Origin: a virus
Lineage: Duplodnaviria > Caudoviricetes
IMG/VR virus record: IMGVR_UViG_3300002552_000444
Coordinates: 1-64,000 of that record
Length of the DNA: 64,000 bases
Strand: one strand, 5' to 3'
A program made the translations under genes and the position numbers. Below, piece by piece: positions 1-64,000 of this stretch. Below the pieces are notes generated by a model. The model did no database searches. It worked only from the letters and a program-made list of their open reading frames with translations, and had not been told where the DNA came from. Each line of letters begins with the position of its first letter. Position 1 is the first letter of the stretch.

Positions 1-714
1 ATGATGTCGCAGGATTTTGCTATGGAAAAATCTAATGACAGCGACAAAAAAGATAAGAAACAAAAAATATTACGAAACGAGTTTCAAATGGTGGGGTCAC
101 ACGATATGCCGCTTGTCAGGCGTCAAAATATTGACCTTCGCAAAGTTGAACCGTGGTGCTACTCAAAAGCCAAGCAAGACGATCCGGAAAATAGGCATAA
201 GACAATTCATTTTTTTACCTATGACTGGCTTTATGAAACCGTTTATACTAAGCCGGAAGCAGCTCTTGAAAAGTTAGGCCAATATTATGCCCTAATGACA
301 CCTGATTTCAGTTGTTACTTCGAGATGCCGAGGGTGTTGCAAATGCACAGCACTTTCAAAAACCGCTGGTGCGGTGCCTTTTGGCAATCTCAAGGTATGC
401 GGGTAATTCCCACTATCGAATGGGGCGATGCAAGCAGTTTTGATTTTGCCTTTGACGGCGTGGAGCAAGGCTCTGTTGTTGCAGTTTCAACATACACAAG
501 AGAGGGTTATGAACGGGAATACTTGAAGGGCTATAACAAAATGCTTGAAAAGATTAAGCCTTCGGCAATTCTTTGTTATGGCGATCCGTTTTATGAGATG
601 AGGGGCAATATTATAGCGCTCAGTCCGTTTGATCACAAGGAATTGATAGCGAAGATGGGTATTCGGGAATATACAAACAAGTATCTTGCCAGTGAATTAT
701 ATCCGTCGAACTAG
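1..714 (+). CDS. DUF4417-family phage protein (may be 5'-partial)
   Basis: IHFFTYD, TPDFSCY, KNRWCGAFWQSQGMRVIPTIEW and VAVST...ILCYG motifs typical of DUF4417. Confidence 0.8.
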   Translation: MMSQDFAMEKSNDSDKKDKKQKILRNEFQMVGSHDMPLVRRQNIDLRKVEPWCYSKAKQDDPENRHKTIHFFTYDWLYETVYTKPEAALEKLGQYYALMTPDFSCYFEMPRVLQMHSTFKNRWCGAFWQSQGMRVIPTIEWGDASSFDFAFDGVEQGSVVAVSTYTREGYEREYLKGYNKMLEKIKPSAILCYGDPFYEMRGNIIALSPFDHKELIAKMGIREYTNKYLASELYPSN

Positions 715-723
715 GAGGTTAAC

Positions 724-1539
724 ATGCGAAACAATTTAATATTAACCATTGATCTTCTTCCGAAAGGAGCGTGGGGAAACAATCTCTCTCGCACTCTTCC
801 AAAAAAAGACTGGGATGTAATTAGAAATAAATGCTACGCACGATTTAATTATCGTTGTGCTATTTGCGGATATAATGAGTCAAAACTGGACGCTCATGAG
901 GTTTGGCATTTTGACATTAGAAACCGCATTCAAACCCTAGTGGATATTATCGCTCTCTGCTCCGCTTGTCACGGCGTCAAGCATATCAGAAATTCCGAGC
1001 GAATCGGTTACGGTGAAAATGCCAAAAGGCACTTTATGCGGATTAACGGATGCGATCAAATTACCTTTGCAAAGCACTACACAGACGCTCAATTTCTTTT
1101 TGACGAGAGGAATCAAGTCTTGCGTTGGAAGTTAAGCGCCAATCTCGATAGATACGGCGTCAAAGGAGTAGAGACAAAACAGCGTGATATTCCTCTGATT
1201 GTGAGTCCTTATGAGGAAGTTGACTGGAACGCATACAACTATGAAAACGCCATTACAAATGCAAATAATCGCAAAAAGCCTTTTGGAATGCCTCCAAAAA
1301 TTCGTTCTATTGAAGTCGATAATTATCAAGGAACTATAACAATCAAGGCTGATTATGCACGCAAAATTCAATGGCTGAACGAAAAAGATGTAATTAAGAC
1401 AGAATATAGCACCATTTGCGGAAAATTTATCACAGAGTTTAAAGTCGAAAACCTCCCTTATCGTCACATCATGTTTAGGCTTATCGGTGATGATGGACAA
1501 ATAATTTCACAGCCATTTGATTTGAGAAAAATATCATAA
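724..1539 (+). CDS. HNH-type endonuclease with C-terminal beta-rich extension
   Basis: CAICG...AHEVW...LCSACH...H zinc/HNH signature; AGGAGG RBS overlapping the previous stop. Confidence 0.7.
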   Translation: MRNNLILTIDLLPKGAWGNNLSRTLPKKDWDVIRNKCYARFNYRCAICGYNESKLDAHEVWHFDIRNRIQTLVDIIALCSACHGVKHIRNSERIGYGENAKRHFMRINGCDQITFAKHYTDAQFLFDERNQVLRWKLSANLDRYGVKGVETKQRDIPLIVSPYEEVDWNAYNYENAITNANNRKKPFGMPPKIRSIEVDNYQGTITIKADYARKIQWLNEKDVIKTEYSTICGKFITEFKVENLPYRHIMFRLIGDDGQIISQPFDLRKIS

Positions 1540-1556
1540 GGTCTTTTCAAGGGACT

Positions 1557-1592
1557 AAAAGCACGCTGAAAATTCGGCGTGCTTTTTTGTTT
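1557..1592 (+). terminator. intrinsic terminator
   Basis: aaaagcacgctgaa-a-ttcggcgtgctttttt hairpin plus T-tract. Confidence 0.8.
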
Positions 1593-1812
1593 TCATAGCA
1601 TAATTCGAGTATTTTTTAGTTGCTTCGTAACCAAAACATAACTAGTTGCATAGAATGCTTTTAAGAGAAATTGTAGTTCAATACGAATTAAAAAAGGAGT
1701 TTTACATATTTATGGCGACAGTTGTTATTGATGTTAGGCACATAAAAGCACCATATAGTTTTGTCTAGTAAATATTGTGTTGTTTTAATAGATTTTTGCA
1801 CATGCTAAACTT

Positions 1813-2655
1813 ATGAAAACATCAATAAATTTTGGGTTAGTATATATTCCTGTTGTTTTGCAGTTATCGGCGAAGGTGGAGGAGATTAGTTTTAATCAGT
1901 TGGACAAAAAGACTAAATCGCGGATTCGATATAGTAAGACTTGCGATGAGTGCGAGGGCGATGTTGTTGAGTCGCAAGATATTGTCAAGGCGTATCAGTA
2001 TCAAAAGGATAAATATGTCATTTTTGAAGAGGCGGATTTTGACAAATTGAAGGGCGAAACTGACAAGAGTATTGTTATTGAGAGTTTTGTCAGTTTGGAC
2101 GAAATTGACCCAGCATATTATGACAAGCATTATTATGTCGGGCATGATGGAAATGAAAAAGGGTTTGCGTTACTTCTGCATTTATTAGAAAGCGAGAACA
2201 AGGTTGCGATTGCAAAAACTATTTTAGGAAGCAAGGAAAAGGTCATCGTTCTTCGCGCAAAATCTGGCGACATGCTACTATCTTCCCTTTTCTTTGAAAG
2301 CGAGTTGCAAGACAACAAGGCAAAAGCGATTAAGACGAGCCCTAGCAAACAAGAGTTGGAATTGGGCAAAAAATTGTTGAAAAGTATGAGCGCAAAATTC
2401 GAGCCTGAAAAATACAAGGACGAATATGCCGAGCGAGTTAAGAATGCGATAGAATTAAAAATTGCGGGCAAACTCATAAAAGAGACGAAGAAAACGAAGT
2501 CGAAATCTGTTGTTGACTTGATGGAAGCGTTGACACAGAGTATCACGAACACCAATGAAAAAACATACCGAAAACCTAAACCTAAAACCAATGCTATTGC
2601 AAACAACAAAAAAACCATTCGACAAGGACGGATGGCTGTTCGAGCTAAAGCTTGA
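1813..2655 (+). CDS. ku: Ku DNA end-binding protein (NHEJ)
   Basis: SINFGLVYIPV, FNQL...RIRY, IVKAYQY, IDPAYYDKHYY, FEPEKYKDEY, VVDLMEALTQS; basic C-terminal tail. Confidence 0.95.
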   Translation: MKTSINFGLVYIPVVLQLSAKVEEISFNQLDKKTKSRIRYSKTCDECEGDVVESQDIVKAYQYQKDKYVIFEEADFDKLKGETDKSIVIESFVSLDEIDPAYYDKHYYVGHDGNEKGFALLLHLLESENKVAIAKTILGSKEKVIVLRAKSGDMLLSSLFFESELQDNKAKAIKTSPSKQELELGKKLLKSMSAKFEPEKYKDEYAERVKNAIELKIAGKLIKETKKTKSKSVVDLMEALTQSITNTNEKTYRKPKPKTNAIANNKKTIRQGRMAVRAKA

Positions 2656-3181
2656 TGGGATTCGATGCTTGATTTATGTTGATGGAACAACTCTCATAAA
2701 CAAGCAAGGAGAGGACATTTCGAGAATTTATCCAGAAATTCAACTGAGCAATTCGGTTACATCCGATGTTGTTTTGGACGGCGAAATAGTTGTTATGACT
2801 AATGGCGTTCCAGATTTCTATGCGCTAAGATCAAGGTCGCTTTTAAGAGACGATTTCAAAATTAACATCGCATCACAAACAACACCCGCCAGTTTTGTTG
2901 CCTTTGACATTCTTAGTTTGGGCGGTAAAAGTTTGTGCGACTTGCCACTCCATGAGAGAAAGAAAATATTAAGCGCGAATGTCGAAGAAAATGACTTAAG
3001 CATTTCGAGATATGTCGAAACTCATGGAACAGCACTTTTCCAAAAAGCAGTCAGCAACAATCTTGAAGGCATCATCGCAAAACGCATGGACAGCAAATAC
3101 AGATGTGGCAAACGCTCCCACGACTGGTTGAAAATAATAAACCCCAACTTCCCTCTCACGAGAAAATTAAACAAAAAATAA
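2555..3181 (+). CDS. minimal ATP-dependent DNA ligase (adenylation domain only)
   Basis: KPML, ELKLDGIRC (motif I), LDGEIV, FVAFDIL, EGIIAKR, WLKI; ends with no OB-fold; overlaps ku by 101 nt. Confidence 0.88.
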   Translation: MKKHTENLNLKPMLLQTTKKPFDKDGWLFELKLDGIRCLIYVDGTTLINKQGEDISRIYPEIQLSNSVTSDVVLDGEIVVMTNGVPDFYALRSRSLLRDDFKINIASQTTPASFVAFDILSLGGKSLCDLPLHERKKILSANVEENDLSISRYVETHGTALFQKAVSNNLEGIIAKRMDSKYRCGKRSHDWLKIINPNFPLTRKLNKK

Positions 3182-3235
3182 CGACAAAAAGTTTCGCTAA
3201 AACAAGCGAAACTTTTTAAATTATGGAGGCAAAAA

Positions 3236-3874
3236 ATGACAATAGAATTAATAATAATTGCGGTGATAATTGCTTTGATTATTGCAAGCAATATTAAAGC
3301 AAGAGAAAACTTGAATAAATTCAAGAACGAAAACAATGCGAGCTTCGCCGTTGAGGTCGAAGAATTCGCGACATGGGCTGAAACCATTTTCAAAGACTAT
3401 TCCGACGAGGTAGGGATTGAAAATGCGAAGGGTGAATTGACGCCATATTACACTCAGTATGGAAAAGAGTTTGCAAAGTTTTATGAAGATGAAAATGGCT
3501 TTGTTATGCCAAAAGTTATTTGGGATAGGCGAAGTCATCTTTGTTTGTTAAAGCCTTTTACGGGACTAAGAGACCCGACGGCGATTGAGAATTTGCGAGT
3601 TAAATATGGCTTGCCAGCTGATGAAGAAATGAGATTTGATAAAAGCGTTAATGGAGCGAGTGGTATGTTTAGTGTCTATAATGGCACAAGCAAAATCTAC
3701 TACTCTGATGTCAGTAAAATTTTGCTTTTAGTCGTTTATCGCTCGTTAAAACAAAAAGGCTGCAACTTAGGAAAAAATCATATAACCCTTGATGACGCAA
3801 CCGAATACAAATTAATACTAGATATTCTAAAAAGACGCCCTTGGTTAAGTGGTGAATTTAGACGGTTTGGTTAG
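3236..3874 (+). CDS. hypothetical protein with N-terminal membrane anchor
   Basis: GGAGG RBS; hydrophobic IELIIIAVIIALIIA; followed by a terminator. Confidence 0.7.
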   Translation: MTIELIIIAVIIALIIASNIKARENLNKFKNENNASFAVEVEEFATWAETIFKDYSDEVGIENAKGELTPYYTQYGKEFAKFYEDENGFVMPKVIWDRRSHLCLLKPFTGLRDPTAIENLRVKYGLPADEEMRFDKSVNGASGMFSVYNGTSKIYYSDVSKILLLVVYRSLKQKGCNLGKNHITLDDATEYKLILDILKRRPWLSGEFRRFG

Positions 3875-3930
3875 TTTCAACTACTTTCACAAACATTTCA
3901 AATAATATTTAATTTTCAACACAATAACAC

Positions 3931-3973
3931 AAAGCCCCGCAAAGAATGATTTCTTTGTGGGGCTTTTTTTTTT
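3931..3973 (+). terminator. intrinsic terminator
   Basis: gccccgcaaagaa-tgat-ttctttgtggggc followed by T10. Confidence 0.85.
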
Positions 3974-4084
3974 GCTCTTTTTTTCTCTCTCTTAGTGCTA
4001 TGAATAGTGATGCTGTTTTTATTTTAAAAAATACAACCCATAGAAATGACACAACAAGACCTAATAACCGATTTCGGAAAAACT

Positions 4085-4474
4085 CTACTTGCAATTTTCT
4101 GTGACTACTAAATCAAACCCCCCACCTCTAAGTTCGCTCAAATCAAACTTGGATAAAAGCGCGTGCCTACAAGTGTTTTTGCGCGATGAATGTCGCAATT
4201 CCAACATATCCGCCAATGTGTTTATACATACAGATTCATCGTAATACTTGAGATAACCGTTCAACTTATCATTACCCTCATATCCTATCGTTTTCTCCTC
4301 TTCTTCACACACTTCAGCATGAGCATCACAAATTCTATTCATCATATCATCATATTTTGAAATGATATTTTTGTGAAGGCGGCAACCATTAATTACCCTT
4401 TCGCCAAGAAATACTAGCTCAGCGAGAGTCAATAGTTCTTCTTCTGATTCAAAAGTTATACCTTTATTGTTCAT
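4085..4474 (-). CDS. hypothetical protein
   Basis: 129-aa ORF with GAGGAG RBS upstream. Confidence 0.6.
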   Translation of the reverse strand: MNNKGITFESEEELLTLAELVFLGERVINGCRLHKNIISKYDDMMNRICDAHAEVCEEEEKTIGYEGNDKLNGYLKYYDESVCINTLADMLELRHSSRKNTCRHALLSKFDLSELRGGGFDLVVTENCK

Positions 4475-4711
4475 TTGATTTTTTCTCCTCTAATGAAATT
4501 AATATGGTTTTATGCTTTTTACCACTATTAAATTATACCAAATTTCATCAGCACTACCAAGTATATTAAACTCAAAATAAAAAACAATCAAAAAAACTTT
4601 CTACATAACACGACACAATATTACAAACTAGCAATTATCAATCATTCTATAAACAAAAAAAACATTCCCTATGCAAAAAAATTTTCATTAGGACAAAAAG
4701 GCGGCATTATC

Positions 4712-4927
4712 ATGACAATCGAACTACTTATTATTGTGACAGTAATTGTCGCATTTTTTATCGGACACCTGAAAGTGAAAGAAAATTTAACAAATACAAA
4801 AATGACAACAATGCGAGCTTCGCTGTTGAGTCAAATCGCAAATTACGATGTCGCCGAATATCAACAAAGCACGAACTTCGCCAAGAAGCATCCTTGGTTA
4901 AGTGGTGAGTTTCGGAGATTCGGATAG
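4712..4927 (+). pseudogene. decayed paralog of 3236..3874 (frameshift plus large internal deletion)
   Basis: Shares MTIEL start, nucleotide tract acaatgcgagcttcgc-gttgag (in a shifted frame) and PWLSGEFRRFG* end with 3236..3874; ~420 nt missing. Confidence 0.8.
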
Positions 4928-4988
4928 CACTAACTCGACCAAATAACTTTTTGATTCAATTTAACCACCTTTTCATTAAATAAACGAT

Positions 4989-5030
4989 GTCCGCACAAAG
5001 AAATGAATCTTTGTGCGGGCCTTTTTTTTT
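4989..5030 (+). terminator. intrinsic terminator, paralog of 3931..3973
   Basis: gtccgcacaaaga-aatgaa-tctttgtgcgggc followed by T9 and gctctttt. Confidence 0.85.
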
Positions 5031-5047
5031 GCTCTTTTTATAATTGC

Positions 5048-5413
5048 CTATATCATGTCCGTGTAAAAATAACTTTGTGGTGGGGTAAAATTTTTTATTG
5101 CTTCATATGGGTTGATATTTTCTTTTCGTAGGTTTTTAATCTTTAGGGCGAAGCCTAGTTCCTTTCCCTTGTAGTATTCTAAAAAACCTTTCTTATCCAT
5201 TCCCGATGTTTTGCCACAATTTTCCCATAGACTCTCTGGTGTGTCTTGAATTATGTCAAATTCGAAACTGCCGACAATCCATTTTGTTGGGGCTGTTTCG
5301 TAGATATAGATTCGAGTTGCTTTATGAGGAATTACTCTTCTAAATTCAAAGAGCTTCTCTCCTGAAAGAATCTTTTGGCTATACTCGCCTCTTATTGACA
5401 TTATTGCATTCAT
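5048..5413 (-). CDS. ASCH domain protein
   Basis: MSIR...ILSGEKLFEFRR, IYIYET.P, IVG.F, PPQSYFY. Confidence 0.9.
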   Translation of the reverse strand: MNAIMSIRGEYSQKILSGEKLFEFRRVIPHKATRIYIYETAPTKWIVGSFEFDIIQDTPESLWENCGKTSGMDKKGFLEYYKGKELGFALKIKNLRKENINPYEAIKNFTPPQSYFYTDMI

Positions 5414-5420
5414 TGTTTTT

Positions 5421-5448
5421 ATTATACATACCTTTTCTTATTTGTCAA
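5421..5448 (-). promoter_or_regulatory. sigmaA promoter for ASCH gene (leaderless)
   Basis: TTGACA-16-TATAAT, 7 nt before the ATG. Confidence 0.6.
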
Positions 5449-5927
5449 TCTGCTAGACTATCTTTTGCAAAAAATGTGTAGGTTATAACGCCTCGTGGTA
5501 GTGTGCGAAATTTTTTAATAAACGCCTCGCTTGCCACATCCTTTCCATATCGCGATAAAATCCATTCTTCATTTTTACATAGAGCATTGACTAAATTTTT
5601 TGCAGTTGTTGTTATTGCAAAATCAAATCCTTGTTTCATATACATTTTTGCAATTTCTTCAAGAAACTTTATTCCCAATCCTATTCCTTGGTAGTCAGGC
5701 AAAATGACCATGCGACTACACTTTTTCAATTTCTTGTTTCTGCATGGAAAATGGATGACTCCAATTATTCCTATGATATCGCCCGCCTCAGTATATAGTC
5801 CATGCCATCGCGCAGCCTTGGGGGCATCTGCTGTCAGATAGTGATAACGCTTGAACTTTCCCCAATCGCCAAGACTGCATTGTCTGATGTAGAACTTTTG
5901 CTGCGGTCTTGGCGACTGACAAAAAAA
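5445..5927 (-). CDS. Mom-like/GNAT acetyltransferase domain, reached by -1 frameshift from the ABC ATPase
   Basis: -1 frame reads ...CQSPRPQQKFYIRQCSLGDWGKFKRYHYL...CSRMVILPDYQGIGLG; no start codon until TTG 5729, which lies inside the domain. Confidence 0.8.
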   Translation of the reverse strand, partial: FFCQSPRPQQKFYIRQCSLGDWGKFKRYHYLTADAPKAARWHGLYTEAGDIIGIIGVIHFPCRNKKLKKCSRMVILPDYQGIGLGIKFLEEIAKMYMKQGFDFAITTTAKNLVNALCKNEEWILSRYGKDVASEAFIKKFRTLPRGVITYTFFAKDSLAD

Positions 5928-6511
5928 CTTTTCATGGTGTTGGTGTCAAATACCCAATCTGGCTGAAGGTAGTCAATAACATCATAATGACATCCTACCG
6001 CTACGAACTTTTTGTTGTCGCGCCTAATAGCCTTACTGAGAGCAATACAAGCAGTTTTGGCGACCTCACGATCCACAACGCTTGTGAACTCATCAAAGAC
6101 AATAAAATCTCGCTCAAGAACAGCTCGCGCCAAATCGACACGCATTTTTTCGCCATTAGATAGAACATTGTATGGCTTAATCCATGACGGAACGCTTCCG
6201 AAGCCAACGCTATAAAATGCTCTTGTTATTTCATCAACGGAGCAATTTCTTGGCATATCGTCAATTACGCTTTTTCTCCTATATCGAAAGCCTTTGATAA
6301 GTTCTTTGTTAAACAATTCTTTTGCGATTGTGCTTTTGCCTGTTCCGCTTCCACCGACTATGAGTCCTATGTTCCACTCACTTGGGATTTCTATCACCCC
6401 CTCGAAATGCTCTTCGCTCTCGTCCACATCATAGTCAAACTCCGCGCTTATCTTTGCTACTCTAAATGTTTTTTCTACTTCACTCTTTTTCGTTATGTTG
6501 AAAGTTTGCAT
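5834..6511 (-). CDS. phage-type soluble ABC ATPase
   Basis: GGSGTGKS (Walker A), LSNGEKMR (signature), IVFDEFTSVVDR (Walker B), GCH; no TM partner. Confidence 0.9.
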   Translation of the reverse strand: MQTFNITKKSEVEKTFRVAKISAEFDYDVDESEEHFEGVIEIPSEWNIGLIVGGSGTGKSTIAKELFNKELIKGFRYRRKSVIDDMPRNCSVDEITRAFYSVGFGSVPSWIKPYNVLSNGEKMRVDLARAVLERDFIVFDEFTSVVDREVAKTACIALSKAIRRDNKKFVAVGCHYDVIDYLQPDWVFDTNTMKSFFVSRQDRSKSSTSDNAVLAIGESSSVITI

Positions 6512-6666
6512 TTTAACCCTTCCCTTATTAGTTTATTAAAAATTTTCTCTTGTTGCTTTTCGCTGTCGCAGATAATTACTACATCGAATTTTCTCCTATT
6601 CAAAATCAAGTTTGAAAAGTCTTTTCTGTCCTTTTTTGGTTTTTCTACTTTGTTTTCATTTTCCAT
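6493..6666 (-). CDS. small ABC-ATPase-associated protein
   Basis: AGGAG RBS; VVIICDSEKQQEKIFNKLIREGLKCK resembles, from recall, the small domain found upstream of phage ABC-GNAT genes; overlaps the ATPase start. Confidence 0.6.
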   Translation of the reverse strand: MENENKVEKPKKDRKDFSNLILNRRKFDVVIICDSEKQQEKIFNKLIREGLKCKLST

Positions 6667-6753
6667 TCTTTTTCTCCTAGACGAAAAACACAACGCTCGC
6701 CTTTAGCGAATTGCGTCATGTTTTGCTTTTTATATTTGTTTTCTTATTTCCTT

Positions 6754-8817
6754 TTAGTTTTTTATTTTGTTCAAGAAATCGCCGTTGTCGATTTCATAGA
6801 GCCATCGAAGATAACTTGCATAGACAATTGTCCTTGACTTGTATTTCATGTTTTCGATTGATTTTTCGCTTGTCAAAATAACTTGATTTTTTCCCCGCGT
6901 TAGAGCAACGAAAAACACTCTCAATTCCTCTTCTAAATCCTTATAAGTTTTTTCTCTCAAAAATCTTTCATAAGATTCGTCAACGACACTTTCTTCTTTT
7001 TTCCAAAACACATACTTGCTATCTAACCCGAACACCTTTTCTTTATCCAAAACAATCTCTTGTTTCTTCTTCCAAATCAAATTACGGTCAATATTCGGAA
7101 CAATGACTGAATCGAATGAGAGCCCCTTTGCTTTGTGGATCGTGGAAACAATTACCGCATTAGAAATCTTGTTGACAGGAATTTCTGCTTGATCTTCTTC
7201 CTTTTCAATCACAATCATCATGTTGAGATATTCAGCAAACTCGATTGATCGTATTGGGGACTCACCAAAGTTCCGCGCTATGTCGATGAGCTTGTGAAGG
7301 TTCGCCTCTTCTTGCTGTTTGTTCTGGGCTTGCAAATATTCAAGTAGGTGAGTCTTCTTATAGAGCAATTCCAAAAAGTGAGCAATGCTTTGACTTTTGA
7401 TTTCCTTACGAAGTTCAATTAGTAAGTTTGTGAAATTTGCATTGTCGGCAAACCTTGAATAACTCAAGCAGAATTCAGTATATTGAAATTCGGATTCAAA
7501 AACATCGCCTCCGTAGATAATGGCGTTTAGCATTTTAAGAGTGTCGATAATGCACGGTGACTTGTAGAAACTTTTGCCACCGTAAACAACAACAGGAATC
7601 TTTGCTTGCTTTAATGCCCTTACGCATCTTTCCAATTCATAGTTTGTCCTACAAAGCACAGAAATGCCCTTATAGCCTTGTTTGTTCCCTCTAGCAATCT
7701 CTACCGCACTTGTCACTTTCGTAGATTCTAGGAACTTCATAGGCTCATACATCGAATCATCACGAGTTGCTTTCAATTCAATGTGATCGAACTTTAACTC
7801 TCTTTTGTTGTGATAAAATTTCGACCTGAATATGTTGTTGATTTCCCTTATCAGAACTGTTCCCGCTCTAAAGTTTTCCGTCAGAATGACCCCTCCTTCA
7901 CCTAAATTCATCTTGCTTGCCATGTTGTCAAAACTGTCTGGATTTGCATTTCTAAAGTTATATATTGCTTGATTTTTATCACCCGCGATAAACAACTTAA
8001 TTCCAGCGTTCAGAAGTGAGGACAAAAACTTGTGCTGGTCATTGTCGGTGTCTTGAAACTCGTCAACGAACACATACTTAAACTGCTTTGCGACAATCTT
8101 TGCAGTTCTCTCGTCCTGCATCAATTTCGCCGCATATCTAATCGAATCATTTTTGGTTAGGATATTTTTTCTTAACTTCACTTTTTCAATTTCTTCAATT
8201 GCTTGCAAATACACATCTCGAATCGCCACCTTGATGTCTGCCAAACGCTCGTTAGGGTCATCAACAACAAAATCATCTATTGTTGCTTCAATGCCCTTGT
8301 CAAGATTTGACTCAATCAATTTTTTCACAAGAACAATCATCTTGTATGTTGGCAATAAATTAGCGCCATTATCTTCATATCGTTGCTTAATCGTTTCAAA
8401 AATTATTTCTTCTGATTCGCGAGCAAAACTGCCAACCAAGAAACTAGGAGCAATGTCAATTTCAAGTCCATGCTCACGAAGTAGTCTTTCGCAAAACTTA
8501 TGGATTGTGAAAATGTTGCTTGCTCCTAATTGGTCAATCTGCTCTCGTAAGAATGCGCTTGGATTGATTCGGTATTTTTTATACAACGCATCTGATAACC
8601 TATTCCTCATTTCATTTGTCGCATTGTTTGTGAAAGTTATTAGGACGATTTTATCAAGCGGCACTCCTCGGTCAATCAACTTCTCAATCTTGCGAACAAT
8701 AATTTCGGTCTTGCCTGTTCCAGCGCATGACACAAGGTAGCCTGGATAAACATTGCTATTTGCTTCCTGACTCTGCTGTTCGGTTAAATTCAAGTTTTTG
8801 ATGTTTTCCTTTCTCAT
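6754..8817 (-). CDS. UvrD/AddA-like SF1 helicase without C-terminal nuclease
   Basis: AGTGKT, ITFTNNA, TIHKFC, VDEFQDT, GDKNQAIYNFR, ENFR, LCRTN, STIHKAKGL, EEL.VFFVALTRGK. Confidence 0.92.
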   Translation of the reverse strand: MRKENIKNLNLTEQQSQEANSNVYPGYLVSCAGTGKTEIIVRKIEKLIDRGVPLDKIVLITFTNNATNEMRNRLSDALYKKYRINPSAFLREQIDQLGASNIFTIHKFCERLLREHGLEIDIAPSFLVGSFARESEEIIFETIKQRYEDNGANLLPTYKMIVLVKKLIESNLDKGIEATIDDFVVDDPNERLADIKVAIRDVYLQAIEEIEKVKLRKNILTKNDSIRYAAKLMQDERTAKIVAKQFKYVFVDEFQDTDNDQHKFLSSLLNAGIKLFIAGDKNQAIYNFRNANPDSFDNMASKMNLGEGGVILTENFRAGTVLIREINNIFRSKFYHNKRELKFDHIELKATRDDSMYEPMKFLESTKVTSAVEIARGNKQGYKGISVLCRTNYELERCVRALKQAKIPVVVYGGKSFYKSPCIIDTLKMLNAIIYGGDVFESEFQYTEFCLSYSRFADNANFTNLLIELRKEIKSQSIAHFLELLYKKTHLLEYLQAQNKQQEEANLHKLIDIARNFGESPIRSIEFAEYLNMMIVIEKEEDQAEIPVNKISNAVIVSTIHKAKGLSFDSVIVPNIDRNLIWKKKQEIVLDKEKVFGLDSKYVFWKKEESVVDESYERFLREKTYKDLEEELRVFFVALTRGKNQVILTSEKSIENMKYKSRTIVYASYLRWLYEIDNGDFLNKIKN

Positions 8818-11639
8818 GATTTAATTGTGCTACCCCATGAAATTCCTTTACAACTGTTCTTTGCTTTGCAATACAAACACGCTTGGCTTTTGACTGAATT
8901 AAATCTTGACCGCTCTAGCCTTTCCAAAATGCCCTTAATTCGTTTAATTCCATCTTCATAAAACCTCCCGCTTGCTAACTGAACTGCAACTTTGAAATAC
9001 GCAAAATCAATTAACTTCAGTCTATCATCACTTGACAAATTCAAACTCAACTGTTCAATGATTTCCGCATAATGCCTAAACTCATATTCCGCGCCGCCGC
9101 TACTGCCGACTAAGAAATATAACCCTTTGCAAATATCAAACTGATTCTTAATTCCATTTTGAACATTCTTCACGACTAGACTCTTGTCAATCTTGATTAG
9201 ATAACCGTCAACCTCAATAATCTTTGCTGGAACAATATCGAATATGAACTTTTCAGCCTTGAACTTGCCTGTTCTTAATTTGTTGGTGTAGAAATAGTAA
9301 ATTTGCTCAAGAGCTTTGTTATGTAAATCATTCAACTCAATTTGAGTTAGGTATCCAAAAGTTCGGCTAATCTCATCTGCGACAATTTTTAAGATTCGTT
9401 CAGTCTCAGATTGAAGTGTTCTATCAAGCGTGAACACCCTATCTTTGTTTTGCTCCACAAACACTTCAAAAAACCTTACATACATGATATTCCCAGCGTA
9501 AATACTTAATGGAATTTCGTCGCTATAAGATGTTTTTGTGTTGTTGAGAAAATAGAACATTTTAGAGCAAACATAATGGAGCAATAAATTAGGCAATGGG
9601 ATTACAGCCTTTTCGAGCTTTGGCATCGGCAAATCAAACAAAGCACCTTTTACATCAGCTCTCACCTGCTTATTCACTTTGATATATTCAATGTCTTTGT
9701 CAAACAACGAGAAAACATCTTCAATGTAGCTAGATGGCAATGTCGGGACACCGCTATCGCTTTCGGACTGAGTAAAGATGAGCGCTTCTGAAGTAGTATC
9801 AAAAAAGTTCTTAACGAAGAACTTATAGTAAGGGTAAACTCTATGTTTAATAGATATTCTTTCGTCTCGTAGTATCTCAGTAATTTGCTCTGTAAACGGA
9901 AATTCATTTTCAATTCGCTGCGGATAACTGCCTGATTCAAATTTTGGAATATATACCCTTTTGTTCTCTAACGATGGCATCAACAAAAATGCTTTGCTAT
10001 CCTCTTCGACTTTCATTTCAAATTCCGAAAGCATTGAGCGAATTGCCTCAGCAAAAAATTTAGCGTTGATTTTCAACATGCTTTTGTCGCAAAAACTATC
10101 AAGAGCTTCTGCAATCTTTTCTGTCAACTCAAGGTCAAACTCAGCATTAGCGTTTGTCAAAAATATTTCCTTTGCTCTCTCAACATGCTCACTACTCGTT
10201 CCATCAACCACAGCCAAGACTTCCACGATTGATTTTATGAAAACCAAATGCTCTTTGATAAACTGCAAACTCTCATAACTCACAACATTGACAGGATGAT
10301 ACAAATAAGCATCAATAGTTTCAATTTCACTCTTGATTTGTTTTACCTTTTCAATCTGCTCAATCCAAGAATCAATATTGTATAGATCCTTGAAATAAAG
10401 TTCAATCGCAAGAAAGTCTTTCAGCGCGGAGTTGAATTGCTCATCATTGCAGTTTTGATTAAATCGCCATTGCGTGAATAATAATTTCTTGTAGATGTCA
10501 ACATCTATCTCGCCACCGATGATTTTGTAGATACAATAAATAAACTGTCCTAGCGAATAATCTAAAAGAGTCTTCCCTTCGACTGCGATATTAAAGCCAG
10601 CACCTAGATGATTCAACAAGTCATTGAAGTGCAACTTATCCTTCTTTGAATGCAAAACAACCGCTATATCGCCCTGTAGCGCCTTCTGGCGCTTATCTTC
10701 ATCATTGCCGCAAGTTTTACCGAGGTAAGACATTATGTCGCTTATAACATACTTAAACTCTTCCTCACGACTCACAAACGGCTCAATGAACTGAACGCTA
10801 TCGTCAAGCTCATGATTGACATATTCTTCTCTGTAAAGATTATCAGCAATGATTGATAAGCTGTTTTTTACTCTCTTTGCTTTGCCAGATACTTCTATGT
10901 AATTTCCTTCTGCCCCCAGCTCATCCAAGAACGGTTGGTATAAACTGCTTTCTAGAAAATCATTTTTCTTTGTTACTAGATATATTTCTTTTCCCGAATC
11001 GTAGGCCGCCTTCAAAAGTTGTTTCTGCTCAAAATATAACAGCATAAAACCTTCCATTATCAAGCAGCTCTTTTCTTTCAAAGCCTTTTTCATTTCGTTA
11101 GCACAAACTTCTTGATATAGAGGAATTTCTCCCTCGTGGTTATCGAAGGCCAAAAACTCCGACTCGGCATTTTGGACTTCCTTCAGTTTTTTGACAAAGG
11201 CATTGTATAACTCAAACAGAGCCTTCGTGCTGTGATTGCTCTTTTCTAATATCAGTCCCAACTTCTTCTCATCAAAGCAATCAATCTTTTTTTCAAGCAG
11301 GATTTCAAACAACTCATAAATTTCGCGGCGCGTTCTTTGAAAAGCTTTTCCGCGCCCACTTTCACCATAAACTTCAGTTATAGTTTGATTCAAAATAAAC
11401 TGCTGGTCGCGCGGAGTAATGTAGCCGCCATACTTTCTAACCTCACTTTTGATATTCTTCAAAAACGCATGGTCTGTCCAGAGCGAACAACCGCTCCCCT
11501 CAATCTTGTTATACTTCAATCTAAAGTCTTTGTAATAATATGATGAAACGACATAGAGAGAGTTCTTCGCAATATCGTTGATATATCGCAAAGACTCATC
11601 ACTTTTGTAATCCTCTATGTAAACAAAATTGATTTTCAT
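8814..11639 (-). CDS. AddB/RexB-like partner (inactive helicase fold, degenerate nuclease, C-terminal Cys cluster)
   Basis: SREEEF..VI..I, DIAVV, PSSYI, single Cys in YVCSK plus CLYC.....C at the C-terminus (AddB-type Fe-S staple); ATGA overlap with the helicase. Confidence 0.6.
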   Translation of the reverse strand: MKINFVYIEDYKSDESLRYINDIAKNSLYVVSSYYYKDFRLKYNKIEGSGCSLWTDHAFLKNIKSEVRKYGGYITPRDQQFILNQTITEVYGESGRGKAFQRTRREIYELFEILLEKKIDCFDEKKLGLILEKSNHSTKALFELYNAFVKKLKEVQNAESEFLAFDNHEGEIPLYQEVCANEMKKALKEKSCLIMEGFMLLYFEQKQLLKAAYDSGKEIYLVTKKNDFLESSLYQPFLDELGAEGNYIEVSGKAKRVKNSLSIIADNLYREEYVNHELDDSVQFIEPFVSREEEFKYVISDIMSYLGKTCGNDEDKRQKALQGDIAVVLHSKKDKLHFNDLLNHLGAGFNIAVEGKTLLDYSLGQFIYCIYKIIGGEIDVDIYKKLLFTQWRFNQNCNDEQFNSALKDFLAIELYFKDLYNIDSWIEQIEKVKQIKSEIETIDAYLYHPVNVVSYESLQFIKEHLVFIKSIVEVLAVVDGTSSEHVERAKEIFLTNANAEFDLELTEKIAEALDSFCDKSMLKINAKFFAEAIRSMLSEFEMKVEEDSKAFLLMPSLENKRVYIPKFESGSYPQRIENEFPFTEQITEILRDERISIKHRVYPYYKFFVKNFFDTTSEALIFTQSESDSGVPTLPSSYIEDVFSLFDKDIEYIKVNKQVRADVKGALFDLPMPKLEKAVIPLPNLLLHYVCSKMFYFLNNTKTSYSDEIPLSIYAGNIMYVRFFEVFVEQNKDRVFTLDRTLQSETERILKIVADEISRTFGYLTQIELNDLHNKALEQIYYFYTNKLRTGKFKAEKFIFDIVPAKIIEVDGYLIKIDKSLVVKNVQNGIKNQFDICKGLYFLVGSSGGAEYEFRHYAEIIEQLSLNLSSDDRLKLIDFAYFKVAVQLASGRFYEDGIKRIKGILERLERSRFNSVKSQACLYCKAKNSCKGISWGSTIKS

Positions 11640-11851
11640 TTCTTCTTTCGTGCTTATGGTTATAAAAAAGCCGTCTTCGACGGTTCCCTCGCTTGAGGCT
11701 CGGCTTTTTTGACCATCAAGTCAAACTTCGTTCTTAAAACGATTCCCTATGGTATAAAAAAACCCAAAACATCTCGTCGATGCTCATGGGTTTTGCTTTA
11801 TAATGAATTTGTAAATAGTTTATCGGGCAGACTTTCTACCCATCTAAATCT

Positions 11852-11880
11852 ATTATACCACACTTTTTTCGATTTGTCAA
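11852..11880 (-). promoter_or_regulatory. consensus sigmaA promoter for the AddB/AddA-like operon, with structured leader
   Basis: TTGACA-17-TATAAT with TG extension; ~205-nt leader holds two hairpin plus T-tract elements. Confidence 0.75.
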
Positions 11881-11959
11881 TAGGTAAGTTCACTTTTTTT
11901 CAAAACTGTCTCGTTTTAACCCGAAAACTGTCTCGATATAGCTATTATTTGAACCCTTT

Positions 11960-12093
11960 ATAAAAAAGTGCGCCTCTAATTAAAGAGACGCACCCACAAT
12001 GACATCTCCTTATTGTTGCGAACCAATACTCAAAAGAGTGGGGAGAATTGCCAAAGGGCAAGACTACCACTCTAATGATTGTATGGGTTCGCA
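11960..12093 (-). ncRNA. putative small structured RNA
   Basis: TTGCGT-17-TAAAAT promoter with TG extension; long rod hairpin GCGAACC...GGTTCGC; terminator gtgcgtctct-ttaatt-agaggcgcac-T6; no sizeable ORF. Confidence 0.55.
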
Positions 12094-12171
12094 TTATTAT
12101 TTTACCACTTTTCAAATATTAACGCAATTAAAATTGCTAGACATCAAAATATTTTAAGTGTTTTTTGAAAA

Positions 12172-12210
12172 CACAAAACGCACCTATGATAATCCACAGG
12201 CGCGTTTTGT
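12172..12210 (-). terminator. terminator of EFR1 gene
   Basis: acaaaacgcgcctg...taggtgcgttttgtgttttc hairpin. Confidence 0.6.
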
Positions 12211-12232
12211 AATTTATAATTATATTTTTCCT

Positions 12233-13003
12233 TTATTCCGTTTCAGCATTATCTAAACGATTATTCGATTTGATTATTTCTGCAAGTGTTACATCTGGAT
12301 GTAGCCAGCGTTTGTCGCTCTTTTCTTTTTTGTGGTGTAATGCGTTTTGTGGACATAAATGCAAACAAGCATAACAAGCCTCGCATTTGTTGTCGAATTT
12401 TACACTTTCGTCAACAACAATATTTTTCGCCAAACAAATCTTTGCACAAACGCCGCATTTGTTGCACTTTTCATCGACTATGTATTTTTTTGGACTCTTG
12501 GTAAAATCCATGTTGACTACTTTGCCAATAACTCGCCCAGCAACTGCTGCCCTCACATGATATTCTTTGCGATTAGATATATCATCAACAATTTGTGCTA
12601 AGTTTTTATCTATATGCTTTTTCTCTTGCTTCGCTATTTGTTTTCCTGTTTCAAACAAAGGCAAGTAATTATCTACCATTCGCAATTTGTTTGTATAGTT
12701 AAATTTATAGCTCTTCTTTCCATGCTTGCGTATATATCTCATACATGGCCCAGACATGCTGCCATAGGTTCCGATTGCAAATATGTAATCCGCTTCAAAA
12801 TGCACCTTACTCAAAAATTCTCGCACCATCATAGGTGCTCGGAAACTATAAACGGGAAAAACTACCCCAATAACATCATCTTTGAATCGAATAGTTTGCC
12901 CATCAACAACCTGCGGGATAGAAATCAATTTCCCATCTTCCCCGCCAATCTTTTTTGCAACTGCCAATGAGTTGCCCGTTCCTGTGAAATAAAATATTGT
13001 CAT
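12233..13003 (-). CDS. EFR1-family flavodoxin-ferredoxin
   Basis: FYFTGTGNS flavodoxin start, FPVY, MVDNY, two CxxCxxCxxxC 4Fe-4S motifs. Confidence 0.92.
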   Translation of the reverse strand: MTIFYFTGTGNSLAVAKKIGGEDGKLISIPQVVDGQTIRFKDDVIGVVFPVYSFRAPMMVREFLSKVHFEADYIFAIGTYGSMSGPCMRYIRKHGKKSYKFNYTNKLRMVDNYLPLFETGKQIAKQEKKHIDKNLAQIVDDISNRKEYHVRAAVAGRVIGKVVNMDFTKSPKKYIVDEKCNKCGVCAKICLAKNIVVDESVKFDNKCEACYACLHLCPQNALHHKKEKSDKRWLHPDVTLAEIIKSNNRLDNAETE

Positions 13004-13118
13004 AAACTAACTATACCATATTTTCAAATAAAAGACAAACCTTTTCGCCCTCAAACATGATTAAAACCAACATCTAACTCTATCAAAGTCAAGTTTGATG
13101 CTCAAACAATGCGCTTCA

Positions 13119-14354
13119 CTAATCTTTCTGATTATTCGCAATCAAAATCTTAAATTTATCATCCAAGACATTTATCAATTGCTCCATGTAAAACTTAGAT
13201 TTTTCGTCAGAAAAGATATTCTTTTCCTCAAAATATTTGTAGAACATTCCAACAATATTTTGCAATGATGGAATTAAAGAATAAATGCAGGGCTGATATG
13301 TATCTTGTTTATCTAATCTCATTGTTTGAAATGTTGGGTGCGTGAACTTATTTGCATACATATAAGCTTCACGAACTGTCTTATAATTTGGGAAATTAAT
13401 GAACTGTTGCATATCAATAAAACTCAATTTGCTTTTTCTCTGCTTTTTAAACCAACTTGAAAACTCATTGATATTTAATAACCATCCATAATTAATAAAA
13501 GCACTACGCGTGATATTCCAAGTCGCTAAAACATTCGAAAGCTCCTTCTCAAGATTCTTTACATTTTCCAAAGTTTTTTTCGCAGATTTTTCATCCATCT
13601 CATTCCTAATTTTTTCAGGAGAATTATCAAAATCTAATCTCATAAATTTTGAGTGTTCCATGAATGCTTTAACTGCGACATCGCCATAAGTCGTAAGCAT
13701 TAATAAAATACATTCCTGTTCATGCAAATTTCGCCAAACAATGAAAGCCTCCCTGCTTTGACCTGCCGACAACAATCTTAATGAACTTTTGGCAGTTAAT
13801 ATCGCATAATGAAAAATTTCAAATATTCCTTCTTGTGGATGAGTGTCAGCTCTAACTGAATCCATGATTAAATTTAGCATTAAGTCACAAACCTCTCTGC
13901 TCACACATATTTCTGGGGACATCTCGTTAGTTGCAGATTTTATACCACTATCGTTAATTCTAGCCACAATATTATGTCCAACTTCAAGCGCCAATCTTTG
14001 TTGATAATCGCGGCTCTTTGACAAACTCGCTCTTTCATGGTCACTAAGTCTTTTCGTATGGAACAAATGGTAGTAAAAAATTGCCTCAGTTATAACGCTG
14101 ACAGGAGCAGTATTAACAATAAAATTAGGGTCTTGCATTATCTCAAACAATCCACTATTGCTCAAATGCTGTTCCATTGCATGAATAACAGGATGAATCA
14201 TACTACGAACAAAATTCTCTTTCGGGCGCGATGTGTCAACACCATGTTGCTGAACCAACTTCTTCCATTGTAATTCAAAATGCAAGTCCATTGGATCTTT
14301 CATTGGCATTTCTCTTCCTTGATTGTTATTCTGCGCTAATTTGTTCGGATTCAT
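13119..14354 (-). CDS. DUF5677/HEPN-like protein (possible Abi/defence RNase)
   Basis: WRNLHE, NYGWL and Y..ANKFTHPT motifs typical of DUF5677; own promoter TTGATA-17-TATAAT. Confidence 0.65.
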   Translation of the reverse strand: MNPNKLAQNNNQGREMPMKDPMDLHFELQWKKLVQQHGVDTSRPKENFVRSMIHPVIHAMEQHLSNSGLFEIMQDPNFIVNTAPVSVITEAIFYYHLFHTKRLSDHERASLSKSRDYQQRLALEVGHNIVARINDSGIKSATNEMSPEICVSREVCDLMLNLIMDSVRADTHPQEGIFEIFHYAILTAKSSLRLLSAGQSREAFIVWRNLHEQECILLMLTTYGDVAVKAFMEHSKFMRLDFDNSPEKIRNEMDEKSAKKTLENVKNLEKELSNVLATWNITRSAFINYGWLLNINEFSSWFKKQRKSKLSFIDMQQFINFPNYKTVREAYMYANKFTHPTFQTMRLDKQDTYQPCIYSLIPSLQNIVGMFYKYFEEKNIFSDEKSKFYMEQLINVLDDKFKILIANNQKD

Positions 14355-14498
14355 AATACAATTATATCATAATTAATCTAAAATATCAACCGAAATCTCA
14401 CTCTCGGAAAATCTACCGCGCCAATAAAAACACTTCAAAAAAATTCCTTTCAGAAAACTGCTAACCAAAATAGTGTAAACCACCCCCCCTAAAACGAC

Positions 14499-14540
14499 AA
14501 AGCCCGAAAGTCCAAAAACAAACTTTCAGGCTTTTTTTGC
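14499..14540. terminator. hairpin terminator downstream of the protease operon
   Basis: aaagcccgaaagt...actttcaggctttttttg. Confidence 0.65.
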
Positions 14541-14597
14541 TTTTCTCAAGATGAAATGGTGATTTGATGCTTTGAAAGTTTTTGAGCAAACACAGCG

Positions 14598-15665
14598 TTA
14601 TTTTATTGTGTCCTCCCTTAAAAGAAAACCTTGGTTGATATTGAAGTTGGGATCACTCTTATCAGAATACGAATTATTATGAACAGCAATATAAGTTCCA
14701 TCTTCAAAAAACACTGGACATCCGCTAGAGCCCGCCTTAGTATTTGTTTCATATTTCAATCTACTATTTGCAGTATCAACTTCAACAATTTCATCAGGTA
14801 TTCCAAACACTTTTTCTTTGCCGTTTGGATGACTAATTGTTGTAACATAACAATTCCCTATACCATTTTCGATTTCAGTCATTTTCGATTTAAAACTATA
14901 CACTTCAATCTCTTTAAATTTTTCAACAGAATTTAACACTCTTTGCCCATGATTGTTGATCTTCAAAACAGCAAAATCATTTTCCCCTGCCACTCCTGTC
15001 CCATAATAACAATTGTATGAAGGATCAAATTCAACCCGTATTTCTGAATTTGGGGTGGAGTCATAATATAAAGTCGCACTCGCACTTGCAAGATTAATAT
15101 TATACTCTTTTTGATAGCCATGACGAATATTATTATTACTTTCACTCATAAATGGACTAAATTCACTCGTTTTGTTATTTTCATTATTCTGTAAATTCTT
15201 TTTTAATATCCGATTAGATAAAGAATGGCGAGCCGTAATCACATAGAAATTCCCATCATCTTTTTTAATAACATATCCTGAGGATGGTCTCTTTTTTCCT
15301 TTTTCTATTATTCTTAATCCATCAGAAGAATAGATATCTTTTTTAACCATCATCATACAAACTCTATGATGCTTGTCGAATATTTTTAATAAAGCCTCTA
15401 CTCTTCTAATTTTCAAAAAATCAAATATTTGGGTCGGTTTCCCATCGAAATTGACCATCATCGCCTCATCGTGGCACTTCTCTTTTTCAATTTTCTTTAA
15501 TTGCTCAATTTCTAGTAAACTTAAAGATTTTTTTTTGCAAATCTTTTTTGCGATTTTATTTATAGAAATGTGATTATTGTCACCTACGACAACCGTCACA
15601 TTAGCTCCAGAACCTACATCACCTATTGTAATATCTCCCACTCTAACAGTTTTCTTGTTTTTCAT
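14598..15665 (-). CDS. trypsin-like serine protease with N-terminal amyloid-like motif
   Basis: Catalytic triad ITARH, ENDFAVL, GSSGCPV; AGGAGG RBS before MKNKK at 15665; no signal peptide. Confidence 0.88.
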   Translation of the reverse strand: MKNKKTVRVGDITIGDVGSGANVTVVVGDNNHISINKIAKKICKKKSLSLLEIEQLKKIEKEKCHDEAMMVNFDGKPTQIFDFLKIRRVEALLKIFDKHHRVCMMMVKKDIYSSDGLRIIEKGKKRPSSGYVIKKDDGNFYVITARHSLSNRILKKNLQNNENNKTSEFSPFMSESNNNIRHGYQKEYNINLASASATLYYDSTPNSEIRVEFDPSYNCYYGTGVAGENDFAVLKINNHGQRVLNSVEKFKEIEVYSFKSKMTEIENGIGNCYVTTISHPNGKEKVFGIPDEIVEVDTANSRLKYETNTKAGSSGCPVFFEDGTYIAVHNNSYSDKSDPNFNINQGFLLREDTIK

Positions 15666-15718
15666 TTCTGTTCCTCCTTGATTTTTATAAATCATTTACA
15701 GCAAAATTTTATGCTATA

Positions 15719-16747
15719 TTATGCTTCAATATTATTGCCATGGCCTATGCTAATGATCAAAGTAGCCCCCTCTTTTAAATCTCCAGTTTTAATATTTCCT
15801 ACTTTAATAATCTCATTGGTTCCCATTGATTTTTCTCTAAATTCATTATTTATTTTAACTTTAACTTTTTTATCAATTTCCGTTTTTATACTACTTCGAA
15901 TTCCAATTAATGCATTAAAAACTTTTAGTGAATCGGTATCTTTAGAGCTTGCAATTGCATTTTTCGCACTTTCAATAAACTCAGATTTTTTTTCAAAATT
16001 TACTGAATTAATTAGATTAGCTTTCTCAAGATATGTCACTACTTTACTTATTGCACATTCAATTGCCCTATTCAAATTAATTGTCTTATTATTTTTAAAT
16101 TTTTTAGTTTCTCGCAATGCTCTAAATCTATCACAATAATTTTTAAGATTTGAAAAAAATAATGTTCTTTTAGTTTCATCTGTCAACAATTCCTGTATTG
16201 TAAAGTGTTCATTAATTAAATCTTTAAATTCAAGTTTATTATTTAATACTAAAGCTGCATGATAAGCTCTGCTGAGAAGTGACGCAATTTTATGAATTGG
16301 ATTGTAATTTTGTTCATTAACATCAAAACCAGTAATTAACGCAACAGGAGGCGGGTGTTGTTTAATGCTTGAATAAGCATCAGAAATTATATTGTAAATA
16401 TCAAAAATCTTATGATCAGTCTTCTTAAACTCATCTTTAATATCAACAAACAAACTTAATGCATCAAGATTTTCATCAATTAAAATAAAATCAAATTTAG
16501 TGTTTTCTTTACTTTCATTATCTTTAATAAATTTTTTCACAAATTTATCTTTATCGTCAATACATATAAATTTTAAATCAAATTTACAACTATGATCGAC
16601 TAGAATCATTTTAAATAATTTATCATATAAATCATAACGACTCTCACTACCTAATTCTGTTGTTGATGCATAATTTCGAGTATTTCTACCTGTAGAATAC
16701 ACTTCATCGTCAATAATTAAAATTTTGTATTCATTCTGTTCTAGCAC
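15719..16747 (-). CDS. receiver (REC)-domain protein with C-terminal amyloid-like motif
   Basis: KILIIDDE, FDFILIDENL (phosphoacceptor Asp), VALITG; GTG start with GGAGG inside the upstream gene's end. Confidence 0.7.
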   Translation of the reverse strand: MLEQNEYKILIIDDEVYSTGRNTRNYASTTELGSESRYDLYDKLFKMILVDHSCKFDLKFICIDDKDKFVKKFIKDNESKENTKFDFILIDENLDALSLFVDIKDEFKKTDHKIFDIYNIISDAYSSIKQHPPPVALITGFDVNEQNYNPIHKIASLLSRAYHAALVLNNKLEFKDLINEHFTIQELLTDETKRTLFFSNLKNYCDRFRALRETKKFKNNKTINLNRAIECAISKVVTYLEKANLINSVNFEKKSEFIESAKNAIASSKDTDSLKVFNALIGIRSSIKTEIDKKVKVKINNEFREKSMGTNEIIKVGNIKTGDLKEGATLIISIGHGNNIEA

Positions 16748-16752
16748 TTCTT

Positions 16753-19700
16753 TTACAAGTCCTCCATAAAAAATGTGTAAATTTTTGATGTTATCTTATT
16801 TTTTTCAGGTTCACAACTAATATCCGGATTAACAAAATTGTCTTCAATTTTTGACTTATATTTTTTGCGATATCGTATCATTTCCATTTGAGTCGGCAAA
16901 TTCTCAGATTCATTAAATTTACTTTTAATTTCTTCAATCAAATTCTCATCACCGTGAAAGCACTCAACACAAAAAACAATTTCAAAACCTTCAAATTTGG
17001 CTATAATATTTATATTACATTCATTCGAAACTGAATATATTTCTCCCAACATTCTTAAAAATTCTTCTTTATGCTCTCTAGTAAAAAAAACATCTCCTCT
17101 CGTTTTGTTAAACTCAACCTCTTTTTTTAGCAAACTGAAATCAAGTTTAATTTTAGCACCAAAAAACCTTGCGACTATTTCCTTATTAAAATAACTTTCT
17201 AAATCAAAATAATGATTATCAATTTTATATTTTCCTGCTATTTCTATAGACTCATCCAACCCAAATTCATCGAAGGGTATATAATAATCTTTCGACATAT
17301 AAATTGTTAAATACTTTGCAATTTTTTTTGCTAAATTACTTGTCTTACTTAAACAATTTTCGCTTTCAACTTCATCTCTGAATATATTTAATTGTTTTTT
17401 TACTTCAATCAATTCATTCTTAAAATGAAAATCATTTTTTGAAAGATTTTCCAGTAATTTTTCGACATGATTAATTGCAAATATAACATCTTCTTTTTCA
17501 TTAAGTTCCTTTAGTTTCGAGGTTCGTCTTTTTCCATGCATGGTAATCCACTGATAAATTTCTTTCACAATAGAAACCCTATCAACATTTTCATTCATCA
17601 TAGAAAAAATTTCTGGTGCGTATCTAATAAATGTTCTTTCCAAAGACATTCTCAAAAATAAAATATTTCTAACTGTATCCAAAATATCTATCTGAGAAGT
17701 TTTTTTTGAAAACTCCAGATACATATATACATATCTCGCACTCAAACCTGTAGCACTATCTTTTTTTAGAGGAACGTGATACGGAATTTTCAAAACAACA
17801 TATTTTTCATCAAAAATTTCACATTCATCAATAATAAATGTATCAAGAATCCATGACTTGTCATTTCTAGTGAATTGATAAATTCTGTTAGATATCTTAG
17901 TTCTATCAGCATTTCCTTGTGTGGCAACATGGTAGAAAATGTCATTATCAGATTTTGCACACATGCTAAAACTTTTTACTAATCTATTTGATATTATAAT
18001 TGTGTTATCCAAATCATCTAAAGTTGTTCTACCATCATCAACTCTATTTTTAATTCCCTCAATTTTTTTCTTGCGCAATATATCATACAAACCTAACCTC
18101 TCTCTTTCTTGTGCATTTATTGAAAGAGTTAAAATCTCTTTTGCAACTTTCTTTCTTTCTGCAAAAATAGAACTATCCCATTTTTGTTTTCCACCCCATG
18201 CGTCCCAATTCAAATTCTCACCTGTTGCTTCCCATTTTTTGTAATTATCTGAAGTTTCTCTATAAAGATGCTGAACATTTTCCATGTAAAGTGCCATTAA
18301 CAACCTTAACTTAAATCTATCTTTTTCACCTAAGCAATTAGATTTCTTATCTCTAAAATTATCCAATTTAGACTTCAGTATCCCATCAAATTCGCAACAC
18401 AAAACATTGTCTGACCGAGCGTCAATCAACCATTTTACATAACTACAAAATTGGAAAACAAAACTATTTTCTAAACCTACATCATAATACGAAAGCGAAT
18501 GTTTATCGTTATAACCTGTATCATTTTCCTGACTTTTTTCGATGTCTTTCAATTTAAACCAATAATCAATTATTTTATCAATTTTATCCGATCTCAATAA
18601 GTACAATGACCCTAAATTTGCAAGCCTTTTAAGTAATATATTAAACAATTGAAATTGACTCAAAAAGGGAACAAGCCGATCTTTATATTCCCCTTTTTTC
18701 ATTACAACTGTTACCATATAAGAGCAAACTATCTCAAGTTTTTCTTTGTACTTACCACCCACATCTAAACTCTTATCGTGAATTTTAACAGCACCACTAA
18801 AACAAAATTCAATAATCTCTAAAAGAATGGTCAAAACTGCCTGTCCAATATGATGATATTTTGACATCGGCGGTCTCGACAAAACTTTTATATATGAAAT
18901 CAATCCTTCGAAGCAAAGTATAACTTGTTTTCTAACTTCCTTCTTGTATAAAAGTTTTTCTTCTTCTGATTCTTCAATGTCATTAAAATCTCCTTTTATT
19001 TTCACTTCTAAATCTTTCAATTTTTTATTATAAAAAACTTTTTCACAAATTAACTCTAGAATATTGTGCTTTGTAATGAAATTTATCTCATTTCTACTCT
19101 TTCCTTCGAATTCCAAAAACAAAAACTCAAGTTTTTCTACTGAATAATGTGTTGCCTTTAATCTACTAAGATACCTTCTCTGCAGAACATCATTTTTCAT
19201 ATACTCAATCTTTTCTCTTTTTTCTTTGTGTATGGAGTCACTACACCCAGACAAATGAATTTCTTGCTCATACCATTTTAGATAACCATTTGCACTGCCC
19301 TCATTTGAATCTCCATCCCAATTTGCATTTTCAAGTTTTTCATTGAACCAAGTGTCATACTCTTTATAGTTTCTAATCTCATTTTTATCTAGACACTTTT
19401 TCCAAAAATCATTCAACCGATTGGTAGAAGACATCTTAGACAACAACAAATAGTCATCTTGTACATCGCAAGACGGACACCTTAAGTTTCTTGTTTTAAG
19501 TCCCTTTATTTTTAAATCCAAATAAGAAAATATTTTTAATACTCTAGAATTTGTGCTATCACATTGGCAATTACAATCTATAAATTGTGTTAAATTTTTC
19601 TTATTTCTATTGTTAACTAAAGTAAATATCCCAGAAAATAAATTTAGTTTTATTTGCTTATTCTTCGGCAGCTCCCCATCATCTAAAGCTTCGTCAAAAA

Positions 19701-22700
19701 GCATTTGAAGCAAGGATTTAGTTTGCATTATACTTCTACCACTTGTTATTCTATCATCAACATAATAGGCATTAATATTGACACTTGAAAAATTATCAAT
19801 TAAACCTCTAACATCTTCAGTGATATAACTAAGTTGCGCTCTTACACCCTCCCTATTTACTGCACCTAGTGGAAAATAAATAAATTTCAAATTATGTGCA
19901 AAAACATTTTCAGCTACTGATTTAACAAACTCAGAATTGGTGGTGTGTTGCGGTGCAACAATAAGATTGAAAGTATATTCTTTAGATAATTCTTTCTTGT
20001 TTATATCAATCAAATCACTTCTACATTTATTTAACCATTCTTTAATTTTGTCTTTTTCTTTGTTGTAGTATTTCTCTGTATCAACATAAAATAAATAATG
20101 ATTTTCGTTTCTTTCTACATGAGCATTTATTAAACAACCGCTTAATGAATCTAATTTTCTCTCAATATCATTGTTCGATGTATTATTCGATAAAGTTTTG
20201 TCCATCTTCCTTCCTTTTAACTCAAATACATGCCCTAATCTAGAAATTTCACGCTTAACTTTAACAAAAAGTTTTTCATCTAAAACATTAACTTTATCAA
20301 AATAATATTTATAGTCACTTTGTATATCTTCATCTATATCTATATCATCAATTTGAATAAAACTTTTCGCCTCAACATCCTTCTTTATCTTTTTTATTTC
20401 ATCCCCACTGATCTCATTAAGATTCTTCTTTATAATATGTTTAATATAACAATCAAAATATTTTTTACCCGGATATTGAACGACAGCAACTTTCCCCAAA
20501 GAATCTTTTTCTTGATTAATATAATATTTTTTTCTTAATTCATCTTTCAAAAATGTTTCAATTTCTTTAAAATTATTTGTAAGAGCATTTATAGGCTCTA
20601 CAAACACAATATCAAACACATCATTATTTATCAATTTTTCTCTTTTAAAAGCATCAAGTTTCTCTTCCAAATCATATGAAGGATCAAAAATACGATCTTG
20701 ATTTCTTGATTTGCAATAATTAACCAAAGCAAGATACACCATCTTTTTGTTTTGAATAAAATCGTCCTCTTTACTTGATTTGCTGTTTTTGTTCAACCTA
20801 ACCTTGTCTCTATAATCAAAATAGTCCTGAACAAATTTTTGCACTTGCTGAAGATTAATACTATTATATTGTCTATGTCCAACCAATAGGAGCGGTCTAT
20901 TGCTCTCAAGTTCCTGGCTCTTGTCTAAAAAAGCAATTACTTCTTGTGCAATTAGATATGAAAGTTTATATATCTTTGATAAATTATTGAATGGTAAATC
21001 AATGGCATAAAAATCTTTCATCCTTATATAATTTACATAGAAATAAACATCCTCCAGTTTTACACCAAAATCTTTCTTTTCTTGTATTTTTTTAAAGAAC
21101 ATATTCTCTAGATCCCTAATAAAAAATGAAGGAGTTTCGTTGCTATTTTGCGCATCCTCACTACGACCTAAATTTGGAATCAAATCAAAAGGAAACAGAT
21201 TCTCTACTTCTTCCAAAGCGGTATCATTTTTTGCGCTAGGAACCCACTTAATCGCTGATAAAATGCCTAAACAATCGCTTGATTGAGCAACATTAGGATT
21301 ATTATATGTGAAAAGTTTTGCTACATTATAAAACGATTCGATTTTATCGCCAACAATCATAAATTTTACGCTTGGAGCGCTATCTTTATTGCCCTTATTT
21401 ATTATTGCAATTTGCACATTTTTCATAGCATCTTGCTTGCCTTGCAGGTAAAATATACTGAAAAATTTTGCAAATTTTTTAATGGCTTTCAATTGACCAA
21501 TATTGTTGCTATTCTCACTCCACACAAGTGCATATAAGTCAGTTGCTTTTTTCTTGCGTTCTCTCTTTTCGTCATGTCTCATTATTATGCATTTTAAAAA
21601 TGCTTTGCAAAATGCCTCGATTTTGTCTAATTTTAAACTTCCTAATTCAATTTGTATAATGGGAACGCTTTCACCATCTTTCAAACAAGAGTTTCTTTTT
21701 GCGCTAATATTTTCATAAAGAATTTTTCCGAATTCATTTATTTTATCTATTTTATCATCTTGAGAAAAGGTGTGTAATATTTTAGCAGAAAATCTATCAA
21801 TTTCTCCTATTAATTCTTTTCCAACATTTTCTATTACCTTAATTTTTTTGTCAATATACTCAATACCATAAATATTTCCACCGTCAAAAACCGCATTTAC
21901 CCCATCATCAAAACGAGTGAATCCTATTGGCAATAAAACTGAAAATATACTCCCATTTAGAACTTGTTCATACCTAGGATTAACATCTAATTCAATTGTT
22001 TTACTATCAAGTTTTAGTCCATATTCCTCTCTCATCTCTCCCTTGGATTGAGCAATAAAATACCCTCCATTGCTGAGAACAGATCTTGCAAACAAACGAA
22101 TACCATAATGGTGCATTGCATTTTCTGATTTAGAAACAAAATCCAAGTGATCCCCGACCAATCTATCTTCATTAAAGAAACCCGAAAAATGACATCTAAC
22201 TTCATTTAAATTTTTACCTGAATTTTGTGCTATTCTCTCAGAAAATGTTTCAGAAATACTTTGCTTTCCAAAATCAAAAATTTGCAATTCCAAGTGATAC
22301 TTGTAAGATTTAACTATACTACTCTTAAACAGTTCTTTGCCTTCATTTTCAGATTTTGCTGCATCAAATAAGTATTTGTTTTTCAAATGCTTTCTCTTAT
22401 TAATGCTTCGCACATCCCTAGACAAATCATTTCCACTATCTCCAGTTTGATGTATTCTCAAGCTAAAAAAACCATCTGCCTTTAAATCCTCTTTTTCCGG
22501 CTGCCTTATTCTCGCATGTCGAATAGTGTTTTCAATTAATTCATTTATTCCAGTTGCGTAATCAAATGACTCTTCAATTATTTTCTCAAACTGAATCGAC
22601 AGATTTTGCATATCAAAATATCTATCTTCCGCATATGAAGCAATCAACATAGTCGCAATCAAAGATTGCATAGCAGGTAGATCGCTAACGCGAGTATTAA

Positions 22701-23895
22701 TCTCCTTCGCAAATTTTTTCTTTTCATCTACACCTGCGTCTTTCCCGCATGCAAGAGTTAAGAACTTTACAGAATCAAATAAATTTCCAACAATAGTAGT
22801 ATCAATTATTGTCTCTAGATCAACTTTTGAACCATCCAGATAAAATTTGACTGGATTAGTTTTTCCCACATTAATCCTTCTTATATGTTCTATCAACCAC
22901 TCCTTTTTAGATCCCTGCTTACTCCTAATTTTACAAAAAAAATCTGATTCAAAGTTAATTTCATCAACACAAGAAAACAATTCAGAAGAACCTCTTTTTT
23001 GTAAAAACTTATCTAAATCATTATCGTCATTTCTAAATTTCAAAAGTGGGACTAAATTTCCTATACTAAAATCTGAATCATATATAAATGTAGCGTTATT
23101 GCACAAAAAAACAGCATTCGATGTATTATAATTCAAATAAAAAAGATATGCTCTCCACCTAACAAATTCATCACGGTCAAACTTAAAATCAATAATGAAA
23201 TCTTTTTCTTTATTATTCTCAACAATGCCAAGCAAACATATAAAATCCGATACCAAAAAGTTTTTATAGAAATTATCAACATTTATTCTAATAATCTCCG
23301 CATCTCCATAAAAAATTTCATCGCTTAAAATTTGTCCATCAATTTTATTCACATCCTTAGATTTATCAAATTCACTCAGAAACAACCCCTCAATTGCAAT
23401 GTTGTCTTCATTCTTAACTAAATCAAATTCATTAGTATTATCCTTTTTAATAAATGAAAACTTGTTAAATATCTCATCATATTCATAGTCGAAAGTTATT
23501 AATTTATTGTCGCTAAAATAAACCAAAAAGTTGTTAAACCCACCTATCTCATTATTAAATATCATCTTTAAAAAATTTTCATCCAACTCCCACCAATCTA
23601 ATCGTTTAAAATATTTGTCATTTAACTCCTCTCTAATAAATAAACAACCATCATCAATTATAATATCATCATTATTTAAAATATTGGATGAGGACACCAC
23701 CCTAAATTTAATGTCATATTTTTCATTATCAAACTCATCTATCTTAATTGTTTGTTCAGCAATACCAAACAATCTTTCAACAATTTCCTTCGTATTATTA
23801 AATTTCAAAAAAGATGAACCATATTTTGATTCAAAATAAAATATTATATTATTAACTTTTTCGTTTTTCTTTTTAAAATTTTTTGACATAAACAT
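16753..23895 (-). CDS. giant multidomain protein: HATPase/histidine-kinase-like plus PRTase-like domains
   Basis: ELIENTIRHA (N-box), LQIFDFG (G1), HHYGIRLF; YYVDDRITSGRS PRPP-binding loop; CPSC; 2380-aa uninterrupted ORF. Confidence 0.7.
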   Translation of the reverse strand: MFMSKNFKKKNEKVNNIIFYFESKYGSSFLKFNNTKEIVERLFGIAEQTIKIDEFDNEKYDIKFRVVSSSNILNNDDIIIDDGCLFIREELNDKYFKRLDWWELDENFLKMIFNNEIGGFNNFLVYFSDNKLITFDYEYDEIFNKFSFIKKDNTNEFDLVKNEDNIAIEGLFLSEFDKSKDVNKIDGQILSDEIFYGDAEIIRINVDNFYKNFLVSDFICLLGIVENNKEKDFIIDFKFDRDEFVRWRAYLFYLNYNTSNAVFLCNNATFIYDSDFSIGNLVPLLKFRNDDNDLDKFLQKRGSSELFSCVDEINFESDFFCKIRSKQGSKKEWLIEHIRRINVGKTNPVKFYLDGSKVDLETIIDTTIVGNLFDSVKFLTLACGKDAGVDEKKKFAKEINTRVSDLPAMQSLIATMLIASYAEDRYFDMQNLSIQFEKIIEESFDYATGINELIENTIRHARIRQPEKEDLKADGFFSLRIHQTGDSGNDLSRDVRSINKRKHLKNKYLFDAAKSENEGKELFKSSIVKSYKYHLELQIFDFGKQSISETFSERIAQNSGKNLNEVRCHFSGFFNEDRLVGDHLDFVSKSENAMHHYGIRLFARSVLSNGGYFIAQSKGEMREEYGLKLDSKTIELDVNPRYEQVLNGSIFSVLLPIGFTRFDDGVNAVFDGGNIYGIEYIDKKIKVIENVGKELIGEIDRFSAKILHTFSQDDKIDKINEFGKILYENISAKRNSCLKDGESVPIIQIELGSLKLDKIEAFCKAFLKCIIMRHDEKRERKKKATDLYALVWSENSNNIGQLKAIKKFAKFFSIFYLQGKQDAMKNVQIAIINKGNKDSAPSVKFMIVGDKIESFYNVAKLFTYNNPNVAQSSDCLGILSAIKWVPSAKNDTALEEVENLFPFDLIPNLGRSEDAQNSNETPSFFIRDLENMFFKKIQEKKDFGVKLEDVYFYVNYIRMKDFYAIDLPFNNLSKIYKLSYLIAQEVIAFLDKSQELESNRPLLLVGHRQYNSINLQQVQKFVQDYFDYRDKVRLNKNSKSSKEDDFIQNKKMVYLALVNYCKSRNQDRIFDPSYDLEEKLDAFKREKLINNDVFDIVFVEPINALTNNFKEIETFLKDELRKKYYINQEKDSLGKVAVVQYPGKKYFDCYIKHIIKKNLNEISGDEIKKIKKDVEAKSFIQIDDIDIDEDIQSDYKYYFDKVNVLDEKLFVKVKREISRLGHVFELKGRKMDKTLSNNTSNNDIERKLDSLSGCLINAHVERNENHYLFYVDTEKYYNKEKDKIKEWLNKCRSDLIDINKKELSKEYTFNLIVAPQHTTNSEFVKSVAENVFAHNLKFIYFPLGAVNREGVRAQLSYITEDVRGLIDNFSSVNINAYYVDDRITSGRSIMQTKSLLQMLFDEALDDGELPKNKQIKLNLFSGIFTLVNNRNKKNLTQFIDCNCQCDSTNSRVLKIFSYLDLKIKGLKTRNLRCPSCDVQDDYLLLSKMSSTNRLNDFWKKCLDKNEIRNYKEYDTWFNEKLENANWDGDSNEGSANGYLKWYEQEIHLSGCSDSIHKEKREKIEYMKNDVLQRRYLSRLKATHYSVEKLEFLFLEFEGKSRNEINFITKHNILELICEKVFYNKKLKDLEVKIKGDFNDIEESEEEKLLYKKEVRKQVILCFEGLISYIKVLSRPPMSKYHHIGQAVLTILLEIIEFCFSGAVKIHDKSLDVGGKYKEKLEIVCSYMVTVVMKKGEYKDRLVPFLSQFQLFNILLKRLANLGSLYLLRSDKIDKIIDYWFKLKDIEKSQENDTGYNDKHSLSYYDVGLENSFVFQFCSYVKWLIDARSDNVLCCEFDGILKSKLDNFRDKKSNCLGEKDRFKLRLLMALYMENVQHLYRETSDNYKKWEATGENLNWDAWGGKQKWDSSIFAERKKVAKEILTLSINAQERERLGLYDILRKKKIEGIKNRVDDGRTTLDDLDNTIIISNRLVKSFSMCAKSDNDIFYHVATQGNADRTKISNRIYQFTRNDKSWILDTFIIDECEIFDEKYVVLKIPYHVPLKKDSATGLSARYVYMYLEFSKKTSQIDILDTVRNILFLRMSLERTFIRYAPEIFSMMNENVDRVSIVKEIYQWITMHGKRRTSKLKELNEKEDVIFAINHVEKLLENLSKNDFHFKNELIEVKKQLNIFRDEVESENCLSKTSNLAKKIAKYLTIYMSKDYYIPFDEFGLDESIEIAGKYKIDNHYFDLESYFNKEIVARFFGAKIKLDFSLLKKEVEFNKTRGDVFFTREHKEEFLRMLGEIYSVSNECNINIIAKFEGFEIVFCVECFHGDENLIEEIKSKFNESENLPTQMEMIRYRKKYKSKIEDNFVNPDISCEPEKNKITSKIYTFFMEDL

Positions 23896-23958
23896 TATTC
23901 CTACATTTTAAATTTTTTTTATGCTCTTAGCAAACTAAAAAATTTAATATTATTTATA

Positions 23959-23987
23959 ATAATACCACAAATTACGACAAATATCAA
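23959..23987 (-). promoter_or_regulatory. sigmaA promoter of the three-gene operon
   Basis: TTGATA-17-TATTAT with TG extension. Confidence 0.6.
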
Positions 23988-24005
23988 CTGAATTTTTAGC
24001 AAAAT

Positions 24006-24044
24006 AAAAAGAAGTAATGCTCATTTATACATTACTTCTTTTTT
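24006..24044. terminator. bidirectional terminator
   Basis: aaaaagaagtaatg-ctcatttata-cattacttctttttt. Confidence 0.8.
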
Positions 24045-24198
24045 CTTTGAATCCACACCCCACAAAATTATTTCATACTTTATAGTTATCGATAAAACTA
24101 ATACTCAAAAGATAATTTCAATCAAATTATCATTTGGTCACTCCTAATTTATTTTAACAACTATAATAACTTTGACACTTTTTAAAAATTTACATCTT

Positions 24199-24696
24199 TT
24201 AACTGCTTAAATGTTTTTCTAAGTTTTTTCTTGCACTTTTCAGGGAAGCTCGAACACTTCCTGCATCAAGACCTAATAACATCGCAATACTTTCTGATGT
24301 CATATCTTCAAAATAATGTAGGTATGTAATTTCAGCCTGACGAGCTGGCAGTTTCTTGATTGCTTCTGCAATGTCTACCGCATCATCAATATTGATTTCA
24401 TCTGTTGCCAACGATTCTGAATCAAATTCTTCGGCAATTTCTTCATTATGTCGATACATCTTTCTTAAAAAACTATTTACCTTATTATCTGTAACTCTAT
24501 GTAACCAATTTTTAAAATGCTTTTCACTTTCAAAATTCTTTCCTGACTTTATAAACTCGTAAAAAACATCATGCAAAATATCTTCTTTGTCGTGCTGAGA
24601 TACAATGCGCGTTGAAATGCAACCTAAAAGAGTGCGAGAATACTCTATGAGCATCCCATCAAAATCTATATTGATTTTTTCTTTTGTTTGTTGCAA
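24199..24696 (-). CDS. ECF RNA polymerase sigma factor
   Basis: EDILHDVF, F...WLHRV..N (region 2); LPARQAEI..LHYFEDM...IA.LLG....SVRASLKSARKNL (region 4). Confidence 0.92.
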   Translation of the reverse strand: MQQTKEKINIDFDGMLIEYSRTLLGCISTRIVSQHDKEDILHDVFYEFIKSGKNFESEKHFKNWLHRVTDNKVNSFLRKMYRHNEEIAEEFDSESLATDEINIDDAVDIAEAIKKLPARQAEITYLHYFEDMTSESIAMLLGLDAGSVRASLKSARKNLEKHLSS

Positions 24697-24822
24697 TTGT
24701 TTACCTCATCCTTCCATTTTGTTTTTAATTTTTATTTTTCTATATACAATTATAACATAAACCAACATTCAATTCAAGCATTTTGTTCATGGTTATTTAA
24801 AAAAAATTTCATTATTTGATTT

Positions 24823-25452
24823 TTATTTTTGCATGACTATAAGATTAATTACATCATCACTGCCTAGCAATATTTCAAATTCAACATATCCCTCAAGAAA
24901 ACTGCCCGCTTTTGATAGCGTTGTTGTAACTCTAATTATTTGATTAGATGCGCTCTGGTATTCATAGACAAGTCCACACATATCAACACGATTCACTCCA
25001 TCTCGACCTGACCCATTCATGAATACTCTACCTTTTTTAAATTCAATTATTTTTGCGGTTTGCCTTGTCTCATTTTTTAGAATTTTTCTTACTCTATTTT
25101 CACGCTTAATCCATAAAATTAAATGCCTTGACAACAAAAGCCAAAATCCTATGCTCAAAACGAATGCAAAAATTCCAATCCCAATCAATGTTCCTCGTTC
25201 ATGAATATGCTCACCGCTCAAACGAATAAGGATAACTCCACCCGCCAAAAGACCTCCAGCAAATGCCAAGTAAAACAAAGAAAAGATAATTAAAAAAACT
25301 ACGACAACAGCCCCACTATCGGTGGATTTGCCGATATATGCGGTTCTTCCTTCTTCAGCTTCTACCTCTCGCTTGTTTTTTTTGTTTTCAATAACTATGA
25401 ATTTATGTATTTTATTGTTGTTGTTCATTTTTTTAAATTCCAATGAATTCAC
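24823..25452 (-). CDS. membrane protein (2 TM plus C-terminal beta domain)
   Basis: Two hydrophobic segments followed by AKIIEF...LVYEY. Confidence 0.7.
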   Translation of the reverse strand: MNSLEFKKMNNNNKIHKFIVIENKKNKREVEAEEGRTAYIGKSTDSGAVVVVFLIIFSLFYLAFAGGLLAGGVILIRLSGEHIHERGTLIGIGIFAFVLSIGFWLLLSRHLILWIKRENRVRKILKNETRQTAKIIEFKKGRVFMNGSGRDGVNRVDMCGLVYEYQSASNQIIRVTTTLSKAGSFLEGYVEFEILLGSDDVINLIVMQK

Positions 25453-26457
25453 TTAATGCCAAGATGTTCTATAAAATCTTATTGCAACATTGTGATTTCC
25501 ACTATATCCCACAGCCCCCATAATCCCACTCCATGATGACACCATTCTTGTTATCTGATTATTTCCGCTTAAAAATATCTCGTGAATAGATGATAAAATT
25601 CTTGTATTTTCTTCTGCTGACGGATGAACTGTTCTCAATAAGCCATCTTCACATTCAAAATAAAAACCTAAATACCAATTAATTATGTTTATAGTTCCAG
25701 TCGTTTCAAAACTTTGCTTAATAGTGCGATATGACAATCTTAAACGAATTTGGGAGGCTCTGTAAAGATTATATTCAAATGTATATCCCTCGTCGTGGGT
25801 TAATACCTCTCCAAAGATATACAACTCATCACTCATATTAACTCCGTTTGCATAATAGCGAATTAATCCATTTCCTTGAGCATCAAAATGCAAATACATC
25901 GCCCTAGTCTGCTCTGGAATAAAATTACTTATAAACAAATATTCACGAAAAATATTAAAACCGTCGTTAAATGTTCCCTCATATTTATAAGTGACAATAT
26001 TATTCACAAAGCCAGCATAGCAATACCTATAAGCTCTTAGTTTGTTTTCTACATCATAAATATGAAAAACTAAATAATGTCCTGCATGAGAACCTTCCCA
26101 AGCTATTTTAACTCTGTCATTCTCGATGATATATTGCCCTTGTCTGTCAATTGTTATGACTTGAAAAGGATCCCCTGGTTGAGGGTCGAACCAGCGTACT
26201 CTTTGAACAGTGCCATTTTCAAAAAAGCGTATAGTCATTTCATCAGCTACACTAAGGTAATCTCGATTTCTGTAGACAGGCATCCACTGATGAAAAAATC
26301 TATATTCACCAGCAAATTGTGACACATCCGCCAACCTATTAGAATAGGTTGGGCAATCCGCACATTCAAATGGTTCATTTTGAACAGCGCACGAAAAAGC
26401 AGTCGAAAACATTAGAAATACGATTAAAAAAGTTGATATTTTTATTATTTTTTTCAT
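25453..26457 (-). CDS. lipoprotein
   Basis: MKKIIK plus hydrophobic core plus AFSC lipobox; AAGGAG RBS. Confidence 0.75.
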   Translation of the reverse strand: MKKIIKISTFLIVFLMFSTAFSCAVQNEPFECADCPTYSNRLADVSQFAGEYRFFHQWMPVYRNRDYLSVADEMTIRFFENGTVQRVRWFDPQPGDPFQVITIDRQGQYIIENDRVKIAWEGSHAGHYLVFHIYDVENKLRAYRYCYAGFVNNIVTYKYEGTFNDGFNIFREYLFISNFIPEQTRAMYLHFDAQGNGLIRYYANGVNMSDELYIFGEVLTHDEGYTFEYNLYRASQIRLRLSYRTIKQSFETTGTINIINWYLGFYFECEDGLLRTVHPSAEENTRILSSIHEIFLSGNNQITRMVSSWSGIMGAVGYSGNHNVAIRFYRTSWH

Positions 26458-26484
26458 AATTTTTTTTCTCCTTATTAAACTTGA

Positions 26485-29400
26485 TTAAACTTGTAGCCCT
26501 AAGCCTGGTTGTCCTGCCGCACCATCGGTAGCGCGTCTTATGTTTGTCATTTCTAATAAAGCTAGTGGATTTGTTAGAACCGCAAGAATTGTGTTTCCTG
26601 CGTCTATTCCATGGACTCCACCAACCCCACCTGCACCACCTTCTCCACGACGACCTTGTGCTCCTTGACGCCCCTCTGCTCCCGTTGCTCCTTGATTAAT
26701 ACTCACCTTGTAACAATTAACAGCAGAATTTCCTAGTCTCCCCGCTCCACCAGCACCGCCAGCTCCTCCTCTACCACCATTGCCGCCGTTACCTCCTCTT
26801 CCGCCATTGCCGCCGTTACCACCATTTCCCCAGTTCGTCCAAAAAAGATAAGTCGTCCATCCTCCATTCCCGCCGTGCCCGCCGTTACCACCATGCTGAC
26901 CATTCCCTCCGTTTCCACCGTTGCTACCACTTCCACCCGCACCGCCAGTTAATGAAAGTATGCAACGGTCAGTGTGTCTATAAAATGTCACATTATTATG
27001 TCTTAGCGCAACACTTCCCGCTCCTCCTGCTTGCCCTACTCGTCCCACGAATCCACTCGCTCCTGCTGTTCCATTCCCCCCATGTCCTCCATTAATACTT
27101 CCTGCAATAAAGTTTCCTCCCCGATTTACTCCGTCTGCTCCATTTGCAGCTCTATAGTTTGCTGAAGCGTTAGCTCCATTTGCTCCATGAGCAGTATTGT
27201 TTTGTCCAACTCCTCCAGCAATGCTATTTTCACCCCTAAAGCGAATTGTTAAGTTTGGTGCATTTTGAGCATCTAGTCCTATTTGTTGAGCTGGTGCGCT
27301 AAACCTAAAGTCTTGAAAGAATATCGTTAAAGGTGTTGTTCGAGATGATACAACAATTCTTATGTTTGAGTGTGGATTTGCCAAATTTTCACGCCCTCTA
27401 AAAGTAACTTCATTAACAGTATTTGCTATTGTGAATGTTCGTGCTACCGTGCTCGCATTCACCAAACTTCTAAAGTCCACTAGCGCTCTTTGATATCTAA
27501 TCGTTTGATTAGTTATTGTAGTTGTTTCGCTAGGTGTTATAACATTTCTTGTTATCGTTATGTTTCTAAGGTTTCTATTTGTTGCATAGGTAAGAGGAAC
27601 AAAGTTATTAAAATTAACTCTTGTCGTTGCATTCATTGTTCCATTGAAATACCAATTGCCTAGTTGCTCATAAAACTCATGACCTACACTAGGTGCTTGA
27701 AAATTGTTGTTCGCACCATGAAATACTATCCTAGTTGTTTCTGCCATAGACACTGTTCCATTTGATGCAAATGTTACAGTGTATCTCACTCTTATCCATC
27801 GTGCAAAAAGTGTTGCATTGTTTGGGGTTACCCAAGCAGCAGACACCATCATATTAGCATCTAAAATTCTAGTGCCAGCTCCAATTCCCATATTGACTCT
27901 ATCAGTATTTCTTTGCGTGTAAAACCCAGCAAAATCATAGCCAGTCTTTGATGGTGCTGTTAAAATTACTGGCTCACCAGCACTATCAATGGATTGATGT
28001 GTTCCAAAAATAATATAAAATACTGAACAGCCACCAACACCTCCATCTCTATCTAATGTTGCCCTAAAAGTTCTCGGACTCCATCTAGCAAACAATCTTT
28101 TGTTTGCTGGTGTTGTCCAACGATTTGTTGTCAATCCTTCGCAGTTAACTCTATTGATACGAATACCATCTTCCCCTGTATATTGAATTTGCCTGCCACA
28201 AGTTGAACAATTGTAAAACCATCCCAGAAAATAGTTTCCTGTGAGCGACGGAAGAGGTAAGTTTGGAATTGCGTCTGCAAATCTAATTGAAACTGTTCTT
28301 TCGTAAATATTTTGAGCAAACTGACCTCCGCTTGCGTCCAATGTTATTGTGTATGGATTTGCAGTTGCCGCAGCTCTTACTTGAATGTTTCTCCATGTTC
28401 TTTGCGGAACTCTCCAAATAACTACATTTCTGTTATCAATCTGAATCGCATCTTGTCGGATAGTTACATCTGTGCTACTCCACCCTGCGAAACTAAACCC
28501 AGCATTCATAATAGGTGCAAATAGTATAACATAATCTTCAATAGTAAAATATATTGGGTTTCTTGGATCGTTACTTGCAATAGGATTAAAACCATTAATT
28601 AATGAGGTTACATAAGTTATACGATAGTTAATGATCCTCCATTCTGCGACAAGCGTTCCGTTTGATGGAGTTGTCCACCCCCTGACTCCTTGCATCGATG
28701 CATTAATGTATTGGACTCCATCTTTAAAATACCCTAAGAATGTAAATCCATCACGGGTTGGAGCAGTCCCTATAACAGCACCATTTCTAAAATTACTTGT
28801 TCCAAAAGCAACAGTTAAACTCGCACTTCCACCCCATCCATTATTTCTATCGAGCACTATAGTGTAAGTGATCGCCTGCCAACGAGCATAAAGCCTAACT
28901 ACTACATTTTGAGTAGACGCAAGATTTCTATCTACCAACGCTCTATCAGTAAACACAACAACACCATTGGATGACAATGCCCAACCTAAGAATATATGAC
29001 CATCTCTTTCAAATTTATTTTCAGTTAAATATGTTATGAAAGAATTGAAAGCTGGTTGAACTCGCTGTGTTGCCCCTCTATCATGACCGTTACCAACGAA
29101 CTCAATATAATATCTTATCGGAGTCCAAACTGCAAACAAAGTTATTTGAGTCTCATTAGTATAATTATGATTAGCAGGATTGCATCCATCCTCAAAATAA
29201 GCATCTCCTCCTCTCATGATTGCCCATCCAGCAAAGGTGTGTCCTGTTTTAGTGAACGAATTAATTCTCAAACTAACAATATCATCGCCTACAGCGTCGA
29301 AGGTATGGGTGGTGTTTGTCATTGTGCCTGTGCCGCCATTAGCGTCGTAGATGATTGTGAAAGTGTTTGCTCTCCAAATTGCGAAAAGCGTAACTGCTCC

Positions 29401-32400
29401 ATTGACCGCTGAGTCATAGAGTGATGTCATATTTGAAATTGTGCTGATAACTGACTGCCCATTTGCGAATTGAGCAGTTGTTGAGTTTGGATTTAGAGAC
29501 CAGCCAAGGAATGTCCAACCTGTCAACTCAAATGCATTCGCTGTCAAATTTCTTGCTGTTCCAAATGTGTGATAAGCATGAATTGTTGTTCTTTCAACTT
29601 GATTGCTTGCATTTGACGGTCTGTTTGGTGTAAATTCGACACGATATTGGTTTGGGGTGAATTGTGCTGTTAGATAAATGTTGCCAATTGTGTTAATTGC
29701 TACTTGCGTTACTGCGCCGCCATTTGCATTTGCAAAATACGCAAAAGTGTGCCCTCTCTTAATTGATGGGATTAATTCAAAAGTTTGGCAAGTGACATAA
29801 AAATATGTTCTATTGCCGATATCTATTCCATAAGCGCCATTGTCGATAACAAGGAAAAATCTAATAGGAGTAAATCTAGCAGTTAGGGTGATATTTCCGA
29901 TTGTTCCAAGTTCAATATGCGTTATTCTGATGTTATCGCTATTGAACCAACCATCAAATATGTGACCTCGTTTTGATGATGGGTTAAGCACAAATGTTGC
30001 GGTTAGGACTGTGAAAGTAGTTGGGTTGTCAACATGATATCCATGGTTTGGATCGAGTGTTATCGTGTAGACAATTGGTGTGAATCGAGCTGTCAAATAA
30101 ATATTTCCGATTGTGTTAGTTGAAACCCTAACCATGAGATTTCCATCATTATCAAACCAACCGTCAAAGGTATGCCCTCTTTTTGTTGCTTGATTAAAAT
30201 AGAATGTTGGAGTTAAGACTGTGAATTCCGTTATGTTTTGAACATCATCACCACCATTTGGATTGAATGTTATTGTGTAGACAATTGGAGTGAACCTAGC
30301 AGTCAATACAATATTACCGATTGTTCCAATTTCAATTTGAGTTATTCTGATGTTGTCGCTATCAAACCATCCGTCAAAAGTGTGACCTCGCTTTAATGAT
30401 GGATTAAGAGTGAATGTTGGAGTTAGGACTGTGAAAGTAGTTGGGTGGCTGACAGGATTGCCACCATTTAAAATCAAATCAATGCTGTAGGTGATTACAA
30501 GGAAATATGCGCGAACTGTTATGTTCCCTGCTGTTCCTTGTGCAACTCTTTCAATTCTCGCACCACGGCTTCCGTTTTCTAGAACAATAAACCAACCTTC
30601 AAAATCATGCCCTCGTTTGGTATTATAAGTGAAATCAAAATCTGGAGTATAGATATTGAACTCAATCTCGTTAAAGTCTATTTCTCCGCCACCATTTACG
30701 AATATGACAGTATAAGTGTTCAAGCTCCATTGTGCTGTCAAATATACATCATGAGTTGTATTATATTCAATTTGTGTCACCAGCTCATCTTGTTCATTAA
30801 ACCAGCCTAAGAAGGTGTAACCATGTCTTGTTGCGTCGAGAAGAACAATGTTAGAATAAACATTGAAGCCGAAAGGATTTTGAGGATGATTTGTTCCCCC
30901 ATTTAGATTGTAGGCAATGCTAAATCCTAGTAAGTCCCATCTTGCATGAAGTGATATGTTTCCAGTTGTTCCCAAAGTAATTGAGTTGATTGGCAAGGTC
31001 AAATCTGCATCTTGATACCATCCCATGAATGTATAACCAAGTCTGTGAGCTGGATAGAAAACGACCACATCATCAATCGTGAACGCTGATGGATTATTTA
31101 TGTGATTTGTTCCGCCATTTAGGTTATAGGTAATTGAAAAAATTATCGCTTCCCAGTTTGCTGTAAAAGTGCGATTGCCATGACTTCCTTGCTCTATTGT
31201 GCTTGACGGAGTCCAGCCAATGAAATTGAACCCATATCTTGTTGGATTTTGAAGATTGATGGTTGGAGATTCAATCGTGAATGTTGATGGGTTTTGAGCG
31301 TGATTTATGCCACCATTTAGATTAAAAGAAATTGAATATGTAACCGCAGTCCAATTCGCCGTAAATGTTCTGTTTCCTGTTGAACCTGTTGCAATATAAT
31401 TGCTTGGTGTCCATCCTGCAAAAATGAAATGCTCTCTAGTCGGATTTGCTAATTCAATTCTAGGACTTTCAATCGTAAATGAGTTTGGATTGCTTGCATG
31501 GTTTGTTCCGCCGTTGAGGTTATAGGTAATTGAAAAAATTATCGCTTCCCAATTCGCTGTGAAAGTGCGATTTCCAATGCTCCCTTGTTGTATTGTGCTT
31601 GTCGGAGTCCAACCAATGAAATTGAACCCATATTTTGTTGGATTTTGAAGATTGATAGTTGGCGTTTCAATCGTAAATGTTGATGGATTTTGAGCGTGAT
31701 TTGTTCCGCCATTTAGATTAAAAGTGATTGAATATGTTATTGCAGTCCAATTCGCTGTGAATACTCTGTTGCCTGTTGAGCCACTTTCAATGACGCTTGA
31801 TGGTGTCCAACCCGCAAAATGAAAACCTATTCTTGATGGGTCAAGCAATATTATTCTTGAACTCTCAATCGTGAATGCTGTTGGATTACTTGGATGATTT
31901 TCGCCGCCTTGCAAATTGTAAGTAATGCTAAAGCTTGTTGCCACCCAATTCGCAACAAAGTTTTGTGTTCCTGTTGTTCCAACTTGAATTTGACCGCCAT
32001 TTGACCAACCTGTAAAAGTGTATCCATATCTTGTCGGAGCATAGAGCGTAACACTTGATTCAACATTAAAATATGTAGGATTGTTCGGGTGATTAGTTCC
32101 GCCGTTAAGGTGATAAATTATGTTAAAGCGCTCCAACACCCATCTAGCATAAACGCGCCTATCATTATTCAAAACTCTTACTTCTTCAACTCTATTTTCA
32201 AAAGTTGGTTCGCTATACCATCCTAAAAACTCTAGCCCTGACTCAGCTAATTGCGGAGAATCTACGACAAGGGACGCTGGGCCTCTTTGAGTTAAAATCT
32301 CATTTCCTCTGTCTAAAAATGTCACAGTTGAAACTTTTTTTCCTTCTGGCCAAACATAATAATTTGTCAAAGTTGGTTGCGTTCCATTGGTTAAAATATT

Positions 32401-33285
32401 CGATCTAAAAACAACCCCTGAAAAGCCTGACTCTACCGATGGATTAATAAAATGATTTGAACCTTCTTGAATATTAATTGCAACTAAATGAGGACTGTCA
32501 CAAAATGCTCCTCTAGACACCATACCCCAGAAAGATGTTCTTGTTGCTATATGGTTGACTGAGCGAGGCAAGTCAATTGATTTCAAGTTTGGTAAATTTG
32601 AAAATGCCCCACTCTCAATTCTTGCTAAATTTGATGCCCCAGAAAAAATAACAGAATTTAAATTTCTTGAATTTAAAAATGCATTACTCTGAATATTGAC
32701 AATAGTTTCTGGCAAGAATATAGCTCCAAATGGAGAGCCCTCAAAAGCTTCCACTCCAATCTCGCGTATCGTCACATTATCTGCCGCTGTTGTTGGAATT
32801 ACTAAAATCGCATTATCAGCATTTGGAGCATTAAAACCCGTCACAACACCATGATTATTAACATTAATAAAATTTGCTGTTTGAATGCGCGCTAACGCTT
32901 CAAGAATAAATCCTTCGTGACTAATTATAATATCTTGGCTTGTTAGAATATAGCGACTTCCTGTTGGAGTTAAAAACTCTTCAGCCTCAACAACGAAATG
33001 CATTCCGCTTGACATCTCTGCGATTTCGATCATGTCATATGTGACATCGACCCTGACTTCAGTTCCATCAGAAAAAGTCACCAATAAAACAGCACCTTCT
33101 AAAACAGGATTAAGTCCGTCAACCTGTGAAAGTCTAATACCATCTTCGCTATCTTCTAGTCTAATTGAAACAATTTGCGAAAAATCTATATCCTCGCCAT
33201 CACACGCTGACATCATAAAAAACGCTGTTAACGCAAGCGCTAACATAACAATTATTATTAAACTTTTTTTAATTATTTTAATCAT
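26485..33285 (-). CDS. giant surface lipoprotein: BspA-type LRR, many InlB-B (Flg_new) repeats, Gly-rich C-terminus
   Basis: MSAC lipobox; I...AF.....L..I.LP LRRs; repeated ITYNLNGG...P...GY.F.GW...TL.A.W units; GGNGG-rich tail. Confidence 0.88.
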   Translation of the reverse strand: MIKIIKKSLIIIVMLALALTAFFMMSACDGEDIDFSQIVSIRLEDSEDGIRLSQVDGLNPVLEGAVLLVTFSDGTEVRVDVTYDMIEIAEMSSGMHFVVEAEEFLTPTGSRYILTSQDIIISHEGFILEALARIQTANFINVNNHGVVTGFNAPNADNAILVIPTTAADNVTIREIGVEAFEGSPFGAIFLPETIVNIQSNAFLNSRNLNSVIFSGASNLARIESGAFSNLPNLKSIDLPRSVNHIATRTSFWGMVSRGAFCDSPHLVAINIQEGSNHFINPSVESGFSGVVFRSNILTNGTQPTLTNYYVWPEGKKVSTVTFLDRGNEILTQRGPASLVVDSPQLAESGLEFLGWYSEPTFENRVEEVRVLNNDRRVYARWVLERFNIIYHLNGGTNHPNNPTYFNVESSVTLYAPTRYGYTFTGWSNGGQIQVGTTGTQNFVANWVATSFSITYNLQGGENHPSNPTAFTIESSRIILLDPSRIGFHFAGWTPSSVIESGSTGNRVFTANWTAITYSITFNLNGGTNHAQNPSTFTIETPTINLQNPTKYGFNFIGWTPTSTIQQGSIGNRTFTANWEAIIFSITYNLNGGTNHASNPNSFTIESPRIELANPTREHFIFAGWTPSNYIATGSTGNRTFTANWTAVTYSISFNLNGGINHAQNPSTFTIESPTINLQNPTRYGFNFIGWTPSSTIEQGSHGNRTFTANWEAIIFSITYNLNGGTNHINNPSAFTIDDVVVFYPAHRLGYTFMGWYQDADLTLPINSITLGTTGNISLHARWDLLGFSIAYNLNGGTNHPQNPFGFNVYSNIVLLDATRHGYTFLGWFNEQDELVTQIEYNTTHDVYLTAQWSLNTYTVIFVNGGGEIDFNEIEFNIYTPDFDFTYNTKRGHDFEGWFIVLENGSRGARIERVAQGTAGNITVRAYFLVITYSIDLILNGGNPVSHPTTFTVLTPTFTLNPSLKRGHTFDGWFDSDNIRITQIEIGTIGNIVLTARFTPIVYTITFNPNGGDDVQNITEFTVLTPTFYFNQATKRGHTFDGWFDNDGNLMVRVSTNTIGNIYLTARFTPIVYTITLDPNHGYHVDNPTTFTVLTATFVLNPSSKRGHIFDGWFNSDNIRITHIELGTIGNITLTARFTPIRFFLVIDNGAYGIDIGNRTYFYVTCQTFELIPSIKRGHTFAYFANANGGAVTQVAINTIGNIYLTAQFTPNQYRVEFTPNRPSNASNQVERTTIHAYHTFGTARNLTANAFELTGWTFLGWSLNPNSTTAQFANGQSVISTISNMTSLYDSAVNGAVTLFAIWRANTFTIIYDANGGTGTMTNTTHTFDAVGDDIVSLRINSFTKTGHTFAGWAIMRGGDAYFEDGCNPANHNYTNETQITLFAVWTPIRYYIEFVGNGHDRGATQRVQPAFNSFITYLTENKFERDGHIFLGWALSSNGVVVFTDRALVDRNLASTQNVVVRLYARWQAITYTIVLDRNNGWGGSASLTVAFGTSNFRNGAVIGTAPTRDGFTFLGYFKDGVQYINASMQGVRGWTTPSNGTLVAEWRIINYRITYVTSLINGFNPIASNDPRNPIYFTIEDYVILFAPIMNAGFSFAGWSSTDVTIRQDAIQIDNRNVVIWRVPQRTWRNIQVRAAATANPYTITLDASGGQFAQNIYERTVSIRFADAIPNLPLPSLTGNYFLGWFYNCSTCGRQIQYTGEDGIRINRVNCEGLTTNRWTTPANKRLFARWSPRTFRATLDRDGGVGGCSVFYIIFGTHQSIDSAGEPVILTAPSKTGYDFAGFYTQRNTDRVNMGIGAGTRILDANMMVSAAWVTPNNATLFARWIRVRYTVTFASNGTVSMAETTRIVFHGANNNFQAPSVGHEFYEQLGNWYFNGTMNATTRVNFNNFVPLTYATNRNLRNITITRNVITPSETTTITNQTIRYQRALVDFRSLVNASTVARTFTIANTVNEVTFRGRENLANPHSNIRIVVSSRTTPLTIFFQDFRFSAPAQQIGLDAQNAPNLTIRFRGENSIAGGVGQNNTAHGANGANASANYRAANGADGVNRGGNFIAGSINGGHGGNGTAGASGFVGRVGQAGGAGSVALRHNNVTFYRHTDRCILSLTGGAGGSGSNGGNGGNGQHGGNGGHGGNGGWTTYLFWTNWGNGGNGGNGGRGGNGGNGGRGGAGGAGGAGRLGNSAVNCYKVSINQGATGAEGRQGAQGRRGEGGAGGVGGVHGIDAGNTILAVLTNPLALLEMTNIRRATDGAAGQPGLGLQV
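28600..32300 (-). repeat. intragenic InlB-B repeat array with two-domain periodicity
   Basis: Near-identical tracts 396 bp apart (31131 vs 31527) and 420 bp apart (29921 vs 30341). Confidence 0.85.
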
Positions 33286-33314
33286 TTTTTGTCTCCTCTT
33301 TTTTTGCCCTTTAG

Positions 33315-36300
33315 TTAGTTAAAACTTATTTGTCTATATCTGCAAAAAATAACTGACCTGTTTTCATAGTTTTCAACTGTTCCATCATTTCTTCCAACTA
33401 TTCCAGCAACACCTCTCTCAATATCAAAATAAAGTGTTGTAAGTGTAAAGTTATTTATTGCTCCGCTAATAGTCCCGCTATTGTGACCAGCTATACCGCC
33501 AGTGTAACCCTCTGAGTTTAAGAACGCACTTACTCTTGCATTTGTAATGTAACCACTATTGTAACCCACTAAAATTCCTGTTGAACTGTTTTGAGCAAAC
33601 ACTCTAAAGAGATTTTGTATTCCAACATTAATCATTACATTATCAATAAATCCGTAATTTCTTGCGACCAATGCTCCGACATAAACTCTCATTCCTTGCG
33701 GCACTAAGTCAATTCTAATGTCTACATCGAAAATATTCAAATTCATGATTACTCCATGATTTTCTTCAAAAACACCAACATTACCGCGCTCTGAAACATC
33801 TCTAACGATGAAGTTTCTAAGACTGAAACCTGCCCCATCAAGGATACCTAGAAACAATGGAATCATCTCTAATTCTTCGCCCTCAAAATCAATGTCGTTT
33901 GCTAGGACAAAATATCCTCCGATGTTATTCCTTATGTCATAGAAATCTGCAACAGTCCTTATGATAGCAGGTATATAGATCAAAATTGCATCACTTATTT
34001 GTCCATCACTCATTGCGACAACCGAAGCATTCAATCCTCTTCTAATTATAGCGTTTTCTCTGATGGTTATTATGTTGTCATTTAAAACAAGATGTTGCTG
34101 CCCAATTGCACAAAGAACAAAAACAACAGACTGTGAACCATCTCCCCCAACAAGAGAATAACCTAAAATTAACGCTCCGTTTGGATTTAAAATATAAAAA
34201 TCCAACGGCTCTATGAACTGTGCGCCATGACTCAAATTGTGATTGACATTTATATCTACCGTCTGCACTCTATTTGATATTCTTATATTATACACTTTTG
34301 AATTAACCCCGTCAACTGTTGCTTCAATAGAAATAACAGTTCCTACAAGCATTGAATTATTATTTATTGTTAAATAACCAGTGCTTGTTAATGTTGCCCA
34401 ATTTGCAAAATGCGGCTCTCTAAATCGGAATGAAATTTCTTTGTTAGTAAAAGGTGCTGCTGTCGCGCTGAGTTGCACCGACTGTCCTATGTTTATAATG
34501 TTTGGAACATTTGTAATTTGAACACTCTGAACTGTCCTTTCAACTGTGATTGTGAAACTATTGATTTCAAATCTTTGATTTCCTATAAAGAAATGCCCAT
34601 AAACTTCTACGATGCTGCCTACTTCTGCTAATGGATCAATCAGCACACTTACGCTGTAAGTCACATGAACTAATGGCGGCGCACTCATTCGGCTTGATAC
34701 GAATATCTGAGCTGGCCCGTTAACAAAGAATTCAAACTTATTTGGAGCGTATGCTCTAAGGTCGGCGTTTGTATTAACTAAATCAATGCTTATTCTTTCA
34801 GTTGCTTTTAGTGTCGCATAGTTTCTGTTATCATATAGAAGGTAAAAATCTCTTGGAGGTATAACAATTTGAATGTTCATCATTGCCAAAGGAACAGCAC
34901 CAACTCCATCATCGCTTGCAAATATTCCTAGCATTGTTGTTGAAGTTATACTAAAATCATTCGATATAATTGTTGCAACAGTCAGAACCCCATTCGATGT
35001 TACTGTCGCAACAGATGTCGGAACTTGAAGAACTCCACCGCCAGCTAATTGTATCAAATCAAATCTAAATGCGCCTTCTAGTGCAATTGCATTTCCATTT
35101 TCATCATTAAATACAATTTGATGCGTTCTTCCCGCTATGACATATGCAGTCCCAATTTGACCATCGACGCTTAGAAAACTGTTTGTATGGTTTGCAACTG
35201 AAATACTAATTGTGTTGTAAATTGTGCTATTTGCAACACTTACTGCTCTGACAATAATTTGAGAATTGTTTGGAGTTGTTGGAAGTGTTAATAATTGACC
35301 TGTTGTTTGGTTAACTTGTCCAAACGAATCTCCAGATATAATTTCAAACATTATATTTTGATTACTTGCATCTGAATTCGTATGCGCTGTAAGCATAATG
35401 CTTGTGCCTGCTCGAACTTGAATTTGAGGAAAACTAAGAGCAAACTCAACAAACAAAACAGGACGCTCTATTATTTCAAATTCTATTTCATTACTAACAA
35501 CCCCATCCGCAATAGCGACGACTGAGATGGTTTCGCCACCTCTGGCTCCATACCCTATTCTCAACTCACCTGTGAATGAATTGATGCTTGCATAATTATG
35601 ACCACTAGAAATAGCAAATCTTAATGAATTAGCAAAAGTTGCGTATATTGGACTAATTATCGCATTCAAATTAATAATGTCACCTAACTCAACTACATTG
35701 TTAGTTGAAGCAACTCCATTAATACTATCAACCGAAATTGTGACATTTGTCACAGGAATTCTTGTCACGACAAAATCAAGAATATTGCTTCGCAATCCAT
35801 CAATAATTGCAACAACTCTCACAATATCACCATAACTCGCATCTAAAGATATATTAATTATTGCATTAGCATCATTTGTTTGCGTCAGTGTTGTTATCTC
35901 TGCACCTTGCAAAACAATAAACAATGCCTCAGTTATGCTAGGGGTTATCCCATCTTCTCCTGTTATTAGTGCATCGATATTTCTTGATTGACCCGGCAAC
36001 ACCTCTAGGTTTGTGGTTGAAATTTCAATATCTTGAACTACTCTTTTTAATACTGTTATGAAGAAATACTCAAAAGAACTTCCTATCCCTGTTCTTATGG
36101 TTATTTGCGAACCAACAGGAGCATTATCGTTTATTAGGACTTGAGTGCTTAGTGTTTCATTAAATAATTGTGCTAAATTTCTTGATAATGATATTGCTTG
36201 AGGTTCTAGAATTTGAGCATACCCCATTACTACTTCTACTGATTCAAAACCACTTCTTGTTGTAAATGCAGGGAAAACTGTTGCACTGTTAATAGCAAAA

Positions 36301-39056
36301 TCAATCACATCTCCCGCCTGAGCAGTGTTTTGTTGTGCAACGACTCCATCAACGACAACCCCAACTTCAAACGAAACAACGGGGATTTCCGTTATGATTA
36401 TTCTCTGAGTTGTCGTGCTAGTAACATTCATATCTGACCATTGTCCAGTGTATCCAACACTTCTTGCAGATATAGTTATTTCTCGTCCAACAAGCGAATG
36501 ATCTTTTCTTATCCTAAATTCAAGATGAGTCGTTCCGTTCAGCCAAAAAGTACGATAACTCATGATATATGGTGCTGATGCTCCAAAATCAAATTCAAGT
36601 TCTCTAAAAGATGCGTTCAATGGATAGATTCTTGGAGACACTCTTACTAATCGCCCTATTTGAAAATCGAGCATTCCATATTCCATCATTTCACGAGGTG
36701 AAAATTCTACTATCTCATCTTGTGTCAAATCAAAAACATTAGCAAAATTTGGGTCTACTGTTTCAGGAGAAAATCCTAGAGTCAAGGACTGTATTGCAAT
36801 CGGCGCTAAGGTCACTGACAAACTTGTTCTTGCTCTCAAATTTCCAAGCTCAAATACAAACCACCCAGCGGTTGAAGGACTTTCTAATATTCTAAGGTTA
36901 ACATTTATTGTGGTATTAATCGTTTCAATGTGTGGATTTGTTAGATGAACCATTTGTGTTTGATTATTTATAATTACATTATTATGATTAACTTCAAATC
37001 TCAGTCTATAGTCATCTGGTCGTAGCAATATTTGTTCTTTATCTCCAGTCAAAATACACATTGAATTAAGCCAAAAATTAGGGAGAGATACGCCCGTATC
37101 TCTTTCAAGTATTATTGAATCGCCTACTGCCTCTAATGTTACAAATCTTGTATAGCCAACTCTCAAAATAGGCCATCTAACCTCAAGCAAATCCACTCTA
37201 GCGCGCCAAATGAAAATCCTTCCGACAAGTGAAACTTGTGCGTAAATCCCTAACTCAAAGTATGCTGCACCATGAACTCCCTCACCACTAATGTCTAATA
37301 AGTTCGGGATGTAGAACACTCCTGCTATTCGTGCATATAACCCTACCTCGATCTCCAGTCCAACCTCTACTAAGAGCAACAAACTAAAATGCACCCCAAG
37401 AGATAGACCAACCCTTGCCTCAATGTATCCCTCAATTCTTATAGAGGGAGGAATAAATTCTGTTGTTCTGTTTGTTAAAACTCGTCTTGTTCCATTTATC
37501 TCAACTGAACGAGTTTCATCTGCAACTCTTAATCCCAATGTTGCCTCAATCGAAGCTCTTGAGACAATAGTTAGTCTCACCTCTAAAGCAATTCTTATAA
37601 CAAGACCCGTTTTTCCAACAGGCTTTGGTTTGTTTAAAATTCTAATAGCACCCTTACCTGTTTCTTGACTCATTGCATTTTCAAGTGTGCTTTTCAATCG
37701 GGAAATATCATCATCCCCTTCGGGAGACCATGCTCCACCTCCCCACCGATGTGAAATGCTAACACCAATCGTAATTGTATAAATTGTTTCAGTTCTTGTC
37801 GCTGGCTCAAAAACTTCGTCATTAGTGCTTGCTTGAACACCAACATTACTTCTCCATCTGATTTGTGGCTTTATGTAAGCAGTAACAGTAAAAGGTATTC
37901 CTCTAATATTTACTTGCTTTGACCATGTGACAGTTGCTTGAATGTGCCAATCTCCATTTTGGAATCTAGCTCCAAAGTTTATTGTTGGTCTATTGCTGTT
38001 AAAGAGTCTTGCTGTTATTCCCACGACTGGCTCACTGTTTGCAATATTATAATAAATATCGTCATGCAATTCGTCCATATCAAGCATATCATCATCTATG
38101 TCAAATGTCATATTCATTTCCAACTCTTCATAGACTTCATTTAAATATGGGATTTGGACTGACAAAATATCTCCTTGAATTCCCATAATTCTATAAGCAA
38201 AAGAAATAACGACACCTTCCATCATAACATCAACAATATAAATTCCTCCAATGGAAAATTTGCTCGGATCATCAACTTGTATTCTATATTGACCGAGATA
38301 TATCGCAACCATATCCTCAATAATTACTACATTATTTCTTAGAATTGAATGATAGAATTCTTCTTGTTCAACGCTGAAAATTAGTTCATCTTGATCTTTA
38401 AAGCACTCTTCAGCGAACCTAGCATTAGTTAAATTGATTGCATATGTTCTTCCTTCCGAATAACCACCAGCAGGTGGCAAAATTCTAAACGATCCATTTT
38501 GTCCCTCAACTCTAATATCTTGCGGCTCACCTCTAAAGCTGTTGACAATAACAAAATTATTCAAGTTTTCATTTGTTATATTTTGAGTTGAGCTTATATC
38601 AAAAGCAAAGAATGGGTCAACACTAGAAATAAATTCATTAAAATGCTGGACTCTTTGAATTCCTTGATCTGGCGGTCCATTTTCATATCCATCATTGTTA
38701 GGTAAAAAATAAAACAACAAACCAAAAGATAGCCCCACTATTAAAACTAGCGACGCAACAGCACCAAATTTTTTATTAAACCACGCCAAGCGAGATCTCT
38801 TTTTCGTAGGTTTGTTGTGGCAAGGCTTTCTAGAATTACTATCTGTTTGAGACCAATCTTTGTCATTCGTCATTTTAACAGGCGCAGTAGTTGAAAGAGT
38901 TTCCGAATTAACTTTCTCTTTCTCCACCTGCTCCTTTTCTAGTCTAGCAGTTTCTTTTGCTCTCTCCATAATTTGCTGAATCTTCTCACTTGAAAATTCC
39001 GCATTATTTTTATCAAAAACCTTATTGATTTTTTCTTTAAATTCTCTCTCGTCCAT
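33315..39056 (-). CDS. giant single-pass membrane protein: anti-sigma-like N-terminus, Ig-like repeats, GLUG-like C-terminus
   Basis: GGAGG before MDEREF; charged N-terminus, TM (FGAVASLVLIVGLSFGLLFYFL), repeated PV..V.I...G..I.L.A.I.P units, LANDIDF...LDGAGF...GGIAGHNSGTI. Confidence 0.75.
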   Translation of the reverse strand: MDEREFKEKINKVFDKNNAEFSSEKIQQIMERAKETARLEKEQVEKEKVNSETLSTTAPVKMTNDKDWSQTDSNSRKPCHNKPTKKRSRLAWFNKKFGAVASLVLIVGLSFGLLFYFLPNNDGYENGPPDQGIQRVQHFNEFISSVDPFFAFDISSTQNITNENLNNFVIVNSFRGEPQDIRVEGQNGSFRILPPAGGYSEGRTYAINLTNARFAEECFKDQDELIFSVEQEEFYHSILRNNVVIIEDMVAIYLGQYRIQVDDPSKFSIGGIYIVDVMMEGVVISFAYRIMGIQGDILSVQIPYLNEVYEELEMNMTFDIDDDMLDMDELHDDIYYNIANSEPVVGITARLFNSNRPTINFGARFQNGDWHIQATVTWSKQVNIRGIPFTVTAYIKPQIRWRSNVGVQASTNDEVFEPATRTETIYTITIGVSISHRWGGGAWSPEGDDDISRLKSTLENAMSQETGKGAIRILNKPKPVGKTGLVIRIALEVRLTIVSRASIEATLGLRVADETRSVEINGTRRVLTNRTTEFIPPSIRIEGYIEARVGLSLGVHFSLLLLVEVGLEIEVGLYARIAGVFYIPNLLDISGEGVHGAAYFELGIYAQVSLVGRIFIWRARVDLLEVRWPILRVGYTRFVTLEAVGDSIILERDTGVSLPNFWLNSMCILTGDKEQILLRPDDYRLRFEVNHNNVIINNQTQMVHLTNPHIETINTTINVNLRILESPSTAGWFVFELGNLRARTSLSVTLAPIAIQSLTLGFSPETVDPNFANVFDLTQDEIVEFSPREMMEYGMLDFQIGRLVRVSPRIYPLNASFRELEFDFGASAPYIMSYRTFWLNGTTHLEFRIRKDHSLVGREITISARSVGYTGQWSDMNVTSTTTQRIIITEIPVVSFEVGVVVDGVVAQQNTAQAGDVIDFAINSATVFPAFTTRSGFESVEVVMGYAQILEPQAISLSRNLAQLFNETLSTQVLINDNAPVGSQITIRTGIGSSFEYFFITVLKRVVQDIEISTTNLEVLPGQSRNIDALITGEDGITPSITEALFIVLQGAEITTLTQTNDANAIINISLDASYGDIVRVVAIIDGLRSNILDFVVTRIPVTNVTISVDSINGVASTNNVVELGDIINLNAIISPIYATFANSLRFAISSGHNYASINSFTGELRIGYGARGGETISVVAIADGVVSNEIEFEIIERPVLFVEFALSFPQIQVRAGTSIMLTAHTNSDASNQNIMFEIISGDSFGQVNQTTGQLLTLPTTPNNSQIIVRAVSVANSTIYNTISISVANHTNSFLSVDGQIGTAYVIAGRTHQIVFNDENGNAIALEGAFRFDLIQLAGGGVLQVPTSVATVTSNGVLTVATIISNDFSITSTTMLGIFASDDGVGAVPLAMMNIQIVIPPRDFYLLYDNRNYATLKATERISIDLVNTNADLRAYAPNKFEFFVNGPAQIFVSSRMSAPPLVHVTYSVSVLIDPLAEVGSIVEVYGHFFIGNQRFEINSFTITVERTVQSVQITNVPNIINIGQSVQLSATAAPFTNKEISFRFREPHFANWATLTSTGYLTINNNSMLVGTVISIEATVDGVNSKVYNIRISNRVQTVDINVNHNLSHGAQFIEPLDFYILNPNGALILGYSLVGGDGSQSVVFVLCAIGQQHLVLNDNIITIRENAIIRRGLNASVVAMSDGQISDAILIYIPAIIRTVADFYDIRNNIGGYFVLANDIDFEGEELEMIPLFLGILDGAGFSLRNFIVRDVSERGNVGVFEENHGVIMNLNIFDVDIRIDLVPQGMRVYVGALVARNYGFIDNVMINVGIQNLFRVFAQNSSTGILVGYNSGYITNARVSAFLNSEGYTGGIAGHNSGTISGAINNFTLTTLYFDIERGVAGIVGRNDGTVENYENRSVIFCRYRQISFN

Positions 39057-39274
39057 TTTTAATATCTTCCTCCGCATTAAGGCTCGTTTTAAACCTTCTA
39101 TATATTATTTCGCTTGAGAGAGACAAAACGTTTAGTCTATTTTAAAGTTTTTTTAATTTTTTTAAAATTGTCATACGAAATAATCTGTTATTTTTATAAA
39201 TTAGATATAACTGAAAATTAATACACTAATGCGTTGAACTTTACTCAATCCCCAAATGCCTCTTTGGTCAGTTT

Positions 39275-39751
39275 TTAGATGTTTTTTTCTGCTATATAGC
39301 CTCTAATGTTTTGGGCTTTGTTGTAGAGGATTTCGCCTGTCTTTAGGTTTTCGATTAGTAGGACTTTTTCAAGTGCAATATCTTTTTCGGATACATACCA
39401 TGTGTTGCGATCTTCGTCTGCGTTGGCTGATATAATTAATGTTTGAGCCATGTTTTCGCTTTGGTTGTTTGCTTTAATCCATTTGTTCCACGGCTTCATA
39501 TAGCACATTCTTCTTATTGTTATTCTGTAAACCTTTTTGTCATAATCATCAACCAGATTTCCTAATCCTAAGCCTTCTGGCGAAGACGAACTTGTTAGCC
39601 AAACCACATCGTTATTAAATCCTGTGTTGCTGAGAGTTCTTTTAATCACACGCTTATCCATGATTGTGCCTATGTGAAAAAGCGAAGTGTAGTGATATAG
39701 CACTTCCACTTCCTCTAGGAAATATTTGAATTTGTCTAGCGACTCTTTCAT
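39275..39751 (-). CDS. hypothetical protein, possible ADP-ribosyltransferase-like fold
   Basis: LYHYTS...VVWLT...YRITI; leaderless promoter TTGCTT-17-TATAAT. Confidence 0.5.
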   Translation of the reverse strand: MKESLDKFKYFLEEVEVLYHYTSLFHIGTIMDKRVIKRTLSNTGFNNDVVWLTSSSSPEGLGLGNLVDDYDKKVYRITIRRMCYMKPWNKWIKANNQSENMAQTLIISANADEDRNTWYVSEKDIALEKVLLIENLKTGEILYNKAQNIRGYIAEKNI

Positions 39752-39805
39752 GCGAACATTATATCACTTTTCGCAAGCGCAAGCAACTGCAAAGTGTCGA
39801 TAAAA

Positions 39806-39851
39806 TAAAAAAAGACGAAGCGTTAACGCAGATGGTTAATGCTTCGTCTTG
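39806..39851 (-). terminator. terminator at end of virion operon
   Basis: aagacgaagcattaac-catctgc-gttaacgcttcgtctt followed by a T-tract. Confidence 0.8.
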
Positions 39852-39999
39852 ATTTTAGTTGTCCTGATTTTCAAGGACTGGTTGTAGTTTTTTTAATAGG
39901 TTTTCTAGGTTGGCAACTCTTTCTTCCAATGAGGAAATTTTTTGAGTGTCACATTCGAATTCAAGGATTGTGCCGTTTTTGGTTTTGATTTTTATCTTT

Positions 40000-40893
40000 T
40001 TAACTTTTTTTGTTTGTAACATTTGCAACGATCTCCTTGATTTTTTGTTGAGATTTTTTGAAGTAATGAGGGTTTCCCTTTTTTAGTTGGACTTTTATTT
40101 CCTCTAGCCAGTCATATTTTACGCTTGACATGAAGTGGTTAAAGCCTAGTGAAGTTGCGGTGTTTTTGTTTGATGTGTTACCGAAAGATGGCCCGAACAG
40201 AACATGATAAGAATGGTTATGCTGAAGAACTAGGTTAAGTAAATAGGATTGTTCTAGGATAATGTCGGGAGTGAAGTTTTTGTCGTTTAGGACTTCGGGA
40301 TTATGGCGCATAAATTCGTCATAGATTTTCCAATAGCCTTTGATATATTTATCCTTCAACTCTTGGCTGTTTATCTTCACTAGACCGCAACGAAAAGCGT
40401 CGTATTTTTTGTAAGACGACATATCGAGCCTAGGAAAATTTGGCACAATTTCCCACAGTTTGTTTGTGGTATAGTCATACAATTGAGTCTCGTATTCATG
40501 AGCTTCAACAACTAAATCCTCGGTTGAGTTTTCAAGCACTCGCACTAGGTCAATCTTCTTTATGACTGCATCCATGTCATAGTGGACGCTTCCTAGAGGC
40601 TCATGCTGATGTGCTAACATTTTTCCAGACGCCCAGAAACGCTCATGACATTTGTGTTTGTCGAGAGTTCGATAGATGTTGCGATATGGCAAAAAACCAA
40701 ACATTCGCTCTCCTAGTTCGTCTGTGTGAAGGACTAATTCAATGTCTAGTCTTTCAGCTTGCAAGCACGACAGCGTTGCGATTGTTATTATGCAGTCGAT
40801 TTGTTTATCGAGTTTTCGATTGTAGTTTTCCGCACGAAGCGGTCTTGTTGAAAAAGAGTGAAATGCTCTCATTATTTTAATTTCCTCCAGCAA
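40000..40893 (-). CDS. DUF6734-like protein (putative glycosyltransferase fold)
   Basis: LHTD..G, FWASGK.....EP...VHYDMD (DxD), ILEQ.YL, GFNH. Confidence 0.6.
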   Translation of the reverse strand: MLEEIKIMRAFHSFSTRPLRAENYNRKLDKQIDCIITIATLSCLQAERLDIELVLHTDELGERMFGFLPYRNIYRTLDKHKCHERFWASGKMLAHQHEPLGSVHYDMDAVIKKIDLVRVLENSTEDLVVEAHEYETQLYDYTTNKLWEIVPNFPRLDMSSYKKYDAFRCGLVKINSQELKDKYIKGYWKIYDEFMRHNPEVLNDKNFTPDIILEQSYLLNLVLQHNHSYHVLFGPSFGNTSNKNTATSLGFNHFMSSVKYDWLEEIKVQLKKGNPHYFKKSQQKIKEIVANVTNKKS

Positions 40894-41879
40894 AATTTTA
40901 AGTCACCAAAATAGGTTCTTCTCCAGTAGTCGCTTAGGTCGTCATGATGTTTTGAGTAGTCCTGACGAGTTGTGTTTAATCCTTTGCAATCATCACAAGT
41001 GCAGTCTGGATTTTCGCAAATTTCGCAATTGTCTTCTTTTGGCAATTCGTCCATTCCCATCATTGCAAATGAGTATTCTTCGTCATCTTCACAAATAAAA
41101 GTTAAAATGGCATCAGGTATAAACCCAATGCCATCTTTACCATTTTTTCCGTCTTTCCCGTCACGACCATCTCTGCCATCACGACCATCATTTCCTGTTC
41201 TTCCAATCTCGCCATTTAGTCCGTCTCTACCGTCTTGCCCGTCGATGCCATCTCGCCCGTCCTGTCCATTTTGTCCATCGACACCATCTCTGCCATTATT
41301 CCCATCCCGACCATCTCTGCCATTCTGTCCATTGAAATCGCCTCGTTCTGATCTTGCCAGCAAATCATCAACTGCCTTTATCGCAAACTCTTTAACACCA
41401 ACTAACTGACTCTTTAACTCTCGGACATCATCAATTAGCGTTATCAAAATACTTAGATTTTCTTCACCTTGAGTGCCGTTGCCGTCGCTGTTTTGGGAGA
41501 ATGCAACATTGACATAGAAGGTCTGACTCGTTAAAAGAATTACCTCGCCATGCTCGTCCTTTCCTTGAAGTGAGATGTCGCATGAGAGTCTTCCTGATTG
41601 AGATAGCATTGATGAAGTTAGTTTGACATAGACAACGCCGTTTTCAATTTCACCCTCATAATACTGCACAGTTTCGTCTGGAAGCGTTGCGGACAATTGA
41701 ACAAGAGTGTAGAGCGATAAATCAATAGTCCCCCTATCATCATAGAGCGTGATTGCAAAGTAGCGTGAGTTAATGTCCCCTGACTTTGCTTGGGTTAGTT
41801 GAATCGGTGCGCCGGTGTAGTCAACGGTTGGAAGCCTTAGACTTCGGACTGCTTTTCCTTTTAAATCAAATGCCATCAT
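40872..41879 (-). CDS. BppU-like baseplate/tail fibre protein with collagen repeats
   Basis: AKSGDINSRY..ITL...LPD BppU N-domain; >20 G-X-Y triplets (GRDGRDG); Cys-rich tail. Confidence 0.8.
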   Translation of the reverse strand: MMAFDLKGKAVRSLRLPTVDYTGAPIQLTQAKSGDINSRYFAITLYDDRGTIDLSLYTLVQLSATLPDETVQYYEGEIENGVVYVKLTSSMLSQSGRLSCDISLQGKDEHGEVILLTSQTFYVNVAFSQNSDGNGTQGEENLSILITLIDDVRELKSQLVGVKEFAIKAVDDLLARSERGDFNGQNGRDGRDGNNGRDGVDGQNGQDGRDGIDGQDGRDGLNGEIGRTGNDGRDGRDGRDGKDGKNGKDGIGFIPDAILTFICEDDEEYSFAMMGMDELPKEDNCEICENPDCTCDDCKGLNTTRQDYSKHHDDLSDYWRRTYFGDLKFCWRKLK

Positions 41880-44800
41880 TCCCTCCGTCGAGTTCGCTGA
41901 CTCGTTTTTTTAGTTTTTGAATTTCATTAACACACATTGATATTAATTCAGTATAGTTTAATGATTTTGTGCTTCTGCCTTTTTTCGTTTGTCCATCGTG
42001 AAAAAGATTTAATGTTTTTGGGTCAATACCAGCTTGCTTGATCGCTTTTTCAACATCTTGCGCTATTAGTCCAAATCGAGTTTTTTCACTCTTGTCACTC
42101 TTCAACTTGTAAGTCACTGGCTTTAATTTATCGAATAATTTTGAGTGATTTTCCGAAATGCTTTTGATAGAATTTTTCAAAGCTTTATCGCTACTCGTCC
42201 AAGTATTAACTGCCCAGACATCGTTCCATCTTTGACCGCTCTCGCCTAAATCGTAGCGCTCGTTCTCGGCTGGCAAAAGATTTCCAACAATTGAAATCGA
42301 ATCACCCATTGGTGGCGATTGCATGAAGTTAATCGTTTGTGCAAGAAAAACCGATTGCGTTCCAAGTGCCCAGTTCAAAACGCTAACTCCAGTCCACATT
42401 GTTCCTTCGCTGGTCGTTCTTGTTCCACTCGATTCTCCACGACCAACCGTTACCCTAAACGAGCGGTTCGCTGAAGTGCCACCAAGAGGCGGCGGAAAAA
42501 ATACTGTTAAAAGCATTGTTCCAGTGAATGACACTTCTCGAAGTAGATTTGCTGGCTGACCTGTTGCCGCGTCTGTAATATTGACCGTTGTTGTGACCAT
42601 TCCACCAGTCCCTAGGCTTATTGAGACATTTGCCGAATAATGTTGCGGAAATCCTTCTTCCTGTGGGTCGTTAAAAATTATTGAACCACTTGCAGCACGA
42701 ATACTGTTGTGGTCGATTGTAAAACCTCCAAAACCTTCAACTCCACCGATATTCATTGCCTTTGAAACAACTAAGTCACCGCAATCAACAACGAGTGAGC
42801 GAACTCCAAGATTGTCAACCGTTGTTATCGTGTCATCATTTGCGCCTACAACTGCGAGTGATGTTATACCTCCAGCATCGGTGCTTAATGAAAAATTATT
42901 GCTAACAAGGTTTCCGTTTTCATCAATCGTGAGTCTTCCAATACTTCCAGATAACGCTTCAATATTTCCCTTAATTGAAACATCGCCGTTTGGTTTTGCG
43001 TGGAAAGTTAGCTCGTTCGAAGAAGGTCTTTTAATCATGATGCCGTTTTCGTCAAGGGTGATTGTGTTTTCTTTGTTTGAGATGTAGAGCGTGTTTCCGA
43101 TGATGACTGAGCCCACAAGAGCTTCCGCGAGAAGTCCATAGGCTTTGGTTTCACCGTTTGTTGGGTGGTTGAAGTGAATTTTTCCGAGGGCTGTTTTTGC
43201 GGTTTGCCATGAGTCGTTTGTGAAAAGCATGACATTATTTATGATACGAATTTGCTCTGACTCAAATGATGTATGTCTGTCGTTGTTAATGCGGCGTCCT
43301 AGAATTCCAGTCTCATCAACGACAAATTCTTGGTTATTCATGTTGCCTTGAGCAATTCGCAATGTGCGGTTTAGTGGCTCGTTTAAAAGGTTGTAGATAG
43401 CGTCGGACTGACGATTAAACTGTGTTAGTTTTTGCCAATTCGCTGAAACTGTTCTCGCTGAACTTACGCTTTCATTGATTAAATCAGAGAACAAAAAGTC
43501 CTTGCTATCTGGCTTTAGTGCATTTGAAAATTCGAGCAAGAAGTTGTCGGGTTTAAGCAAATTTAACGATATTGTCGTCAAGGCTGGATAATAGTGCGTC
43601 CATTCGTCTTTGGCTATGGTTATGACCTTTCCTAGCGCCAACTCCCCACTAAACGCTTTAAAATGATATATCTTAGTGAAATCTATCGAGTCAACAGCTA
43701 TTGAAAAGCGAGGACGGCTGTTTTTTGCCAAGTGCTTTCTGCCTTCTTCGAGAAGTTCTAGGCTCAAATCAATTGCTTCTTCGGGAGTTGTTGTGTCGAG
43801 AATCGCTAGACCCGAACTTGTGTAGTCATTTTCAATCCAGTATCTACGCAACTCCCGAAATTCTTTTGGATTTAGAAAATTAGTTAGATTGAGCGAGGAC
43901 GATATTTCATTCATCTTCGCTTGAATTTCCTCAATCGCTTTATCGTTCAAATCTATTTTTTCACTAAGTATGCGTGACACAGTTCGGTGCTTTTCAAGCC
44001 AGAGCCATGCGTTGTTAAAGGTTGTGTAGCGCTCAAAACCAGCGACCCAGAAATGCGCTTCATACATCTCTTCAAGTCCTGTAATAGGGTCAGGCTTGAA
44101 GATTTGATACACTTCTCCATAGAGTTTGCAATATGACGAGTTGTCGTTTGAAACAGGGTCGGGGAAATATATGAATCCACCAAGTGGTTCGGATTGAGGA
44201 ACGCCGCTTGGGTTAGTTGAGCCGAAAAGATAATTTTCGTTAAAGGTTGCTCGTCTTCCCTGTTGTTCTTCAAATGAAAATCTTCCCGACCAGACGCTTT
44301 CGCCGCTTTCGGTCATTCGCTCACTTGGAATAAATCGTGGTTGGTTTTGATAGCAAGTGTGGATAGTGTCCCTGTCGAATACCCCAAGCGTTGATGCTTC
44401 GTCTAAACTCAAACCTCCAACTTTAACATCTTCAGCTGTGAAGATTGCACGAGAGCGTTCGAGTTGCTCAAGGTTTTCAAGTCCGTTTAAAACACCGTCG
44501 CTATGTGCTTGCGCCCACAACGACAATGCATTTTCTAGGTCTAAAATTCTTTTATCGACAATAACTTTCTCGGCTTTTATTTCGGTGTTAGATAGATATT
44601 TATCTCGTAACTCCATCACAAGCCTAGTCCATTCGGGAGCTGCATTTTTCACCGCTATATCCCACTCACGCAGTTGTTGAGAGAGTTCTTTTGACATGAA
44701 ATTAGTTTTTTCATTATCTATGTCTGACATAAAATACGAAAAGTCGGTGATGTAGTTCGTTCCTGTTGGGTTAACCGCACGAATGTCAAGGTTGTTTCCG

Positions 44801-45621
44801 TTGCAATTTAAGACTGTGACGAGTTCATCCATTCGCTCTGTCGTTTGCAATTCACTCACGACATTATCGTAACTAAGATAAATATTTGTTCGTCCTGTTA
44901 CCTCTTCCACCGTCTTAATTTGGATTGACTGACGAAGAAAGTCAAACTCGAAAATGACCTCAAAGATTTGAGAGGCATAGTTCATGATAAATTCATAACC
45001 CCAGAGAGTCTTTTGCTCCGTGAACGAGCGAACAATTTTATTCTCGTCTCTTTCATGGAATCGAAGTGCTGGGTTGATGTAGGAAATAGTCCACTCGTCG
45101 TAAGACTGCTCAATCGCCTCTAGCCCCTGATTAACTCTTGGGTCAATCTCAATTCCTAACTGCTGGTGTAACTGCCCTACTACGCTTGGAACTTCGTCAT
45201 ATCTTGCTCCGCAATAATTCTCATCAAACGGGTCTCTTGGGTCAAAGAATTTATAGACCCTTTCTTCCATGAAGAAGCCTTTGTCGTTTAATCGAATTTG
45301 AAGAGAACTTGCTTTAACAAACTTCATTGAATTTAGTCCGTTTTCAATTTCGTTAACTTCCATGATGCGAAAGTATCCAACTCCGTCAATAAGGATTAAT
45401 CTTTTTGCTCTAAGGTTCTCGTAATGCTTACATCTAACTTTCTTCCCTTTTGTGTTTGTTGCATGAGACGACACTTCCAACGACAATTCCGATAGGTCAT
45501 TGAATCGCAAAGTCAAATGAGCGTCTAGCACATTTAAGACTGCTAACTTTTCCTTGTCAGGATTGCATAAAAAAATTTCAGGACTTTTTAAATTCCTGAA
45601 ATAATCAAAAGTATTATTCAT
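41866..45621 (-). CDS. phage tail spike/Tal protein with C-terminal peptidase S74 chaperone
   Basis: Follows Dit; IRAVNPTGTNYITDFSYF; YGLLAEALVG; TSSDKALKNSI...FGLIAQDVE...LNYTELI. Confidence 0.85.
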   Translation of the reverse strand: MNNTFDYFRNLKSPEIFLCNPDKEKLAVLNVLDAHLTLRFNDLSELSLEVSSHATNTKGKKVRCKHYENLRAKRLILIDGVGYFRIMEVNEIENGLNSMKFVKASSLQIRLNDKGFFMEERVYKFFDPRDPFDENYCGARYDEVPSVVGQLHQQLGIEIDPRVNQGLEAIEQSYDEWTISYINPALRFHERDENKIVRSFTEQKTLWGYEFIMNYASQIFEVIFEFDFLRQSIQIKTVEEVTGRTNIYLSYDNVVSELQTTERMDELVTVLNCNGNNLDIRAVNPTGTNYITDFSYFMSDIDNEKTNFMSKELSQQLREWDIAVKNAAPEWTRLVMELRDKYLSNTEIKAEKVIVDKRILDLENALSLWAQAHSDGVLNGLENLEQLERSRAIFTAEDVKVGGLSLDEASTLGVFDRDTIHTCYQNQPRFIPSERMTESGESVWSGRFSFEEQQGRRATFNENYLFGSTNPSGVPQSEPLGGFIYFPDPVSNDNSSYCKLYGEVYQIFKPDPITGLEEMYEAHFWVAGFERYTTFNNAWLWLEKHRTVSRILSEKIDLNDKAIEEIQAKMNEISSSLNLTNFLNPKEFRELRRYWIENDYTSSGLAILDTTTPEEAIDLSLELLEEGRKHLAKNSRPRFSIAVDSIDFTKIYHFKAFSGELALGKVITIAKDEWTHYYPALTTISLNLLKPDNFLLEFSNALKPDSKDFLFSDLINESVSSARTVSANWQKLTQFNRQSDAIYNLLNEPLNRTLRIAQGNMNNQEFVVDETGILGRRINNDRHTSFESEQIRIINNVMLFTNDSWQTAKTALGKIHFNHPTNGETKAYGLLAEALVGSVIIGNTLYISNKENTITLDENGIMIKRPSSNELTFHAKPNGDVSIKGNIEALSGSIGRLTIDENGNLVSNNFSLSTDAGGITSLAVVGANDDTITTVDNLGVRSLVVDCGDLVVSKAMNIGGVEGFGGFTIDHNSIRAASGSIIFNDPQEEGFPQHYSANVSISLGTGGMVTTTVNITDAATGQPANLLREVSFTGTMLLTVFFPPPLGGTSANRSFRVTVGRGESSGTRTTSEGTMWTGVSVLNWALGTQSVFLAQTINFMQSPPMGDSISIVGNLLPAENERYDLGESGQRWNDVWAVNTWTSSDKALKNSIKSISENHSKLFDKLKPVTYKLKSDKSEKTRFGLIAQDVEKAIKQAGIDPKTLNLFHDGQTKKGRSTKSLNYTELISMCVNEIQKLKKRVSELDGGNDGI

Positions 45622-45708
45622 TTTTTCTCCCTTGCGTCAATGACACTCTTGTCACAATCATTTCTTTAAAACAATCACTTCAATAACTGCATAAATTTTT
45701 CAAGGTTG

Positions 45709-46530
45709 CTAGAATCCAATCTTAATGTATGTCTGGCATACTATTTGCATTTCGCCGTTTATTTTCACTTTCAAGATATTGACACCCTTAACGAGCCGAA
45801 GCCAATTAAGGTTAAATTTTGAGAGTAAGTTTCCACTATTCGAAACTGAGTTTTTATGTCGGTATATTATTTTAAGTTCGTTGTCAACGATTACCCTCTC
45901 ATTTGGAAGTAGCGCATCAAACTTAAACTCTCTATTTGGATTTGCTTTATCGCTAGTGTTTTTAATTATAATCGCGCAATCTTCGATTGGTGCAAATTGC
46001 GTAAAACTAACTTCGGGATAGACATAATCATCAATGATATCAGAGTCGTTTATTATTTTCAATTCAACCCAATCAGATCCATCACTCGAAAGATTTTTCT
46101 TTCGAGGCTTGCCGTAGGCGAATTGCGAGTCAAAAGTTGCAGTCAAAATAATGCCGTGACAAAATCCGTTGACATACTGCTTTCCCACTTCCGAGAATAT
46201 GCAATTGTATTCGTAGTCGTTATATTCTGGTTGATGAAATTGCAATTTGCGAAAGCCGTTTCGAGAGACTAACCATGTCAAAAGTTCTCTTTGGACTATA
46301 TTTGATAAAGGCTCATCTTGTGGCGAAAAAATACGAAATTGAAATTGTGGCATATCTTCTTGCTCAATTCCAGCAAACGAAAACCTTCTGCTTTTTGGGG
46401 TTTTGATTGCATGAATAGTTGACTGAAACGGCATTGTTTCCTGAATGTTTTCAGCATCAAGTTGAGCAATGACCAAACCAAATTCACCAGAAAACCTACC
46501 GTCATAGGTATATGTTGTAGCGTTAAGCAT
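45709..46530 (-). CDS. distal tail protein (Dit)
   Basis: YTYDG..S.EFGL, FDSQFAY, YVYP, FN..WLRLVKGVN; position after tape measure. Confidence 0.8.
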   Translation of the reverse strand: MLNATTYTYDGRFSGEFGLVIAQLDAENIQETMPFQSTIHAIKTPKSRRFSFAGIEQEDMPQFQFRIFSPQDEPLSNIVQRELLTWLVSRNGFRKLQFHQPEYNDYEYNCIFSEVGKQYVNGFCHGIILTATFDSQFAYGKPRKKNLSSDGSDWVELKIINDSDIIDDYVYPEVSFTQFAPIEDCAIIIKNTSDKANPNREFKFDALLPNERVIVDNELKIIYRHKNSVSNSGNLLSKFNLNWLRLVKGVNILKVKINGEMQIVCQTYIKIGF

Positions 46531-46542
46531 TAATCTTTCCCC

Positions 46543-47193
46543 CTATTCACAATCCACAAAGTGCGAAAGTAATGCCCCACTAGAGCAATCAACATCCATT
46601 TGCTCTAGTTCATCACAAGTGACTGACTTAAAGAAGTTCACTAAATCATCATACGACACTCCAAAATCTTCAGTCACACAAATCTGCTTTTTTGTTCTCA
46701 TCGAATGCTTCCCTTTGTATTCAGAACTTTTAGTGCAAGCAAGAATATCTTTTGTTTTCTGCTTGTTGCGAATGACTGATAATAGAAAGTGAATTGAGAT
46801 TATGGACTTTTCCTCTAACTCAATTGAGTGAGAGACAGACGCTGCGAACTTGCGATTATTTTTTGCTAGAATGTCGCAATTGACTTTTGTGAAACATGCT
46901 CCTTTAATCTTCCCCTTAAAATGCTGACAGAATTTGTTGGCAAGATAGTATAGCACGCTTTTCTTTTGAGTTTGCAATTCAACTCCTTTTTTATCGGAGT
47001 GCAAGACATATCCAACGAGCAAATCGCCAGGGTATAGAATGAACTTTCCGCCGGGGTGATTACCTTGAACATCACCCTCGGCAAATCGTCCTGCAAGTGA
47101 CACTTTCTCTGGGACTTTGCAATATAGACTTCCTCTTTCAATTCTGCGCCAGCCGTCTCTAAGTGCTTGCACCGTTGCTATTTCTTTTTTCAT
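46543..47193 (-). CDS. hypothetical basic protein inserted between TMP and Dit
   Basis: 216-aa ORF with AGGAG RBS. Confidence 0.55.
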   Translation of the reverse strand: MKKEIATVQALRDGWRRIERGSLYCKVPEKVSLAGRFAEGDVQGNHPGGKFILYPGDLLVGYVLHSDKKGVELQTQKKSVLYYLANKFCQHFKGKIKGACFTKVNCDILAKNNRKFAASVSHSIELEEKSIISIHFLLSVIRNKQKTKDILACTKSSEYKGKHSMRTKKQICVTEDFGVSYDDLVNFFKSVTCDELEQMDVDCSSGALLSHFVDCE

Positions 47194-47206
47194 TTTTTTG
47201 TTTCTC

Positions 47207-50200
47207 CTATTGTCTGAATTTATTGATACTGTTTTTATAACCTGACCTAACCATGCCTGACCCTATTTCCTCTTTGAACCTATTAACCGCTTCATTGATT
47301 ATTTTCTCGGTTTGCGGAAGGCTCTCACGAGTGACGGCTCCGACATTGAACTCAAAATTGAAGTTATTAATGTCTGTGTTTGTCGAACCAGTTCCACCCT
47401 TTAAAAGAAATTTGTTCGTGTCGATTAGGTGGGATAGGTTTCGCATATGATGCCTTGTTAACACCCCTTCGCCGTTTTGAAGGATTGCTAGTAGTTCATC
47501 ATTCTTCATTCCGGGAACGCTTCTGTTCGTGTTGATAACTCCACCAGTATGAAATTTTGGAAGGTTCTGCATTCGCTTTTCTAACTCTCTTAGGTGTGCG
47601 TTAAGATTGCTTAAATCTGCTTGGGCAGACGAGTAAACTCTGTTAGCAGCGTCTCTGTCGCGCTCTAAAGCATCAACATCGTCGTGCTTTGTTGCGTTAT
47701 CAACAAATGATTGAGCGTCGTTTGCACTTGCCCTTGCCGAGTTGACAACAATTGTCTGCCTTTGGGCATCCGCTCTTGCGGCATCAATTTGTGCTTGAAG
47801 GCTATTTCGCTGAAGTGCGCTTGCATCAACCGAGCCAGCAGGCTCAGTTCGTAGTGAGTTAAGTTTATTTTCCAATCCTGTTCGTTTTGCCTCTAACTCG
47901 TTCATTTCTGCAATTGCTTTTCTCATCGCTTCTTCTGCTTGACTCAAAAGATATTCAGCGGATTCAACATCACCGTGCTTATCGCTAAGTGCGTCTGCGA
48001 GATTTTGTTGAGCGATTGTCTCTTGAAGTCTTGCGTCATTAAGCCTTGTGTCTTGCTGCTCAATTCTTCTATTTAACGCATCAAGTTGACCTTGCTTTCC
48101 AATGATGGCAACTTGATTTTCGACTCCCGCCGTGTCTGTTGCTGGGCGATCAATAATAACCTTTAGCATATCCGCTAGGTTTGCAATCTCTTCAACAATC
48201 CTATCGATTTCTGCATTAATTAAGAGTTCGTATTCTCTAAATTGATTATCAAGTTGCCTTGTCAAAACATCAACTGCTCGCTCTAGCGTAAAGTCATCTA
48301 ACGCTTCTTGTGCCTCACGAAGTCTTGACTCTAACTCACGAGTTCTAGCCCTACCTGATGCCGAATTGTCCATTCGAGATAGCGTTAATTGAGCTTGAAT
48401 GTCGGCAAGATTTTGTTGCCTTCGTGCTAGTTCTCGTTGAAAATTTATCTCTTGTCGATATGTCCTAAGTAGGTCACGACGAATGTTAATCAAGTCTCGA
48501 TATGCCGAGAGTTGATCGCGAAGTGCGTCTCTTTTGTCGTTTAAAGCGTCTGTAGCGTCTCTGATAGCGACAGAGCGGATATGTATTGCCCAAGTCTCTG
48601 TTGCTATGTTAAGGTTAGAGTAGGCATTGTAGGCTGTTTTAATTGCCCTCTGATGCTCATGCCACGCTCTCGAATATTGCACATGCTCACCAGCAGTATC
48701 AGCAACCTGCCGTCTTGCAATTTCAAGAGCTGCGACATATTGTTTTAGTGATTCAGTCGCAAATGCTTGCAGAATTTCCGATTGTGTTAAACCCGAAAAT
48801 TCGTCAGACAAAACAAAGCCTTGTGATGTCCGAGAAAAGAATTTTGCAAGGTGTTCGTATTCTTCAATTAGCAGTCGAGTTCTTTGCGCGGATAAAACCC
48901 CGACCCTGAAAACATCATCAAGTCCACGAGCAAGTGCATCAAAACTACCTTGTGTTTCTTCGATGATGTCAAGGTGATCTAGTCTTCCGACCCTAAAAAG
49001 AGACGAACTCCACAGTTCATTAATTGAAACAATGAACGAGTCAATAAAGCCGTTATGGTCTCGCAAAGTATAGCCTAGACTTTCGATGTAAGAAATGAAA
49101 CTTTGAATTTGCGAATTACTTCTTGCTAGTTCTTCTAGGCTTTGTGCAGTGACTTCTCCAGCATCAGCAAAAATCCTAAGCTCGTTTGCGGCGTTTGAAA
49201 AATTACTCCTCGTCAAAAGACTTCCCCAGATATCCGAAAGTCCTCCGCCTGATGCTATAACGAACCTGTCTCGTTGCTCCCAAATTCTTCTGTAAGCTTC
49301 GTTTGCCGCTTGTTGCTCGGTGTTAACCGCTCCAGCAACATATCGTATCGCCTCGGCATTTTCCGCAAGGTCTCCGATGACCTCTGCGACAAACGCTCGT
49401 TGTGTTGCGTTCGCACGACCCCAGTTATCCATGATGATGTCAATGCGTTCAAGGTTTGACCTACTTTGTCTCCCTGATGCGAGAACTTCAGAGCGCAAAT
49501 CAATACGATTTCCAGTATCGTCATAAATGTGTCTGTTGTCCCTATTTCGCATTTCTCTGCTCGCTTGTTCTCTTTGGTCAAGTTGAGCATTTGCTGCGAT
49601 TGTTGCGGTGTTTTGAGCGACTGATTGAGCAGCATTTTTTCGTATTTCTAACTCTCTTTGCGTTGCAACAAGTTCGCTGTTTAATGCTCGAAGTCTATTA
49701 AGTTCGTCTTCTTCAACAAGGTTAAGTGGACGCTGTCTAGACAGTTCTTCAATCTCTCTAATTCGCTCGGCGGTATCTTCTAACTTGGAATTGACATCTT
49801 CAATTTCTTCCTTTAACTCGTTAACTGCGTTCTTCGCTTCTCGCGCCGCATCTTGCAAGTCTGCAACCGACGGACGACGAAAGAGGTTGACAAGAGCCAT
49901 TGTAGCGGTCACAATGGCGCTCACAAGAAGCAAAATCCAACCAATTGGGTTTGATGCCATGAACGCCCTGATTGTTTTATCCACACCCTTAATTCCAAGT
50001 CTTGTCTTTAAAAAGAAAATTCTAACGGCAAATGCGGCAATCCCTAGAACACCTGCTAAAATGCCTAGAACCCTTGCCCATCTTTGACCGCCGTTTCGGA
50101 TGGTGATAAAGGCAATCGTAAGCATTGCAGTCGCGGCAGTTAGAGAAATGGTTGCTAATCTTGCGTTCTTTTTTGCAATCGTTAGTGCCTCTGTTTGGGT

Positions 50201-52273
50201 CATTTGTATGCCTTGTGCTTTAGCGTTAGCAAGTATTGTTGCCGCTTCTTTTTGGAGTGCTGCCTCACTTTTAAAGACGAGTAATGTTTTATTTTGATAC
50301 GCAGTCTTAACTTTTTCAAGGACAGTTCCTAGTTTTCCATACGCCATAACGACAACTGCAATAGCGGTTGCGGCAAGCATTGCAGAAACTAAAAAGCCAT
50401 CGCCGACTGACATAATAGCGCTAAGTATCTCTGCAATGCCTTTAATAATCCCTAGAAAAACTTTGACAAAACTGCTGTCGAGTAGCGTTTGAGAAAAGTC
50501 CACCCATGTCGCACGAAGTTGAGAAAGCCTTCCTTCGATAGAGTTCATATACTCTTCTTGAACCCTTCTCATGTTTCCAATTCCGCTTGAATAACCCTCG
50601 ACAATATCCTGAGCCTGTTGCCAATTCTCGATAATGCTCTTGAACGCTGTGGCTTGACTGTCTCCAGCAATCATGGTTGCGATTGCATTTCGTTGTGAGT
50701 CATTAAGATTTTCCCATGCATTTGAGACATCGTTTAAAACTGCAAAGGTTGAGCGAAAGTTTCCGTTAACATCACGAATTGAAATTCCAAGGTTATCCAT
50801 GCGTGATGCTAGTCGCTCGGTTTCAATGACACTATTTTCGTCAATTCCTAAAACTCGAAGTTGCGACTGATTTCTTGACAGTCTTGCTGAAATGTGGTTA
50901 ATAGCAGTTGCTGCGCTACTCTCATTTTGCAAAGCAGATGTCGCAGCACCTAAAATACCAAGCGACTCAGAGAGCGTGTTTCCGCTTAGTGCTAAACTTT
51001 GGGCGGCGTCGTTTAAAGCACGAGAGATTTGTTCTGATGTGATAGCGAAGTTTTGTCCGATGTGGATAAATTGGTCGAAAACGCTTTCTAGGTCATTAGT
51101 TGACAGGTTAAATTCTTTGATTGCCGACGACATAACTGTGGCGATATCATCAATGCTCTCGCCTGTTATTCGTGAGTAGATTATGGCTTGTTCTGCTAAA
51201 TTTTGCGCTTGACCTAACGAATGGCCCAAGCGAGTAAAGACAGTAACAGCCTCAACAAGTTCGCTAACTGATGCTCCAACACTCCTAGCCGACTGCGAAA
51301 CGCTCCTTGAAAAATCGTCAAACTCTCGTTTTGTTGCTCTCGCCGACATCCTCAAATTCGTCATGGCAGTGTCGAGTTCAACGACATTTTGATAGACCTG
51401 TCGAAATGCTCGCATTAAAGTTCCGACGAGCAAAACGGATAAAGTGATGAAAACTCGGCGGTCAAACATCTGTCTTAATTTGCTTCCGAAGGTGCTTGTT
51501 GAGACAGTTAGTTGGTTTAAAGAAGTGTCGGCATCTCTAGTTAAATTGACAAATTCTCGAACTTGGTCAGCACTTCCTGAAAAGGTTTGCCCTATTTTTT
51601 CATACAACTTATCTGCCCATACCGCCGCTTCTTTGTTGTGTTTGATGAGGTCTTGGTAGCGATTAAGTAGTGCCGATGCCGCAGCCTGAGCGCCTTTAAA
51701 TTTTGTTTCTAACCCCAAGTCCTGATGCTCTGCAATCTTTTGTTTCAACAAAAATTGCTTGCTTAATTTTGCGTTCAGTTCTTGAATTTGTTTAATTTCA
51801 TTCGCATTAATTCCGCCTGATTTTTTTGCATTTTCAAATGCTTCTTCAAATTTTTGCGTTGCTTCTTGAGCCGTTAATAACTGCAAACGCATAGCGTCAT
51901 TGCCATGCTTTCTTGCCATGAGCAATCTGTTCTCTTCGGCGTATTGCTCCTTTAAAAGCGTTATAATGGCTTTATTTGTGCTTATTTTCTCTTTATGCGC
52001 AGTTTTTTGCGTGTTCGTCCCAGTTTTAACCCCGATATTGTTCGATATTTTTATATTACTCGTTTGAGCATTAATCTTCTTCGCAAGTGCGCTAATCTGC
52101 TTTTTAAAATGGTTTTCATCAACACCAAGTTTGACTTTAAATCTATTAGGGTTAGCATTGATTTTCCCGACAATTTCTTTGAGTTGTTTTAATATCCTCG
52201 CTCCTGAATCACCGCTAATACTACCTTTTCCAAGCACACCAAAACTAATGCCTACTACATTTTTGTCCGACAT
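47207..52273 (-). CDS. tail tape measure protein (TP901-like)
   Basis: ELDTAMTNL, GISIRD.NG.FRSTF.VL, SNPIGWI TM region, PKFHTGG near the end; GGAGG RBS supports start at 52273. Confidence 0.92.
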   Translation of the reverse strand: MSDKNVVGISFGVLGKGSISGDSGARILKQLKEIVGKINANPNRFKVKLGVDENHFKKQISALAKKINAQTSNIKISNNIGVKTGTNTQKTAHKEKISTNKAIITLLKEQYAEENRLLMARKHGNDAMRLQLLTAQEATQKFEEAFENAKKSGGINANEIKQIQELNAKLSKQFLLKQKIAEHQDLGLETKFKGAQAAASALLNRYQDLIKHNKEAAVWADKLYEKIGQTFSGSADQVREFVNLTRDADTSLNQLTVSTSTFGSKLRQMFDRRVFITLSVLLVGTLMRAFRQVYQNVVELDTAMTNLRMSARATKREFDDFSRSVSQSARSVGASVSELVEAVTVFTRLGHSLGQAQNLAEQAIIYSRITGESIDDIATVMSSAIKEFNLSTNDLESVFDQFIHIGQNFAITSEQISRALNDAAQSLALSGNTLSESLGILGAATSALQNESSAATAINHISARLSRNQSQLRVLGIDENSVIETERLASRMDNLGISIRDVNGNFRSTFAVLNDVSNAWENLNDSQRNAIATMIAGDSQATAFKSIIENWQQAQDIVEGYSSGIGNMRRVQEEYMNSIEGRLSQLRATWVDFSQTLLDSSFVKVFLGIIKGIAEILSAIMSVGDGFLVSAMLAATAIAVVVMAYGKLGTVLEKVKTAYQNKTLLVFKSEAALQKEAATILANAKAQGIQMTQTEALTIAKKNARLATISLTAATAMLTIAFITIRNGGQRWARVLGILAGVLGIAAFAVRIFFLKTRLGIKGVDKTIRAFMASNPIGWILLLVSAIVTATMALVNLFRRPSVADLQDAAREAKNAVNELKEEIEDVNSKLEDTAERIREIEELSRQRPLNLVEEDELNRLRALNSELVATQRELEIRKNAAQSVAQNTATIAANAQLDQREQASREMRNRDNRHIYDDTGNRIDLRSEVLASGRQSRSNLERIDIIMDNWGRANATQRAFVAEVIGDLAENAEAIRYVAGAVNTEQQAANEAYRRIWEQRDRFVIASGGGLSDIWGSLLTRSNFSNAANELRIFADAGEVTAQSLEELARSNSQIQSFISYIESLGYTLRDHNGFIDSFIVSINELWSSSLFRVGRLDHLDIIEETQGSFDALARGLDDVFRVGVLSAQRTRLLIEEYEHLAKFFSRTSQGFVLSDEFSGLTQSEILQAFATESLKQYVAALEIARRQVADTAGEHVQYSRAWHEHQRAIKTAYNAYSNLNIATETWAIHIRSVAIRDATDALNDKRDALRDQLSAYRDLINIRRDLLRTYRQEINFQRELARRQQNLADIQAQLTLSRMDNSASGRARTRELESRLREAQEALDDFTLERAVDVLTRQLDNQFREYELLINAEIDRIVEEIANLADMLKVIIDRPATDTAGVENQVAIIGKQGQLDALNRRIEQQDTRLNDARLQETIAQQNLADALSDKHGDVESAEYLLSQAEEAMRKAIAEMNELEAKRTGLENKLNSLRTEPAGSVDASALQRNSLQAQIDAARADAQRQTIVVNSARASANDAQSFVDNATKHDDVDALERDRDAANRVYSSAQADLSNLNAHLRELEKRMQNLPKFHTGGVINTNRSVPGMKNDELLAILQNGEGVLTRHHMRNLSHLIDTNKFLLKGGTGSTNTDINNFNFEFNVGAVTRESLPQTEKIINEAVNRFKEEIGSGMVRSGYKNSINKFRQ

Positions 52274-52319
52274 AAAAAAACCTCCAGCAATAAAAAATCT
52301 GCCGAATATTTTCGACAGA

Positions 52320-52577
52320 TTAATTATCAATTTCTACGAACCAGCGACCACCGATTACTTTGTTAAACTTCACATCTTCGAGCCAAATACATCTCTCCTC
52401 ACCATCAATCGTTATACTATAACGATATCCAGTCCCCCCAGCTGTTGAAGCCATTCTTCTTGCGTCGTGAGCATGAGTGATTTTCAATTCTCGACCATCT
52501 TCCCAAATCAACACTTTCGGCGTTATATTTCCTTCCTCATCAAATTCGGCAATAACTTTCACATACTTCTTCCCCAT
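52320..52577 (-). CDS. small DinB-associated protein
   Basis: YVKV.A.FD.EG.I.P....WEDG...I....AGG.G.RY...WFVE; directly follows dinB. Confidence 0.7.
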   Translation of the reverse strand: MGKKYVKVIAEFDEEGNITPKVLIWEDGRELKITHAHDARRMASTAGGTGYRYSITIDGEERCIWLEDVKFNKVIGGRWFVEIDN

Positions 52578-52594
52578 AGAAATAGTATGTGCAA

Positions 52595-53824
52595 TTATTT
52601 AAAGTAACTTGTGGGAAAAACTGTGTTTTCTTCTTTGGGGTCAATTCCACACAGTTCTTTATCGACATGCTCAATGCCTCGCTTAATTGCGACATGACCG
52701 TGCTTACTACGAATTCTATCAATTGTGTGCTCCAAACTTTCCGCTTCTTTTTGCTCGGCATCATTTCCAAAAAGGTCTAGTTGAACAGGAGTGTCAGCTG
52801 AACTTAAATTCGTCATTCTCACTCCAATACTTCTAATGGGCTTAGAAAAGTCATAAAACTTGAATAGTTCCATCGAAGTTTTAATGATGTCCTCTGAAAG
52901 AAATGACGGTTTTTCAATCTTTGTTTGCTTGCCCCAGTCAACAAGTTCGTTGTCCCTGACAGTTAAATGAACCACCTGACCTTTAAGCCATTGTTCACGA
53001 AGTCTTGCGGCAACGCTTTCAGATAGAACCGTTACAATCATCAAAACATCGTCAAGAGTTTTTAAATCGCGCATTGTTGTTGTTGAATTGCCAATGGACT
53101 TAACATCATTATCGTCAACATACTTTGCAACAGGTGATAGGTCAAAGCCATTTGCGAAATTCCACAAAACCTCACCCCACTTTCCTAATCGAAGTTTTAA
53201 ATCCGCTACATCCGCGTTTGCAATATCACCAATAGTTTTAATTCCAAAGCTCCCTAGTTTTGCTTTTGTTGCTTTGCCGACATATAGCAAGTCATTTGCT
53301 GGAAGTGGGAAAATTCTTTGCTTAAAATTCTTTCTTGAAATTTCAGTCACTATATCTGGCTTTCTTAAATCCGAGCCTAGTTTTGCAAAAATCTTATTCC
53401 ACGACACCCCGATACTAACTGTTAGCCCCGTTTCCCTTTTAACTCGTTCTCTAATTTCTTCTGCGGTCTTTTTCCCGTCTCGCCCCGTCACATCAAGCCA
53501 AGCTTCGTCAATTCCGAATGGCTCAATCTGATCGGTGTAGTTGTTGTATAAATCTTTCACGATTTGTGAGTAGCGCTGATACTTATCAAAATGTGCTGGA
53601 ACTGTCACTAAATCCGGACATTTTTGTTTTGCTTGCCAAATGACTTCCCCTGTCTTAATCTTGAACTTTTTTGCAATTTCGTTTTTAGCCAGAATGATAC
53701 CATGCCGCTGGTCAGCATCGCCGCAAACCGCAACTGGCAAATCCCTAATCTTAGGGTTTTCAAAACATTCAACAGCCGCATAAAAGCCGTTTAGGTCGCT
53801 ATGTAGTATAACTCTATCGCTCAC
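52595..53824 (-). CDS. dinB: DNA polymerase IV (Y family)
   Basis: ILHSDLNGFYAAVE, IEPFGIDEAWLD, SIGVSWNK..AKL.SD..KP, QLDLF clamp-binding motif. Confidence 0.95.
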   Translation of the reverse strand: MSDRVILHSDLNGFYAAVECFENPKIRDLPVAVCGDADQRHGIILAKNEIAKKFKIKTGEVIWQAKQKCPDLVTVPAHFDKYQRYSQIVKDLYNNYTDQIEPFGIDEAWLDVTGRDGKKTAEEIRERVKRETGLTVSIGVSWNKIFAKLGSDLRKPDIVTEISRKNFKQRIFPLPANDLLYVGKATKAKLGSFGIKTIGDIANADVADLKLRLGKWGEVLWNFANGFDLSPVAKYVDDNDVKSIGNSTTTMRDLKTLDDVLMIVTVLSESVAARLREQWLKGQVVHLTVRDNELVDWGKQTKIEKPSFLSEDIIKTSMELFKFYDFSKPIRSIGVRMTNLSSADTPVQLDLFGNDAEQKEAESLEHTIDRIRSKHGHVAIKRGIEHVDKELCGIDPKEENTVFPTSYFK

Positions 53825-53883
53825 AAGAAATTAAGTATATCACATAAAAAAGGAATTGTCCATACCTTTTTGCAAATTAATTT

Positions 53884-53913
53884 AAAAAAGTCGCATGGCC
53901 TTTGCGACTTTTT
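53884..53913. terminator. bidirectional terminator
   Basis: aaaaagtcgca-tggcctt-tgcgacttttt. Confidence 0.75.
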
Positions 53914-53935
53914 CATAAAAAACTGCTATACTATT

Positions 53936-54103
53936 TCACGCTGCGTTGACACTGACTATGTAATTATTTCCATTTATCATTGTCACTTCAAAAGAAGTTA
54001 TTTCTTCTTCTCTCTTGTTAGAATACTCAATTCCCTTAACTTCGGGAATTTCCATATTCACTAACTCTCCCATCTTGGTCGTTAGTTTTTCAATTTCAGA
54101 CAT
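53936..54103 (-). CDS. unlisted 55-aa protein (MSEIEKLTTK...VSVNAA)
   Basis: AAGGAGG RBS, upstream TTGCAT-17-TATAAT promoter, downstream terminator. Confidence 0.7.
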   Translation of the reverse strand: MSEIEKLTTKMGELVNMEIPEVKGIEYSNKREEEITSFEVTMINGNNYIVSVNAA

Positions 54104-54133
54104 TGATTTTAAGCCTCCTTGTGTTTAATATAT

Positions 54134-54197
54134 TTTGTGATCACATAAATATATTATATCTTAGATGTAGGCACAATGCAATTATTTTGTGCCTACT
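54134..54197. promoter_or_regulatory. putative XRE operator array in divergent promoter region
   Basis: GTAGGCACAA-N10-TTGTGCCTAC inverted repeat (54167-54196) plus related palindrome TGTGATCACA (54136-54145). Confidence 0.6.
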
Positions 54198-54232
54198 TTT
54201 GAGATAATTATTTAAATAGGAGACTAAATTCA

Positions 54233-54670
54233 ATGAATTTTTTGTCAAACTTTAGCGAAAGACTTTCGGAACTAATTATTGAACATGAATTAACAACTGA
54301 TAAACTAGCCGCTGAACTTGGTGTCATCGGCTCAACTGTTCGCCGTTGGAAACAAGCAAAGCGAAGTATTTCATTATCTAATGCCCTACTTTTGGCAAAC
54401 TATTTTGACTGTTCTCTTGAATTTCTTATTGGAAAAACTGATAATAAACTTGACTTCACCCCAAAAGAACATCTTCCGTTTTATGAGCGTTTGCGTGAAG
54501 TTATGGAAGAAAAAAATGTCACTTGGTATCAAATCGTTAAAGACGATATAGTTTCAGATAACAATCTTTCGGTTTGGAAAAATGGAACATCACCCTATTT
54601 GCAATCGGTTATTGACATTGCCAACTACTTTGATTTAACTCTCGACCAGTTCATTGGTCGTGACCTTTAA
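54233..54670 (+). CDS. tandem XRE HTH transcriptional regulator
   Basis: Two FxERL...LA.YF...L...G HTH repeats. Confidence 0.88.
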   Translation: MNFLSNFSERLSELIIEHELTTDKLAAELGVIGSTVRRWKQAKRSISLSNALLLANYFDCSLEFLIGKTDNKLDFTPKEHLPFYERLREVMEEKNVTWYQIVKDDIVSDNNLSVWKNGTSPYLQSVIDIANYFDLTLDQFIGRDL

Positions 54671-55185
54671 TTCAAACTTTCAAAATCGTCGATAAGTCTT
54701 GCAACAGCAACTCCTTTTGCTTGAGCGTTGAAACTTGAGATTGCATCATTCAAAAATGAATTCGGAACTTCAGCAATTCTACTTCGGATATTTGTCTTTC
54801 CGCTCCAACTTCCCCAAACATAATCCCTTGCTGTCCAGCCTTTAGCGAAATGAATAACTATGTTTTCAACGCCGCTATAGCGACTTGGTTGCAAGGACTC
54901 TCTAAATAAAGCCCCCTCTCGGAACGATAGTTTGATTTCTATCGTTCCATCTCTTTTCTTAGAGGACTCACTTATGAGAATGTCATCAAGGGTTACGCTT
55001 GCGACAACTGGCTGGATATGTGAGTGCAGAATCTTTCGCGCCATTGCTCCCAATTTTTTTAAGTCTTTGAAACTCAGACCGTTTGGGTCGTAGGAAATGC
55101 CAGTCTTATCTTTAATCTTCTTTCGTCCTTGCGAAGTCTTTGCAAACTTCTTCACTTTCTTCATTATCTCATTTTTCGAAATCAC
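54667..55185 (-). CDS. phage tail-region protein
   Basis: GGAGG plus GTG start; position before TMP in virion operon. Confidence 0.55.
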   Translation of the reverse strand: MISKNEIMKKVKKFAKTSQGRKKIKDKTGISYDPNGLSFKDLKKLGAMARKILHSHIQPVVASVTLDDILISESSKKRDGTIEIKLSFREGALFRESLQPSRYSGVENIVIHFAKGWTARDYVWGSWSGKTNIRSRIAEVPNSFLNDAISSFNAQAKGVAVARLIDDFESLN

Positions 55186-55284
55186 TTCAACCTCCATTAT
55201 GCGAAAAAATGCAATTTCAATTGAAACCGCCCTCATTCAAAACCCACCTATTTTGGTGGGTTTAAAAAATTCTATTTAGTGTAA

Positions 55285-55599
55285 TTATTTGTTCACCTTT
55301 TTGACAGCAGATTCCAAAATGAAGGTGTCGAGTTCTTTTTCAACAACTGCGAAGGCTTTCTTTGCACAGTCTAACTCTCCATTGACTTTGCCAGTCTTAA
55401 TCGCAATGCTATTCGCTTCGGTTAGTTTTCCAATACTTTTAAGAGCTCGTAAAACTAGCAAGTCTTTTTTCGTTCTTCTTTCTTCCGATGCTTCAGCATA
55501 CTTTTCCATGCGCTTAAAATGTCTTTGCAAGAAATAGATGAAGACTCCGCCAAGACCACTGACGATTGTGCAAATTAATGCAATTAGTAATTCATTCAA
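55285..55599 (-). CDS. small membrane protein, holin-like
   Basis: N-terminal TM helix, charged C-terminus with NGEL motif. Confidence 0.45.
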   Translation of the reverse strand: MNELLIALICTIVSGLGGVFIYFLQRHFKRMEKYAEASEERRTKKDLLVLRALKSIGKLTEANSIAIKTGKVNGELDCAKKAFAVVEKELDTFILESAVKKVNK

Positions 55600-55602
55600 A
55601 TT

Positions 55603-56202
55603 CTACTCACCCCCTTTTTCAGCCATTCCTGAAAATGATTTTATCAAACTGCTGATGTCGAAATTCTTACTAAGTCCAGACAACATTCCAAAGGTTTTTT
55701 CAATATCCAAATCTCCAAGGTTTTTAGTCAGTTTTTCAAGAATTCCACCAATTCTATCAAGCATACGATTCCAATTTGTTGCGTAAGCGATTTCTAAAAT
55801 CCTTGCATCCACTAACTTGTTGAAGTTTGACACGAAATCACCCACAATTTTTTCGCCAAGCAATTCGGAAACACTTTCATAGATTGGGGTATACATCACA
55901 ATCAGCCATGCGGTATTTAAATCGTGTGGAATATCAATGTCGGTGTAGCACGACAAAATCCCATATCTTTGAGCAAACTGAGTGAACGCGGGCATATATG
56001 AATTCATGTCAGTTGTATCATCTTGAAACAAAAAGTCAACCGACATCTTTATTTCTTGCGCCATAACTCCCTCACTTGATGCAAATGAAACATTGACAAT
56101 GAGTTCGTTTTCCCCTTCTCCAAATCTTAGTTCTTTTCTTTCAGGCGCGGAATTCACTATTAAATTAGCTAACGCTTTTATTTTTCTATTTTCTTTTTCC
56201 AT
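55603..56202 (-). CDS. putative tail assembly chaperone
   Basis: Immediately downstream of major tail protein; GGAGG RBS. Confidence 0.5.
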   Translation of the reverse strand: MEKENRKIKALANLIVNSAPERKELRFGEGENELIVNVSFASSEGVMAQEIKMSVDFLFQDDTTDMNSYMPAFTQFAQRYGILSCYTDIDIPHDLNTAWLIVMYTPIYESVSELLGEKIVGDFVSNFNKLVDARILEIAYATNWNRMLDRIGGILEKLTKNLGDLDIEKTFGMLSGLSKNFDISSLIKSFSGMAEKGGE

Positions 56203-56222
56203 TTCTTTGTTCCTCCATGAAT

Positions 56223-56251
56223 TTGAGCCTCGACATCAGTTGTCGAGGCTC
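56223..56251 (-). terminator. hairpin after major tail gene
   Basis: gagcctcgaca-actga-tgtcgaggctc. Confidence 0.55.
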
Positions 56252-56266
56252 TATCAAATCGTTGTT

Positions 56267-57166
56267 TTATGCAATTAATACCTCAAACACATACGCATGA
56301 GGGTTTCCATCAACGCTCATTGTGATTATTATTTCACCATCAGCGTAGGCGTTTGCAATATTTTCAACAGTATGCCCTGTGTAGCCGAGTAGCGTCAAGA
56401 TTTCTTTCGTCATGGTTATTTTCCCGTCAACCACCAATGCCGTTTCAGCATTGCCGTTCAATAGGAATGTGACCGCACTATCGCTGACAGTTATTGTTGC
56501 ATCAACACCCGCAATACTTTGACTCACTCCACCAACCTCTCGTGAAGTCAAACGAAATACTCCGTTTGGCGCGGGAACTTCAACACTTGGATATTCACCC
56601 TCATCAGCGTCCTCAAAGCCAAGAGTTACAAGGTCTGCATCTTCATTATCTGCAAGATCGAGCGTGATTGTGATTGACTGCGGATCGCCGTCCCCTGTGT
56701 AGCCCGCGCTAAATGCTCTTTGAACTGACGCTTTGTGTAGCGTGATATTTTGCGTATGATTAACTCCGTCTTCATCACGATAGAATGTCACGCATTCAAG
56801 CACAAAATAGAACTTGCGCCTTTTGGGGTCATTTGAAAAATTGATTCTTTTCTTGTCGAAGGCTTTCGGGTCGAGTCCTGCAATCATCGCCCACACCGCT
56901 GGATTCGTGATTTGTGTTTCGATTGTGAAAGTTCCTTCCAGCGGATTGTCAAAACCAATCTTGCGTTTGAACCCCATTCCACCTGTTGCCCAAACAGTGT
57001 CACCGCTTGTTTCAAGTGTGCAGGAATTCACGAAGTCAACCACTAGCGGATCTTCCGCCGACTTGAACCCATTCGCTCCGCGTGATTTTTCATACTTGTA
57101 GAATTTTAAGTCAAGCCCTGACCTATTTGCAAACTGAGTCGTTTGCCCCAATTCATTTCTTTTCAT
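56267..57166 (-). CDS. major tail protein with C-terminal accessory domain
   Basis: WATGG.....I.FD...GT..IE, GDGDP.S..IT.D as in SPbeta-like tail tubes. Confidence 0.7.
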   Translation of the reverse strand: MKRNELGQTTQFANRSGLDLKFYKYEKSRGANGFKSAEDPLVVDFVNSCTLETSGDTVWATGGMGFKRKIGFDNPLEGTFTIETQITNPAVWAMIAGLDPKAFDKKRINFSNDPKRRKFYFVLECVTFYRDEDGVNHTQNITLHKASVQRAFSAGYTGDGDPQSITITLDLADNEDADLVTLGFEDADEGEYPSVEVPAPNGVFRLTSREVGGVSQSIAGVDATITVSDSAVTFLLNGNAETALVVDGKITMTKEILTLLGYTGHTVENIANAYADGEIIITMSVDGNPHAYVFEVLIA

Positions 57167-57240
57167 TCATTTCTCCTTGGCGCCACTAGCGCTTTTGTCG
57201 GGCAAAATATTTTAGTTGCTGCTTTTTCTAAATGCAACTA

Positions 57241-57663
57241 TCACCCATTAATTTTAACTCTATTTTTTAATTCTGTTGATGATTTTCCATGAGAACGGTC
57301 AATATAAAGCGTTTTAATGCCCATACAAGCCTCGTAACCTATGCCAGTCCATTCTCGCCCTAGGTAATCTTCGCCTAGGATTCTGACATCATATGTCGTA
57401 GTTTGCAAGAGCAACAACAAATCCTCCTCGCTTTCATATGGGATAATTTTGCTGATATTCTTACACATGGAGAGCTTCTTATACCGCTCATAAACCGATT
57501 GAACAGGCTTGTTTTTCCAGCCATTCTCCGGCACAACATTCAAACAAACGATTATCTTTTCGCATTGCTCACTTGCAACTTCGAGCGTCCTTAAATGCCC
57601 GATATGCATTAAATCGAATGACGAACATAACAGTCCGATTTTGAATTTTGGTTTGTTTTCCAT
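57241..57663 (-). CDS. TagD-like (glycerol-3-phosphate) cytidylyltransferase
   Basis: SFDLMHIGH (HxGH), PVQSVYER, IIPYESEEDL, RILGEDY, RSHGKSSTELK. Confidence 0.88.
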   Translation of the reverse strand: MENKPKFKIGLLCSSFDLMHIGHLRTLEVASEQCEKIIVCLNVVPENGWKNKPVQSVYERYKKLSMCKNISKIIPYESEEDLLLLLQTTTYDVRILGEDYLGREWTGIGYEACMGIKTLYIDRSHGKSSTELKNRVKING

Positions 57664-57675
57664 TTCTTCTCCTTG

Positions 57676-58428
57676 TTATTTCAGCAGTTCTGGAACAGGT
57701 TTGAGCCAGTTCTGAAAGTCAAATTTGTCGCCCCCATGCGTTGCGTATGCGTTTTCACCAACAGCACAACTTCGCAAGTGGCTCAATTGAAAAAACTGAT
57801 CGTGCAGTTGATAGACAGTTAAGTCATAGATATTTGCGAATGTGTAGCCAGAATGCGAAGCACACAGTTTTGAAATCATATTGCCAAGCCGCATCCACTT
57901 ATTCCCGCTCGTCTTCTTGCCCTGCTCCTTTTTGAACTTTTGCTCCAACTCCCAATATTTCTTGGCTTTTGCATTTGCAAATTTTGGTTGAGCATTATCT
58001 TCCAAGTCAAGGAAATTCAGTTGCAAAATCATACTTCGAACTTTATCGAAATTATCTCTGTCAATCTTTCCAATTTCTTTTGAATCACTCGAAGTGACAA
58101 AGCAACTTTCAGTCTCGCTCCAACCAACATCTTCAACCATGAAAAAAGAGAGTGCCTCACGAAGCAACTCTCTAAAGTCAAGTTTCAAAATCGCCATCAT
58201 ATCGAACAATGTTAGACTCTCGTTTTTTGAGAATATGGCAGAATGATTGTGAGGTAAATTTTTTAAGAACTCTTCCTTATCCCAAGACAAAATGGCAATG
58301 TAGATGTTATATGCTGAAAATCCTATTCCACTTGACCCCAACTCTTTTAAGCGCGGCGAGCGAAAGTATCCTATGCCCTCAACAAAAATTGGCTCGCCCG
58401 AAAGCAAGTCTTCATAAGAAAACCTCAT
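57676..58428 (-). CDS. phage virion-module protein
   Basis: IYDLTVYQLHDQF motif; overlap-coupled in virion operon. Confidence 0.55.
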   Translation of the reverse strand: MRFSYEDLLSGEPIFVEGIGYFRSPRLKELGSSGIGFSAYNIYIAILSWDKEEFLKNLPHNHSAIFSKNESLTLFDMMAILKLDFRELLREALSFFMVEDVGWSETESCFVTSSDSKEIGKIDRDNFDKVRSMILQLNFLDLEDNAQPKFANAKAKKYWELEQKFKKEQGKKTSGNKWMRLGNMISKLCASHSGYTFANIYDLTVYQLHDQFFQLSHLRSCAVGENAYATHGGDKFDFQNWLKPVPELLK

Positions 58429-58928
58429 CGCACACCACCTCTATAATTGAACTCTGGAATTTCATATTCCAATTCTTTGATTGTGAAGTCTTGTGGCGCA
58501 GATAAAGTTTTCACACTCCTGAGCGACAACTTTCCAATTCCAAAAACATCTTGAAAATTCAAGAGCCTATCGACATATCGAACAATGTTGTCACGACGAT
58601 TCCCCATCACACTTGGAAAGGTTTGACTTGAAAGATTCATGAATTGTTTGTGACACGCAATCGAGATATAGAGTCGCATTCCCTTGATTCTCATATTCTG
58701 AACACTCGGCACATCAGCCTCTGCCCAAACAAATGCGGCAGTCTCGGTTATAGTTCCATCGACATATTGATAGGTGAAAAGGTTTTTATCAAAACAATCG
58801 TCCTTGTGTTCATCTTCCACATCGCTAACTGCGACATTGCGGATTAGTCCAACGCAGTGCGTGTCCTCGCTAATGAGTTTAATTGCTCGTGCAGGATATG
58901 ATACTATTTCATCGAGAAAAGTTTTCAT
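58425..58928 (-). CDS. putative tail terminator/completion protein
   Basis: AGGAGG before MKTF; GNRRD...D.LLN...GIGKL; synteny. Confidence 0.55.
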   Translation of the reverse strand: MKTFLDEIVSYPARAIKLISEDTHCVGLIRNVAVSDVEDEHKDDCFDKNLFTYQYVDGTITETAAFVWAEADVPSVQNMRIKGMRLYISIACHKQFMNLSSQTFPSVMGNRRDNIVRYVDRLLNFQDVFGIGKLSLRSVKTLSAPQDFTIKELEYEIPEFNYRGGVR

Positions 58929-59658
58929 TGTGTTGCTGCCTCCTAGATATTGTTGGTTGTGGTGGATCACCTGTTGACTCAAAAAAGTCGCAAACCATTT
59001 CGTCAATTTTATCTCGCTCACGATTAAAAACATCATTTTCCATTCTTAATTTCAAAAGTTTATCGCCCTCTGAAAGATTTCCACTTGCCCTATCAATGAA
59101 AACAGTTTTCAAAACGGTCAAGATTTCTTCTTGTTGACGATTGAACTCGTGTCCTATAGCAAAGCGTTTATCAACATAGATTCTATTTGTCGCTTCATCA
59201 AACGGCAAAAACATTCGCCATCGCCCTTGCTCCAATGGCAAGGCTTGACTTCCCCCGACTACATAACTGCCATCATCAAGAACAACTCGCCTCTCGTGAA
59301 TTTCGGAAGTGTTGTTTTGAAAACGAATCGAGACATTGCAAAGCCACGCTCTCGCAAAACGAATACTGTGTTCGTCAACAAATCGCTCCACGACAAGCCA
59401 ACGCTCGCCGAACGCATCAACATAATCACCCGCAAAAATCTCGTCACCGTCACGCATGGTTATGCGAATTTCTTTCGGCTTGAGCCTCACCACCAATAAC
59501 GGATGCGGCTCATCGTTCAAAAGTGCGTCTTTTAGTAGTGCCGCGCTGTTTCGCTCAATTATGAGCAGTGAGTTTCTTGCAAACTGCTCGACATGATTTT
59601 GTTTTGCTTGAACACTGTCACCTAGCAATTCAATTTGCTTATTCAAAACATTACGCAT
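58909..59658 (-). CDS. putative head-tail adaptor/closure protein
   Basis: GDYV....WLV...CN..I.F motif; synteny. Confidence 0.55.
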   Translation of the reverse strand: MRNVLNKQIELLGDSVQAKQNHVEQFARNSLLIIERNSAALLKDALLNDEPHPLLVVRLKPKEIRITMRDGDEIFAGDYVDAFGERWLVVERFVDEHSIRFARAWLCNVSIRFQNNTSEIHERRVVLDDGSYVVGGSQALPLEQGRWRMFLPFDEATNRIYVDKRFAIGHEFNRQQEEILTVLKTVFIDRASGNLSEGDKLLKLRMENDVFNRERDKIDEMVCDFFESTGDPPQPTISRRQQHNENFSR

Positions 59659-60190
59659 TGAAATTCCTCCGCCTTATGCAAAGTCTATCGAGATTGGAAT
59701 GCCGAAAACTGTATGAAGTAATTAACCCACGAAAATCTCTTCTAATCGCCGCTCTCAACTCTCGAAGTTCTTTCAAAAGATTTGCTGGTGAATATGAGTT
59801 GAAGTCCTTGTTGTGAAGGATATTTTTCATGTGTTCGGACTTCAAGACTTGAGATGAAAGCCAATGAAAAACAATTCCTGTTGCAAGGATCTGAATCTCC
59901 TCTTCGCCGAGTTCAACATCAAAAGCATATTTTTCAATTGGCTCAACCTCTTCGTCCTCTTCGAGATTCTCGTCACAATCATCATCAACAACTGTATCGT
60001 TAAGAGTTTCCACCTCTATGATCCTTCGATAAGTCAATGGAAACCTTGACGAATTTTGAAAGTCAACGATTGCTGAAATCAAGTGTTGAAAAAGAATTTC
60101 ACTTCGTATGCTTTCCGAAAATGAGATATGAGCGAAGTCAGAAAACTTAAAAATCGCCCTCTCAAAAACTTGCTCAAAAATTGTTCCCAT
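59651..60190 (-). CDS. putative head-tail connector
   Basis: T.FE.VFE, EIQILA, KDFNSYSPANLLKEL as in SPbeta-like phages. Confidence 0.6.
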   Translation of the reverse strand: MGTIFEQVFERAIFKFSDFAHISFSESIRSEILFQHLISAIVDFQNSSRFPLTYRRIIEVETLNDTVVDDDCDENLEEDEEVEPIEKYAFDVELGEEEIQILATGIVFHWLSSQVLKSEHMKNILHNKDFNSYSPANLLKELRELRAAIRRDFRGLITSYSFRHSNLDRLCIRRRNFNA

Positions 60191-60204
60191 TGCTCACTCC
60201 TTCG

Positions 60205-60819
60205 CTACTCTTTGCTTGTCAAAGTCACTCCGAGCGCATCTTCAAACGCTTTAATCTTTTTCACGCTATCTAGCGCACCGCTCTCAATAAAGCCGTTCAG
60301 GGCTATTACAAGGCTTTCTCGGACACCTTGATTCATGAGTTTGACGCGTTCAGCGATTTCTTTCTCGCTCCACGAACAAATATTCTTGAACGAGCCAACT
60401 TCCAACATGTTCTCATAAAACCTTGTGATTCCGAGTTGCTTGTAGACATCTCCGAGCTTCGCCTCGCTATCCGATGCCGCATTGACGCCGAGAATAATTA
60501 CCCATTGTTTCTCGAAAAACTTGAGCATTGACGCTTTCATAGCGCGAAGTTCACGCATTGTCAGTTGTTGCGTTTCGCCACATTTTTCCCAACGAATCGT
60601 GCCGTCTTTTCCCGAAAACACAAGCACACCAAAAACATTCGACTTGACATCGACAATAACATCATCACCAATCTTGATATTCTTTGTCGTGTCCTTCAAG
60701 TTGATTTTCGCGGGCGGCGTCTCCTCGACGATTTCGTCTAACTGCTCTTTCGCGCTCTCTTCAATTTTCTTGTCTTCATCTTTTTTTGCTGAAGCATTTT
60801 TTCTTTGACTATTTGCCAT
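60205..60819 (-). CDS. phage protein downstream of capsid
   Basis: AAGGAG RBS; LDSVKKIKAFEDALG motif; synteny. Confidence 0.55.
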   Translation of the reverse strand: MANSQRKNASAKKDEDKKIEESAKEQLDEIVEETPPAKINLKDTTKNIKIGDDVIVDVKSNVFGVLVFSGKDGTIRWEKCGETQQLTMRELRAMKASMLKFFEKQWVIILGVNAASDSEAKLGDVYKQLGITRFYENMLEVGSFKNICSWSEKEIAERVKLMNQGVRESLVIALNGFIESGALDSVKKIKAFEDALGVTLTSKE

Positions 60820-60866
60820 TCTTAAATTCTCCTTCGTGGTCACAACCACAAAACAACAACCTCGCT

Positions 60867-61856
60867 CTATGCGAGGTTGTAAACTCCTAGTGGCGCTGAC
60901 GCAACCACTGCCAATCCCATGAGTTGAGCATACGCATACTCTTGCGTTAGGTCAGCATTATCAAGCGGATTGCCCTCAATAATCAACCCTTCACCCTCGT
61001 TGACGAATTTGATTGGTCTATCGTCCGACGCCAAAATCAAAAGACGGTCATTCGATAAAATGAATGAGCCGTCTTTGTTCGTCGCTTGCTTCATGACAAC
61101 CATGTCCGTTCCGTTGAACTTCCCATAGAAGCCCGCATCATACATGCTAGATTTCGCAACCTCTCCTTCAGCGTCAGTTCGCACTCGGCGCAATGCCAAA
61201 CGAGTTCCAACAATCTTTGCTGTCTTTCCTGTGATCGCCTCAACTCTGTCAATCAATCTCACAAGTTCTTCTTCATCAAAAGTTCCGTTGACAACAAAGT
61301 TTGCATTCATTCCTTGCGTAGCCGCACCAATTGATTCAATCGCTGTGTGAATGTCTTTGAGAGCCTGTCTAGTGAACGCAGTATAGACCGCCTCGACAAG
61401 TTCTTCAAAAGAAATGCGACCCGCCATGAGTCTGTCAAGATCTTCATAGACTTTGACGATTTTTGTTTCAGTTTCTACCCTTAGAGTGTGACGCCCCATC
61501 AAGCGTTGTCTGCGAACAGAGCCAATCCCACGAGCAACGCTGCTCACCAACAAGTCATTGATATTCTTGATGATGAACTCATTAACATCGCCAAGCGCAA
61601 TGTTTCGATATTCAACAAGATTCATCATGAGCGGGTCGCTTCTCAGTCCCGTTTCAATCATGACTGGCAAAATCTCTTGAACCAACTCGAAAAGAGCATT
61701 TCCACGATGAAAATTTTTGCGATTGATTTTGTCACTCCCGCCATTCAGTTCGATGAATGCTTTTCTAAGCGCATCGCTCGTTTGTTGTGAGCTGAACTTT
61801 TCAACTCTTCCCTCAATGGCATCAATCGCCACCTTTAGAATTCCTTTCTTATCCAT
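60867..61856 (-). CDS. major capsid protein (SPbeta-like)
   Basis: FELVQEI, VEYRNIALGD.NEF, RRQRL, VKVYEDL.R.MAGR, DRPIKFV.EG; size and synteny. Confidence 0.8.
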   Translation of the reverse strand: MDKKGILKVAIDAIEGRVEKFSSQQTSDALRKAFIELNGGSDKINRKNFHRGNALFELVQEILPVMIETGLRSDPLMMNLVEYRNIALGDVNEFIIKNINDLLVSSVARGIGSVRRQRLMGRHTLRVETETKIVKVYEDLDRLMAGRISFEELVEAVYTAFTRQALKDIHTAIESIGAATQGMNANFVVNGTFDEEELVRLIDRVEAITGKTAKIVGTRLALRRVRTDAEGEVAKSSMYDAGFYGKFNGTDMVVMKQATNKDGSFILSNDRLLILASDDRPIKFVNEGEGLIIEGNPLDNADLTQEYAYAQLMGLAVVASAPLGVYNLA

Positions 61857-62355
61857 TTACACCTCCAACTTCAATGACAACAAATGTGTTGCCATTTGTT
61901 TCAATTTCAACATCAATGACTCGTCCGATAACCGTTGCAACCTCTGTAGCACTCAGCCTGATTCGAGTTCCGCTTACCAAGCAAGCAAACAGACCTCTCG
62001 CTGGCTCAACGCTATCCTCACTCAAACACTCAGTTGTGATGCTGAAAATGTCATGTGCGTTCAAACGATACCCTCGAATGAGCGTTCCTGCTCTGTTGAA
62101 AAAATCAAAGATGTCATGTTCTGCCACATCTCGAACAACTTCAGGTGTTGCACAAAGCGCCAACCTCCCAATCGCCGTTCCAGTCGTTGGAACACTTGCC
62201 GTTCTCACTTCACGAGTCGAGTCTTCATACTCATCAATCGCCAAAAGATGTCCGTTGTCAATATCCTCATCGTGTCGAATCGAAACCAAGAAACTCCCAA
62301 GTTTCGTTCCCGCCATATTATCGGTGCGCACCACACCATGTCTTTCATTTGCCAT
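61849..62355 (-). CDS. capsid decoration/minor head protein
   Basis: VRTD.M.GT, IDNG, F.N.AG...RGY.L...DIFS; directly upstream of capsid. Confidence 0.6.
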   Translation of the reverse strand: MANERHGVVRTDNMAGTKLGSFLVSIRHDEDIDNGHLLAIDEYEDSTREVRTASVPTTGTAIGRLALCATPEVVRDVAEHDIFDFFNRAGTLIRGYRLNAHDIFSITTECLSEDSVEPARGLFACLVSGTRIRLSATEVATVIGRVIDVEIETNGNTFVVIEVGGVNG

Positions 62356-62428
62356 TTTTTCTCCTTCAATAGAAAAACGCATCTCCAAACTTTAGAAATG
62401 CGTTCAAACTATTATTAAATTTTTTATT

Positions 62429-62758
62429 TTAATTCTTTATCATTTTCAAGTGTCTTGATTGATCCATTGTTCCATGCAAAACCCTAATCACATTAACTTG
62501 TTTTTTATCCTCGTCAACAAAGTAGTGAGCGATATGGCTAATGCAAACCAACTCTCGGTATCCCAGTCTTTTCAACCTTTTTTCGGTGTGAGGCCTTCCA
62601 AGAAACGGCTCCTTTTCCAAAAGAGCAAGTTTTGCAATAACATCGTTGTGGTATTGATTTGCCCTTTCAATACTGCTTTTTGCAACAAATTCAATCGCTC
62701 CAACTAGGTCAAGCGCAGCAGAATCAACAATCACCAATTCATATTTTTCGTTCTTCAT
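62429..62758 (-). CDS. RelE/ParE-family toxin
   Basis: A..DL....F, L...PFLG, GYREL....IAHY.VD.....V.VIRVLHG. Confidence 0.9.
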   Translation of the reverse strand: MKNEKYELVIVDSAALDLVGAIEFVAKSSIERANQYHNDVIAKLALLEKEPFLGRPHTEKRLKRLGYRELVCISHIAHYFVDEDKKQVNVIRVLHGTMDQSRHLKMIKN

Positions 62759-62772
62759 TCGTGTCCACCTCC

Positions 62773-63042
62773 CTACGCTTGGCTCGCAATCGCCTCTTTC
62801 ATCATCGTGCTAACTTGCGACAATGTTTTGACTCTACCATGCTTCAAATCTTCTTCGCCTTCACTCAGTTTTTCATATAACTCCAGACGAGACATTTGCC
62901 TGTCGTATTCTTCCATTGACATAAGAACTGTGTCGCCTGTTCCGTTTTTAGTCAAAAATACAGGCTGGTTTGATTCTTTCACAAGCCTCGATATTTCAAC
63001 ATAATCATTCCTAAGCGCCGATGCTGGTCGTATATTTGGCAT
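62773..63042 (-). CDS. Phd/YefM-family antitoxin
   Basis: MPNIRP.S.LRN.Y.EIS...E...PVFLTKNG.GD.VLMS.EEY. Confidence 0.92.
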   Translation of the reverse strand: MPNIRPASALRNDYVEISRLVKESNQPVFLTKNGTGDTVLMSMEEYDRQMSRLELYEKLSEGEEDLKHGRVKTLSQVSTMMKEAIASQA

Positions 63043-63088
63043 AATTTTACCTCCATTATTTGTGAGCAGTCACAACCACCCTCTCAAT

Positions 63089-63128
63089 ATATTATCCAAA
63101 TTATATCATAATATTGATAATATTTCAA
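63089..63128 (-). promoter_or_regulatory. TA promoter with overlapping operator
   Basis: TTGAAA-17-TATAAT flanked by the ATATTATC...GATAATAT inverted repeat. Confidence 0.65.
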
Positions 63129-63152
63129 GTGTTTTTGCAAAAGTTTTGAAAA

Positions 63153-64000
63153 TTATTTTTGCACCAAATATTTCTCCATGAATTCATCATGGAGTTCGTT
63201 TTTTGTTGTTTCAGTTTTTTTGCCAATGTCAATTGGTATTTTTGTTGCGCTTTTGCTGGTGGAAAAGCATTCATTTTTTTGCTCAATTTTCCTTTCCTTA
63301 TGCTCAGTATACCATGTTGTCAAAATTTCCAATTGTTCTCTTTGATTATCAAGAGCGACCGATTCTGCAACCGTTAGCCATTTGACAACCATGTTTTCAA
63401 ATGACATTATATCAATCGTTGCAACTTCGTTCGCATCAACTTCATATGACATTCTGCCTTTGGTCAAGACTCCACTAGGGTGTTCATCATTGATGAACAG
63501 ACGCTCAACATAGACAAATTTGTCATCAAAATCTGCAAGAGAATATGTCAAATACACTTCGTCAGTGTAGACTCGCATTGCATATAACGCACTTGAAATC
63601 GCTTCTCGTTTTGCATTATAGGTTGTCGCAAATTGATATTCTTTTGCTCCCTCCACACGCATACCCTCGCCATCGCCTTTCTCATCGTTTTCACCGCTTT
63701 CGTGCGTTATAGGTGCATTTAACGGCATATCTAAGCATTTTCTTTTCGTTTCAGTAGATTGATAATCTTTTTCATTATCTTTTTTAGCCACTTCATCATT
63801 TTCCTCCTTGATATTTTTATCGTCAAAACAATGCTTCAATTTCTCTCGCATCGTTTCAAAATTTAGTGCTTGCTCATTGTCAAGTTCAAAGTTATATGGA
63901 ACAACTTTCGCCTCTGGAAAACAAGGCGAATAGTCGAAGTTTTCGTCATCAGATTTTCCCAAAAGACACAGTCCAGAAAAGGAAAACTTATTGATGTGAA
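63153..64000 (-). CDS. prohead protease/scaffold protein, 5'-partial
   Basis: Frame open to the window edge (HINKFSFSGLCLLGKSDD...PCF..A), resembling SPbeta-like head-maturation proteins. Confidence 0.65.
   Translation of the reverse strand, partial: HINKFSFSGLCLLGKSDDENFDYSPCFPEAKVVPYNFELDNEQALNFETMREKLKHCFDDKNIKEENDEVAKKDNEKDYQSTETKRKCLDMPLNAPITHESGENDEKGDGEGMRVEGAKEYQFATTYNAKREAISSALYAMRVYTDEVYLTYSLADFDDKFVYVERLFINDEHPSGVLTKGRMSYEVDANEVATIDIMSFENMVVKWLTVAESVALDNQREQLEILTTWYTEHKERKIEQKNECFSTSKSATKIPIDIGKKTETTKNELHDEFMEKYLVQK

Follow-up and report, generated by a model that had tools for sequence, protein, structure and literature searches.

What does it mean that two neighbouring genes of a virus share a short motif, one at the end of its product and the other at the beginning? 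The window analysed here, a stretch of 64,000 nucleotides from IMG/VR record IMGVR_UViG_3300002552_000444, holds a three-gene operon on the minus strand, with a gene for a 2,380-aa giant protein (gene 1; 16753..23895), a gene for a 342-aa adaptor (gene 2; 15719-16747) and a gene for a candidate protease, separated by gaps of 5 nt and 53 nt. The operon lies in an island of 26-32% GC within a viral record of roughly 40% GC. A promoter-like site (TTGATA-17-TATTAT with TG; 23959..23987, minus strand) lies upstream of the giant gene, and the preceding unit has its own terminator-like hairpin at 24006-24043, both being pattern matches only from a consensus scan; the same kind of scan places a terminator-like hairpin of 16 pairs followed by a T-run at 14499..14534 (minus strand), where it closes the operon. 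The shared segments, which we call tags, are more similar than chance and sit on the facing termini of co-transcribed genes. This facing-end, homotypic position, together with the beyond-chance score, leads us to read them as homologous homotypic coupling tags that would join a swapped-in effector, probably a cytoplasmic trypsin-like protease, and the receiver-like adaptor within a giant-ATPase-headed defence-type system, a reading that we put ahead of the others while holding it at somewhat less than an even chance. The most likely role of the tag is to dock the protease to the adaptor, in the manner of the immune pairs known for "amyloid signalling".

Gene 2 ends in ...MGTNEIIKVGNIKTGDLKEGATLIISIGHGNNIEA, and the protease, encoded directly after it, begins with MKNKKTVRVGDITIGDVGSGANVTVVVGDNNHISI. 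The last 35 residues of the adaptor (residues 308-342; 15722..15826, minus strand) and the first 35 of the protease (15561..15665, minus strand), both identified by BLASTP, shuffles and a profile scan, align without gaps and Met against Met, with 11 identical and 20 similar positions. Between them lie the gene 2 stop codon (15719-15721) and the 53-nt spacer, which carries AGGAGG (15673-15678) as the ribosome-binding site of the protease, read directly from the sequence (15666..15721, minus strand). The protease start is the ATG at 15665, 7 nt downstream of AGGAGG; a longer ORF from 15695 was rejected, and the protein is 355 aa long in the database gene call. BLASTP of the whole gene 2 protein against the whole protease matches residues 308-340 to residues 1-33 with E=3e-4 (11/33 identical, 20/33 positive, 0 gaps) and finds nothing alike outside this segment, bearing out the claim of the earlier note that a gap-free motif is shared by two otherwise unrelated proteins. 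Scored with BLOSUM62 and no gaps, the two 35-residue ends reach 62. None of 4,000 composition-preserving shuffles reaches this value (mean 22.5, sd 4.5, maximum 46; z ~9), and neither do any of 4,000 random pairs of C-ends and N-ends from other ORFs of the record (mean 16.5, maximum 45). With a profile built from the two sequences, each copy scores 103; nothing else in a six-frame search of the 100-kb record, in which these two are the only copies, exceeds 24.

The tags contain 16% Gly, with Asn/Asp turns, runs of Val/Ile/Thr and no Pro, a make-up in line with amyloid signalling motifs already described, which also span about 30 residues. All five aligned glycines are identical between the copies, and the replacements include V/I, D/N, R/K and V/L swaps. 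The turns are G-D, G-N and G-H. Each tag can be divided into three pentapeptide-like units (G-D/N/A-h-x-x) and, after these, a fourth strand, and the best self-offset in both is an 18-residue internal pseudo-repeat (hhxhG[D/N/H]) that is not significant (P ~0.1). The adaptor copy contains 10% Lys and 10% Glu. The G-phi-Q-phi-G core of RHIM and BASS3 was looked for in both tags and is absent, and neither copy contains a single Gln; in this respect, the label "RHIM-like" that had been attached to the motif is not supported. At the DNA level, the in-frame identity is 61/105, and 21/35 third positions match where codon usage predicts 14.7 (P=0.017). The differences fall evenly on the codon positions (16, 14, 14), and dN/dS (NG86) is ~0.83. 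Replacements are more conservative than those produced by random mutation at equal DNA distance (P ~0.007, rising to 0.04 once the observed transition bias is allowed for), which marginally suggests selection acting on the tag. When the two junction regions are aligned locally as DNA, the score of 24 does not stand out from the null (21.5 ± 3), and beyond the gene 2 stop codon DNA similarity is absent (P=0.59); an excess, and a modest one, is seen in the in-frame comparison alone.

About 20 related loci conserve the order of a giant protein, a small receiver-like alpha/beta protein and an effector (gene 1 homologues: 13 in the database and 10 GTDB loci). DUF2971 fills the effector slot in 10 distinct loci and Metallophos in others; DUF2971 is the domain of Aristaios, a lactococcal antiphage protein (PMC11381338). 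In one relative (L001), the receiver-like N-domain is fused directly to a PNP nucleosidase domain, which gives the only PADLOC match in a receiver-like protein ("Effector, PN-superfamily", E=4e-6); apart from it, none of the giant and gene-2 proteins tested among the relatives matches a PADLOC model, those for DtcA, DtcB and DtcC included. The tag is absent from the approximately 14 distinct related loci compared, and their facing ends score 13-29, at the level of the random-pair null, versus 62 here. Only at this locus does gene 2 carry a spacer and tag and the effector a tag. The earlier note had held that a lack of paired motifs in homologous loci would refute its proposal, and, taken literally, the tagless loci do so. 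But these loci have another effector and a short gene 2, so that the comparison shows the tag to have come with the effector swap, not to be meaningless. Since the 10 DUF2971 loci work without it, such a tag is not required by the system in general. The spacer of ~135 residues is missing from the relatives as well, and it therefore seems that a whole module, [spacer + tag][tag + linker + protease], arrived here, as opposed to a 35-codon duplicate.

Further copies were sought widely. A word-indexed search of 5.8 billion clustered proteins with the 342-aa adaptor returned only the adaptor itself, and phmmer against 1.8 billion representatives added one spurious repeat protein. The protease has no relatives in the 5.8 billion clustered proteins, in viral contigs or in metagenome contigs, and none in 399 Clostridia genomes, where one weak partial match was obtained. 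For the tag, the two-sequence profile gave no match in viral or metagenome contigs, and tblastn against phage records gave nothing. In the 399 Clostridia genomes, tag matches are internal to unrelated proteins (from their flanks pseudouridine-synthase-like, translational-GTPase-like and collagen-like proteins, among others), with none terminal and none paired. Searching other loci with the two motifs, as had been proposed, thus yielded no second pair in phage records, viral and metagenome contigs or Clostridia genomes, and the tagged pair is known from a single locus. The remaining database copies of the locus proteins are identical, giving zero allelic variation. With no relatives of tag, protease or adaptor, the coupling reading draws no support from conservation or covariation.

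How else could the likeness have arisen? Chance resemblance of two low-complexity Gly/Val/Ile-rich ends is nearly refuted by the composition-keeping shuffles, and the composition-adjusted BLASTP value does not yet count the terminal and adjacent placement; we regard it as highly improbable, even though both segments are compositionally biased and motif searches elsewhere easily yield unrelated G/D/V-rich segments with E-values of 0.001-1. A more substantial alternative is that the adaptor tail is a scar, left when the first ~35 codons of the protease, including its ATG, were copied onto gene 2 at effector replacement and drifting without function since. The alignment begins at Met in both copies, and the third-position matches suggest common descent at the DNA level; the even spread of differences over codon positions and the dN/dS value would also fit drift, and there is no second locus showing the tail to be maintained. 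On the other hand, the tail is still open and stops exactly at the end of the tag, in AT-rich DNA that is prone to stop codons, and the DNA similarity does not continue past the stop codon. The bias towards conservative replacements (P=0.007-0.04), the retention of the five aligned glycines and the spacer that accompanies the tail, likewise missing in relatives, argue in the same direction. A scar is in our view unlikely.

Slightly higher in our ranking, though still improbable, stands a constitutive docking interface, in which the tags would form a closed beta-sheet or beta-solenoid heterodimer that keeps the protease permanently on the adaptor, as a tether or as an inhibitory clamp that signalling would release, with neither polymer nor templating. 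What counts against such an interface is that the characterised tags of this kind, very short and exactly terminal on adjacent genes, form amyloid, and that ~30 residues are small for a self-contained, stable globular interface. Every argument for coupling nevertheless fits it equally well. The three pentapeptide-like units and the fourth strand could close into a finite beta-structure, and the Lys/Glu-rich composition of the adaptor tag is less usual for aggregation-prone cores. In addition, 10 related loci couple adaptor and effector without a tag, making stable contacts the norm of the family.

The coupling reading assigns each protein a part, beginning with the giant, which has no Pfam or PADLOC match. 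A GHKL (histidine-kinase-type) ATPase domain is predicted by hhalign at residues ~436-665 (21901-22590, minus strand); against 15 true HATPase_c domains, the local probability is 90% (P=1.4e-6) and the global one 89%. The protein also has a PRTase-like VDDxxSG loop. No HisKA/DHp or TPR is recognisable in it, and an alignment of 14 sequences of the giant family contains no invariant His upstream of the ATPase N-box, so that phosphotransfer is speculative.

Gene 2 codes for a receiver-like alpha/beta domain (residues 1-170; 16238..16747, minus strand), recognised by homology to the small gene 2 of relatives and by hhalign, then for a predicted helical spacer (residues 171-307; 15827..16237, minus strand; AF2 secondary structure of low confidence) that has no counterpart when aligned with the short gene-2 proteins of related loci, and then for the tag. 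The motifs of the N-domain are KILIIDDE, FDFILIDENL (with D91 invariant) and VALITG. A global hhalign against 25 true receivers scores 26.6 (P=4.9e-5, probability 40%), versus at most 10.5 for reversed and column-shuffled controls, and aligns DD13-14, the acceptor D91 and the beta4 Ser/Thr of receivers; the beta5 Lys is not evident in the operon's protein. Pfam, including Response_reg (PF00072), has no match at E <=5 to six gene-2 proteins, NCBIfam gives nothing significant, and PDB profile searches return no REC chain. AF2 modelling of the 342-aa protein from 6 sequences is unusable (pLDDT 42.5), and that of a compact relative (L007) from 13 sequences reaches a pLDDT of 53.5, with a beta-alpha-beta pattern in low-confidence models. 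With the latter model, Foldseek finds nothing at E <=0.001, and VIA-align finds generic alpha/beta folds (best Z 4.3), with REC domains among many ties at Z 3.4-3.8. The ESM Atlas offers sub-threshold leads only, to OKR_DC_1_N and Response_reg clusters (0.83-0.84). That the N-domain is a two-component receiver, as the earlier note had it, is therefore moderately supported: the profile alignment with its acceptor Asp speaks for it, while the family, profile and fold searches give nothing significant.

The protease consists of the tag, a Lys/Glu-rich linker of no known family (residues 36-125; 15291..15560, minus strand) and a predicted trypsin-like serine protease domain (residues 126-355 plus stop; 14598..15290, minus strand). 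The putative catalytic motifs are ITARH (H147), NDFAVL (D230) and GSSGCP (S314; extended GSSGCPVF), in keeping with the H/D/S triad noted before. Pfam Trypsin_2 (PF13365) is matched over profile positions 2-144 of 144 with E=3e-5, but at 25.2 bits this falls just below the 27.6-bit cut-off. A PDB sequence search matched no protease, and residues 1-125 have no usable match in the ESM Atlas. The protease occupies the slot of known defence-type effectors in related operons, which makes a role as immune effector plausible. No signal peptide or hydrophobic helix is seen in the sequence, and the absence of such a helix speaks against a secretion or lipoprotein signal as the identity of the tag. An encapsulin or capsid targeting peptide was also considered and rejected: the two copies occupy opposite termini, the operon has no shell gene, and it is an operon of defence type.

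We infer that the two tags bind each other, that they do so in a cross-beta or amyloid mode, that clustering activates the protease and that the system serves defence. The giant protein would sense something and act on the receiver-like domain, phosphotransfer to D91 being one possibility, and the C-terminal tag of the adaptor would thereby be freed or ordered. It could then stack with the protease tag through short beta-strands and Gly-Asp/Asn turns, forming a cross-beta structure like those of BASS and HET-s. Clustering would switch on the protease in the way known from other immune proteases, which respond to induced oligomerisation; a trypsin-like defence protease can be activated by forced dimerisation (PMC12799240). 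The boldest version, a (pro)phage-borne, phosphorylation- or ATPase-gated amyloid switch, seems unlikely to us; in it, the giant would modify the adaptor and unmask its prion-like C-terminal tag, which would template the N-terminal tag of the protease into a filament, and the protease activated in this way would bring about abortive infection.

If the tags couple the two proteins, the locus would show that effectors in a large, uncatalogued family of defence-type operons are swapped via an imported, ready-made plug-and-socket module. Amyloid-type (BASS/HET-s) signalling would then include systems whose sensor side has a receiver-like adaptor, whose effector is a soluble serine protease and whose tag orientation is reversed. 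The gated switch, if true, would join two-component-style and amyloid signalling, with a protease as executioner and no NLR. With two 35-residue tags, one Asp and one Ser, the locus is a compact and easily mutated case that can answer whether short beta-tags are conformational switches or simple docking pieces.

Among known systems, HET-s/NWD2 offers the classical model, in which a motif on the receptor, an NLR, templates a motif on the effector, a pore-former. The 18-residue pseudo-repeats recall the two 21-residue rungs of HET-s, though they are not significant, and the present locus has neither an NLR as receptor nor a pore-former as effector. Consistent with the earlier statement that the partner is not an NLR, Pfam, NCBIfam and PADLOC find no NLR/STAND NTPase domain (NB-ARC/NACHT) in any of the three proteins. 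The bacterial BASS1-10 motifs define pairs of Bell-domain effector and NLR genes, and hydrolase, TIR2, CHAT and cyclase effectors are also found beside Bell (Dyrka et al. 2020, bioRxiv 10.1101/2020.01.06.895854). As in those pairs, a ~20-35-residue tag rich in G/N/D and beta-branched residues is found on facing termini of adjacent genes whose remainders are unrelated, and their immune or cell-death context parallels the defence role that we suggest here. The present locus differs in having no NLR/STAND NTPase and no Bell domain, with a GHKL-type ATPase on the giant instead, and a trypsin-like protease as effector. Its sensor-side tag is C-terminal and its effector-side tag N-terminal, the reverse of Bell/NLR pairs, and it lies in a low-GC, (pro)phage-associated island, whereas BASS pairs come from filamentous Actinobacteria and Cyanobacteria. 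The tag lacks the BASS3/RHIM core, and no family of pairs was found in the collections searched.

The earlier note had not recognised such wiring as described, which is an overstatement. In the Bab/Agp prophage antiphage system of a unicellular bacterium, the BASS11 amyloid tag links a non-NLR sensor to its effector; BASS11, in whose model glycines interrupt a series of four short strands, is also reported on CHAT, TIR and EAD7 proteins (Ibarlosa et al. 2024, bioRxiv 10.1101/2024.11.07.622273). Non-NLR sensor-effector amyloid tags and tagged CHAT, TIR and hydrolase effectors have been published. The glycine-broken strand pattern of BASS11 resembles our tag, by description only. In Bab/Agp, the tag is carried by the TPR-GreA/B-C-PIN sensor, and a small helical domain that targets membranes serves as effector; the present tag is on an adaptor distinct from the sensor, and the effector is a soluble protease.

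Effector-associated adaptor domains (EAD1-11) are a further parallel, since the same adaptor is present on a core component and a neighbouring effector, with fused effectors in related systems (Kaur, Burroughs, Iyer, Aravind 2020, PMC7159879). Fusion in one relative and linkage by a tag in another is the very argument that defined these domains (PMC7159879), and the receiver-like domain, fused to PNP in the relative described above and tag-linked here, supports the coupling-adaptor reading in the same way. In that study, trypsin-like peptidases are common effectors in NTP-dependent conflict systems (PMC7159879). EADs are globular, several of them alpha-helical or Death-like, and form families, in contrast to a 35-residue beta-type tag seen once; Pfam and NCBIfam models for EAD, Death-like or related domains do not match the operon proteins.

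Detocs comprises a kinase (DtcA), a receiver buffer (DtcB) and a receiver-PNP effector (DtcC), and swapping of its effectors is reported (Rousset et al. 2023, bioRxiv 10.1101/2023.01.24.525353). It shares with our operon a kinase-type ATPase protein followed by a receiver-type domain that would control an immune effector, and the PNP-fused relative has the DtcC architecture. Unlike in Detocs, the giant combines PRTase-like domains with a lack of HisKA/DHp or TPR, there is no buffer receiver, the receiver identity is moderately supported and the effector is tag-linked where those of Detocs are fused; PADLOC models, DtcA/DtcB/DtcC included, do not match the three proteins. Trypsin-like proteases have also been acquired by Hachiman, AVAST, Lamassu and DRT systems (PMC12799240). 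Those are likewise immune modules and are activated by induced oligomerisation, but each of them forms one chain with the defence protein and has a neighbouring MBL pro-nuclease as its target, whereas the protease described here is free-standing and tagged, with no MBL gene. The relatives of the operon adjoin type I R-M, Lamassu, SIR2-STALD and HepT genes.

The three genes run head to tail on the minus strand and encode a giant protein of 2,380 aa (gene 1; 16753-23895), an adaptor of 342 aa (gene 2; 15719-16747) and a protease, with intergenic gaps of 5 nt and 53 nt. The protease reading frame is open from 15695. The ATG at 15665 has AGGAGG 7 nt upstream, and the protein in the public gene call is the 355-aa form; together these place its N-terminus at MKNKKTVRVGD.... 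The adaptor's 35 C-terminal residues and the protease's 35 N-terminal ones (the tag) align without gaps, starting at a Met in each and running until the shorter protein ends, with 11 identities, 20 positives and all five aligned glycines kept. Composition-adjusted BLASTP of the whole proteins returned this segment (E=3e-4) and no further similarity between them. The ungapped tag score of 62 compares with 22.5 ± 4.5 (maximum 46) for same-residue shuffles and 16.5 ± 3.8 (maximum 45) for random C-end/N-end pairs from the record, 0/4,000 reaching 62 in either set, and a two-copy tag profile scores 103 on each copy and ≤24 anywhere else in the record. Both parts of the original observation, a gap-free terminal motif common to the two genes and otherwise unrelated proteins, are thus borne out at the coordinates given.

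Each copy follows the order strand, G-D/N, strand, G-D, glycine-rich turn, long Val/Ile strand, G-D/H-N-N and final strand, with 16% Gly and zero Pro. This pattern resembles amyloid signalling motifs published from bacteria and fungi, and also the four-strand model for BASS11, the tag of the Bab/Agp system. The label "RHIM-like" is not apt, the G-phi-Q-phi-G core of RHIM/BASS3 being absent. Matched against itself, each copy gives its best result for an internal pseudo-repeat of 18 residues (protease, TVRVGD/TVVVGD; adaptor, IIKVGN/IISIGH), which is not significant. In frame, the two coding segments are identical at 61/105 bases. Third positions match at 21/35, where operon codon usage with the amino acids fixed would give 14.7 ± 2.7 (P=0.017); this points weakly to a common origin at the DNA level. 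The differences, of which 25/44 are transitions, are spread evenly across the three codon positions (NG86 dN/dS ~0.83), and comparison of the two junction regions showed no similarity past the gene 2 stop codon. Amino acid changes between the copies are conservative beyond what random mutation to an equal distance would give, with P ~0.007 without transition bias and ~0.04 with the observed bias. The two copies are very probably homologous, and constraint on them is marginally indicated.

In the protease, Pfam Trypsin_2 aligned over the whole length of the profile (E=3e-5) at 25.2 bits, under the cut-off of 27.6 bits. Triad motifs are present as TARH (H147), NDFAVL (D230) and GSSGCPVF (S314). 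Residues 36-125 form a charged linker that matched no known family, and no signal peptide or membrane helix was seen in the sequence. "Cytoplasmic trypsin-like protease with an intact triad" describes it fairly, membership of the family being probable.

The description of gene 2 as a receiver (REC) protein fared less clearly. Pfam gave no match at E ≤5 on six gene 2 members, and profile searches of the PDB with gene 2 proteins returned no receiver. Common to the 13 gene 2 proteins are a first strand of the form hhIDD/hhIED and, within hhhhD-h-x-L, an invariant Asp, which is D91 in the window's copy; an hhhS/T strand is usually present as well. We aligned a profile of eight compact members globally, using hhalign, with a profile of 25 true receivers drawn from two genomes carrying the operon system. 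All 119 receiver columns were covered (score 26.6, P=4.9e-5, 40% probability), with the DD, acceptor Asp and beta4 Ser/Thr in the correct places; a reversed receiver profile scored 5.7 and 20 column-shuffled queries ≤10.5. AF2 models of low confidence (pLDDT 42 and 54) show a beta-alpha-beta-alpha pattern, and fold searches place receivers (ComE and CikA, for example) among many generic alpha/beta ties (Z 3.4-3.8). "Receiver-like" is thus moderately supported for this domain.

The giant protein carries a histidine-kinase-type ATPase domain. Pfam gave no match to this region, and its residues ~436-665 (window 21901-22590) align with 15 true HATPase_c domains at an hhalign probability of 90% (P=1.4e-6), with the N, G1, G2 and G3 boxes in register. 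Because no invariant His precedes the ATPase domain when the family members are aligned, phosphotransfer by the giant is a speculative possibility. Beyond this domain, the family conserves a PRTase-like YYVDDxIxSGxT loop and a CxxC pair.

Relatives of the giant comprise 13 database homologues and 10 loci in GTDB genomes, with named hosts in Lachnospiraceae, Acutalibacteraceae, Clostridiaceae, Defluviitaleaceae, Bacteroidales and a candidate division WOR-3 bacterium. In the neighbourhoods read, the order that recurs is a giant of ~2,000 aa followed by a small protein of 163-277 aa and a protein of 330-418 aa; the operon family includes window 14598-23987 and the related loci L001, L005, L007, L010, L011, L013, L015-L021 and L023. 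The third protein is DUF2971-type in ten distinct loci (L007, L010, L011, L013, L015, L016, L017, L019, L020 and L023). DUF2971 is a domain of Aristaios, a single-gene lactococcal antiphage system with a predicted ADP-ribosyltransferase fold (PMC11381338). Elsewhere a Metallophos phosphoesterase takes the effector role: five giant homologues carry it as a fusion, and L005 has it in a neighbouring gene. In the closest relative, L001, the N-domain of the small protein is fused to a PNP_UDP_1 domain (L001:7244-8668), which resembles the DtcC architecture of Detocs but stands behind a non-Detocs giant. PADLOC matched no model on the giant and gene 2 proteins tested. Its matches were confined to effector-slot proteins: the PN-superfamily effector on the L001 PNP_UDP_1 domain (E=4e-6), PDC-S60 on the L005 Metallophos protein, and a borderline match (E=0.01) on one DUF2971 protein. 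Some related loci adjoin type I R-M, Lamassu, SIR2-STALD or HepT genes. From this context we infer that the operons form a defence-type system, so far uncatalogued, in which the effector slot is swappable. Within the giant family, one Metallophos-bearing homologue has another kind of downstream module (L003:6975-9831): two unrelated genes encode proteins of 241 aa and 701 aa, the latter with a weak CDC48_N-like match and a hydrophobic helix at its C-terminus, and RimK/Mur-ligase-like genes come next.

In every related locus, facing-end scores between successive genes are at background (13-29); gene 2 stops shortly past the alpha/beta domain and the effector is untagged. The ~135 extra predicted-helical residues and tag on gene 2, and a protease effector starting with the same tag, are found in the window only. 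Paired motifs in homologous loci, whose absence had been set beforehand as refuting, are thus absent. Since these loci also lack the protease and the gene 2 extension, the result shows that the tag was gained together with the effector swap. In L001 the adaptor domain is fused to an effector, and in the window it is linked to a different one by the common terminal segment, the genomic signature also seen in amyloid signalling pairs; such reasoning, fused here and sharing a segment there, is how effector-associated adaptor domains were defined (PMC7159879).

By analogy, the tags may couple adaptor and protease: they would beta-stack in the manner of BASS and HET-s, and the resulting clustering would switch the protease on, a tentative reading that we favour over the others and place a little short of even. 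Forced dimerisation activates a Hachiman-associated trypsin-like protease (PMC12799240). The tags might instead form a constitutive, non-amyloid docking or clamp interface, which seems rather unlikely. That the tail is a functionless, decaying duplication scar is unlikely too, and against it stand the ~135-residue spacer that accompanies the tag and the Gly/turn pattern preserved between copies. Chance resemblance of the two ends is very improbable.

Amyloid-type tags common to adjacent immune genes are already known; among the published examples are a non-NLR sensor from an E. coli prophage and tagged CHAT, TIR and hydrolase effectors (bioRxiv 10.1101/2020.01.06.895854; bioRxiv 10.1101/2024.11.07.622273). 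The earlier note's view that the wiring is undescribed is overstated for such tags in general and holds for the partner set and wiring, at the single locus of the window. What is new is that the adaptor is receiver-like and follows a giant kinase-type ATPase/PRTase protein, that the tagged effector is a trypsin-like protease, that the tags are oriented oppositely to those of Bell/NLR pairs and that, as far as sequence comparison indicates, the tag is without detectable relatives.

The three genes are bracketed by a promoter-like site (23959-23987, minus strand, pattern match) and two terminator-like hairpins, at 24006-24043 on the promoter-side flank and 14499-14534 on the closing flank. The 100-kb record is classed as viral; since contigs of 370-419 kb also carry proteins identical to the window's, the locus probably belongs to an integrated element or to an island adjoining one. 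The operon lies in a low-GC island (14000-26000; 26-32%, compared with ~38-44% in the rest of the window), at whose far edge are an ECF sigma factor gene (24199-24696) and two small genes unassigned to a family. Directly downstream of the operon terminator, a 411-aa DUF5677 protein is encoded on the minus strand (13119-14354), with its own near-consensus extended -10 promoter-like site (14361-14389, 11/12 matches).
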